Shown one piece after another: positions 1-64,000 of a stretch of 64,000 nucleotides of DNA (positions are counted from its first letter, which is position 1; each line of letters opens with the position of its first letter). The position numbers were made by a program, and so were the translations under genes. The notes beneath the pieces were generated by a model, which was not told the origin of the DNA, did not search any database, and saw only the letters and a program-made list of their open reading frames with translations. This DNA is from Podospora anserina (Eukaryota). The DNA lies in NCBI GenBank assembly GCA_017654855.1, contig CM030336.1:1426001-1490000 (forward strand). Reading direction: 5' to 3'.

Positions 1-686
1 GTGGCGTAGAGTGAGTGTGAGATTCTCCCAGAGATCACGGTTCGCAAATGTAGGGTGTGGAGTACCAAAGAGGACGGTTCCCTGGTGAAGCTCTCGTAGG
101 TTTTGGCAAGCTGGAGATTGGTCGCCGTGGTAGATTATGGACAGAGCCTGCAATAAAATTAGTACCTACTTATCTTGCTAGGTTGTGACTAGAAACCGGA
201 TGAAAACATGAAATCTGTTACCTCTTTCACCAAAATGCCCCCAAGACCATAAGAAAAGACCACGAGCGATGAGCCAATCGATGATGACTCTACGATTGGT
301 GACACTATTATCTGTTCTAATATTAGCACCTGCTTCAATCAAGAGAGAACACGCGATTGATGCCAACCTCAGATTTCAACACCTCAACCAATGTCTTCGC
401 TTGGGCTCTGACTGACTCCCACACTGATTCCTCTTCACTAAGAGAACCCAAATGATATTCAAACCCCAATGCATGGGCCTTCCCGTTGGAAGGACAACGA
501 ATGAAAGACCTTAACTGCTTCCAGGAGGATTTCAACGTCTTTTCGGGTTCCTTCACACACAGGTCTGGGACAAACAAGAGACTTGTAGCAGGTTAGCGCC
601 CAATCTACAGTGCGGTATGCATACCACCAAGATGGCCCAAACAAAATGCCAAAGCATTCCATTTGGCTGCCAAGTGCTGACGCCAT
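1..686 (-). CDS. 5' part of a multi-exon gene with an N-terminal SesB/SERAC1-like alpha/beta-hydrolase domain (possible fungal NLR effector domain); runs off the window start
   Basis: ATG at 686. Splicing at GTATGC..GCTAAC..AAG, GTTGGC..GCTAAT and GTAACA..CAG introns joins MASALGSQMECFGILFGPSW / LFVPDLC..LGFEYHL..VWESVRAQAKTLVEVLKSE / SLVVFSYGLGGILVKE / ALSIIY..GTVLFGTPHPTF. This matches the SesB-type HSLGGILVK..A..FFGTPH pattern. Confidence 0.6.
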
Positions 687-1923
687 ACTCGCAGGGACCT
701 TACTAGATCAACGCGGACGCGGCAGTCGTCTGTTTGTTTTGGTCGCTGTCGAAGGATAATTTGCGAAGTTGGGATCTGGGAGGAGGTTTGCTCCGAAATG
801 TGAGCTGCCGCATGATCACCTACCCCTACACCGACCTCGCAACAAATAAGCCGACCAGCCCGGCTATTCCGATTGAATCAAGTCGGAGCTTGGAAATTCC
901 GTGAAGTTGCCGTGCACAATGAGGCACGTTCCGTCTGAGCGACAACTCCCGCACAACGTGTCGAAAGATTTCATGAAGCATTCACCCCAGTATGAGGAGA
1001 CAGGGAGATAACAGGTAAAATGGTGTCGCTCCCAAGGCTTCGACGCCATGTTGGTTGTTACCCCCAGGGAGGCCCAAGTGTATTTCTACCCAGGAATGTC
1101 TTGGTGGGACTGCATCTTACCAAGTACCTAGGATGCGACGTTTCTGTGTATATCTTCCTCGAATCAAACATTTGGGGATCGGCCAAGCCTTGCACATTCC
1201 GTGTCACCATTTAATCAAGCGCAGATGAGGCCAGTTCCGACTTTGATAAATCTACACCACGTCTAGTGATCGGTTCGCCTATCTGTGGCGCTCTTAGTCT
1301 CATGCATGTGTACAGCCGTGGCCCGGACCGGTGAAAAAATGGGCCAATCATTTCTCGACCGGCGAAGAAAACCAGCCAATGGCCCTCTGCTCTGTGGGGG
1401 AACACTTCAGAGGCACTCAACTCCACATTCTCTGTCAAGCCGTATGGCACATTCCATGACGCACTGTATTGCACCCTCTGCAATACGACATCTGCAACTT
1501 TCTATATTTCGAATTCTACCGCTAAGCTCATCATGAACACAAAATGACAATTTTGAGGTAATTTATTTGGATGGGCGGTGCGAAATGGCGGCAAGTGGAA
1601 GATAGGTACCTTACCTACCTTGAGAGCCCCAAGATGTTGTCCACTGTGAGCCTTGCCATGATTGACTGTCCAAGTGAACAGGAGGTCAGGTTCTAGGCCA
1701 AGGCAGGGCATGCGCAATTGCTTTGAGGGGAAAAGCGCATTTTTGGTTTGTTGAGCCTCGCTGCGGCCCATTTCACAGAATCGACGACATGAGCATGCCG
1801 TGAAACGAGGAATTTGTTGGCATATAAACAGCCAATCTGACAACATGCTTTTTTTTTGGGTCGAGTTCACTCAACAAACAGAATACCTAAGCCTGCTCAC
1901 CAGCATCTACCTCGATTCTTACA

Positions 1924-3168
1924 ATGAGGGATAGCCTCAAGTTTCTTTGTGAACTCCCAATCTACCAGGAGGAACAGCCTTACCAGCTTGTGGGCTATCC
2001 TGACCAAGAGGCAACCCCACAGGGTGAGAATTGTGTATTTGAAGCAAAGGAGATTGATGTCCGAAACGCCCGGGAGCACCCAGTCACTCTTCAGACTCAT
2101 GGCTTTGCCTTCTTCCAGTTCAAGTCAGGTTGTGAACTAGCCGCCAGGCACTTCGAAACGGTTGGAGGGGACAACAGTATACTCACCAAATATCTCGATG
2201 AAACCGTCGAGTTTGTCAGAAACATGTTCAAACCCGTGGATGTTATATGTTTTGATTGGAGGGTGAGTCTCGCTGAACATAGTTTCCATCAAAATCCTGA
2301 TCCGTCACCTTTTTACCTGGACATTCCAACTAATATGTTTCGAGCTCCGTCGGCGGGACCCTACAACTGGCCCTGGAATACCACCTCGTGATCTCAAGGA
2401 CATCCGCAATTATGCATTACCAAGCGGAGATGTGGTTCACTGCGGTTTGTCTAACTGTATGGGGGTGTCAATCGGTATTACTTTGCTAACCAAGCGATGA
2501 CTGATTATCAGACTACTCGGCAGACGGTGGTTTTGATCGTCTCAAAATTCAACTCCTTCCTGACGAGCTCGCCGAGTACATGAAGAAAGGCCGCAAAGGA
2601 ATGATTGTCAAGTAAGACCCAACATCTTCATCGGCAAAGCATCAGTGAATCCGCAGTTACCTACGCAGCTATCCAGCGATTTCTCACGGCAGTGTTCATC
2701 GCTTACACATGTATATCTGCAAATGTAGCGTCTGGCGTCCCCTCAACAAGGTTGTCTGCAATGCGCCATTGTTGTTTTGTGATAGACGAACGGTCCCGAA
2801 AGAAGACCTCGTCGAGGTTGATAAAGTCTTGCCTGATAAAGTGGAGAAATCATACTTCCTTTATCACCGTGACTACCACCAATGGTACACTCTCGTTGGA
2901 CATCGATGCGATGAGGCGGTGGTGTTTCCAACATGGAAGTCTGATGACATGGGAGAGGACTTTGCTAGTACATCATTCCCCTTTCTGGTTTCTCACACTG
3001 GAGGTTAGGTACGAAAAGAGAGCATCCCCTCTGACACTCGTACAAGGTTGCTGTCCACACGGTGCAGGTGCATCCCACACTGACAACTGGGCTGATCCGC
3101 GTGAGAGTGTGGAGGTACGCCTGCTCCTTATCATGGACAACAGCATGGAAGCAAAGGCAACAGCATAG
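1924..3168 (+). CDS. AsaB/CmcJ/NvfI-like (GA4-desaturase-like) non-heme iron oxygenase, 5 exons
   Basis: Motifs LxxHGF, FDWR, VHCDYS (HxD), NVWRPL..NAPLLFCDRRTV, CPHGA and PRESVEVR. Canonical introns at about 2263-2344, 2445-2510, 2612-2728 and 2968-3046. Confidence 0.8.
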
Positions 3169-3549
3169 TACGGTAAGATTCTCAACTGTCCTATGCTTGG
3201 ATTCAAGAGAGGAGAGGAAGGAAGCAGCAGGGGACTTCCCCTGGAAGCATGGGCCAGAATAGGCTGAATCTCCTGAACAGAAGATCTAAATGTATCAGGT
3301 ACCCATGTTGTTATAATGGGTCTTCCATCAATAGCGTCTTGCAGGATGCTTTAACTACTCATCTGAAGTGCATACATGAATGGGTAGTGTTACTTCTACA
3401 CTAAACCTCGGCAATGTAGTGTTTCCTACGCTCCGAAGATGGGATAGTCCACCATGCATGAACTCAACGCAATAGCAGGTAGCACAAATATCCAGGTTTC
3501 TCTGGTAGTAACGGTGACGAAAAAGTGGGCGGGATAACGAAATCTGCGT

Positions 3550-4168
3550 TCATATTGCTGCATGACATTGTCTCTGCGAACCTGCTTCAGCACCAAACTT
3601 CCAAACCGCAACTGAATCCAAGTTAGGTAGGTATATCCACTGTGACAAAACTGACTCCCGACATCGACTAAGGTACCTAGAACAGAACATTATCCTACTG
3701 ACAGTATCCTTCCTCCCGACAATAGGGTAGGTAGGTACCTTGCCCAATATCAGAAGCAAGCTTGCACTGCTCCAGTAAATCAGTTAGCCCACAATTCACG
3801 ACTTAAGCAAGCTTCTTGAATTCAAAGGTTGGTCATTAAAAAGATGAGGAACATCCTTCCATGACCGTCCATGATACGTACTCGGGCCAATAATATAGGC
3901 TCCATAACAGGAGCCTAGCCTAACGACTCTTGCTGTCAAGCTCTGCGAGCAAGCGTACCTTGCCCGTGCTAGCAGCGATAGGAGTGGCCTTGAAATATTC
4001 AGGCTGGACGAATTCATTTGGCTGCAAAATATCTCGCCAAGGTTGTTTTTTGCCGATGGGCTCGGTGCCGATTGTCACGAGACCAGGCTTGCTAGTCGTT
4101 TCTGGGTTGGTCTGCATGGCTGAAACAGCCTCAAAGGGAGGAGAAATTGTTGCTTGAGTCTCTGCCAT
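3550..4168 (-). CDS. possible small multi-exon hypothetical protein (~110 aa)
   Basis: ATG at 4168 opens MAETQATISPP..AASTGK, followed by a GTACGC donor. Further donors (GTACGT, GTACCT) with CTAAC branch sites allow an in-frame join through two micro-exons to ..VAVWKFGAEAGSQRQCHAAI*. No family recognised. Confidence 0.35.
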
Positions 4169-4798
4169 GGTCAATTCAAAAAGTAGGTACCTTATTGGGT
4201 TGTCTTAGATTTCAAAATCTTAACTTAGCAAGAGATGGAATGCTGATAAGATAGGATAGTTCAAAGCGGAGTGAAATGGGAAGTTAGCTAACTAAATACT
4301 TTTTTTTCACAGCCTGATGCTTGATCATGCTATCTTTGCTCAACTATGGCTCAAAAGAGGCATCTTCATTCAAGCAGTTGCCTCCTGATGGATGAACAAT
4401 ACCTGTCTGTCACAGTGTAACCAACAGTGCGTGGAAGACGCCAAGGCAAGGCTCTCATAAGTCGGTCTCATATACAGTACCTTAGCGGAAAACCTTAGGG
4501 TCCTATAAGTCTTACTAAGGAGGTTAAGGCTTAGGAAGGGACTATAAGTCTTACAGGAATCTAATAGTTATAGCCTTACAGGCTTACAGGTCCTATTTAA
4601 TAGATATAGGCTTTACTTTACACTATATTAAACGCTATAAATAATAAAATACTAAAAAATCAATAAAAGAACAAAAAGCTAATTATATCTTAATAGTTAG
4701 GTTAAATAAGGGCTATTAAAGCCGGTATTTTCCTACTACAACATAAAAAGCTTTTTTCAAAAGCTATATTAGATTATTTAACAGCTTCTATTTATAAT

Positions 4799-5434
4799 TG
4801 TTAATGTGTGGGTACTACTAAGTGCCCTACTTACTGCCCTACAGATTGATATTACAATGGGCAGTACTGCTATAAGCAGTAATGGAACTTCCCGGCTTGG
4901 ATCCCTTTAGAATGTTCTTTACAAGGGACCCTTGAAGGCTTACAGGGCTACTGTGGCCTGAGGCTTAGTTAATGGATACTAGAACCTTCCAAAGTAGCTA
5001 CAGGCTTACGTAGTAAGTTGCTACAATGGTGTGATTTACAGGGCACCTCTGCTACCGAAGGTTCTATGGATTTCCGTGAGTCTACACTAGACCCACCTAA
5101 GCCCACTAAATACCCCAAAGTGGTATAGGAGCTTCCAGGGCCTACAGGACCCATAGTAGGCCTACGAAGGCCTATATATAGACCTCTCCTCTCTCCTGTA
5201 GGATAGTTATCTTCTTTCTTTCCTTAAGGGCAAAAAGCTTAAGGCTAAGGCCAAAGGCCAAGGCCAAGGGTAATAAAGGCAATTCTTATTCCTTATACCT
5301 TACTGTATTACAGTGCTTTACCTTCCTTCGGCACTGCCGTCGTATCCTCCCGCTTCCGCTTGCGCACTGCTGTATTTTACAGCAACCCTATATAGGTTCT
5401 ATATTATAGGCCTATCAGGGCTTACCAGCTAACA
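4799..5434 (+). repeat. 5' LTR (TGTTA...TAACA, 636 bp)
   Basis: TG...CA termini with a short terminal inverted repeat; colinear with 10467-11102. Confidence 0.97.
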
Positions 5435-5448
5435 GGTTATAAGCCCGG
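5435..5448 (+). promoter_or_regulatory. primer-binding site, copia half-tRNAiMet type (GGTTATAAGCCC, RIP-mutated GGTTATGAGCCC)
   Basis: Directly follows the 5' LTR and resembles the GGTTATGRGCCC primer-binding site of copia-group elements. Confidence 0.75.
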
Positions 5449-8400
5449 GCAACCACCTAGCCCGGAATCTAGCCTACTTGTGCGCTTCCAGTCGACGTAC
5501 TTATAGCACTGTACTACAGGCTGTACGGCTTCTTACTAAGAAGCTTCTTTAGTGGAATTAGTGCTGTACTACAGACTTTCCACTGTTGTGATCACAACCC
5601 TAGGCCAATACCTTTAGGCCAATCGTCGACTTACAGCACTGTACTATAGGCTGTACGGCTTCCGAGAAGCTTACTCATTGACCTATACGGTTATTTCCAC
5701 CAAGTCCTCGCCTTTACTATAGCTAACCAGCCTATGGATCAAGACTACTTAGGTGTTATAGAGGCTACTAGCCCTATAGTACAGGCCTTACAGGCCCGTA
5801 TCGACACCATTGAGGATAAGCTTCGGCAGGTTATATCACTGCTTAAAGCTCAGGCTACCAAACAGCTAGTAGCTGTACCGGCCACCCACACTACCGAGCC
5901 TCCCGTGGCTCCAGCTGCTTCAGTACCTTCAGTATTTATTACAGAGTTTTTTACAGCGACCTTCAGCACACTTACTACAAAAGAGCTCGCTAAACAGTCC
6001 CTAAACCTCGCTAAACAATAGCGCCTTTCAGGACCCGATAATTACTAATAGTGGCACTAGGCTATTTCCATACAATTCAGGGCCCTTGGAATACCTAAAT
6101 TTCTAGAAAATCCTAATTCGGTAGACGCCCGGCTTTCTAACCTACAGAAGGCAGCCCTGCTATTAACCCTTAGAAATATACTAAAGGAAGGCCCGTTATC
6201 CACTATAGCCTTCGAAACCGACCCCGTTGTAGCCTATAAGCGCCTTCGCTTATAGTACGCTCCGGCGTAGCCTACCTTCCGAGACGAGCTATATAAGGCC
6301 TACCACCATTTGCAGTTCGATGGGTCTATACCTATCGTGGATTTTAACGCCCAATTTAACACCTACGTAAGTAGGCTCGGGGCCTTAAGCGTTGAAATAG
6401 CCTAAATCGACTAACTAAACCACTATTTTAATGTACTGGAAAACCATTTTCCACAGTGGGCCGAGCGCTGTAAAGGCCTACTTCGGTAGGAGCAATAGCT
6501 TTGCTATACAGAAGGCAAGCCTACTAGGCTAAGCCTTTTGTATTTCCAGGAAGACCTTTTAGCCGAAACCCGTAATTCGGTTACTTCCACTGCCTACTAA
6601 TTACAGGCCCTATAAGCTACCTACAAGCCTGTTAGTAGCGAAAAGAAGTCTAACTTTTAGGCTTCTCAAGCTCACCGGTCCTCACTAAATAAGGACCAAA
6701 AGCCCTATAAAAAACAGGGCAATAAGCAGTGGAAGAAAGGCCTGAAAAAGGACGACCGCTGTAACGACCGCTGTAACGGCCGCAAAGACGGCCGTAAGGA
6801 CAATCGCAAAGACGACCGCAAGGACCAAAAGGACCTACCCGTTACCGAGGCCTTTACTATAGGCTACGACCTTAACTCAAGTATTGTATTTGGAAGTAAT
6901 ATAACTGAAGAATATAGCGACTTAGGGCCTAATCCTCCCGAAGAACTGCTTAAATTTAGCCACTCAACCGCTACACCACGTACCTAGTGGCTCTTCGATA
7001 CAGGCTTTACAGTACACATCTGCAACAACAAAGCCTTATTTACTAACCTACAGTTCTCTTCTTCCCTGGGCTATATTAGTATAAGCGGTGGCCCAGTCAA
7101 GCCACAAGGCAAAGGCACTGTAGAAGTTGAATTCTTCAGTGGTTTTGAGGGCAAAAAAGCGGTATATACTACTGTAGCCCTTAAGGAGACCCTCTCTATT
7201 CCAGACTTTCCACTAAATATAGTTAGTAGTTATAGGCTCTACGCCTCTAGTGGGACCCTTCTTAAAGACTACCTATATTCGGCTTTTAGGAAGCTACTGG
7301 CCCTCCTTAACTTTAAGAAAAATAGGTTCTTTTTTACTACTAAAACCACGGTTCTAGCTAAAATAAAGCATTCAACGCTACAAGCATACGGCTCTATTTG
7401 GTGCTACAGCACTGAAGACAGCGATTCAGACCCTGAATTAACCACCATTACGCCTGAATTTCCAGCTACCACAGCGCCTACCACAGTACCTACCATAGCG
7501 CCTACCACAGCGCCTATCATAGCGCTTAAACCAATTACCACTATGGCGCCTACCCCTCGCCGTACAGGGCATTTGCCCTACCAACGTAACTAGGCGTTGA
7601 TTCAGGCTACAAAACTCTAGCACGTTCGATTAGGCTATATAAGCCTAGACCTTTTAAAGAAAACTGCCCTAATTACTAAGGGTATACCTAATTTACAGAA
7701 GGTACAGCCTACAGATCTAACCTGTAAGAGCTGTGACGCAGTTAAATTACTATATAAACCCTCTAAAAGGCCTGTAACGGACCTACCGTATACGCTAAGT
7801 CGAATAGAAGGGGATATATTTGTGATTCGACCCACCCCACTAAATAGCAGGCTTTACGGGCTTATTTTAGTGGACCGTAAGACCCGGTATAGGCTTATTA
7901 GGCTCCTAAAAACTAAAGATAAAGTCGCTATAGAGGCTCGCTCCGCTATAGAGAGCCTATATAATACTTATAAGCGGTACCCGGCATAATTCTACTACGA
8001 CGGGGGCAAAGAAATTCGAAGGCTATTACCCTACCTTACTAAAAAAGGTATAACCTTTAGTAAGTCTAGCCCATACACCTACCACCAAAACGGCCTAGCC
8101 GAGCGCTCTATTCGGGTAATTTTAAAGCGTCTACGGGCTACTATAGTAGCCTCTGGCCTACCACTTACCCTCTAATGCTACGTAATTAGCTCTATTATAG
8201 ATATTATTAACCGTATAGCCACTTCCACTAAGGAATTTACGCCCCACCAGTTATTTCTTAACGAATTGGTACCCTTACAGGCCCCTCACGTCCCTAACCT
8301 CGGACCTTACAGGGCTATAGGCACTAAAGTTTTAGTACTTATACCGCCTAAAAAACGTATTACCGTAAAGAAGTTAGAGCCTAAAACTACTAAAGGCAAG

Positions 8401-10466
8401 CTTTTAGCCGTACTAGGCAATAATATTTACTTAGTATAGTTAAGCTACCGGTAAGTAATTTAAACGCTATTCGTTAAACTATACGAAGATTATAGGCCTT
8501 ATTTAGAAGGACCTATAGCCTCTATATCGTAATTAAGGTTTCTAAAACTAAAAGATATCGAGCCTTCAGAAGGGGAACCCCCTATAATTACAGAAGGGGC
8601 ACCTACTGCAACAGCACCTCCTAGGCCTACACTTACGGCAATAGTACTTCCAAAGCCTACCAATATCGAAGTACTACTTCCGCAGGCTACTAAGTTACAG
8701 AAGGAGGAATTCGAAATAGTAAATAACAATACTATAGATACCACTACTCTAGTAAATTATTTTATTAACCAGGCTACTATAGCTATTACCTATAGCACTA
8801 CTTCTATTAGCATAGAACTTAGGACCTTTAAATAGGCCCTAAAGTACCCACTAAAGGACTAGTAGCTACAGGCTTCCTTTAGTAAGCTATAGTAGCTACT
8901 TAATTCCAAAACCTTTTACTTTATTAACTACTTATAGGCTCTAAAAAGGCCTATTATTAGCCGATGGGTCTATAAAGCTAAAAAGGATTTATAGGGCTAA
9001 ATTATTAAATTTAAGGCCCGGCTAGTAGTTAGAGGCTTCTAATAGGTGCCCGGAACCGATTTTACGGAGACCTTTATAGCTACTACAGCACTACCTACCT
9101 AGCGGGTTTTACTAGTTATTACAGTTAAAGAAGACCTAGAAATTAAGGAAATCGATTTCGTTAGGGCTTTTCTTAACGCTAGTATAGACTCCGATATATA
9201 TATAGAAGTCCCTAAAGGCTTATACGAATATAGCCTTAGTAGCTAAACCGCTATAGACCTTTTGAAATAATATTGCTGGGACCCTTCGAAGGACTAAGTT
9301 ATAATACTAAAAAGGTCCCTATACGGCCTAAAATAGGCCCCCTACCTGTGGCAATAAAAGGTTACGGCACTAACCAAAACCCTAGGCTATAGTCCACTAG
9401 TCTCAGACTCGGCTACCTACTATAACCCTCACAAAAGTATCTTTATAGTAAGCCACGTCGACGACTGCTTACTAATTGGACCCTCTATTACAGACATTTA
9501 GGCCCTGAAGCTATAGTTAGTTTAGGCCTACGATATAGAGGACTTAGGCCCTGCTAAGTTCTTTCTCGGGGTCCAAATTGAAAGAAATAGGCGTAAAAGG
9601 CTACTTTGGTTCCACCAAAAGGCCTATATCTAAGAGGCTGTTAAGCACTTCGAAGTTAGCACTTACGCACTTACCTTACCGCTCTCTCTAGGCCTTACAG
9701 GTCCCGAAACTCCCTTTGATCCACTAAATAAGGCCGACACTAAACTATATTAGAGCCTACTAGGCACTACTACCTACCTGATAACCCAAACCCGGGCCGA
9801 TATTGCCCACTCCGTTCAGTGGCTTTCACGGCACCTACAAGTACCTAAGGTAGCCTACCTAAAAGCAGCTAAAAAGCTGCTAAGCTACCTATATAGTACG
9901 ATGGACTTAGCTATATAGTTAGGAGGTACGGGTAGTATTGAGCCTATAGGCTATACCGATAGCGATTTTGTTAGCTGTAAAACCATTGCTCGGTCTACTT
10001 ACGGCTATTTATTTTTAGTGGGAGGTGGCCCTGTAAGCTGGAAATTTAAACGAGCGCCTACGGTTGCCTATAGTACCCTCGAGGCCGAATATACGGCCTT
10101 AATCGAAGGTAACCGGGAAGCCCTGTAGCTTAGAGGGCTATACAGTGAAATTTAGCGCTCTCTACGGAGCCCTACTCCCCTAAGGTGCGATAACCAAGGC
10201 GCTATAGAGACAGCCCACAACCCGAAGCACTATAACCGTATTAAGTACACGCTCCTTAAACTCCAGGGCGTTAAGGAGAGCGTTATAAAAAGAAATATTA
10301 CTATATCCTTCATACCTATAAAGGATATAGTAGCCGACGGCCTAATAAAGGCCCTACCAGCACCTAAGTTCCAGCGCTTTTTAGAGCTGATAAACTACCG
10401 GAAGCCTAGTATTTATAAGGGCCTTACGGCTTAGTAAGTGGGCACCTAGTACTCCCACAGAAGGGG

Positions 10467-11102
10467 TGTTAATGTGTGGGTACTACTAAGTACCCTACTT
10501 ACTGCCCTATAGATTGATATTACAATGGGTAGTACTGCTATAAGTAGTAATGGAACTTCCCGGCTTAGATCCCTTTAGAATGTTCTTTATAAAGGACCCT
10601 TGAAGGCTTATAGGGCTACTATGGCCTGAGGCTTAGTCAATGGATACTAGAACCTTCTAAAGTAGCTATAGGCTTACGTAGTAAGTTGCTACAATGGTGT
10701 GATTTACAGGGCACCTCTGCTACCGAAGGTTCTATGGATTTCCGTAAGTCTACACTAGACCCACCTAAGCCCACCAAATACCCTAAAGTGGTATAGGGGC
10801 TTCCAGAGCTTACAGGACCCACAGTAGGCCTACGAAGGCCTATATATAGACCTCTCCTCTCTCCTGTAGGATAGTTATCTTCTTTCTTTCCTTAAGGGCA
10901 AAAAGCTTAAGGCTAAGGCTAAAGGCTAAGGCCAAGGGTAATAAAGCTAATTCTTATTCCTTATACTTTACTGTATTATAGTGCTTTACCTTCCTTCGGC
11001 ACTGCCGTCGTATCTTCCCGCTTCCGCTTGCGCACTGCTGTATTTTACAGTAACCCTGTATAGGTTCTATATTATAGGCCTATTAGGGCTTACCAGCTAA
11101 TA
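10467..11102 (+). repeat. 3' LTR (636 bp; terminal CA mutated to TA), preceded by polypurine tract AGAAGGGG (10459-10466)
   Basis: Same length as the 5' LTR; the differences seen are almost all C/T or G/A transitions. Confidence 0.97.
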
Positions 11103-12560
11103 ATAATATATATAATATTTATCTTGCTTTTATAGGTATTACTATAACTTTAAAGAATGTAATATAATAATTCTATATATTAAATTAAATATGATGGTTT
11201 ACTATAACTCTTTATTAAAATTAATATTTAATATAATAAATATACATAACGAACCCCTATCCAAAACCTTTGAAAGGGATATTAGTTAAAGGCACTTCTA
11301 AACAATTCTGGTTTGGTACAGCTAAACAGTGTACAATAAATGGCTTGTCTTAACTATAATAGTCTTAATACTAATAACTGTAATTTGAAATTATATATTA
11401 CGGAACTATTTATTTATACTAGCTAGTTCCTTTGTATATATAGACCTAGGGCTCTAAGTACTTCTATACCTAGATTTATTTTTTATTTTCTAGATCACTT
11501 AGATTTAGCTCTAAATCCCTAAATCCATAGATCTATCTTCCAATTCCTAAATCCCCTGGCCCGTGCTATTCTCTGCCCTACAGGCCCCACTTATCTATTT
11601 GCTCCAGTCCCACTAGTCCTAGCGTCCCCGCTTCTTCTAATCCGTGACACTCTATGAAAAAAGTCCTTAAAAGAAGCTCTTTAAGAAACTCCTAGAAGTA
11701 TTTTACAGCGTAAATACCGGAGGCATATAAAAGTCAAGCTCTTTAGGAAAGTTATTAGCGGAGGAAGATATAGAGTAACTCGAAAAAGTTAGTTTTACTA
11801 TAGAAAAAAGTAAGTAGGAAAGGTTATTAGATATATTTTATAATTATGAAAACAAAGGATAGTATTGATAAAATAAATATGTAATATAAAAGAAAATAAA
11901 GGAAATTAAAAACAAAAAGCCTTTAAAGAACGTCCTTAAGATACAGCTTTTTAAATATAGTTTAGAAGAGTCTTAGACACAATTTAATACTCTTGACTAT
12001 AGCTTGGAGGCTTATAATATTTATAGATTTATTAGTACTATTTACTATTATTATTGTTTATTATTACTCTACTCCTATAGAATACACAGAATTCATTATA
12101 TTTAAAAAGGAATTTAATAAAGAAATAATGTTCATGATATTATTTTATAAAATAAATTTAGAAATTTAGAAAGATATAGGAAGATATAAAAGCAGGAGAC
12201 TTCAATTATATATAACAGTAGTGTTAGTTTATAGTGATATATATATTACTATATATAGGTAAATAGGTATAGTAGAAATAAAGCAGTAGCAGTATATATA
12301 TTTAAATATAAAAAGTAGAAGTATATAAGTTAGGATAATGAAAGAAAATAAGGCAAGGTCAGCAGGATAGTGGTAGTAGTAGTAAATTATATATAGTTAA
12401 AATTAATTAATATATATAATGTATAACGCGGTTATATAAATGTATATACTTGCAAATAAATATAAGTATAGACTTTCTATAAGTTTATAAACTTATAAGT
12501 TTTAGCTTTTGAGTAAAGTTTATACATATAATTAGACTTATAAATCCAGTAAGGCTTATA
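11103..12560. other. extremely AT-rich RIP-mutated tract flanking the retrotransposon (older repeat relic or RIP-leaked sequence); a similar tract lies at ~4470-4798
   Basis: Very high TpA content and CpA/TpG depletion, with a return to normal composition near 12560. Confidence 0.75.
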
Positions 12561-13110
12561 TGTTTGCAAGGCATGAGTAAGGCTTGTAAAGCCCCAGGGA
12601 CACTCGCTTAGGTAGCCCGCAGAAAAGTGAGCGCCGTTGAACCAAGTGGGTGTACTTGCGTTGATCTTGAAAAAGTATCTTGTAATCAATGACATGCCTG
12701 TCTCCAGTCTGACGAACTGCCGTGTTTGTCTGCCGTGGGGGGGCAGCGGCGCCACGTACGCCCGAAGAAAAACATGGCCCAACTGGTGTGTGCCCATGTG
12801 GCACAATGCGGGGTCCAACTCAGCAGACGTTTGGACAGGTAGCACGCACATTCACGGAAGGCAAGAATCGACACCTTACAATGTGCAACCCAGGCGACTT
12901 CCAGGGTCTACCTGAGCCGCACGTCCAACTTTCAGGGTCTCCGCCATCCCCACCCTGGTCAGTTTTCTCAGCAAGTATACAACAATGGCTATCTCGGTTT
13001 CCCTCGTCATCCCTATAACTTATCGACCGACAAACCAGAATCTGGTCACCTACATGCAACCATCCCGGGCTTTCAAAGTTTTTGTTATTGGTGAGACTGC
13101 CTACACCAAA

Positions 13111-25062: not shown

Positions 25063-26395
25063 CAAGAAAAAAAAAAGAAAAGAAAAAAGGGAACAAAAAT
25101 AAATCGAAACAACTACCTTATTTAATCCTTCCTCTGTTTCCTAGAGGATCCCCACGTCCTAACTCTCTAAGCCAGAAAATATCTAGCCGTAGAATTAATC
25201 CCACCCCATACCGACAATGACATTCCTCTCTTATTCCTCCCCATGTGTATGTACATCACCGTAATCCTCTGCACAACTCCTTCCCTCAGGGATCACCGCC
25301 GTGCACCCCAGACTCCTTTGTTCCGCACTACCCAACCCATTTTCTAGCTATTTCAGCCTCCGGGTAGTCTCACACCGATACTCGGCAAGTGTCGTTTGTA
25401 CCGAGATCATCGGAGGGGTGGTCATACATTTGTGTCGTCAATCGACGAGGATAATTGTTGCAAGTTGTGAATCGAAACGTTGAAGGGTATCATGTACATG
25501 TATCCAGCCCCTATAAACATCGAATTCCAGGCGTAATTTCAGGCTGCCGAAAAGCAGGAGGTGGCGCATTGTAAAATTCGGGGTATCCTGTCCCCGTTCT
25601 TTTTGTTGATTTGTTGGTGACCCTTTTTTTGGTTTGTCTTGTCATTTTGCTGATGGGGACGGCGCTTTTCGCCATCCCTCGGCGTCTTGATCGTGGTTGT
25701 GAATGGACCGAGAGGGTCAAGCCCCAGAGCTAGACTCTTGTTGGATGGGCTTTCTTGCGGCATCGTGATGGAGGATCCCCCTAAGTACCGCAAGTTTTGG
25801 CGAGATCTGCAGAAGATGTTTGCAGCAGACTCGATTTGAACTGAGTACCACTCCAGACTCCCCGAGCTCTAAACTCGAGATGAGCAGTTGGACCCAGACG
25901 AATGGGCCACCGACCAGGTTGCCAGTCTGATCGGCGATTCAACCTCTCGGAAAACTGAGTTAAGGGTTCGGTTGGATGAGGGGGTGTGGTGTAGGTTATG
26001 GGGAGGCCGAGCGGTGGTGTCTCGTGGTGGTGGTTGTGGACCTGGGTGAGGTGGATGAAGCTGAACTCTAATCGCCAAAGTCAGTACCGGAATGCTTGGG
26101 TCTGTGGTGTGGCACAAAACCTCCAAGACGGCGCCAAGTGGAACAAAGGGGACCTGTCGAGACATGTCTCAGTTGTTGAAAAAATCAAGTCGATTGCCAT
26201 GACATCCCAAGGACGTCGTGCTTAAAGATTCGCCAGATAACTCCAAACCAAGTATCGATACAGTCCCGCCGCCCGTTTCCCTGGATATCATACATACACT
26301 CCTTTATTCATGACATAAATCATTCCCGCCCATATTCATCCCCAATTCCTATCCTAACGTGCCGTTTTGTCCTTTTCTTCCTCATAGCAAAATCA

Positions 26396-27057
26396 TCATG
26401 ACTTGTCCTGGAGAGGACTTCCCCGGAGAGGGCTTCCTCGCAAGGGACTCCCTCGTAACGGGCTGCCTCGGCTGCTATCCCTCTTAGGCCATTGGTTATT
26501 GGTCCCGTCCAGATCGTCAAATGGGTCTAAGTGGTCGTTGAGCTGGGCGGTGCTCAGCTTTGCTTCCTTGGGGGCATCCAGAGGGTCTCTTGAACGTCGA
26601 CCAAAACCGCTGGGTGAGCCCTCAGGCGAGAATTTGGAGTCGCTATCATGTGCGCGTGATCGCTTCGTGGAGGGTACATCGTCAAGACCGTAGTCTGCCG
26701 CTTGGAACCGATCGCTCTTGTCCTCGCTCGCATCTCTCTTCTTCTTCCGGCGGTGCAAAAATGCAAGGACGCTCAAAGTGCAAATAATGAGGGCACCACT
26801 TGTAGACACTCAGTCAGCAATGGTTCGCCAAGTGCATATGATGCCAAGAGCGAGGTAAACACTCACAAAACACTGCCAACCACAATCCAGGTAATTTTGG
26901 CGGTCGAAATGCCGGGCTTCTCGCACAGATTGATATTTGGTTGCGGGCTGCACTCGTCGTCCTCGCGAGGGAGGAGCATGGCGGCTACTGCGCGCTTGAG
27001 CTTCGCAGCAGACCAATGCTGCATGCGTGCAGCGGGAGCTATCCCTTGGGGCGCCAT
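26396..27057 (-). CDS. small single-pass membrane protein, 2 exons, C-terminal (RGSPL)x4
   Basis: MAPQG..ECSPQPNINLCEKP..ITWIVVGSV / GALIICTLSVLAFLHRRKKKRD, i.e. a TM helix followed by a basic stop-transfer run. Intron GTGAGT..GCTGAC..AAG at ~26800-26866. Confidence 0.75.
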
Positions 27058-28906
27058 TGCTGCTTGGGAGGTTGGTGTTGGTGTAGTTCTAGGGAAAAAG
27101 CGATTGCAAAGCGATTGCAAAGCGATTGACCCAGTTTCCGTTCCCTTCGGGTTCCGCCAAAAATCAGACCATCTGCTTTTCAATCTTCCAGCGATTGTCG
27201 AAAAATGGTCGGGATCTGTTGGCCGCACTTGAAGAGAAACCGACGGCGGGCCGCCTTGTGTAAGCGTGTGCCGTAGCGGGAGGTGGTGCGCTCAGGAACG
27301 TGGAAAAAGGCAGTGCGGGCAGTCTGTTGGTATGTTGTCCGCGACACGTTGGGAACACCGGAGGTCCACAAGACAAGATAGCAGCGAAGGTAAAGGTTTC
27401 GAAGTCGAAAACGAAGGTGAGGATGAAGACGAAACACGCATCACATCAAACCGCCGGGGCTGACAGGAAGATAAAAAAAGGCCGTTGGCATAGCGTCACA
27501 GTCTTGTTGTTAATTGAGAAATCCTGAATCCGGAATCGTTGCGAGCGGTAGGTGACGTCGAGAGCGTGTCCGTGTCAAGGGATAATTACCAACCGAACGG
27601 CGCAGTCTGATTGGTGCCTCACAGTCAGAAATGCAGGAAGCCGGGATCCACCCCGGCATGCAAGCGATGCTGCAGCATAAATTCGCTGATGTGATTGGGC
27701 GAGAGGGTGCTTGACGATGGGGGAGTTTCACGCTGCAAAAACAAGCACCTCGCCTAGAGACAGGATCTGTTGGAGGCATCCAGGCCCTTCGCTTTTTTGT
27801 ATCATGAACTTCTTGTACGAGCTGCTCCGTAGTATCGGGCTTACTGCCCCGTTCAGCAAGAGGATGTTCGTGTTGTCAACAGACGAACTCACGGCTAGGT
27901 ACGGTAGCGAGCAAGTATCACGAACACAACAGTTTTCGCCGTGGAAACGCTCCAGCGGACTAATGCCGTGCCATGAGTCGGATGGTCCCATAGTAAACCT
28001 GCAGTCAAGATCGCCAAACAGGGAACTAAACAACCTCGTCTTGGACGTCATGGAGATACTATCTACAGTACAGTGATATTCACAGCTTGCCAAAATCCTG
28101 GACAACACAAGCTTTTGGTTCTACTGATCATAATGCTTGACTTAGTTTGAGTTGTCATAGCCACAACTTATGTTCCAATCTCCATCCAACGGCATGTCGG
28201 GAGTGCTGTGCTGCCACGTTTTGATTGAACCGACATGAAGATATTCTATCTCTGACACGTTGCACGGCCAGCTTGGAAAGATCGACCGGGCGATGCCGGT
28301 GTTCCGTTTCATAGGCCCTCTTCTATAAGAGAGATGCTATCACCAAAACAGTGGACGGGGTCGAATCCAGGACAACTGTTGAGGTCATGGCTTTCCACAG
28401 CACTGCAACGGTCTTTTAGTTCCCCGCTAAAAGATACGTACCGGGGCGCATCCCCCACATTTGGTACAAGAGAGATGCTGGTTGGAAACAGAAATTGCTG
28501 GCCTCTTCCTGGCTTACGCCCGGCTCATTGTGAAACAACTCAAACAGGACATCCTTTCTCTCACAGTGAGGCCGTTGAAATTCTGCTCCCAACCCCACCA
28601 GAAGCTGGGGATTTGGTGGGGGTTTATTGAATCTCTGCATTGGCCCGTGCACTTCGAGCCAAGGGCGACTCGACTGGCAAGGGCGGTCATCTGATTGCTT
28701 TTACGTGATTGGCCACCGGCTCTTGAGCTTCGTTCGGTCGAGAAATCCACTCACTGAATGTCACAACCCGTTCGAGAAAATTGCCGACATCTTACCGCCG
28801 ACAAAGTTCAAAGTCGACGCTCCAGATCGCCAGATCCCAGCCGGCAGTATTTCTGGTTGACGGCTACTCACCAGCATATCTTACAACAGAACTTCTCACC
28901 GATACA

Positions 28907-31145
28907 ATGTCTACAAACCCGGGCACCATGCGAGGCCCGAGCCGGACCGGCCAGCGCGGCGGCATCCCTTTCACCCCCAATACCCCTACGACATCGTCTG
29001 CCTCTTCGGCAATCCCCAGACCAGTCGAAACCACCCATGCTGCCCCCAGCGAGAGCGGCGCCTCCTTGAGTGCCGGCAGACAAAAACAAGCAAAGCGGGA
29101 CGAGGTGTGTATTTTGGCTTCTTTTTCTTCTTGTTCTGAGCCAGTTATCGGCTCGTCTTGGCGCCTCTATTTCGCATCTCCTGATCAGTGACGTGGCGGA
29201 CGAGGAGAAATACCACTTGGTGGGCGACAGGATGAAGACTTACTCTGTAACTACCAGGCCATCCGCCGCAAGCTGGAGAGTGATCTCTCCAAGAAGAAGC
29301 ACCTTACCAGCCGAGCCCGCCATTCCCGCAAAGCCCCTCCCGGCACCGTCCTTGCCCTCAAGCCTAGCCCCGCCCTTCAGATCAAGCCCGCGACGACCGT
29401 TTCCGAGGCTGCCCAGTTGATGGCCGCGAAAAGGGAAGACTGCGTGCTTGTTACCGACGACGATGAGAGAATTGCCGGCATCTTCACCGCCAAGGATCTC
29501 GCCTTTCGCGTTGTTGGAGCTGGGTTGAAGGCCGCCAATGTCACCATTGCCGAAATCATGACCAAGAACCCCCTCTGCGCCAGAACCGATACCAGTGCCA
29601 CCGATGCCCTCGACCTCATGGTCCGCAAGGGCTTCCGCCACTTGCCAGTTATGGACGAGAACCAAGACATCTCTGGTGTGCTCGATATCACAAAGTGCTT
29701 TTACGAGGCCATGGAGAAGTTGGAGCGGGCCTACTCTTCGTCTCGCCGTCTCTACGACGCCCTCGAGGGTGTGCAGTCCGAGTTGGGCACAAGTCAGCCT
29801 CAACAGATTATTCAGTATGTTGAGGCCTTGCGGTCCAAGATGTCGGGTCCTACCCTCGAGTCGGTCCTCAACGGCATCCCACCCACCACCGTCAGCGTGC
29901 GGACATCGGTCAAGGAGGCTGCCCAGTTGATGAAGGAGAACCACACCACAGCCGTCTTGGTGCAAGATCAGGGCGCTATTACGGGTATCTTCACCAGCAA
30001 GGATGTTGTCCTGCGTGTTATTGCCCCAGGCCTTGATCCTGCCACTTGCAGCGTCGTCCGTGTGATGACCCCTCACCCCGACTTTGCGCCCATGGACATG
30101 ACCATCCAGGCTGCTCTTCGCAAGATGCATGGTATGTTTACTTGTCCAAACTTTGTTGAGATCAAACTAATACGGTGCTTCAGATGGCCACTACCTTAAC
30201 CTCCCGGTGATGAACGATGGAGGCGAGATCGTCGGTATGGTCGATGTACTCAAGCTCACATATGCCACTCTCGAACAGATCAACACGATGGGGACAGGCG
30301 CCGACAACGAAGGACCGGCATGGAACAAATTCTGGCTCTCGCTTGACCACGAGACCGAGTCCATGGTCTCTGGTGACGGCTCCCATCACCACACCCACCA
30401 CACCCGCTCCGTCATGTCCCCCGATATGTCCCGCGACAGAATCAACGACAGCGTTGCGCCCGGCGATTCAGCCAGCCATGCGGGTGTTGATTCGCCCCCC
30501 CATAGTGCTGTGGCGCCCATCACACCCGAACTCCCTCCCAGCGAGATCCCATTCGCCTTCAAGTTCAAGGCGCCTAGCGGGCGTGTCCATCGTCTGCAAG
30601 TGACTGCTGCGCACGGCATGGAGGAATTTGTTGCCAACGTCGCAGCGAAGCTCGGCGCCGAGGTGGAGACTATTGGAGGCGCACCAGCGGTTGAGGATGG
30701 TCTGCTCTCTGGCGGATTTGCCCTGAGCTATCTGGATGATGAGGGTGATTCGGTTTCCATCACAACAGACCAGGATCTCCTGGAGGCCATTCTCCTGGCT
30801 CGTCATGGCCATCGCGAGAAGGTCGATCTCTTTGTTCACCACCCCAACCAACCTCCCGTTGCCGTCGCCCCAGCGCCAGAACCGGTGGCTCACCCCACTC
30901 CTCCTGCCTCGTCAGTAGTCAGAGAGCGGAGAAAGGCACACCACGAGGAGGAGTCCGAGGAAGAGGAGGACGAATCTGAGGAGGAGGCGCCTGTTCGCCG
31001 GAGAACCCGCACGCGAACTGCGCCTCTTCAGCAGGAACAGGTCATTGCCGGTGTCCCTAATGAGCTCCTGCTGCCAGGTGCTATTGTCACATTGGCCGTC
31101 GTTATCATTGGTGTGTTTGCCATTGGTAGAGCGTCTAGCAGATAA
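28907..31145 (+). CDS. CBS-domain (x4) + PB1 domain protein with C-terminal TM anchor (Mug70-like)
   Basis: CBS repeats GIFTAKDLAFRV, KGFRHLPV, GIFTSKDVVLRV and HYLNLPV; PB1 FKFKAPSGRVHR..LSYLDDEGDSVSITTDQDL; hydrophobic C-terminus. Introns at ~29105-29257 and ~30132-30184. Confidence 0.92.
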
Positions 31146-31655
31146 ACAGATGTGGCAGGCGGGAGAGGAATGTTGGGGGAGTATATATCCGCTTTTAGGG
31201 GGGTGGTGAAAGCAAAATCCGGTGACGAGACGAACGAGCCTTGCGTTGGGGCGAGCCTTTTACGATGCACACCTACAAAACCACATGGTTCGGGCAGGCG
31301 AGGTTCGCGGTGTAGAATTCTTTTGTATCAGACTTCATGACTGCCTATTGATTCCATAGATGATCTAATAGCACTTTTTTATTTTTCCTTTGTTCAGCAA
31401 TTGACGGATCCCCCCTCTCTTCTCATCCATTGTCTTCTCACTGCCCCTGAAATGAACGAGTGATGTCGTAACGTGGGGTGAGAGACCTCCGATGTGGTGC
31501 GGGCGTCGGTTCGGGTGGTCGGCGGCTCGGCGGGGAGCGAAGCACGGGCCACCTCGAATTGGAGCTGCTCCTCTGGAGAAAAGTTGATTTGCGCTTCGGC
31601 CGGCAATAGAACTTCTGGAACTGGTGATGCCTGTTAGACACCCAGCATTCCCGCC

Positions 31656-32955
31656 ATGATTATACGGAATTTCGGCGTGCGGCACGGTGAGTCTTGTTTG
31701 ACAGCGACTCGATTCCTCAGAACCCTCGCTAATTGAGTTGAATGTGTGAATCACAGGCCGCCAGGTGCTCTCTGCCCCTCACTCGGCACCATCATGTCTC
31801 CGACTCTTCTCTACCCAGACCACAACGACGACAACGACCGCCACCCCCGTGCCCGGAAACCAAGAAGCGGTCGAGCAGCTCGCCGCTCTGAGCGCCACGG
31901 ATGCCGCCCGCGAAGCCAGGCTCGCCGGCCGCCGACAGCAGCAGGAGATTGCGGCCATCCCGCGCAACTTCAGGAAGTTTATCAAGTACCAAAAGGAAAC
32001 GGAGAAGCTCGGGTCCGAGGTTGAGAGGCGGTATCTCCCCGACGAGATCATCCGCAACCCGCCCCACGACGCCAGCTTGGAGGACCTGCTCGCGGCGCAG
32101 TGCCACATGGGCCATCATGTCTCGAGGTGGAACCCGGCCAACTCGAGGTACATTTATGGTGAGAGGTCGGATATTCACATCATCAGCCTGGAGCAGACGG
32201 CGGCGCACTTGAGGAGGGCGGCGAGGGTGGTGGAGGAGGTGGCGTATCATGGAGGGTTGATTCTGTTTGTGGGGAACAGGAAGGGGCAGATGCCGATTGT
32301 GACGAGGATGGCGGAGCTGGCGGGGGCGTGTCACCTTTTTCAGAAGTGGACGCCGGGGTGTATCACGAACAAGGATGTGTTGTTGCAAGGGGGGCAGCTC
32401 AAGATCGTGGATGAGAGGGATAGGGAGTTGGAGGGGTTTGAGGAGCATTTGAGGGATTGCAGGCCGGTGACGCCGGATTTGGTGGTTTGCTTGAACCCGT
32501 TGGAGAATTATGCGTTGCTGAGGGAGTGTGCGCTGGCTACGGTGCCGACGGTGGGGGTGATTGACACGGATGCTGATCCGAGCTGGGTTACGTATCAGAT
32601 TCCGGCGAATGACGATAGGTGAGTTTTTCTTGAATGAGGGAGATGGATGGGTTGCTAATGATGGGAGAATAGTTTGCGGTCTGTGGCTCTTATTGCGGGT
32701 GTTTTGGGGCGGGCTGGTGAGAGGGGGCAGCAGAGGAGGCTGGCGGATGCTGAGAAGGGGGTTGTGAAGTGGCAGACGCCCAAGGATGTGTTTAGTTTTA
32801 TCGGCAAGGTGAACGCCAAGATCAGGAGGGAAGCCGAGGAAAAACAGGAGAATATGCAGAAGGAGACGGGAGGGCTGAAGCCGGCTGATTTGATGACGGA
32901 GGATGAGGTTATCGCTGAGATGTTTGGTCAGGGGGCTGTTCCGTCCAAATACTAG
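31656..32955 (+). CDS. MRP4: mitochondrial 37S ribosomal protein S2 (uS2m)
   Basis: LLAAQCHMGH..WNP..YIYG, ILFVG, KWTPGCITN, PDLVVCLNP and PTVGVIDTDADPSWVTYQIPANDD. Introns at ~31687-31756 and ~32619-32672. Presequence-like N-terminus. Confidence 0.93.
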
Positions 32956-33717
32956 CGGGCGAGTGTCCCTTTTCTGTATCAAAATTCAAGATGAATGTGT
33001 ATTTTAGAGGCTTTTGTATGTACATGTAAAATAGGAACAAAATTGGCACACTTGCTGAAAGACAACAAAATAACAGCTCCTCAGGAGGCGTGATGTCAAC
33101 AAATCACTGTCGATAATGATTGTAGTCGTTGATATTGTCCTGGCAGCTGTTCGTCTCATCTTGCCGGGCTGTCAGCTGCCACCAGCCAAGACCATGACTA
33201 AGCCCCCCTCCCCCCAATGCGGCCCGAAATCTTCGCAGTATCCCCTTTCCAGCGAATTTCCCCTCACCAGGCACAAATCATCACCACGCACATTTCAGCA
33301 CAGCAGACACGTTCCCGTCACGTCACAGCCAACACCCTGCCGCCGCACTTCGGTCGTTCTCGTCACGCCACACCGGCATTCCCCCGTTGATTGGGCACGA
33401 ACCGGCCCGACATCCAGGAACACACCCACCCGTCCCTGAGTCGTGCTGTTCAGGTACCCCTCCAAACACTCTCTTCTGCTTTCCAGGTACGGGTGTTTCA
33501 ACTTTTGGGAATCTAGGTAGGAGAAGGAGGAGGAGGAGAACCGTTGTAGGAAGAGAAGAGGAAGACAATACAAGATGCATTTCTCACCATGACCATTCAC
33601 ATCTTATCCAAAAGTACCTCAACAGACGAACAGGATGCTAATAACTCACATCTGACCCGGCACAGACGGACGCTGCATTGAACACCGTCCGGACCGAACA
33701 TAGCCTGCCAAGAAGCA

Positions 33718-35304
33718 ATGCCGGCCATTCTGGAGGACCCAGCCGCCCCGACCATCTATCGTATCTCGGGCGACCCTCCGTATCCGGATCCCGCGAAGCC
33801 TACGGTCCCGGCCTCTATTGTCCCTCGCCATGTGACACTTAGAGACCGGCAGACCGAGGCCACCGTCATTCCGTTTGCATCCCGGGATGAGGTACCCGAG
33901 TCATTGCTGCGCTATCTCAGCGACCAGTTCAGCAAAGAGATCGAGGGCGGTGATACCTACCCCATGATGGAGCCCATGTCGTTTGACAAGTTTGCTGCCT
34001 ACTGGTTCCAGAACTTTGCCGGTATCATGCTGCTGGGCAACATTGAAAGCGCTGCCGATGTGATCGAGGGTAAAGACTGGTCCAAGGAGTGCCTTGGCAC
34101 TTTCTACATCAAGCCCAACTACCCCGGCCGCAGCAGCCACATCTGCAACGCGGGCTTCATCGTCACTGATGCCTCCCGCAACCGTGGTGTTGGTCGGCTG
34201 ATGGGCGAGACGTACCTCGAGTGGGCTCCCCAACTGGGCTACAAGTACTCCGTCTTCAACCTCGTCTACGAGACCAACGTGGCCTCGTGCAAGATTTGGG
34301 ACGCCCTCGGCTTCAAGCGGATCGGCCGGGTCAAGGGCGCCGGCAACCTCAAGAGCCACCCGGACCGGCTGGTGGACGCCATCATCTACGGGCGCGACCT
34401 GGGCGACGCGGCGGGCGGCGCGGGCAACGAGGAACTTGTGAGTGAAGAGCGTTTCGACAAGATCAAGTTCTACCTCAAATACGGCCGCTATCCGAACGGC
34501 GCTGACCGAGCCGAGAAAAGCAGACTCCGTAGCGCGGCGACACACTACAAGCTCCTGGAGGGCGACGTCTTGATGCTCAAGGATAAAGAGGTCATCTCGG
34601 ACCCGCAGCGGCAGTACGAGATTGCGCGGACGGTGCACAACCAGGCCCACGCCGGCATCAACAAGACGACGGCGACCATTGCGGAGCGGTACCACTGGAG
34701 CCGGATCAAGGAGACGGTGTCGGATGTAATTAGGAACTGTACAGAATGCAAAGAGCTGGGGAAGCCATCATCATCATCATCAGCTGCTGCTGCCGCTGCC
34801 GCTGCCGCTGCTTCACAGTCTTCGCAAACAACAGCTGCCCAACCATCACCTGCTCTTGCCGCCGTCAACGGCATAAAACGACCCAGTTCTGTAACACTAC
34901 CTGGAGCTCCCAATCCTAAACGGTCGTCTCCCAGTCCCACTGCTACAGCTGTCGTCGTGGCCGCCCCGTCTTCTTCCTCAACAACAACACTACAGCAGCA
35001 GCCAAGGCCACCAATACCCGACCCGCCCCACTTGGGGCCGTTTACCGTGCCAAGGCAACAACAACAACCTCACCCACCACCGCAGTATACCGATCCGACG
35101 ACGATATCGCTTTTATCATCAGCCAGTCACAGTCACGGAATCGACACGGGTTCGGGTCCTAGTGTTGATGCGGCCATGGGGGGGGCTGGGCATCATGATG
35201 CCCACCATCAGCACCACCATCCACATCACCATGTGCAAGTGACGGATGTGTACCAGCCTATTGATCCGCAGATTATACAATCTTCTTTGCACCACCATCA
35301 TCAT

Positions 35305-35335
<31 letters not shown>

Positions 35336-35685
35336 AGCATCACGATGACGGTTTGGTGCACCCGGGGTATTTATTAGGGGATGTGCACCACCCGCATCAT
35401 CATCATCAGGAGCATGATGAGACGGATGCGTTTCAGGCGTTGATTAACGCTGGGGCGGAAGAGGAGGAGGTGGAGGAGGAAGAGGTTGTGGGCAGGAGGA
35501 CGAGGGAGGAGGTGGAGGAGGCGGTGGATAGGGATTTGGAGATGTTGATTGAGGAGCCGGTTGAGGAGGAGGATGAAGGAAAGGGGAGAGGGGGGAAGGA
35601 GGAGGGGAGTTTGAGTCCTAAGGGGGAGGTGCCAGCTACGCCTGTGCCGACCGAGGTCGGGGATGAGGGGGGGAGGGTTGGGTAG
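33718..35685 (+). CDS. SPT10: Spt10-like GNAT acetyltransferase with H2C2 zinc-binding domain and low-complexity tail
   Basis: GNAT motifs LGTFYIKPNYPGRSSHICNAGF, RNRGVGRLMG and FNLVYETNVAS; H2C2 motif HNQAHAGINKT..YHW..CTEC; poly-A/H/Q/E tail. Confidence 0.85.
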
Positions 35686-36919
35686 AGTGAAGGCGGACGG
35701 GGTGGGTAAATATGTTGGATTTTGTTAACACAGCAACAAAAAGGGGGTTGGCGGTTGGGAAAATAGAGTTTTGGGGATTCAGGGGGGCGGTTAACTACCT
35801 TGTGATTTTTTGGCTACGGATATTTTCACGGGATGATTAACTTAACATTTTGTAATAGAGATTATTTCATGAATTATGTTGTGTTGCTTCCCTGGGGGTA
35901 TCTTGCTCATGGTGGTTGGATATAGAAGAGATGGGGGTTGATTGGCGGGTTCCAAACTCAGCCTCAAAGTCTTTTCCCAAGTCGAGTACCACCAACCCAC
36001 CATCCTAACTACCTCTTTCACGCTAAAATGTTTCTCAATATTGTCTGTACACATGTTACCGACACTTCGTGGGAAAAGCGCAAATGTCTTGTACCACCCA
36101 CCATCCCAACTCCCTCTTCCACGCTAAAATTCTTCCAGATCGAGAGCATCGAGTACAGATAATTGAAATAAGAGCATCATCCTCGGTAATATCAAACCGT
36201 CGTTACATGCATATGAGATGTTACACACGCCTCAGAGTTCTAGATGCCAGGAAGGTTGGGCGTCTGTTTTTCAATGATGATATCAATCAACGATGTCGAC
36301 AAAGGTGATATAAACACTATCTTGCCCATCGCAAGCGATCTTCTCTCATAAATACCTCTGGTTTGTAGGCAACATTATGCAAGATGGACATAGTAACACT
36401 CCAGGCACAAGACCTTATCAATATTTTCTGCTCTAGGAATCCGCATACCCGTATGAAAGCACCTTCATTAACTAGTAATATATGATGTAAATTAGAACCG
36501 TTGAATCGGTTGGTTGGCCCATGTACTGAGGACTGGTTGAACTTAGCTTTGATATTGCACATGGTATTGATGCTGCTTGAAACGAATACCTATCTCGTCA
36601 TGCAACCCAGCTTTATACATCTTTATCGTATTCCACTCCTGAGTAGACATCATGCACAACACACATTGACCGCTGCATAATACCACAGGAGAGACTGCCA
36701 TTACTTTAACATCTTTTATTACCACATTTGCCATGTATATAACACGCAAAGAATCTAGGTATCAACACCCCATGCTCATGCAACAACCCCCTGTGTTCCA
36801 TCACTTTTATCTACAGCCCGCTTTTCCAGCCCCCTTTACCGCCTGGGCATACCCCTTCCACGCCCCCTCCCACCAAGTGCCCTCTGCGCATCACCAGGAC
36901 GCAGAGCAGCACCTGGGGC

Positions 36920-38669
36920 CTAAAGAGCCGCGCTCTCCTCGTTTCTAATCGTCTCATCCACGCCCAAAATCAAGCACGCAGCCTCCGTGGCAGCCTGAAT
37001 AGCATTGATCTTGACCAGCGCAGGCTCCCAAACAAATCTCTCCATCATGTCTGTTGTGCCCTCGTTGACAAAGTCAACACCCGCCCAGGTGTTGCCCCTT
37101 CTGTGCTCGACTCTGAGTCTGTTGAGGATATCGGTCGCGTCGAACCCGGCGTTGTCGCAGAGCTGGCGGGGGATGACCTCCATGGCCTTGGCGAAGCTCT
37201 TGATGATGGCTTGCTGCTTGTGGGCTACGTCGCGATCGGCGAACCGGTGGAGGTAGGCGGATATCTCCATTTCTGTGGCACCACCACCGCCAACAATAGT
37301 CTTGTTGCGGATGGCGCGCTTGACAATCATGAGGGCGTCGTGGAGAGAGCGCTCAACCTCGGCGATGAACTGCTCAGCACCACCTCGGAGGACAAGAGTG
37401 CAGGTCTTGGCGGAGGGGCAGCCCTCAAAGAAGTTGAAGCGCTCGCCACCGATTTGTCTCTCGTCGAAGGACTCGCATGTGCCGAGATGCTCGGCGTGGA
37501 TGTCGGAGCAGGTGCTCTGGATAGTGGCGCCGGTGGCTTGAACAACACGCTCCATATCATCGGCGGACACACGACCAGCGCAGAAGATGTCGCGATCAGC
37601 GAAGTATTGGGTAGCCAAGTCACCGATGGGGAGCTTGGAGAGGACAACCTTGGCACCGGTCTCATGGAGGGCTTCGAGCTTCTTGAAGATAATTTGCCAT
37701 TCGGCGTCGACGATGGCTTGGTACTCGGATACGTGCTCGACGCGGACCTCGGCGTTGTCCTTTTCGGCCTTGAGCTCGAGCTCGACGTTCAGGCAGACAA
37801 TCTTGGGCTTCTTGAAGGACTTGGGCTGCTGCTCGAAACCGGCGTAGGAGAAGGTCTTCTTGAAGGCGACACCGTTTACGAAGAGGGAGTCGGTAAGGGA
37901 ACCGCCGGGGATCTTCTTGATGCCTATTAACTTTTCGTTGAGGTCTTCTTGATCGAGGGAGAGGACGGCGTCGACGACCACTAATGAGAGAAACAAAATA
38001 TTAGTACCCCTGCCCTGCTGCTGCCTATTGTGTACCCAGAAAAGGGGGCCTCACTCTTTGTGAAGAACTCGGTGTTACGCTTGATAAGCTTGCTGGTCAT
38101 GGCGGTGGCAGCGAGCTTCTCGAGTGTGTCTCTCCTGTTGCCCTCGGATGTGTTGACCGCAATCTCCTTGATCTTGTTCACCGCCATGGTCGACGCTCTC
38201 CTGAGGCCCTTGATGATGATCTGTGAGCTGACCCCATTCTCAACATGCTCCTTGACCTCCTTGAGGATCTCGCCGGCGAGAACAACGACGGAGGTAGTAC
38301 CGTCACCGACTTCGGCGTCTTGTGACCGGGCAATATCGACGAGGATGCGGGCGGCGGGGTGGACAATGTCCAGGAGCTTCATGACGGTGGCACCATCATT
38401 GGTGATGGTCTGCTTGCCGTTGGCATCGACCATGAGGAGATCACCGCCATAGGGGCCGAGAGTAGACTTTATCGTGGCCTGAACGGCGAGACAGGCGTTG
38501 ATATTGGAGATGATCTGGCCCTTGCCCTGAGAGGTGTCGGTCCCTGCGCAACAACACAAGCATCGAGTCAGTGGGGGAGGGGACAACGGTGAGCGGATCG
38601 GGAAGGAGGGGTTGTTTTCTAACCCTCTTTCAGGACAATGATGGTGGGTGTTTGGCCTCCGAAAGACAT
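36920..38669 (-). CDS. CCT7: T-complex protein 1 subunit eta (CCT/TRiC chaperonin); first in-frame stop at 36920, further tail to 36836
   Basis: [86 protein letters not shown] and VWEPALVK. Two introns, ~38545-38622 and ~37981-38054. Confidence 0.96.
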
Positions 38670-38872
38670 CTTGTGGCCGGTGTGTGAAGGTTGGGTCTCT
38701 TTGGTCTGGTCGTGACGGAACTACAAGAGTCGTTGCAAAGGGGGTGTGGTGGTGGGTGGAACGCGCGCCGTTGGGGGGGTAATTTGATTATTTCGTGGAG
38801 CTTCCCGGCCTTTGGGTCCCAGAGCTCCCAAAAAAATATCGAAGCCTTGCTGCACTCCGCCTGCCAGCGACT

Positions 38873-38921
38873 GCCAGAGACGCTTGGACGCTGTAGCCAG
38901 AGACGCTTGGACGCTGTAGCC
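38873..38921. repeat. perfect 23-bp tandem duplication GCCAGAGACGCTTGGACGCTGTA in the CCT7 upstream region
   Basis: Two identical adjacent copies, 38873-38895 and 38896-38918. Confidence 0.9.
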
Positions 38922-39114
38922 TGTGCACGGGCCACCTCCTGAGTTGTTTGACCTCCTGAAGGTCACATGTTTTGTCATGTGAGCTCCTCCAAGAGAACCC
39001 CACTCCCCAGAAGCTGATTTCTCTGCTCCACTTCCCCCAGAGTTTAGGATGAGACACTTGCAGGGCCAACCTGACTTTGACTACTGACGTTACGTGCCAG
39101 TCACTGTACACTCT

Positions 39115-39265
39115 CTCCCTCACCACAGAATAATTGAGATACTAAAGTAGGTTAATATACGTTGAAGGATAGTCTATAGGCCTATCAACCTACTTTTGAT
39201 ATATAGTTTATAGTATAATATGGGTTAACTTACTTTAGAGTCTCAATTATTCTGTGGGCAGGGTG
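39115..39265. mobile_element. MITE-like 151-bp element with ~33-41 bp terminal inverted repeats
   Basis: Left end CCACAGAATAATTGAGATACTAAAGTAGGTTAA pairs with right end TTAACTTACTTTAGAGTCTCAATTATTCTGTGG (3 mismatches in 33). The interior is AT/TpA-rich. No clean TSD. Confidence 0.7.
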
Positions 39266-39404
39266 ACTCTCTACGCAAGCAGGATCACGCAATCAACACA
39301 AAAGAGACAAGCCATGTCATTGTAAGAGTAACCAACATTTCCCATCATTATCCAACCAAAACCCATTACCCAAGATACCCAATCTAATTTTCCCAATCCC
39401 ATCA

Positions 39405-40850
39405 TTATGTCTTCCCTGAATCGGAGCCCAGGGCACTCTTCTCAACAACCTGAACCGACGACTCATCCGTCACTTGCTTTTGATCCGCCTTCTCAACATC
39501 TGGGCCTGTGGCCTTCCTCCTCCACCAAGCCCTCTGGTCAGTGATGTCTTGGCTGGAATTACTCTGATTATCCGGATCGGTAGAGCGGAATTGGAGAGCG
39601 TTCGGCTGCGAGCTTAGCTCCCTGCCTCGTCGGAATGTCAACGTAGCAGTCAGTCTTTCCTCGAAAGCTGAGCTGAAGACGAACATGTTTGGAAAGAAGC
39701 GCCGGAAGAAGGCTCGGAGTGATGGGAGACAGGCGCAGACGATTCCAATGTCCATTTCGACGATGCTAGATGTTGTCAGCCCAACCCATCCACAGATTCC
39801 ACTTCTTGTCAGTACTCACCACCAAATCAAGTTTTTGACATAATGCCATGAAATATCCGTTTCGTTGGCTCCCGTCATCGCAGTCACCATGCGCATGGTG
39901 CTCACACCGCAGACACTGTAAACTGTTAGCCCCCTGAGTTTTCCCAACACAACCCTCCCCACAAACAACAAGCAATGACTGGAAGAGACCTTACAAACCA
40001 CCCGCCATCAAAATGCCCACCACACCCACCTTCCTCCTAATCCCCACCCTCAAATCCCACAGCATCCAAATCGGCATCACCAAAATTATGAAATCCGTCG
40101 CCATGTTCAGTATATTAGCCGAATCAAACACCGCCTGCTGGTTGATGCACGTGCCCCCTTCAATCGTCCAGTCCCAGTAATACTGCATCGGTTTGCAGAT
40201 GTACAGAAACAGAAACGCGTTGGGGATGGTGTACCCAACCACAAAAAACATGACCACGTAAACCGCTATCCGGAACTTGTGGTTGGCGGTGGCGAAGCGG
40301 AGGTAGAAGGACAGAATGGACATCTTGACGAAGAGGGTGGTGAGGTTGTAGGTCATGGCGCCGCCGATCATGCCGAGCTTCATCATGGATTGGAACTTGG
40401 GGAAGGGGAGGTCCCAGATGTGGTTTCCCATGCCGAGCGTGGTTTCTGTTTTTGGGGGGTCAGCTTTGTTTGATCAGGATGATGGTGGTTGTCTTTAGAG
40501 ACAAAAGACGTACGGATGATGCAGACGGTCGAGTTAGCAATGGTGAAGAGCTATCAGGAGTGGTCAGTTGCCATGTCTGTCATGATCAAAAACAAGGGGT
40601 GTCCGTACAAAGGCGACGATTACCAAGTCTATCCATCACCAAGGTCAGCAAACTAGGTAGGTGTGTGGTTTGTGTGAAGGGAGATCTCACAATCATCTGG
40701 ATGCCATTTTCGAATGATATGGCTGGCTGTGTACAACCTCGGGACCAAAAAGCACAGCGCAAGAACTGGAAACACCACAGCAACAATAACGAGTCTGTAG
40801 CCGATCGACTCGGGGTTGTCGTAGTTCGGTATTGGAGCTGCGGGATCCAT
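39405..40850 (-). CDS. Pth11-like 7-TM integral membrane protein (fungal rhodopsin-domain GPCR-like, no CFEM), multi-exon
   Basis: PRLYT..WHPDD, GMGNHIWD, KMSILSFYLRF, CKPMQYYWD..GTCIN, NMATDFIILVMPI..L and EMDIGIVCACLPSLRAFF; several canonical introns. Confidence 0.9.
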
Positions 40851-42294
40851 CCTTACTATCCTGACCTAGCTTCACCATACGCGTCTTCTCGTTGGTAATG
40901 TCGGCACCCAAGTCTTCAGCAACAGTCTGGGTTGTCCGTGTTCGTATAGTCGATAATAAACGAGTGTCAGATCTCCTCTCCTACCTCAAGCAAACCTGCA
41001 AGTCGTCACTCAAATCCAAACACAATATATCCTCAATAAAATCCCCAAAAGATTGACAAGAAGTTACAAAGTGAGAAGAACCTGAACTCTCCTCATGTCC
41101 CATCTCAGCGGGAACCACCCACCCTAAGTACTACACTAAACAAGCCCATCCGTCCAAATCCCCCAGCCGCACCCCCCTACCCATGTCCATCATCCCCAAG
41201 ATCTCCAGACCGGTCCCTCCCTCTCGATCTCTTGACGTAACATAACGCCATCTCATTCCATTCATCCCCTTCTTTGCCTGCCGCAGAAAACAACCCCAAT
41301 TCCTTCACAACCAAACAATTTGCAATTAATGCGCAGCACCATCGGCACTAACCCCCGGCAGGGGATAGCTTCCTTCTCCGGCACCCCCGGTCCGGACCCG
41401 GTAGGATCACCTACCCCCGGATTGGATCCACCAAGCGAGCAAGCCAAACGGGCTTGTTGGTTCGCTAAGGGATTTTCTGGGAATTTTAGAGAGAGAGAGG
41501 AGGGTCTGTAAGTCGGGGAAGAACCAAAGAGCAAGCCACCTCCTCAGCCTTGGGTTGTGAGGATTTCGCGGACACGATGCTTGGCTCATGGTGGGCTGAT
41601 TATTACGATGGGAAACGTATGACGCGAGTTGAGTATCAACACAGACGTTCCTCTCGAAGATTTACTTAATGGATGAGTCTGGATGCAGATTGCCACTGGC
41701 GACGACAACTAGAAGATGCCTGCTTGATGAATTCTTTGGCCCATGGCAAAGAGATCTTGAGGCTGCAGATGTTCAAAATCATTTGACCAGAAAGAGCTGA
41801 GGATGTGACAGGCAATGGACCGCTGCTGAGTTGAGACAACCTGCCCGACCACTCCGACCAACTCAACTTGAAGCGTCGCGCAGTAGCGGTGCTCGCCAGC
41901 GAGCGACCTCTCTGAAAATGGCTAAGCTGGACCCCGAGGCCACAAACCCTAGGCGAAATCCAACAAGGTGGATGTCTAATAATATCCGGAAGAAGCCGCA
42001 TCGCAGCAGGCAGACCGTATCCAAATGATCAAGTGGCGACCAAGTCTCTTCCAGGGGCGGCAAGGCAACAAATGGTTGGTTCACACTCAACAAGTGCTCT
42101 GAATTGGTGACTATGGCTCTAAATGTGTTCCCATTGATGAGCTGAAAGGAAATCCCTAAAAGCCCTCATTCCTTTTCCGTGATCGCCAGTTTGCTGTGCA
42201 AAAGTGAAATCATGATATCATTGCTCCCGGAACATCAAAACCCAGAGACCGTATGCCACCAGCCCAAAACGCCGACCTAGAAGACACTGGCCAT

Positions 42295-42978
42295 TTAGGC
42301 AGTCTTAGCACCCTGGGTAGGGGTGACCTTCTTGCCGTCCTTGTTGTAGCGGACACGCGGGGGAGGAGCACGGTTGCGGCGGCCCTCGCGGGAGCGGACA
42401 CTAGAAGCACAAGTGTCAGCGGGAGACTGTTCTAAAGTCGGGGGGTATACTCTTCTGCGCGGGAAACGCGTTCGACCAAGGAATCTTCTCAGCCGCCCTC
42501 GTCGTCGTGAAGACAGACGTGGTTGTCCCCGCCAGTTGGACAAACGTACCGGACAATCTTGCCGTGAATGGCGCAAGAGACGCAGTACTGCAGCTTGAGG
42601 TACATCTTGGGAACCGTGTACTCGGCGAACACCGAGGCGTCGGAGATATCACCTGTGAAGTCGCAAAGTCAGTCTGGGTTTGTTCTCGATCGGGTTGTTG
42701 TTGTCATGGTGTGGTGTCCCCAGCGCGTGTATACGTACGGATAGCCGCAGACTCAACCATGTTGCGGATGGTGAACCGCTTGATGGCCTTGTCCTTGGGA
42801 GTGCATCTCGAGCAGTTGGAGCACCGGATGGGCTTGACGTGGCCGCGGCCTGTGAGGAATAGAGTTAGCGATGATGTCCAGGTCGAGGTCGAGGTCGAGG
42901 TCGATGTCGACGAAGGCGATGAATGAAAAGTCACATACCCTTCTTGTTGCGGCCGTTGTTCTTTCTCTTCTTGACCAT
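42295..42978 (-). CDS. RPS26: 40S ribosomal protein S26 (eS26), 4 exons
   Basis: [100 protein letters not shown]. Confidence 0.97.
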
Positions 42979-44117
<1,139 letters not shown>

Positions 44118-44456
44118 TTGCCCAACATCAACAAAAAGAAGGCGAAACATGGGACTGGGACGGAAAAGCATTGAGCTAGGAACGGGGCTGTGACTGATTT
44201 TCTTCATCGGCGTTTATGTACCTTTAGATAGGGGGGCATATTCTGGCTCTGACATGGCGAGGAAATGCGATTTGGGATGCGACATGATCACGATATCTCG
44301 GCTCTTTGATAGAGAGTTCCCCGTCATCGTCTGCGTTGTGGTTCTGGAAAGGGTCGCAAGGTAGCAAATCCTAACCCCATCCCCATGATTCTTTTCGTTC
44401 ATTATATTTGGGTGTCTCTGTGCTTGTCTGTTTTATTTGTCTTGTCCTGTGTTACC

Positions 44457-45873
44457 TTACAGCCCATTCCTCAAGTTATCGTACTTGGTATCCGGATAGG
44501 TGACGCAGTTCTCCTTGTACTGCAACGCTCCTGGCCCACCAAAGGTGTCAACCACGTTGGCGATCAGACTTTCGGGCCCTTCCTTATCAGCTGAACTCTC
44601 CCACCACATGCCACCACCCAAGCCCCTGTCTACGACATACTGCGCCTTTCTTCTAGCCAAGGGAACAGTATCATAGCTCACCATGGTCCTCGTCCCGGGG
44701 TGGTAGCAGTAGCTCGCGCCCGCCTCATGATCATACCTCTCCTCCGACCCCTCCAATGGCAACTTCTTGTAATCATGCACACCATTCTCCCACGTCCCCT
44801 CGCCCACACCACTGTAGGGACCGCCGGGGCCGTCAGTCTGCTGAAAGGCCCTCCCGTACAGTGGCATCCCCAGCACGATCTTGCCCGGATGGACACCCTG
44901 ACTGACATAATGGCTCACCGCGGCGTCGGTGCTAAAAGGGGTAGACTGCGGGTTGTGAGGGGAGGGGAAGAGGTTGGCCTGGTGGCCGGCGGTGGAGTCC
45001 CACGATCCGGCGTAGTCGTAGGCCATCAGGTTCCAAAAGTCGAGGTACCTGTCCATTCCGGGGAGGTCCATATTCTGGAGGTTTTGGAAGCCGGCGGGAG
45101 AAGCGACGGTGAGTTCGAAGTGGGGTCGGGAGGGGAGGGTGGAGGAGTAGGCGTCGAGGTGGGAGCGGAGGGTGGAGAGGAGGGAGACGAGGTGGGAGGC
45201 TTCGGTTTGGGAGGAGGGGTATTCCCAGTCTATGTCTAGGCCGTCGAAGCCCATGTTTTTGAGCTGGGGGAGGGTGTTAGAGGGGGTTTGGGTAAAGGGC
45301 GTGGAGTGATTAAGGGGGGCTTACAAGGTCAACGGCGGTGCGCGCGAAATTCTCACGGCCCTCCGGGGTGGAGGCGGGCTGTTTAAAATTGGAGGAGTAG
45401 GTCCATCCTCCGATTGACAAGAGGACTTTGAGATTGCGGTTCCGGGACTTGAGGATGTTGAGCTGCTTGAGGCAGCCGTAGAGGTTGGTGCCCGAGTCGT
45501 TCCAGGAGTCGCCTTCCCAGTGGATGTCGGTGTCGGCCCAGGTGTCGGTGAGGTAGACCTCTCCCGACTCGGGGCGGACGTTGGCGAAGGCGTAGAGGAT
45601 GTGGGTGAGGTTCTGGACGGGGAGGTCTTGCGGGCGGTGCTTGCGGCCGTAGATGGCCCAGTTGACGAAGTAGGCTACGCTGCGGTAGCCGGGGGTGACT
45701 GGTCCGCCGCCCATCTTGGGAGAGTCTTGTTGGATGGGGGACGTTGTTGGGTTGGTGAAGATGGTCTTGGAGAGGAGAACGGCGGCGCTCAGGAGGAGGA
45801 CAGTTAAGGAGGTGGCTATCAAGATGGGGGACCGGCGGGAACGGGAGGTTTGAGGTGTTCCAGAAGACGGCAT
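44457..45873 (-). CDS. GH18 chitinase (fungal subgroup A), one intron
   Basis: [22 protein letters not shown], catalytic [21 protein letters not shown] and LGGGMWWE. N-terminal hydrophobic segment; alternative start MGGGP at 45714. Confidence 0.95.
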
Positions 45874-46871
45874 ATGGGGGAGGTTATATAACAGTAAGCC
45901 GCTTTGGGGGGTCGGCGGTTTGTTTGTCTCTGCTGCGGAACGGATAGGAATGCCGGGGCCGAGAGGGAGCTGATGGCGGAGACCAACTTGGCAACCAACC
46001 CAAGGAGAGGGGCCCGGCTGTGTTCTTTTATTACAGCGGCGGCGGCACGGGGGTTACAAGGAAAGCTACGCACTTGAGACGCCACTTGACGCGTACTGCT
46101 TATGGGTTCAACGGCACGAATGGTTAACAGAGATGCCACGCAATTCCAGGTGGGATTTTTGATCAGTTTCCAGGGCTCTTCAACCAAGCAAGTTGGGCGG
46201 GGAGAGACCCTGATGTCATGTCACGACGCTTGAGCTGAGGTGCCAGAGCCAATGGTCTCGGGGCCCTGTCAGGCGGGGCTGTCTAGCTTGATTGGTGGGG
46301 TCTGTGGCTGAAGAGCAGGGCAGCTTAGGTGCCCTGGCTCTTGGCAGCGGCCTCCATCAATCATCAATCATCAATCACAGAACAACAACTTCTCCATCAA
46401 ATATGTGAAAAACAAAATGGCCAAATCATGGTATTACAGTAGTACGCCCAAACGCCATTCTCCCGCCATTTTACCTACCTAACCTATACTCTTACCACGT
46501 CGGGAGATGTGACAAGGGCTGTATTACAGGGCTTGGAACAGTAGTTCAATTGCAGTAATAATCTTCAATGGCCTCGAAGTCCATGATGAAGAAGAGAAGA
46601 AGAAACTTGGAGTAGTACAGTGATCCTGAACGCGTATTTATCTCCCATCAAGCGGTCCGTGCCTCCTTAGCCTTAGGCCGCTGCCAAGTCCTTCAATATA
46701 TCACTGGGCCAGCAGCATTCCCGCCATGCCTTTCATTGACTGCTTCACTTTCAACAAATGGCTCACAACGTGCAGGTTGCCGGCGACTGGGCCGTGATGT
46801 GGCCGGTTGGTTGTTGGCCGTGTGACATTATCTCCCTCCTTCTCATGCTCGCCCACGAGCTCTGAATGCCT

Positions 46872-48602
46872 TCAAGCCTCCACTCGGGAGTCCTTGGGTT
46901 TGCGGGGTTGCTGTGCGTGAAAGGTGCGGACAGCTGCCTTGGCTCCGTCGCTGTAGAAGTGCTCAAAGGGTTCCCAGGTCCAATGTCTCCTCTGAGGCCA
47001 TCCTTCCCACTTGACCAGATACTTGACTTCATCACCCATCAAGGTCGAGTCCATCACCTTTTCCACTTGATAGTCTTCTGCCTCGACTGGCGCCGCTTCT
47101 CGCAGGACCTGGTCTACATCAGGCAGTGCCTGACCGCCAGCGCGATAGGGCTCGGCGTGCACTTTCGGCTTGTTCCCCAAATTGCCAAGTGAGTATCCGA
47201 GGATATCCTCCATCTCCTCGTCGGTGTCAGTTGGCGAGCTAAGAGTTGAGTCAGAGGAGTAGCCAGCATCGCCAACTATTTCAATAAGCTCCTGCTGTTC
47301 AAGCGCCTCTTGAACACCAGAAACATAGCTCCTTGAAGCCTGTCTGTCGATCCGCTGGCGTTTCCTGATACCAGAGGACACCTTTGATAAGCTGGCCGGT
47401 GAATATGTGGCAAGTTTGCCTCTAGTCCGTCTGTGTCTTGGACCTGACCTCGAGGTGGCCCCTGGCCTCAAAGGTGACGGCCTAAAGGGATCTGGCCTCC
47501 CGGGATCTGGCGTTACGGGTCTCTCTGGTGTCGAAGGAGGAGAGGAGAGGGGCGAATCTGAGTCACTGTCCAGTGGAAGCTCGCGTTTCTGGTCCAGCGG
47601 AAGGACGGGGAGAGCACGTGTACGTGGCTTGTTGGTCGCCGTATCCGCATGGCCCTCGGCTTTGTGCGCAATGGGATAGAGGTTGCAACGACACTGCATT
47701 TTGAATTTGTCGAAATAGCTTCGTCCGTAGTTGACGTATATCTCATGCCCCTCCTCGATTGGCCTGAGGGCTTTGAAAGCCAAGACTCTGATGCCGCCGA
47801 TGGTCTCAGGGCTGCACGCGACGTTGGGGCGGCAGTGGTGGTTGATAAACCGGGTCCAGTTGCCGTACATTCCCGCATCAATGTTGTATGGGTACTCGCC
47901 GATATGGTCGTCCATTTCGTAAACGTAGGCGCTGTTGGGCACGTGTTCGCTGTCGTGTTTACATATCATACCGTAATAGATGCCAATGATTTCATCTTGC
48001 TCCACATCACGACCGGGCTTCATGAAGGCGCCATAGCCCCGGTCCGGCGTCATGCGGATGGCGATATGATCTTTAGCCCACTCGGCCAACTGGTCTCGGA
48101 AGGGGGCGTAACAAGTGTATTGGTTGCACTCTTCGCTATCTGGTCTGTACCAGCTGTGGCACACCAAACACGTAAACGCATAATAGTGTTCCCCAAAGGG
48201 CGACATCAAACGACTGATACCATCGGACAGATAGTCGGCGTTGGCTCTGCGAATCCGAGTGGCGAGGGTGGGCACGCGCAAATCAAAGTCGGTGTACTTG
48301 ACGAGGTAATCTCTAATCTCGTACACCTCGCGATCTTCGAGGGGGCTTGTGGATTGATAATCTTGACTAGTGATTTGGAAGAGCTTGGGAAACTTGGTGG
48401 GATCTGAGTGGAAACCAAGGGGCATAAGGCTGAGCATGAATTGATAATCCTCCTCTGACATATTGTTATTGACGAAACCAGCACGCAACATAGCCGCCTC
48501 TCGTATAGCGCGCGTTTGCCGCGGAGACGTGTCTGCCGGCCCTGACGTGTTTGTAGGCGGCTGATACACTTCATCGTCGTCGCTGTTGTTGTTGCGAGGC
48601 AT
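46872..48602 (-). CDS. SET-domain lysine methyltransferase-like protein with C-terminal chromodomain, intronless, 576 aa
   Basis: SET motifs RGYGAF, IGIYYG, IDAGMYGNWTRFINHHCRPN and EIYVNYGRSYF, then CRC. Chromodomain DYQVEKVMDS..KYLVKWEGW..WTWEPFEHF..AVRTFH..PRKPKD. Confidence 0.9.
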   Translation of the reverse strand: MPRNNNSDDDEVYQPPTNTSGPADTSPRQTRAIREAAMLRAGFVNNNMSEEDYQFMLSLMPLGFHSDPTKFPKLFQITSQDYQSTSPLEDREVYEIRDYLVKYTDFDLRVPTLATRIRRANADYLSDGISRLMSPFGEHYYAFTCLVCHSWYRPDSEECNQYTCYAPFRDQLAEWAKDHIAIRMTPDRGYGAFMKPGRDVEQDEIIGIYYGMICKHDSEHVPNSAYVYEMDDHIGEYPYNIDAGMYGNWTRFINHHCRPNVACSPETIGGIRVLAFKALRPIEEGHEIYVNYGRSYFDKFKMQCRCNLYPIAHKAEGHADTATNKPRTRALPVLPLDQKRELPLDSDSDSPLSSPPSTPERPVTPDPGRPDPFRPSPLRPGATSRSGPRHRRTRGKLATYSPASLSKVSSGIRKRQRIDRQASRSYVSGVQEALEQQELIEIVGDAGYSSDSTLSSPTDTDEEMEDILGYSLGNLGNKPKVHAEPYRAGGQALPDVDQVLREAAPVEAEDYQVEKVMDSTLMGDEVKYLVKWEGWPQRRHWTWEPFEHFYSDGAKAAVRTFHAQQPRKPKDSRVEA

Positions 48603-49310
48603 CGTGAATGATTAGGGATCTATAGTGTGTCGATACTAATAATTGTACAGATACCTGATCTTGTACAAGTCTGAAGCTGCTATATGTCCGATTTCGAAAG
48701 GTTCAATGGACAGGACTGAAATTCTCCAGGAATTCCCAGATGGAACCTGGTTTGACTATGCTGATATTGAAGGCGAAACTGCTGGGTCATAGACATGGAG
48801 TCTTCATCTTGAATGACCGACGGAAACGGAAGGGTTATGTAGCCGTCTCTATCTCTTTGTTTGAGGTCTGCATCGAGTTCACAATGCATTCATTTCTACA
48901 GGAAAACATAAAGGGGTTCCCGCGGGATGCACATGGATAAAGAGAACCGAGATACATCTAGAGACAAAGGCTTCCACTTTTGGTCTGGTTCATAGGACCA
49001 TGAAGTCTTCAAATACGTTTAGCGGAGTTCTGTTTCTACTCTGCTCTGTAGGTGTAAGGTACATTGAGCACGCAGTCGAGTCAAGCAATTGGTATTCGGC
49101 ATTTCACCACTGCTGAGTTACCGTGAGATCACCCCTGAACATCCCCTGACTTATCGACTACGTACATAGGTACGTATCTATATCTGGGAACACTCTGCGC
49201 TAGTACCCCCATGATATCCTTAACTCGCAGGTCTTGGAAAAGTAGTACAATCTTTTCTCTCCTCGTACAAGTACTCACACCTTTCTCCTCTGTCCTCTCC
49301 CAATCAAACC

Positions 49311-49841
49311 CTACCAAAAGCTCCAGCACCCTCCACAACCCCTTTTCCTCCCTCTCCCCTTATTGACGGCCCCTAATTCCTCCTCCAACGCCAAACTCTC
49401 CTTCTCACCCCCCACATCTTGATGTGAACGAGCAGGGCTGAAAATCGTAACAGCCTTCTTCCCTCTCAAACGAGGCTCATCAGAAGTATGCTTGTCAAAA
49501 TGTGCCGTAGGAGGTTGCTGAATCTCAATCTGTATGCTCTCCCTCTTTAGAATCCTGACCTGTGTTGCCTCCTCCTGCCTTGCCGTTGAAATTTCCGTGC
49601 TGCTAGTACTGTTTCTTGACTCAGACGTGACAGTCGGTGGTGGCGGTGGTTCGAGCGTGATGGACGACGAGGCGGTTCTGTTTTCTGTGACTGGTGGAGG
49701 AGGTGGTAAAACAGCAGCCCGAGGGCGAGGGGTATATCCCATCATGAGCGACATCAGGCTTGGTGGAGATGCCAGGTCGTTGTTTTCTGCATAGGAGGAG
49801 GCCATTGTTGGACTTGGAGATGGAATTTTTTCGGATGGCAT
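49311..49841 (-). CDS. low-complexity hypothetical protein
   Basis: 176-codon ATG-initiated ORF, rich in P/S/T; no recognisable domain. Confidence 0.35.
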   Translation of the reverse strand: MPSEKIPSPSPTMASSYAENNDLASPPSLMSLMMGYTPRPRAAVLPPPPPVTENRTASSSITLEPPPPPTVTSESRNSTSSTEISTARQEEATQVRILKRESIQIEIQQPPTAHFDKHTSDEPRLRGKKAVTIFSPARSHQDVGGEKESLALEEELGAVNKGRGRKRGCGGCWSFW

Positions 49842-50997
49842 GGGAGAATGTTCACATGGTACGGTTGGAAAAAGAAAAGGTTGAAGATGATCTGATCACC
49901 AAACATCCAAGCGCGCGGGAAATTTCTCAAAGATGGAAATCTCCGCCCTCGTGAGGGAGTCCGATCCGAGGCATGATCAGAACACACCACATCCCAACCC
50001 CTCAGGCTGGGCAAAGAAGTACAGGTGCCCAACCGAACCGACCCGAAGGGGCGTTGCTGCAGGGCCGAGGTTTAAACGCGTGTTTTGACAGGAGACAGGT
50101 CATGGGGTGTATATGCAGCAGGATAAATTACCCCTTTTTTGGGGGGGCGAGTGGCATTCCCCCACTGCAATACCGACCGGCTGTTTACAACATTGGCGCC
50201 TGAAGAAAATCAACATGGAGATCAACGGCATGCTCCGGTGAAGAGAAATTCTGAAGAGGGTTGTGTTTCTCCTTGACATTTGTCTTTGAGATCTGTCTTT
50301 GTTCGAGTCTCGGGACGCATTGTCTTAAATATCCGCAAAAGGCTTCAAAACCCATGCAAAGTTTCGAGGAACATAACAAAGGAAAAGGACTCTTTCATGT
50401 TGTGAATGAACTGCAGCCTGCGTTTACAATGGGGCTGGAGTCGACTAGACCGGAATAAGAGGCTCTGGCTTTAGGGATTCCCGAGGACCTGGTAACGATT
50501 GGGATAATGTCATAAGTCTTCAATTGATCGATATGTAGCGCGGAAGTATGTCAGCAAAATGGCAGCTTGAATTATTACTTCAGTCCTGTCACGGTAAGAG
50601 TCTCCGGCTAGGTATGTCTTATGCGCTTGATGTTTCAACGTGGACGTCCTCTTTCGCTCGGCTCCGAGTTCCCCGAATACAGTTAGAACTTCAATTGCAC
50701 GATGGAAGCTTCCATCAGTGCGGTCGAGGACGTTCCGTAATTATGGCTAGGCAATCCACAGTTGTGTTACTTGGTTGGTGGAAAAGTTTGGAAACAAATA
50801 AACCCGGTAAAGGGGAAAGTCGGGTTGGGTTGTGGTGTTGGAGAACAATACTACCCTCGTGGATATCTTAGCGTTAGTGAAACATACCAACCATACTCAT
50901 ATAGATCACTATAAAATCAAATCATCCTCACCATCCAGGCCTTAACCATGATGTTCGACACTTGAGGCTCAAGTGCCTCCCTCACCCCTCCAGCACC

Positions 50998-52461
50998 ATG
51001 GCACCCTCCTTCCTCCACTTCGCCACAGGCATAGCCCTCCTTACAACCACCGCCCACGCCGACCTCACCACCACCATCGATGCAACCTCCAACCGCGGCA
51101 CCTGGGAAGGCTGGGGCACCTCCCTAGCCTGGTGGGCAGCCACCTTCGGTCACCGCGACGACCTAGCAGACATCTTCTTCACCCTCCGCACAACCCCCCA
51201 CCAATCCGTCCCCCTCCCCGGCCTAGGCTTCACAATCGCCCGCTACAACCTCGGTGCCACAACCACCAAAACCACCATCCCCCCTTCCACCTCCATGAAA
51301 ACCTCCCCCTCCATCATCCCCTCCCGCCTCATCCAAGGCTTCTGGCTCGACTGGACCTCCTCCCTTCCAACCTCCCCATCATGGAACTGGTCCGCCGACC
51401 CAAACCAACGCTCCATGCTCCTCAAAGCCTCCTCCCGCGGCGCCACCACCCTCGAGCTCTTCTCCAACTCCCCAATCTGGTGGATGTGCAAAAACCACAA
51501 CCCCTCCGGTTCCGACGACGGCAGATCCGACAACCTCCAATCATGGAACTATCAAAACCATGCTGTCTACCTGGCCACAGTGGCGAAATACGCAGCAGAA
51601 AACTGGGGGGTGAGCTTCACATCAATAGACCCATTCAACGAGCCGTCAGCAAACTGGTGGAACGGCAAGACCGGCACGCAAGAAGGCTGCCACTTCGACG
51701 CCTCCACCCAGATCGCCGTGGTGGGGTATCTAAGGCAGGAACTGGACAATCGGGGGTTGAAAGGGGTGGTTATTTCCGCCTCGGACGAGAGCCATTACGA
51801 CGAGGCGGTTGAGACGCTCAGGAAATTCGAGGGCAACAGGACTGTGATGGAGGCAGTGGGGAGGGTGAATGTGCATGGGTATCAGTATGAAAAGGGAAGG
51901 AGGGATGTGCTGTTTGATATGGTGAACAAGGCGGGGAAGAAGCTTTGGCAGAGTGAATATGGGGAGGCGGATGCTACCGGGGAGAGGTTGGTGAGTAATT
52001 TGCTGCTGGATATGCGGTGGTTGAGGCCGATGGCGTGGGTGTACTGGCAGGTTTTGGATGGGGGTGGGTGGGGTTTGATTGACGCGGATAATGACAGGAA
52101 GACGATCGGGCAGGTGAACCAGAAGTATTTTGTTCTCGCGCAGTTTGCGAGGCATATCAGGCCGGGGATGAGGATTTTGGATGGGGGGAGTGATTACGCT
52201 GTTGCGGCTTATGATGAGAAGGCGAGGAAGCTGGTGATTGTGGCTGTTAACTGGGGGGAGGCCCAGTATATCAATTTTGATCTGGGGAGGTTTGGAGCCG
52301 TTGGGTCGAATGGATCGGTGGTCAAGAGGTGGGCGACACAGATTGGGAGTGGCAGTCGTTATGTTGAGTACAGTGATACTCAGCTTAGTGGGAAGAAGTT
52401 CTGGTCAAGATTTGAAAAGAAGATGGTCCAGACTTTTGAAGCGACGGGTGTTGTTCTGTAG
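50998..52461 (+). CDS. secreted GH30 endo-beta-1,6-galactanase-like glycoside hydrolase
   Basis: Signal peptide MAPSFLHFATGIALLTTTAHA; WEGWGTSLAWWA; ARYNLG; acid/base PFNEP; NVHGY; nucleophile LWQSEYG; YFVLAQFARHIRPG. Confidence 0.9.
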   Translation: MAPSFLHFATGIALLTTTAHADLTTTIDATSNRGTWEGWGTSLAWWAATFGHRDDLADIFFTLRTTPHQSVPLPGLGFTIARYNLGATTTKTTIPPSTSMKTSPSIIPSRLIQGFWLDWTSSLPTSPSWNWSADPNQRSMLLKASSRGATTLELFSNSPIWWMCKNHNPSGSDDGRSDNLQSWNYQNHAVYLATVAKYAAENWGVSFTSIDPFNEPSANWWNGKTGTQEGCHFDASTQIAVVGYLRQELDNRGLKGVVISASDESHYDEAVETLRKFEGNRTVMEAVGRVNVHGYQYEKGRRDVLFDMVNKAGKKLWQSEYGEADATGERLVSNLLLDMRWLRPMAWVYWQVLDGGGWGLIDADNDRKTIGQVNQKYFVLAQFARHIRPGMRILDGGSDYAVAAYDEKARKLVIVAVNWGEAQYINFDLGRFGAVGSNGSVVKRWATQIGSGSRYVEYSDTQLSGKKFWSRFEKKMVQTFEATGVVL

Positions 52462-52546
52462 ATTGATTGATAGATACATACCTACGGTTGTTGCCTTGCT
52501 TCCCTTGAGATTCTCCCAGCAAGAACCACGGGGTCAACTATGAACC

Positions 52547-53070
52547 TCAAACCTCATAAGGTGACTTGACATCCCTCCAAGTCGAATCATCCGCTCTTTC
52601 GGCCTTGTACTCGTTCCAGAATCACTCAAATGCCTGCCGACTGTACATGTCTTTCGGGGGACCCTCTCCGTCGCCAAAGCGATCCAGGATTGCGCTGTTG
52701 TACTGATGCAGGCCCTCCAAATGCTGAACGAGGAAGGGCTTTTTGTCCTTGCGTGCAGCAACCACAGTCCCGACGTTCAGTTACCACCCCAATGGCGCAA
52801 ACCCGAACTCGGGATCAATATCATCCATGTGACAGGCTGATTGTCAAGATGACACTGTTCAAACGAGAAATGTTCCAACCCGGTGTACCACAACAGGAAT
52901 TTCGAGAAGGCTGGGCGAAGGTGCGACGTCCTTCGTAAAGACATCATGGTCCGAGTCAATCTCGATGGCGTACCAGAGGTCTTTGCCGTAGTCAGCTAGC
53001 TGGCCGACGGCGCAGTTGATGTTGACTGCGAGAATTCGCGGCACTTCCGCGCCGACATCACTAAATCAAG
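52547..53070 (-). pseudogene. pseudogene of a conserved fungal hypothetical family (often MYND-finger associated)
   Basis: Joining frames gives SPSLLEIPVVVHRVG..HLDNQPVTWM/IDPEFGFAPLGW*LNVGTVVAARKDKKPF..ILDRFGDG..AFE*FWNEYK..WRDVKSPYEV*, with two nonsense codons and frameshifts. Confidence 0.6.
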
Positions 53071-53439
53071 CAACTTCAGAGCACAGGTAAGGCCAAGCTG
53101 GATAGGGTATCTTACTTCCGCGTATTCTCAGCCATTGTCCAGATGTGTGGGATAACGGAGGGGTAAAGAGGCGAAGGGAGGATAGATAGCAAGTTTGAGG
53201 AACGATCGGCCTGAAGTGAGCTTTTTTGAGGTTGCAAGTGGCCGCCTCGCACCACAAACAACACTGGGAAAGCCCAACAATTGCAAGTGCTCGTGATCGA
53301 GAACCAGATAGGCGCTCTTAGCCCTATCTCAGACAACGGGTGTAGAACTGGAAAAGAGAAAGTTTGTGGTTTCTTTATGATCTTGCTTGACGTCAGCCTG
53401 GGCACATGCAGTCTTCAGGGGTCCCAGCCAACCAAGCCT

Positions 53440-54270
53440 TCACCTTCCACCTTCGAACGAACCAGGATGCCCTCTGACCCACTCAGCAACCTCCTTGCAA
53501 GGAGCCACCCAAACATCTTTCTCAGCGGCAATCCTCCCAAGCACCTCCTCCAACATGGCAAACTTCTTTTCGTCTGTCTGTAGAAACGGATGGAACAAAA
53601 CAGAGAGATATCCACCCGTCTGTCTGATCTCCTCCATCTTACTCGTCAACCACCCCTTCAAATCTTCCTCGGGGTTCTCCAGCTCTTCTCTCTCGCCATG
53701 ATCCTCCCTTATGCCTCTGAACTTATCCATATACCAGAAAGCATCCACCCCTCTCCACTCAAACGGCAGCACCACCACCCCCTCTTTCCCAATCCCTAGC
53801 TCCCCTAGTGGTGAGACATATCTCACACCATGCTCCTTCAGCAACCCCCAAGTCCCATCATTGATACTCCCCCCAGGTGGACGAAACCCCTCGTACTTGA
53901 TACCAGCTTTCCTTGCTTCCTCCCAGCTCTTATCGAAATTCTCCTGCTCTGCTTCGGGGGAAAGATTCTTCCAGACTTCGTGCTGGTACCCATGCCAAGC
54001 TACTTCGTGACCAGCATCTTGCAGTGATTTAATAGCGTCAGGGTAGGCAGACAAGCTCCATGACTCGGCAAAGTACGTGGCTTTGATGTTGTGCTTTTCG
54101 AGAAGTGACAGCATGCGCGGGAGTTGGTTGGTGACTGCCGGGTGGGTGCCGATGGGGTGAGGCCACTTGCCATTGAGGACGTCTTGGGCTTCGCCTAGGT
54201 TGTCCATGGTGAAGGAGATGGCTGCTTTGTAGGGGGCTGGCCAGCGGGAGGGGGGCGGTGGGGGCGACAT
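53440..54270 (-). CDS. polysaccharide deacetylase (CE4/NodB-like), intronless, no signal peptide
   Basis: ISFTMDNLGE, IKATYF, HEVAWHGYQHE, GFRPPGG and LFHPF. Confidence 0.85.
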   Translation of the reverse strand: MSPPPPPSRWPAPYKAAISFTMDNLGEAQDVLNGKWPHPIGTHPAVTNQLPRMLSLLEKHNIKATYFAESWSLSAYPDAIKSLQDAGHEVAWHGYQHEVWKNLSPEAEQENFDKSWEEARKAGIKYEGFRPPGGSINDGTWGLLKEHGVRYVSPLGELGIGKEGVVVLPFEWRGVDAFWYMDKFRGIREDHGEREELENPEEDLKGWLTSKMEEIRQTGGYLSVLFHPFLQTDEKKFAMLEEVLGRIAAEKDVWVAPCKEVAEWVRGHPGSFEGGR

Positions 54271-55249
54271 GTTGGTGATGTTGGTGACCGGTGTTGGTGA
54301 TGTCAAGTGTTGCTAGGAAGAAACCGTCTGCATGCAGAGAAGACCGGACGGAAGTAAACGAAGGTCGTCGGCAACGAGCCGACCCGCCGGGATGGTTTGT
54401 TTGCTGTCGGCAGTTGAAAGCCAAGACACGATGCCCCGATGCCCCGCATTCTGCTGTCTCCAACTTCGATGACGTTGTGGGGAAGATGGAACAGAATCAT
54501 CGCGACAATGGGCAAAACCGGGAAAAGAGAGAATAAACAGAAAATTTGAAGTTGGCTTTAGTGGCTAGGATATCTGGGTTGTCTTTATAGGCAAGAACCA
54601 CAGACCACTCTACTCAAGTCAGGCAGACAGCTGTGCTGGTTTGATGCCTGCTCCTTCCTCACAAAACAACACAGTTATGGGCCATGCCCCTCTCACCATC
54701 ACCATCGCATAAAGAAACATTTCACAGTGCAACTGCTCTTATTCCTCTCATTCAGTCATTATTATCACGACATTATCAATTAACCAAGCCCCATGTCCAC
54801 CTCATCAGATCCCTTGGGCCGGCGTTTCCCTCGGCATTCTTCCCACGCCATATATGTCATCCACTGTGACCCTGCTCATTATCATGATTCTCGTGGGCAG
54901 TCATCCTCTGCCCTTTCTCGACTCGACGACTCGACGACCCGACAACGCCATAGCACAATGACGCGCTTTACGCGATCGATTCGACGATAGCGTTCCTAAA
55001 CGCCAGCAAATATGCATACGACGACGCTTCCATTTCCATTTGGTGGAGCTAGATGACGGTTAGCCATGAAGCAAGCAGAGCACTGCAAGGGTAGCACGTA
55101 CGACTTCATGTCCTTCCTTTTGACAAATCGAGCATCTTCAGTGATTGGCCGGCTTTACGCCTCAGCGAAGGGAGTGTTTTCGTCGATTGTATGGCTCCCT
55201 TGTTTGGTGGGCTTCTTGTGCCCGGCCAGCCTTGTTGGTCGTTGGACAA

Positions 55250-55480
55250 TCAGACAAAATAAGCGCCGTTATTCGATGTCGTCTTTTCCAAATACAAATC
55301 CGATTGCGGCAGCTTATCCAACCATTTGCCTACTTTCTCCCGTCTTTCCATTGAAGGATACGGGGATGGCTGTTGGTAGCGCTCTGGTTGTTGACAAGGC
55401 TGAGGCTCCGGGCTGGGATCCTCGCCCTTGACAAGATCAATCAAGGGCTTGGCCACCTTCCAGTACAGGACAAACATCAT
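55250..55480 (-). CDS. possible small protein (76 aa)
   Basis: ATG in a good fungal Kozak context (TTCGCCATG), with a short hydrophobic N-terminus; no family recognised. Confidence 0.25.
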   Translation of the reverse strand: MMFVLYWKVAKPLIDLVKGEDPSPEPQPCQQPERYQQPSPYPSMERREKVGKWLDKLPQSDLYLEKTTSNNGAYFV

Positions 55481-56305
55481 GGCGAATTGATAATGATTGT
55501 TTACTCGAGATACCTAAAAGTATCGTGCCCAAGCTGCAGATATGTATAAAAGACGGTTCGGTCTTCGGCTTTCTTTTACGTCTTCTTGGAGCGACGGCTG
55601 TCAGGGACTGGGGATGCGGGCCCTAGCGGACGAGGTGGGGTTGGCGATGCCCGAGGTTTCCGTAAACATCCAAAAAAATCTTGAATTATGATGCTGAAAA
55701 GCAGGAAAGAGACGGATGGTTTGATGGGAGGGCATCGTTGATTTCTAATAGGGTTTGTGGTTGAACGGAGATCGGCTTTAACGGGTGTTCGGCATTTTCC
55801 AGGGTTCCGATTTGGGTGCAGGACAGCGAATGGTGTCTTGGAGGAAACACTGGATTGTCGATGGGAGGCCGAAGTCTGCGATCGGCAGAGACAGAAACAG
55901 GCGGGGCAGGACGCGCTGTTAGTCAGCTGTGGGTAGGGGTTGCGACGCAACCTGGGCTGCCATGGCGGCGTGATAGGGAAAAGATGGGCTTGATTGGGAC
56001 AAAAACGAGAGGGTACGGAGCATATGCTCAGAGTGACAGGATCATGACTGTTGGCAATGCCTGGATATTGATATCTTTTGCAGGCTGACAAATAGCAATC
56101 GATCGCGATCGCAATGTTTTGAGAAAACCGGAGTTGCTTATGCCCGATCTGCCTTGATGGCTTGACAATCAGCCCTTGCATCCATCCCACCCACCCAACC
56201 ACCCAACCACCGATATTGACGCTCCCTCGCGGCAACCCAGACAAAATCTCACCACCAAAACACAACAAAAAGAACTCCCAAGTCGCTCTCTTCTCTCCGT
56301 ACTCC

Positions 56306-56396
56306 GGGGCCACCCGGGGATTGAACCCGGGACCTCTCGCAAGCAATGCTGTAGGGTGTACCCTAAGCGAGAATCATACCACTAGACCAGCGGCCC
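56306..56396 (-). tRNA. tRNA-Pro(AGG) with 19-nt intron
   Basis: GGGCCGCTGGTCTAGTGGTATGATTCTCGCTT-AGG-G[intron]TGCGAGAGGTCCCGGGTTCAATCCCCGGGTGGCCCC; A and B boxes and cloverleaf stems present. Confidence 0.95.
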
Positions 56397-56425
56397 GATG
56401 TAGAAGACAACGAACGGGAGGGAAC

Positions 56426-56516
56426 GGGGCCACCCGGGGATTGAACCCGGGACCTCTCGCAAGCAATGCTGTAGGGTGTACCCTAAGCGAGAATCATACC
56501 ACTAGACCAGCAGCCC
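56426..56516 (-). tRNA. tRNA-Pro(AGG) with 19-nt intron, tandem copy
   Basis: Identical to 56306-56396, including the intron, except for one acceptor-stem base (C5 vs U5). Confidence 0.95.
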
Positions 56517-56811
56517 TTGATGTTTCCATTGTTTTTTGGCGAGGTTGGTGACGAGAGAATGGGATTTTCTGTCTCGCTGAGGGCTTTCTTTTGACTCATT
56601 CGCCGGTTCGAGGGTTTGGTTGTGGCGGCGGTGGAAAGAGGGGTGGGTCTGGGTTGGGTGAGTGGACAAAGTTGTGCATTGCCAGATCTCGGGCCGCGTC
56701 TGCTCCGGATGTTATGTGCTCCCCGCTACGACGCCCGCTACCGAACATCCGACAAAATCACGCACAAAAGAACTTTTCCGGCTGCGAAAATGACCACATC
56801 CCGATACACTA

Positions 56812-56882
56812 GCATCAGTGGTTTAGTGGTAAAATCCATCGTTGCCATCGATGGGCCCCGTGTTCGATTCACGGCTGATGCA
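56812..56882 (+). tRNA. tRNA-Gly(GCC)
   Basis: GCATCAGTGGTTTAGTGGTAAAATCCATCGTT-GCC-ATCGATGGGCCCCGTGTTCGATTCACGGCTGATGCA, followed by TCTTTT. Confidence 0.96.
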
Positions 56883-57329
56883 TCTTTTGCCTGGGCGTGT
56901 TGAATATGCTTTTGGTGCTTAGATATCAGGTTTCCTTGATCTTGGGTGAGGGGCACATTTTTGATTCAACTCCAAAGATGAGCGGAGCACTGTGCTGCGC
57001 CCTGACCACAACAGCCATCTGCCGAGAGCTGTTGGCGGGAATATCTCGCTGATAGCTAACGAAAATGTTGTGACACAGAGTTTCAACACCAAACAGTTCG
57101 AACTGATTCGCCTGTCATGGCTGCCATCCGAAATCTCACTGACAACACCGATTCCGGCGATCCGATCTGTGGGGCTGACGATAGTGGGGCTCCCTCCCGT
57201 TCATGCCTTCCCGTCATCGTCGGCATTTGATCAGGAGTCTTGGCCCTGACCACCATCGCCAACTTCATTTCCTTCAACTTTCACCACACTGAAAGGGATT
57301 TACGTCACTGAACGACGTCACACCAAAAC

Positions 57330-58046
57330 ATGGCAGCCAACGAAGTCTACCAATACTCCCTGATATCCGCCCTCATGGACGGCGCAGCCTCCAACGGCAT
57401 CCCCATATCCGACGTTTTGCGCCATGGCGACCACGGTCTTGGCACCTTTAAGAACATGGTTGGCGAGATGATTGTCCTCGACGGGGAGGTGTACCAGATG
57501 AAGGCCGACGGTTCGGTGGTACATGTCGACCCGGAAACAACCATCACACCCTTTGCGACGGTCACCAGATTCGACCCCACCACCACTGTCAAGGCTACGT
57601 TGAAAGATGGCAAGAAAGATCTTCAGGCGTTACTAGATGAACTCCATCCAGAGGCAACGAACCATTTCCTCGCGATTAGGCTGGATGGGACGTTTGAGAG
57701 GATAGAGTTCAGGACTGCGGGCGGGCAGTGCAGGCCGAGAGAGGGGATGGTGGATGTTTGCTCGAGGCAGACGACACATACGTTTGAGGGGGAGAGGGGG
57801 ACGGTGATTGGGTTTAGGTGCCCAGGGTATGTCATGGGGATTAATGTTGCGGGGGATCATTTGCATTTTATCAGTGAGGATCGGGAGAGGGGAGGGCATA
57901 TATTGGGGTTTGAGACCGAGGGGGAGATCGAGGTTGGCGTGGCGGTCATGTCGAACTTCCGCTTGGAACTGCCAAAGGGTGATAGAGAGTTTGATGAGGC
58001 GAAGTTGGTGAAAGACGAGGAGGGGATTAAGGCTGTCGAAGGGTGA
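57330..58046 (+). CDS. alpha-acetolactate decarboxylase (BudA/AlsD family), intronless
   Basis: YQYS..ALMDG, HGDHGLGTF..GEMIVLDGEVYQ, TPFATVTRF, GTVIGF..P, Zn-binding GDHLHF..GGHI, and C-terminal AVEG. Confidence 0.92.
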   Translation: MAANEVYQYSLISALMDGAASNGIPISDVLRHGDHGLGTFKNMVGEMIVLDGEVYQMKADGSVVHVDPETTITPFATVTRFDPTTTVKATLKDGKKDLQALLDELHPEATNHFLAIRLDGTFERIEFRTAGGQCRPREGMVDVCSRQTTHTFEGERGTVIGFRCPGYVMGINVAGDHLHFISEDRERGGHILGFETEGEIEVGVAVMSNFRLELPKGDREFDEAKLVKDEEGIKAVEG

Positions 58047-58528
58047 GCAGTTAAGGGAAGTGACCTAATATCGTGGAGGTGATAGAGGGTTGGTGGAGGA
58101 AGTCTTGATTTTGTCTTGGCAAGATCTTCCTCTTTCGCACTAAAATTATTCCCAAAACAGCTCCGCATTCTCCGGGGCACAGCAGGCGTGGTGTACCTTA
58201 ACTGACCGTCAATGAAGAGAAGCCATAAAGTACCTCAAGGGAGCCAGGTGCAATGAGCTATCAGAAGCGAGGATGGCACTTCAGGTGAAGGGAAAGGTTA
58301 CTTGTACCTGGGTACTTCCTCGAGCTGGACTTGTGTCACCGCAACAGCGGAGAATGCGATGTCGGGACTTTATCCGAGCTGTTCCCCAGGCCCACGTAAG
58401 CACGCCAGGCAACCATGACTCCATGAGCGTCACCACGATAGCAGCGCAAACACCTCAATGTCCCCGGCGTGTTCTCTTGGAATCAGAATCATCGTTTTGC
58501 GCTATAACAATCGACAGCAGCAGTCACG

Positions 58529-60148
58529 ATGCGGATTGGCAGCCTGAGACATGCAGCCGTTTGGGTGGCTTGCCTGTCCCACCATGTGGCGGCTGTCAAT
58601 CATCGGGACCCCGCCGAGGGGGCAGCCAGGATGAATGCTTACGAAATTTTCAACGCCATCCATTCCGCCATGCGACAATGGGGCTCATCTTTGAACCATA
58701 ATGGCCTGTCAACTTTCGTCGCCACTGTTCCTGCTGGAGTGACCTTGTACCACGGCACCTGGAGGTCAACTCCGCCACCTGGTCCAGAATGGCTCGCCTT
58801 CGAGATTGAGCACGCAGAGCTATTTGCTCACCCGCGATGGAAGTTTCCGCCGCGGGAGTTGAACACTGCGGGCTCTTCCATGCCGCTCCAGCGCCAACGA
58901 GGGATTTTATTCCAGGGAGAAAACGATTATGAAGTTCGAGAAGATGGCGAAGATGAAAAAGGGTACCTCCAGATCTACAAAACGACACAGCCTGTTCGGC
59001 TGCTCTACCTAGACGGTACGAGTGCCGCCAACACGGAGATGGGCACCCTGGACTTGCAAGACTTTGTTATCCGAGGGGACCGCAATGCTGAAGCTTGGGA
59101 TGAGTTCGGTCGTGCCAAAAGTCTCTGTGATATTGTCACGAGCTGGGGTCTTCAAGGTGTGATTCGGATGGAAGCCGGTTTTGAGATCATCAAGTGCAAC
59201 TTTTCTGACAGCATGGAGCTGGTTTCCGCTATCCAGCGTCCAGCCGATCCGTCCAACTCTGATGGGCTAGGCTGGGAAGGGTATGCTGAAGTTCACCCTT
59301 TTGAATGGATCAGCGCTGTTGCTCAGCGGTACCATGGTATTGGTGGCTCCAGGGTAGAGCTCGATTTCTCTTCCATGGTCTCGGCGATGTTTTACCCTGT
59401 CAACCTCACCAATGACAAATCGTCAAAGCCAAATCTTCCACGATTGTGGTATGCAACAGAGGACGAGTTGCTGAGCATCAGGTCCCGCGTGGAGGAGGTG
59501 GTACATGAGCGCCTGGACGGCAAACACACTTCCATTAACTGGCAGGAGGTTACCGATCTGATCATCACACGCTATGCAGATAGGCTTTGGTTCATGGCAG
59601 AAAGAGCTCAGTCGATATTGGAGTTCCAAGGCGAGCTCAACCATCTGACAAATACCCATGTCGACTACGGCGAGAAAGACATATATCATGCCGCCTGTTC
59701 ACGCTGCGAACGCCACTATATCCGCTCAGCCACGCCCAAGACTCCAGAAGACCATCTTATTCTCGCCGCCATGGAGGAAGTGACGCATGCTATCTGCGAG
59801 ACACTATTCGTAGTGCGCCTTTTCATCAAGAATCGGATCGGGATTGACAAGCTCAAATACAACGACAAAGTACCTGCGAGCCGTATGGATGAACTTCTTC
59901 AATCTTCAAAGAAGGCTATCAGGGAGTTGATGGACCAGCTGAAGTGGACAAGATGGAAGGAGTGCACCACCTGTGACTTTCACGAGGTGTGCTTTGCGCC
60001 GCTGTGGCCTGTCGGTGACAAGGACTCGTACGAGCAGCCCAACTGCAGGAATCATTCTTCGATTCAGAATAGCTGGTGGGATAACCGGTACTGGGATATG
60101 CCGAAGATGCCGCATGCGCCGAAGCCGCCTTCGCGTGAGGACCTTTGA
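58529..60148 (+). CDS. conserved fungal hypothetical protein, predicted secreted, intronless, 539 aa
   Basis: Signal-peptide-like N-terminus; IFNAIHSAMRQWGSSLNHNG, LYHGT, PEWLAFEIEHAELFA, RLLYLDG and IRMEAGFEII; Cys-rich C-terminus WKEC..C..EVCFAPLWP. Confidence 0.85.
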   Translation: MRIGSLRHAAVWVACLSHHVAAVNHRDPAEGAARMNAYEIFNAIHSAMRQWGSSLNHNGLSTFVATVPAGVTLYHGTWRSTPPPGPEWLAFEIEHAELFAHPRWKFPPRELNTAGSSMPLQRQRGILFQGENDYEVREDGEDEKGYLQIYKTTQPVRLLYLDGTSAANTEMGTLDLQDFVIRGDRNAEAWDEFGRAKSLCDIVTSWGLQGVIRMEAGFEIIKCNFSDSMELVSAIQRPADPSNSDGLGWEGYAEVHPFEWISAVAQRYHGIGGSRVELDFSSMVSAMFYPVNLTNDKSSKPNLPRLWYATEDELLSIRSRVEEVVHERLDGKHTSINWQEVTDLIITRYADRLWFMAERAQSILEFQGELNHLTNTHVDYGEKDIYHAACSRCERHYIRSATPKTPEDHLILAAMEEVTHAICETLFVVRLFIKNRIGIDKLKYNDKVPASRMDELLQSSKKAIRELMDQLKWTRWKECTTCDFHEVCFAPLWPVGDKDSYEQPNCRNHSSIQNSWWDNRYWDMPKMPHAPKPPSREDL

Positions 60149-60293
60149 GGAGCAACAAGAGAAACGTTTTCCCCATTACATACCATGCAGAACAGCCTGT
60201 TGATGTCCGAAGATGAGTGAACCCCTGAAAAAGACAAGTCATGTTGAAGAAAAAAGAATCGGCCTTTCAAGGAAAGGCAAAAGAAAGTTTGAT

Positions 60294-60364
60294 TGCATCA
60301 GCCGTGAATCGAACACGGGGCCCATCGATGGCAACGATGGATTTTACCACTAAACCACTGATGC
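60294..60364 (-). tRNA. tRNA-Gly(GCC), identical inverted copy of 56812-56882
   Basis: Exact reverse complement of the + strand copy. Confidence 0.96.
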
Positions 60365-60664
60365 TGTTGGATTTGCTGAAGGTTTGGGTCGGAGTGAGGC
60401 ATTTCGTGTGCGGAGTTGCGTCCCGGGCCTAGCCCTGCATGATGGACAGGGGGCCCCCTTTTTTCTAAACATGCAATGGATCCCTGGCCCTTGATTGTAT
60501 TTCATGAATGGGGAGGCACATAGGAAGCATTCTTTTGCTGGAAGTCATTGTATAAGAAAGGTATCAAGATAAACACAGTCAGCCCCTGAAATTGATGAAG
60601 ACATTTACAAGCACCACGCATACATCATTATCCCGAGTATTTGCACCCGTCCGCCAAAATCAGC

Positions 60665-62456
60665 TCAAGTCTCCCGCTCCATAACTCTTACATAGAAATC
60701 ATTGATCAAGAACAGGCCAAAGGCATTCGTCAACCTCCACGGTTTTGAGGGCTTAGCGACGGCCCAGTCGAAGTTGCGGAACCACTGTCATCTGGTTAGC
60801 ACACCCGACGCTTCTCATCATCGTATGTGTAGCCGACATACCTCAAACAACATCTTGTTGATCTCCATCTGAGCCACGGGCTTGCCCAAGCACTGCCACT
60901 TTCCATGCCCGAAAGTCAAGTCGTTGATCCTGGTCATCATGGCCAGCTTCTGTTGATCAGTCTCCAGCAGCCACCTTTCAGGCCGGAAAACATCTGCATC
61001 TTCGCCGTAGAGCTCCTTGTCGTGATGCATGGCCAGTGTCGAGACACCAATGCAAGTCCCACCGGGCAAGAAAACCTTCTTCCCGTCGACCACGATGGTA
61101 TCACCGCCGGCAGGCACATCCTTTGGCAGCAGGTTCAACACAGGTGGCCAGATTCTGAGTCCTTCCCGGATGACAGCCTGCATGTACGGCATCTGCTTCG
61201 CAACAGCATGAGGAACAATCCCATCACCCCAAGTTCTCTTGGCATGAACGGCATCAATCTCCTCTTGCAGTTTCTTTTGCACCCTCGGCGTACCCAAAAC
61301 ATGGAGCATGATGCCTCTCAACGCACCGGCGGTGGTGTCAGACCCAGCAACCACTATCATGTCGTTAGCATTCCCGACCTGAACTTATACCCAAAGTAGG
61401 AAAAAAGAGAACTCACTCTGCTCCAAAACCTCACTCTTCAACTCATCCCCCCTCACCCCATGCCGATAAAAGCTCGCCAACATATCCCTTCTGGTATCTG
61501 TTGCCGCGTTCTTCACTCTCTCATCGATATATCTGAACGTCTCCCTCATCATGGCGCCAAAACCGGTCTTATCCTTCGGGCTGGGTCCCAAAAACTTCCC
61601 AATCACCGGCGCCTGCACCAACCAAGCCAGATTCAGCGACATGAACATGTTCCCGATTAGCAACCCATCCTCTGAGCTCTTGACAAAGTTATTGATATCG
61701 CTATCCCGATCCAGCATCCCAAATGTGGTCCCAAACGCCACGAGCGAAATGACGTCCATGGTGAAGAACTGAATCTTCTTTGCCAAGTCCATCTTCTTCA
61801 CGGGGCCGCCATCAACAGAGAGGTAGTTTCTGCGGATGAGATCGAGGAAGGCAACAACACGGCTGTCGACCGACCCTTCCAACTCGAGGTTTTCCCGGCC
61901 GGAGTACTATTTCCCTCGTTAATTTTGCTGATTCCAAGATGGAAAGCACAGAATCCCAACTCACCCCAGGTGCAATCTTCTTCCTGGTAGCATCATGCTT
62001 CTCCGTGTCCGCCTGACTGAAAATGTTATCCCTCTGGTACTCGACCCTCACCGCCTTGAAGTACCAGTCACTCCTCCGATATCCAGGTTTGGTGTTGACA
62101 TGGATCCAGACCTCGGGTGACGAGGAAAGAACAGAATTTGGTCCGATGCGTGCAATCTTGCCTGTAATCCCCAATCCATCATCAGCAATCACTCCTCAAA
62201 CAAAAGCCATGATTCACAAAGACTTACCATATCGTTCCGAAATATCATAATAATACTGATAAGCCCTCTCATTCCAAATCGACCAGTTATGCGGTATATC
62301 GCTCCAGCCCGCAAACCACGGGCCCGGCACATGTGCCAACTTGAAGTACGTCCTGATTTGACTCAAGAAATAAACCGCAACGAAAGCCACAGTGATCTCA
62401 ACCTTGTGCTCAGACACAAGGTCAACGACCTGAGTCAAGGTCTGGCTGACAGCCAT
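60665..62456 (-). CDS. cytochrome P450 (pisatin-demethylase-like clan), 5 exons
   Basis: N-terminal TM followed by VPGPW; RIGPN; I-helix AGSDTT; EGLR; FRPERW; heme motif FGHGKWQCLG; four canonical introns. Confidence 0.94.
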
Positions 62457-63145
62457 GATGACCAACAAACAAGAACCAAAATGGAAAAGACGAGGATAGT
62501 CGTCGAAAAAAAACGAGGATGCGAGTACCGAGAACCTGGGTCTGGCATCCAGCTATAAAACCACCTGAGAAGCATGTGGTTCCACAATATCTCACTCACA
62601 TCCACCCCAGCCCGCCCTTCTCCCGCAAAGCTACCTGTCGTGTCACCATATCACACGGCACTATCGATACCCTTTAGACTCCTCCCAAAACCTGTCGCAA
62701 TTCCCAGTCTCTGCCGTGACAGGTATAGACCGCATTCTACAGCTTCCAAGTAAGTCTAGCGTCCCCATTCTCCCGCCCGGAGCCAATGCAGCCCTTTGGT
62801 ACCCCATCACCCATCACGGTCCCAGCAATTGCCCACCCCTCCAATCACAACCACCCTCCCGCTTTCCTGACCCATATTCCAAGCCGGCTGGCACCACAAC
62901 TCCGGGGCTACGTCCGTGTCAAGAGGGGCAGAGGGGACAGAGGTCTCTAGAACAAAAAAAATAAGGTGACGAATTCTCAATCCCCCCACCATCATTGGCC
63001 CGCTAAAACTCTTAAATGGTTGCCTGCCCCTAGCTCACAACTCCCGCATATCGCCCCCCTGTCAATCAACAACAACAACCCCACCACAGCACTATCATCC
63101 CCACGATCACCACCATCACCACCACTGTCGTGGACAAAAGCCTCG

Positions 63146-64000: not shown

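What the first reader, a model, noticed from the sequence alone, without database searches (positions are those of the whole stretch)
46872..48602. SET domain with a C-terminal chromodomain: a reversed reader-writer architecture
Seen: one intronless ORF has a small Cys cluster (CLVCH..C...C), a SET domain with intact RFINHxCxPN and EIxVNYG motifs, a short CRC post-SET, a ~200-aa disordered linker and a terminal chromodomain. The three aromatic-cage positions are occupied (DYQV, VKW, EGW). Known: Clr4/SUV39 have the chromodomain N-terminal to SET, and Neurospora DIM-5 has none. The tail FH...PxKP resembles chromodomains at the end of Gypsy chromovirus integrases. Inference: a lineage-specific methyltransferase that may have captured a retroelement-type chromodomain and could both read and write methyl-lysine, for example a self-propagating heterochromatin or anti-silencing factor. 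I do not recognise a characterised fungal enzyme with this order.
Basis: partly seen in the sequence, partly recalled or inferred. Interest (0 to 1): 0.8.

Follow-up and report, generated by a model that had tools for sequence, protein, structure and literature searches.

The report
SET enzyme with captured retrotransposon chromodomain
A Podospora gene for a lysine-methyltransferase-like enzyme has acquired at its tail the chromatin-reading module from the end of a Gypsy retrotransposon, giving a writer-then-reader protein seen so far only in this small group of fungi.

Summary
Window 46872-48602 (minus strand) is one 576-aa ORF with a Pfam SET domain (aa 198-293) and a C-terminal chromodomain (aa 511-562), joined by a ~180-aa disordered linker. 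It is the ortholog of uncharacterised Podospora anserina Pa_5_3300.

- Residues 484-576 are 49-70% identical to the last ~90 residues of Ty3/Gypsy (chromovirus) pol proteins. All 19 non-self hits carry integrase or RT domains.
- The homology runs from the end of the integrase SH3-like domain to the native pol C-terminus.
- The tail nests inside integrase chromodomains in a tree.
- A polypurine tract plus TGTCAC (the LTR start in related elements) lies 27 nt after the stop codon.

Outgroup orthologs (Triangularia, Cercophora) are SET-only and end where the pol-derived part begins. The aromatic cage (Y511, W532, W535) and the SET catalytic motifs are intact. RNA-derived contigs bridge the junction, but they carry no strand information and a spliced antisense RNA overlaps the 3' end.

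Two species of the complex carry a frameshift that removes the tail. Function as a heterochromatin-tethered methyltransferase is inferred, not shown. I rate it a new variant of a known kind (SETMAR-like capture of a transposon domain).

The parts
46872..48602 (-). Whole CDS (576 codons plus TGA at 46872-46874); ortholog of P. anserina Pa_5_3300 / PODANS_5_3300
48186..48425 (-). N-terminal conserved region (aa 60-139). It is shared with the Triangularia orthologs, confidently folded from about aa 70, and has no Pfam family
   Evidence: only orthologs hit it; pLDDT 78-91 for aa 71-140; 52 for aa 61-70
48111..48170 (-). Four-Cys mini-cluster C145, C148, C159, C164, conserved in the fungal SET-only family (a probable single Zn site; not a Pre-SET domain)
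   Evidence: no Pre-SET Pfam hit
47724..48011 (-). SET domain (Pfam aa 198-293) with RGYGAF (GxG), IYYG, NWTRFINHHCRPN and EIYVNYG (Y292)
   Evidence: (alignment to EHMT1)
47664..47693 (-). Variant post-SET C304-x-C306-x3-P310-x2-H313 (family consensus C.C.....PH.P) in place of the canonical CxCx4C
47154..47663 (-). Disordered linker (aa 314-483). It includes the variable PDPGR 15-nt repeat (about 47481-47510), basic NLS-like patches R389-K396 and R413-R417 (47352-47438), the ancestral C-terminal motif DEEMED (aa 461-466, 47205-47222) and 17 junction residues (aa 467-483, 47154-47204)
   Evidence: 15-nt insertion behind 47486 in 4 of 4 runs
46875..47153 (-). Segment derived from the 3' end of a Ty3/Gypsy pol ORF (aa 484-576): integrase linker, chromodomain and the native pol C-terminal tail
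46917..47072 (-). Chromodomain proper (Pfam aa 511-562); cage Y511, W532, W535; TWEP
46822..46844 (-). Polypurine-tract-like run of 14 purines, then TAA, then TGTCAC, 27 nt after the stop: a putative PPT and first bases of the donor's 3' LTR
   Evidence: the only occurrence in 64 kb on both strands; shuffles give 0.19; TGTCAC is the LTR start in L003 and L031
47189..47254 (+). 66-nt intron of an antisense RNA (GTGAGT...CTAAG...AG), removed in one RNA contig
   Evidence: (X5)
46924..46977 (+). 54-nt antisense intron (GTGCGG...CAG) inside the chromodomain codons; weakly supported
   Evidence: (X5 and X7; shorter side only 26 nt)

Best explanation
Pa_5_3300 is a host gene of a fungal-specific SET-only lysine-methyltransferase family. 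In the ancestor of the Podospora anserina species complex, its reading frame was extended by the last ~93 codons of a Ty3/Gypsy chromovirus pol ORF. A Gypsy element (or a fragment of one) came to lie at the gene's 3' end. The ancestral stop, a few codons after DEEMED, was lost. The frame now runs through 17 junction codons into the integrase linker and chromodomain, and ends at or very near the element's own stop. The element's polypurine tract and LTR start still follow (shown by sequence comparison). The product is a writer-then-reader protein: a catalytically intact-looking SET core, a disordered linker with NLS-like basic patches, and a group-I chromoviral chromodomain with a complete aromatic cage. 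By analogy with the MAGGY integrase chromodomain, which binds H3K9me2/3, the tail most likely tethers the enzyme to methyl-lysine-marked, TE-rich heterochromatin, where the SET domain methylates a histone or chromatin-bound substrate (inferred, untested).
For: Capture (shown):
(1) aa 471-576 hit only Gypsy proteins apart from the gene's own cluster. 4 of 4 hits in the near-length search carry rve + SH3_Tf2-1 (51-65% id). 15 of 15 hits in the longer search carry RVT_1, RNaseH, rve, SH3_Tf2-1 and Chromo (49-70% id). P0179 is a complete gag-pol with the chromodomain at its end.
(2) The alignment starts at EPYR, the end of the integrase SH3-like domain, and runs to the pol C-terminus. tblastn finds only 47153-46881 in the window, with no RT or integrase core beside it.
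(3) Tree: the six Podospora tails form one clade (100/97*) inside a 54-row clade (100/97*) that holds 28 integrase-linked rows, 4 Gypsy loci and 16 short rows of unknown context, and 0 of the 18 non-integrase chromodomain rows.
(4) Solved HP1/CBX chromodomains score only 24-35 bits, against 89-143 bits for element tails.
(5) The motif 'purine run of 9 or more, 0-5 nt, TGTCAC' occurs once in 64 kb, 27 nt after this stop (shuffle mean 0.19). In 80 Gypsy loci, 7 of the 9 plus-strand occurrences lie within 600 nt after pol. In the 2 of 7 tested loci with a direct upstream copy in the fetched stretch, that copy starts exactly at TGTCAC.
(6) Outgroup orthologs T. setosa, T. verruculosa and C. samala are SET-only and end 1-11 residues after DEEMED.

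Functional integrity:
- SET motifs align with EHMT1, including an NHHC motif that matches except for one flanking residue (RFINHHCRPN against RFINHHCEPN) and the catalytic Tyr.
- Foldseek's best matches are EHMT1, G9a, Clr4, ASH1L, NSD and Set2.
- The cage Y511/W532/W535 and TWEP are present.
- The tail keeps the element majority residue at 32 of 35 columns that are at least 90% conserved in 16 element tails; the 3 misses are aa 479-481, before the clear homology.
- Within the complex, the tail varies at 4 of 93 columns, against 20 of 170 in the linker (Fisher p = 0.046) and 10 of 174 in the SET core.
- A 1635-nt contig from a run that also holds spliced GH18 RNA spans from 72 nt upstream of the ATG to 99 nt past the junction. 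A 665-nt contig overlapping it by 9 nt continues through the stop and the PPT. No sense-orientation splice joint lies in the ORF.

Literature: group-I chromoviral chromodomains keep the three aromatic residues, and the MAGGY chromodomain binds H3K9me2/3 (passages of PMC3350952, citing Gao et al. 2008, which I did not read).
Against: - No binding, activity or localisation data exist for this protein or its SET-only family.
- The post-SET is non-canonical (CxC...PH instead of CxCx4C) and there is no Pre-SET domain, so the substrate cannot be assigned.
- The P. bellae-mahoneyi and P. pseudoanserina models end in the +2 frame of the window's DNA after codon ~386. This frameshift removes the NLS-like patches and the chromodomain, so the tail, or the whole gene, is dispensable there.
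- The species complex is very young. The low variability of the tail is only marginally different from the linker (p = 0.046) and not different from the rest of the protein (p = 0.28).
- Contigs carry no strand. Two plus-strand GT..AG joints show that at least part of the RNA over the 3' half is antisense. The runs are only guessed to be RNA, and no single contig covers the whole ORF; two studies have a contig end at 47055.
- The donor element and its LTR were not found, so the LTR remnant rests on 23 nt.
- Outgroup endings rest on annotated models whose DNA I could not inspect.
- The third cage residue is Trp, as in CBX7/Polycomb-type domains, so H3K9me versus H3K27me specificity is open.
Confidence: 0.6

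Rival explanations
1. A recent, effectively neutral chimera. The Gypsy fragment was read through by accident and the fused tail is expressed, but it contributes nothing that selection sees. It looks intact only because the event is young, and it is already being lost.
For: Two of the seven species-level gene models in the cluster (the cluster's seventh member, P0172, is an unnamed Logan sequence; the window adds an eighth sequence) carry a frameshift that removes the tail. The complex is so young that 43 of 576 columns vary in all. The tail-versus-rest variability difference is not significant (p = 0.28). An antisense spliced RNA overlaps the tail.
Against: From residue 484 on, all 32 columns conserved in the elements are retained, despite about 30% divergence from the nearest known elements. 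The chromodomain core varies at 1 of 52 columns, against 11.8% in the linker. The cage is complete. The frame is open in 6 of 8 sequences.
Confidence: 0.25
2. The tail is functional, but not as a tether for histone methylation. For example, it could act as a decoy that competes with chromoviral integrases for heterochromatic nucleosomes, or the SET domain could act on non-histone proteins or be catalytically silent.
For: The chromodomain comes from the integrase targeting module. The SET-only family is uncharacterised and has a non-canonical post-SET. In the same species another SET protein, het-Va, is thought to act on non-histone targets (passages of PMC9262711).
Against: The SET core is closest by sequence and fold to the histone methyltransferases EHMT1, G9a, Clr4, ASH1L and NSD; no SMYD/SETD6-type chain is among the rows shown. 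The catalytic motifs are intact.
Confidence: 0.1
3. SET followed by chromo is the ancestral architecture of this gene, and the Triangularia/Cercophora lineages lost the tail. Alternatively, the chromoviruses took the domain from this gene.
For: Outgroup endings rest on gene models only. The tree is unrooted within the 54-row clade and the sister of the Podospora tails is unresolved.
Against: The homology includes integrase-specific flanks on both sides of the chromodomain and ends at the pol C-terminus. A PPT/LTR-start motif follows the stop. The tail type is widespread in complete elements from many sources, whereas the SET fusion is confined to one species complex. 131 SET-family relatives were recognised among 173 fetched proteins, and none outside the complex has a C-terminal chromodomain.
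Confidence: 0.03
4. Annotation or assembly artefact: two separate genes, or a gene plus a TE relic, that only appear as one ORF.
For: No single RNA contig covers the whole ORF, and contig ends fall at 47055-47063 in two studies.
Against: The ORF is uninterrupted in the window and in five other independent sequences. A contig bridges SET, the linker and the junction. There is no start codon context or promoter-sized gap between the parts, and no sense-strand splice joint was seen.
Confidence: 0.02

Closest known systems
SETMAR (primate SET gene fused to an Hsmar1 mariner transposase)
   Same: A host SET-domain gene gained a C-terminal domain by reading into a transposable element at its 3' end. 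The fusion is lineage-restricted and the TE supplies a chromatin/DNA-targeting module. (Cordaux et al. 2006, known to me through the citation and text in bioRxiv 10.1101/2021.11.30.470311, section 10.)
   Different: Here the donor is an LTR retrotransposon, not a DNA transposon. Only ~93 residues (a histone-reader domain, not a transposase or DNA-binding domain) were taken. No intron is involved, and no TE-type Pfam domain remains, so screens that look for RT, integrase or transposase domains would miss it.
Chromoviral (Ty3/Gypsy) integrase chromodomain, group I, e.g. MAGGY
   Same: Direct homology: 49-70% identity, the same flanks, the three aromatic residues and TWE. The MAGGY domain binds H3K9me2/3 and directs integration to heterochromatin (passages of PMC3350952).
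   Different: It is detached from integrase, RT and the LTR pair, single-copy, and attached to a host enzyme. MAGGY itself was not compared here.
Clr4 / SUV39 (KMT1) H3K9 methyltransferases
   Same: Chromodomain plus SET in one polypeptide, i.e. reader-writer logic. The SET fold is among the best Foldseek matches (Clr4 9isz_A, 6bp4_A).
   Different: The order is reversed (chromo is N-terminal in Clr4-type P0143). There is no Pre-SET Zn3Cys9 domain and no canonical post-SET. The chromodomain has an independent, retroelement origin. P. anserina's own KMT1 is a different gene, Pa_6_990 (passages of PMC8105982).
EHMT1/GLP and EHMT2/G9a catalytic domains
   Same: Best sequence match (51.9 bits, E 3.9e-13) and best structural match (E 1.1e-11), with a near-identical RFINHHC.PN motif.
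   Different: Only about 21% identity, TM about 0.5, no ankyrin repeats, and a different Zn-cluster arrangement. This is similarity of class, not orthology.
Bdelloid rotifer N4CMT (DNA methyltransferase with a C-terminal CBX-type chromodomain)
   Same: A modifying enzyme that gained a C-terminal chromodomain thought to guide it to H3K9/K27-methylated chromatin (passages of PMC8885841).
   Different: The enzyme class differs (DNA N4-cytosine methyltransferase of bacterial origin), the chromodomain is of the host CBX type, and the kingdom differs.

Membership tests
SET-domain lysine methyltransferases (Pfam PF00856) | SET fold and profile match above the curated cut-off | tested here: met
   60.3 bits against a cut-off of 22.4; pLDDT above 90 over most of aa 141-310; Foldseek probability 1.00 to EHMT1, G9a and Clr4
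SET-domain lysine methyltransferases (Pfam PF00856) | Cofactor and catalytic motifs: GxG, YxG, NHxC, and the Tyr of the ELxF/YDY motif | tested here: met
   RGYGAF, IYYG, RFINHHCRPN and EIYVNYG align to the EHMT1 motifs. The role of each motif is recalled knowledge
SET-domain lysine methyltransferases (Pfam PF00856) | Methyltransferase activity on a defined lysine | not testable with these tools
   No assay possible; the substrate is unknown
SUV39/Clr4/DIM-5 (KMT1) | Pre-SET Zn3Cys9 domain (PF05033) | tested here: not met
   No Pre-SET hit at E up to 1, and only four Cys upstream of SET; the Clr4-type P0143 scores 70 bits for Pre-SET
SUV39/Clr4/DIM-5 (KMT1) | Canonical post-SET CxCx4C | tested here: not met
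   The sequence is C304-R-C306-NLYPIA-H313; the family consensus is C.C.....PH.P
SUV39/Clr4/DIM-5 (KMT1) | Chromodomain, when present, is N-terminal and of the host type | tested here: not met
   It is C-terminal and nests among integrase chromodomains
Group-I chromoviral integrase chromodomain | Three aromatic cage residues and the TWE motif | tested here: met
   Y511, W532, W535 and TWEP; the definition comes from passages of PMC3350952
Group-I chromoviral integrase chromodomain | Closest relatives and phylogenetic position lie among integrase-borne chromodomains, with homologous flanks | tested here: met
   19 of 19 non-self hits are integrase/pol; flanks align from EPYR to the pol C-terminus; the 54-row clade has 100/97* support
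Group-I chromoviral integrase chromodomain | Binding of H3K9me2/3 | not testable with these tools
   Inferred from MAGGY only
Intact or active Ty3/Gypsy element | gag, PR, RT, RNaseH, integrase and two LTRs | tested here: not met
   tblastn with complete polyproteins hits only 47153-46881 at this locus; the downstream DNA has no second copy in the window
Host-TE chimeric (domesticated) gene, SETMAR-like | The host part has orthologs that lack the TE part | tested here: met
   T. setosa, T. verruculosa and C. samala orthologs are SET-only and end 1-11 aa after DEEMED. These are gene models only; their DNA was not seen
Host-TE chimeric (domesticated) gene, SETMAR-like | One sense transcript joins both parts | tested here: inconclusive
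   A contig bridges SET to 99 nt past the junction, but contigs carry no strand, an antisense spliced RNA exists, and the runs are only guessed to be RNA
Host-TE chimeric (domesticated) gene, SETMAR-like | Purifying selection on the captured part | tested here: inconclusive
   32 of 35 element-conserved columns are kept; 4 of 93 variable columns against 20 of 170 in the linker, p = 0.046, but p = 0.28 against the rest; frameshift in two species; no DNA available for dN/dS

The most novel reading that the evidence does not exclude
The host has turned a retrotransposon's own heterochromatin-homing device against, or alongside, the elements. The exapted chromoviral chromodomain delivers a SET methyltransferase to the H3K9me3/H3K27me3-marked, TE- and RIP-rich chromatin where chromoviruses integrate. 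That would create a de novo reader-writer loop, or an integrase competitor, that arose within the last few million years in a genetically tractable fungus. The frameshifted species would serve as natural loss-of-tail controls.
Probability: 0.25. Interest if true: 0.8.

Novelty: new variant of a known kind. Interest (0 to 1): 0.62.

Why it matters
Capture of transposon domains by host genes is known, with SETMAR as the classic case. Chromoviral chromodomains are known to target heterochromatin. A host chromatin-modifying enzyme that has taken over a chromoviral chromodomain, with the polypurine tract and LTR start still visible after the stop, does not appear in the papers my searches returned. 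It would also be invisible to surveys that look for RT, integrase or transposase domains (method as described in 10.1101/2021.11.30.470311).

It is a very young, cleanly delimited example of how a reader-writer architecture can be assembled. It sits in Podospora anserina, where knockouts, H3K9me3/H3K27me3 ChIP-seq and kmt1/kmt6 mutants already exist (PMC8105982, passages). Sister species carry a natural truncation. That makes the question "what does adding a reader to a writer do?" directly testable.

Tried and rejected
- **The look-up of sequencing runs:** unreachable six times and answered on the seventh identical request. No RNA holder is listed as such; all candidates are "RNA? (a guess)".
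- **Stretches without cover:** for example 48680-49380 in X1, and the contig ends at 46334-46414 in four studies. These are not used as evidence. They might mark the mRNA 3' end inside the LTR remnant, but no DNA run was laid for comparison.
- **Polypurine run alone:** not significant. There are 49 runs of 14 nt or more in 64 kb. Only the composite PPT+TGTCAC motif and its position are informative.
- **LTR remnant elsewhere in the window:** none found. The 998 nt downstream have no other copy beyond 14-16 nt.
- **Possible LTR end:** a single GTGACA lies 604 nt into the putative LTR (window about 46224). That is within chance expectation and is only a lead.
- **Metagenome Gypsy loci:** at most about 52% identical to P0182 and 34-45% to the tail. 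They are too distant to align LTRs and were used only for layout.
- **LTR-flanked element at 4799-10766:** it carries a Pol_BBD remnant (recalled as Copia-type) and has no Gypsy-pol hit, so it does not look like the donor.
- **N-terminal chromo-like similarity:** a weak match of the chromodomain to aa 77-109 (EVYEIRDYLVKY; tblastn E = 2.8) was rejected as chance. The model shows only two very short strands and helices there, not a chromodomain.
- **Census limits:** one search lists only the best 150 of 1997 hits, so a distant SET-then-chromo protein below that rank cannot be excluded. No domain-architecture database was available.
- **Supplementary files:** Expression tables of P. anserina RNA-seq papers may bear on whether the gene is expressed.
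Full report
**1. The observation**

The window holds one uninterrupted ORF at 46872-48602 on the minus strand, 576 codons plus TGA. Pfam places a SET domain at aa 198-293 (60.3 bits, cut-off 22.4) and a chromodomain at aa 511-562 (35.8 bits, cut-off 25.1). Aligned to HP1alpha/CBX5 and CBX7, the three cage positions are Y511, W532 and W535, followed by TWEP.

An AlphaFold2 model built on a 68-sequence alignment is confident for aa 70-310 and 511-576. The chromodomain shows three strands and a helix. Most of aa 312-494 has pLDDT below 50, so there is a ~180-residue disordered linker.

**2. Identity and distribution**

The protein is 97% identical to a P. pseudocomata protein. Apart from one fewer PDPGR unit, it is identical to P. 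anserina S mat+ PODANS_5_3300, i.e. Pa_5_3300. [quoted passage not shown] The P. anserina heterochromatin paper names Pa_6_990 (PaKmt1) and Pa_1_6940 (PaKmt6) as the H3K9 and H3K27 methyltransferases and does not mention this gene (PMC8105982, passages).

The 90% cluster holds seven sequences. The SET-chromo form is present in P. anserina, P. comata, P. pseudocomata, P. pseudopauciseta and one unnamed Logan sequence. The P. pseudoanserina and P. bellae-mahoneyi models, flagged "LOW QUALITY PROTEIN", stop after about aa 386.

An exhaustive phmmer search of 1.84 billion representatives gave 1997 hits at E up to 1e-3. Among the best 150, no protein matched both the SET and the chromo regions of the query. 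A local BLAST of the four parts of the query against all 173 proteins fetched by then found 131 with the SET part and 41 with the chromo part. Only the five Podospora orthologs and P0143 had both. P0143 has the classical Chromo-PreSET-SET order.

The nearest non-Podospora relatives are Triangularia setosa (492 aa), T. verruculosa (511 aa) and Cercophora samala (258-aa model). All are SET-only by Pfam and end 1-11 residues after a shared DEEMED motif (P0001 aa 461-466).

**3. Origin of the tail**

One search drew its search words from the first 500 residues only, so I searched aa 471-576 separately.
- Among proteins of similar length, the 4 non-self hits all carry rve + SH3_Tf2-1 + Chromo, and all four also Integrase_H2C2 (51-65% identity).
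- Among longer proteins, 15 of 15 hits are Ty3/Gypsy polyproteins with RVT_1, RNaseH, Integrase_H2C2, rve, SH3_Tf2-1 and a terminal Chromo (49-70% identity).
- P0179 is a complete gag-pol of 1729 aa with the chromodomain at aa 1663-1715.
- Of ten chromo-region hits scanned with Pfam, four carried integrase-type domains, four were short or had Chromo only, and two were multi-chromodomain proteins.

An alignment of the tails shows that homology starts at EPYR (P0001 aa 484-487), the last residues of the integrase SH3-like domain. It then continues through the linker, the chromodomain and the C-terminal FH..P.KP.D.R motif to the end of pol. P0001 stops within a few residues of where the elements stop.

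In the window, tblastn with integrase tails and complete polyproteins hits only 47153-46881. No RT or integrase core lies beside it.

A maximum-likelihood tree was built from 85 chromodomain rows over 81 columns, so many forks are unresolved. It puts the six Podospora tails in one clade (100/97*). That clade lies inside a 54-row clade (100/97*) made of 28 integrase-linked rows, 4 Gypsy loci and 16 short rows of unknown context. None of the 18 non-integrase rows falls in it. The outgroup was not monophyletic: P0143 and the two P0010 rows fall among more distant Gypsy loci. The immediate sister of the Podospora tails is unresolved. Solved HP1/CBX chromodomains score only 24-35 bits, against 89-143 bits for element tails.

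**4. A remnant of the element's 3' end**

On the coding strand, 27 nt after the stop, lies a 14-nt purine run, then TAA, then TGTCAC (46844-46822). Purine runs alone are common: 49 of 14 nt or more in the window. The composite motif (purine run of 9 or more, 0-5 nt, TGTCAC) occurs only once in 64 kb on both strands. The mean was 0.19 per window in 300 block shuffles.

In 80 Gypsy loci fetched from metagenomes, the motif occurs 9 times on the coding strand, and 7 of those lie within 600 nt after the pol match. Of those 7 loci, 2 (L003, L031) had a direct second copy in the fetched stretch, and in both that copy begins exactly at TGTCAC. One (L059) had an inverted copy, and 4 had no second copy. 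So TGTCAC is the LTR start in this group, and the window retains what looks like the donor's polypurine tract and first LTR bases.

The rest of the LTR could not be delimited. The donor was not available, the downstream DNA has no copy elsewhere in the window, and a GTGACA 604 nt further on is within chance.

**5. The SET part**

By sequence, the best solved relatives are EHMT1/GLP (51.9 bits, E 3.9e-13), then EHMT2/G9a, KMT2A, NSD2, NSD1, ASH1L and EZH2. 142 distinct sequences scored E up to 0.01, of which 60 were shown. By fold, the best are EHMT1, G9a, Clr4, ASH1L, NSD3, Set2 and NSD1 (probability 1.00, TM about 0.5 on the target length).

The alignment to EHMT1 shows the GxG, YxG and NHHC motifs and the catalytic Tyr in place. 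There is no Pre-SET domain. The post-SET is a family-specific C.C.....PH.P, conserved in the fungal SET-only family. ESM-Atlas neighbours are uncharacterised Ascomycota "SET domain-containing protein" clusters (a lead only). The enzyme class is therefore histone-KMT-like, but the substrate cannot be assigned.

From the sequence I read two basic patches in the linker (R389-K396 and R413-R417) as a possible bipartite NLS. This is inference.

**6. Constraint and loss**

At 35 alignment columns that are at least 90% conserved among 16 element tails, P0001 keeps the majority residue in 32. The three misses are aa 479-481, upstream of the clear homology. Genuine elements score 41 of 41 to 45 of 54 in a leave-one-out version of the same test.

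Among the six full-length sequences, variable columns are:
- 9 of 139 in the N-terminal part
- 10 of 174 in the SET core
- 20 of 170 in the linker
- 4 of 93 in the pol-derived tail
- 1 of 52 in the chromodomain core

The tail differs from the linker at p = 0.046, but not from the rest of the protein (p = 0.28) or from the SET core (p = 0.78).

Against strong constraint: the tails of the two truncated models (...SRSKTQTD* and ...SRSKKQTD*) match the +2 frame of the window's DNA after codon ~386. Those species therefore carry, or were assembled with, a frameshift that removes the NLS-like patches and the chromodomain.

**7. Transcription**

No run is on record as RNA. Fourteen are guessed to be RNA. 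I laid four of them, from four studies, on 44000-51000.

All four skip the 61-nt intron of the neighbouring GH18 gene (45263 to 45325, CT..AC on the plus strand), so they contain spliced RNA.

Over the SET-chromo gene, X1 has a 1635-nt contig at 47055-48674. It runs from 72 nt upstream of the ATG, through SET and the linker, to 99 nt past the junction at 47153. X1 also has a 665-nt contig at 46399-47063 that overlaps the first by 9 nt and covers the chromodomain, the stop and the PPT/LTR-start. No joint with sense orientation lies within the ORF.

Two joints have plus-strand GT..AG ends. The first is 47189-47254 (66 nt, GTGAGT ... CTAAG ... AG, in X5). The second is 46924-46977 (54 nt, in X5 and X7, with only 26 nt on the shorter side). 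An antisense spliced RNA therefore overlaps the 3' half of the gene. Because contigs carry no strand, the share of sense mRNA is unknown.

All four runs carry the extra 15-nt PDPGR unit of the S strain.

**8. Interpretation**

*Shown:* a lineage-restricted SET gene whose last 93 codons, stop and immediate 3' flank derive from the 3' end of a chromovirus.

*Inferred:* the tail works as it does in integrases, as a methyl-lysine reader that homes to heterochromatin. This rests on the MAGGY precedent (passages of PMC3350952). It would turn the SET enzyme into a heterochromatin-tethered writer.

Rivals are a young, neutral read-through that is already being lost; a non-histone or decoy role; an ancestral architecture; and an artefact. 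The last two are poorly supported.

**9. Comparison and novelty**

The closest analogue is SETMAR (described in 10.1101/2021.11.30.470311, section 10 read). The same text reports 823 chromatin-TE fusion models, found through TE-type domains; this gene has no such domain. The mammalian chromovirus-derived domesticated genes listed in the passages I read are mostly gag-derived (PMC3670739, passages). N4CMT shows that a C-terminal chromodomain can guide a modifying enzyme (PMC8885841, passages).

None of my searches returned a host SET enzyme carrying a chromoviral chromodomain. These searches cover open-access full text only.

I rate it a new variant of a known kind, interest 0.62.

Noticed in passing
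window 33682-35685 (+): A 667-aa stop-to-stop ORF combines a GNAT acetyltransferase domain (aa 135-211, 25.9 bits) with an integrase-type H2C2 zinc finger (zf-H2C2 63.7 bits, Integrase_H2C2 47.2 bits). It may be a second host-enzyme plus retroelement-domain chimera in the same window. It explains the weak Gypsy-pol tblastn hits at 34195-34767.
   Followed up: partly
window 46924-46977 and 47189-47254 (+): Two small plus-strand GT..AG introns are removed in RNA contigs. This indicates a spliced antisense RNA over the chromodomain-coding end and the junction of the SET-chromo gene.
   Followed up: partly
window about 47481-47510 (-), linker codons about 365-374: A 15-nt PDPGR minisatellite varies in copy number between strains and species: one unit fewer in the window than in S mat+, and up to three more units in P. 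pseudoanserina. All four RNA runs carry the extra unit.
   Followed up: partly
P0168 (P. pseudoanserina) and P0169 (P. bellae-mahoneyi), equivalent to window codon about 386: Both models switch to the +2 frame and stop five codons later, so they lose the chromodomain. This is a natural tail-less allele or an assembly error, and it needs read-level confirmation.
   Followed up: partly
window 4799-5098 and 10467-10766: A 300-nt direct repeat pair (96% identical, 5668 nt apart) lies in the low-GC region (0.37-0.45) and flanks a degraded element with a Pol_BBD remnant (recalled as Copia-type). It is probably a RIP-affected LTR retrotransposon.
   Followed up: partly
window 14860-15058: An array of degenerate short repeats built on the motif TATCCCAGCTTAAA, with 22-44 nt spacing, lies just downstream of an M20-peptidase ORF.
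   Followed up: no
P0064, P0073, P0082 (Xylaria longipes, X. acuta, X. curta proteins): These annotated proteins of 202-306 aa have the same chromoviral-type chromodomain at their C-terminus and no other Pfam domain. They could be TE fragments called as genes, or further host captures.
   Followed up: no
window 45850: T in the window is read as G in the three runs that cover it (X1, X6, X7), in the 5' end of the GH18 gene. This is a strain difference between the window and the RNA-run strain.
   Followed up: no
window 44457-46053 (-), 50905-52461 (+): The neighbours are ordinary genes: a GH18 chitinase with a confirmed 61-nt intron immediately downstream, and a GH30-like hydrolase upstream. 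The SET-chromo gene is not embedded in a TE island.
   Followed up: yes
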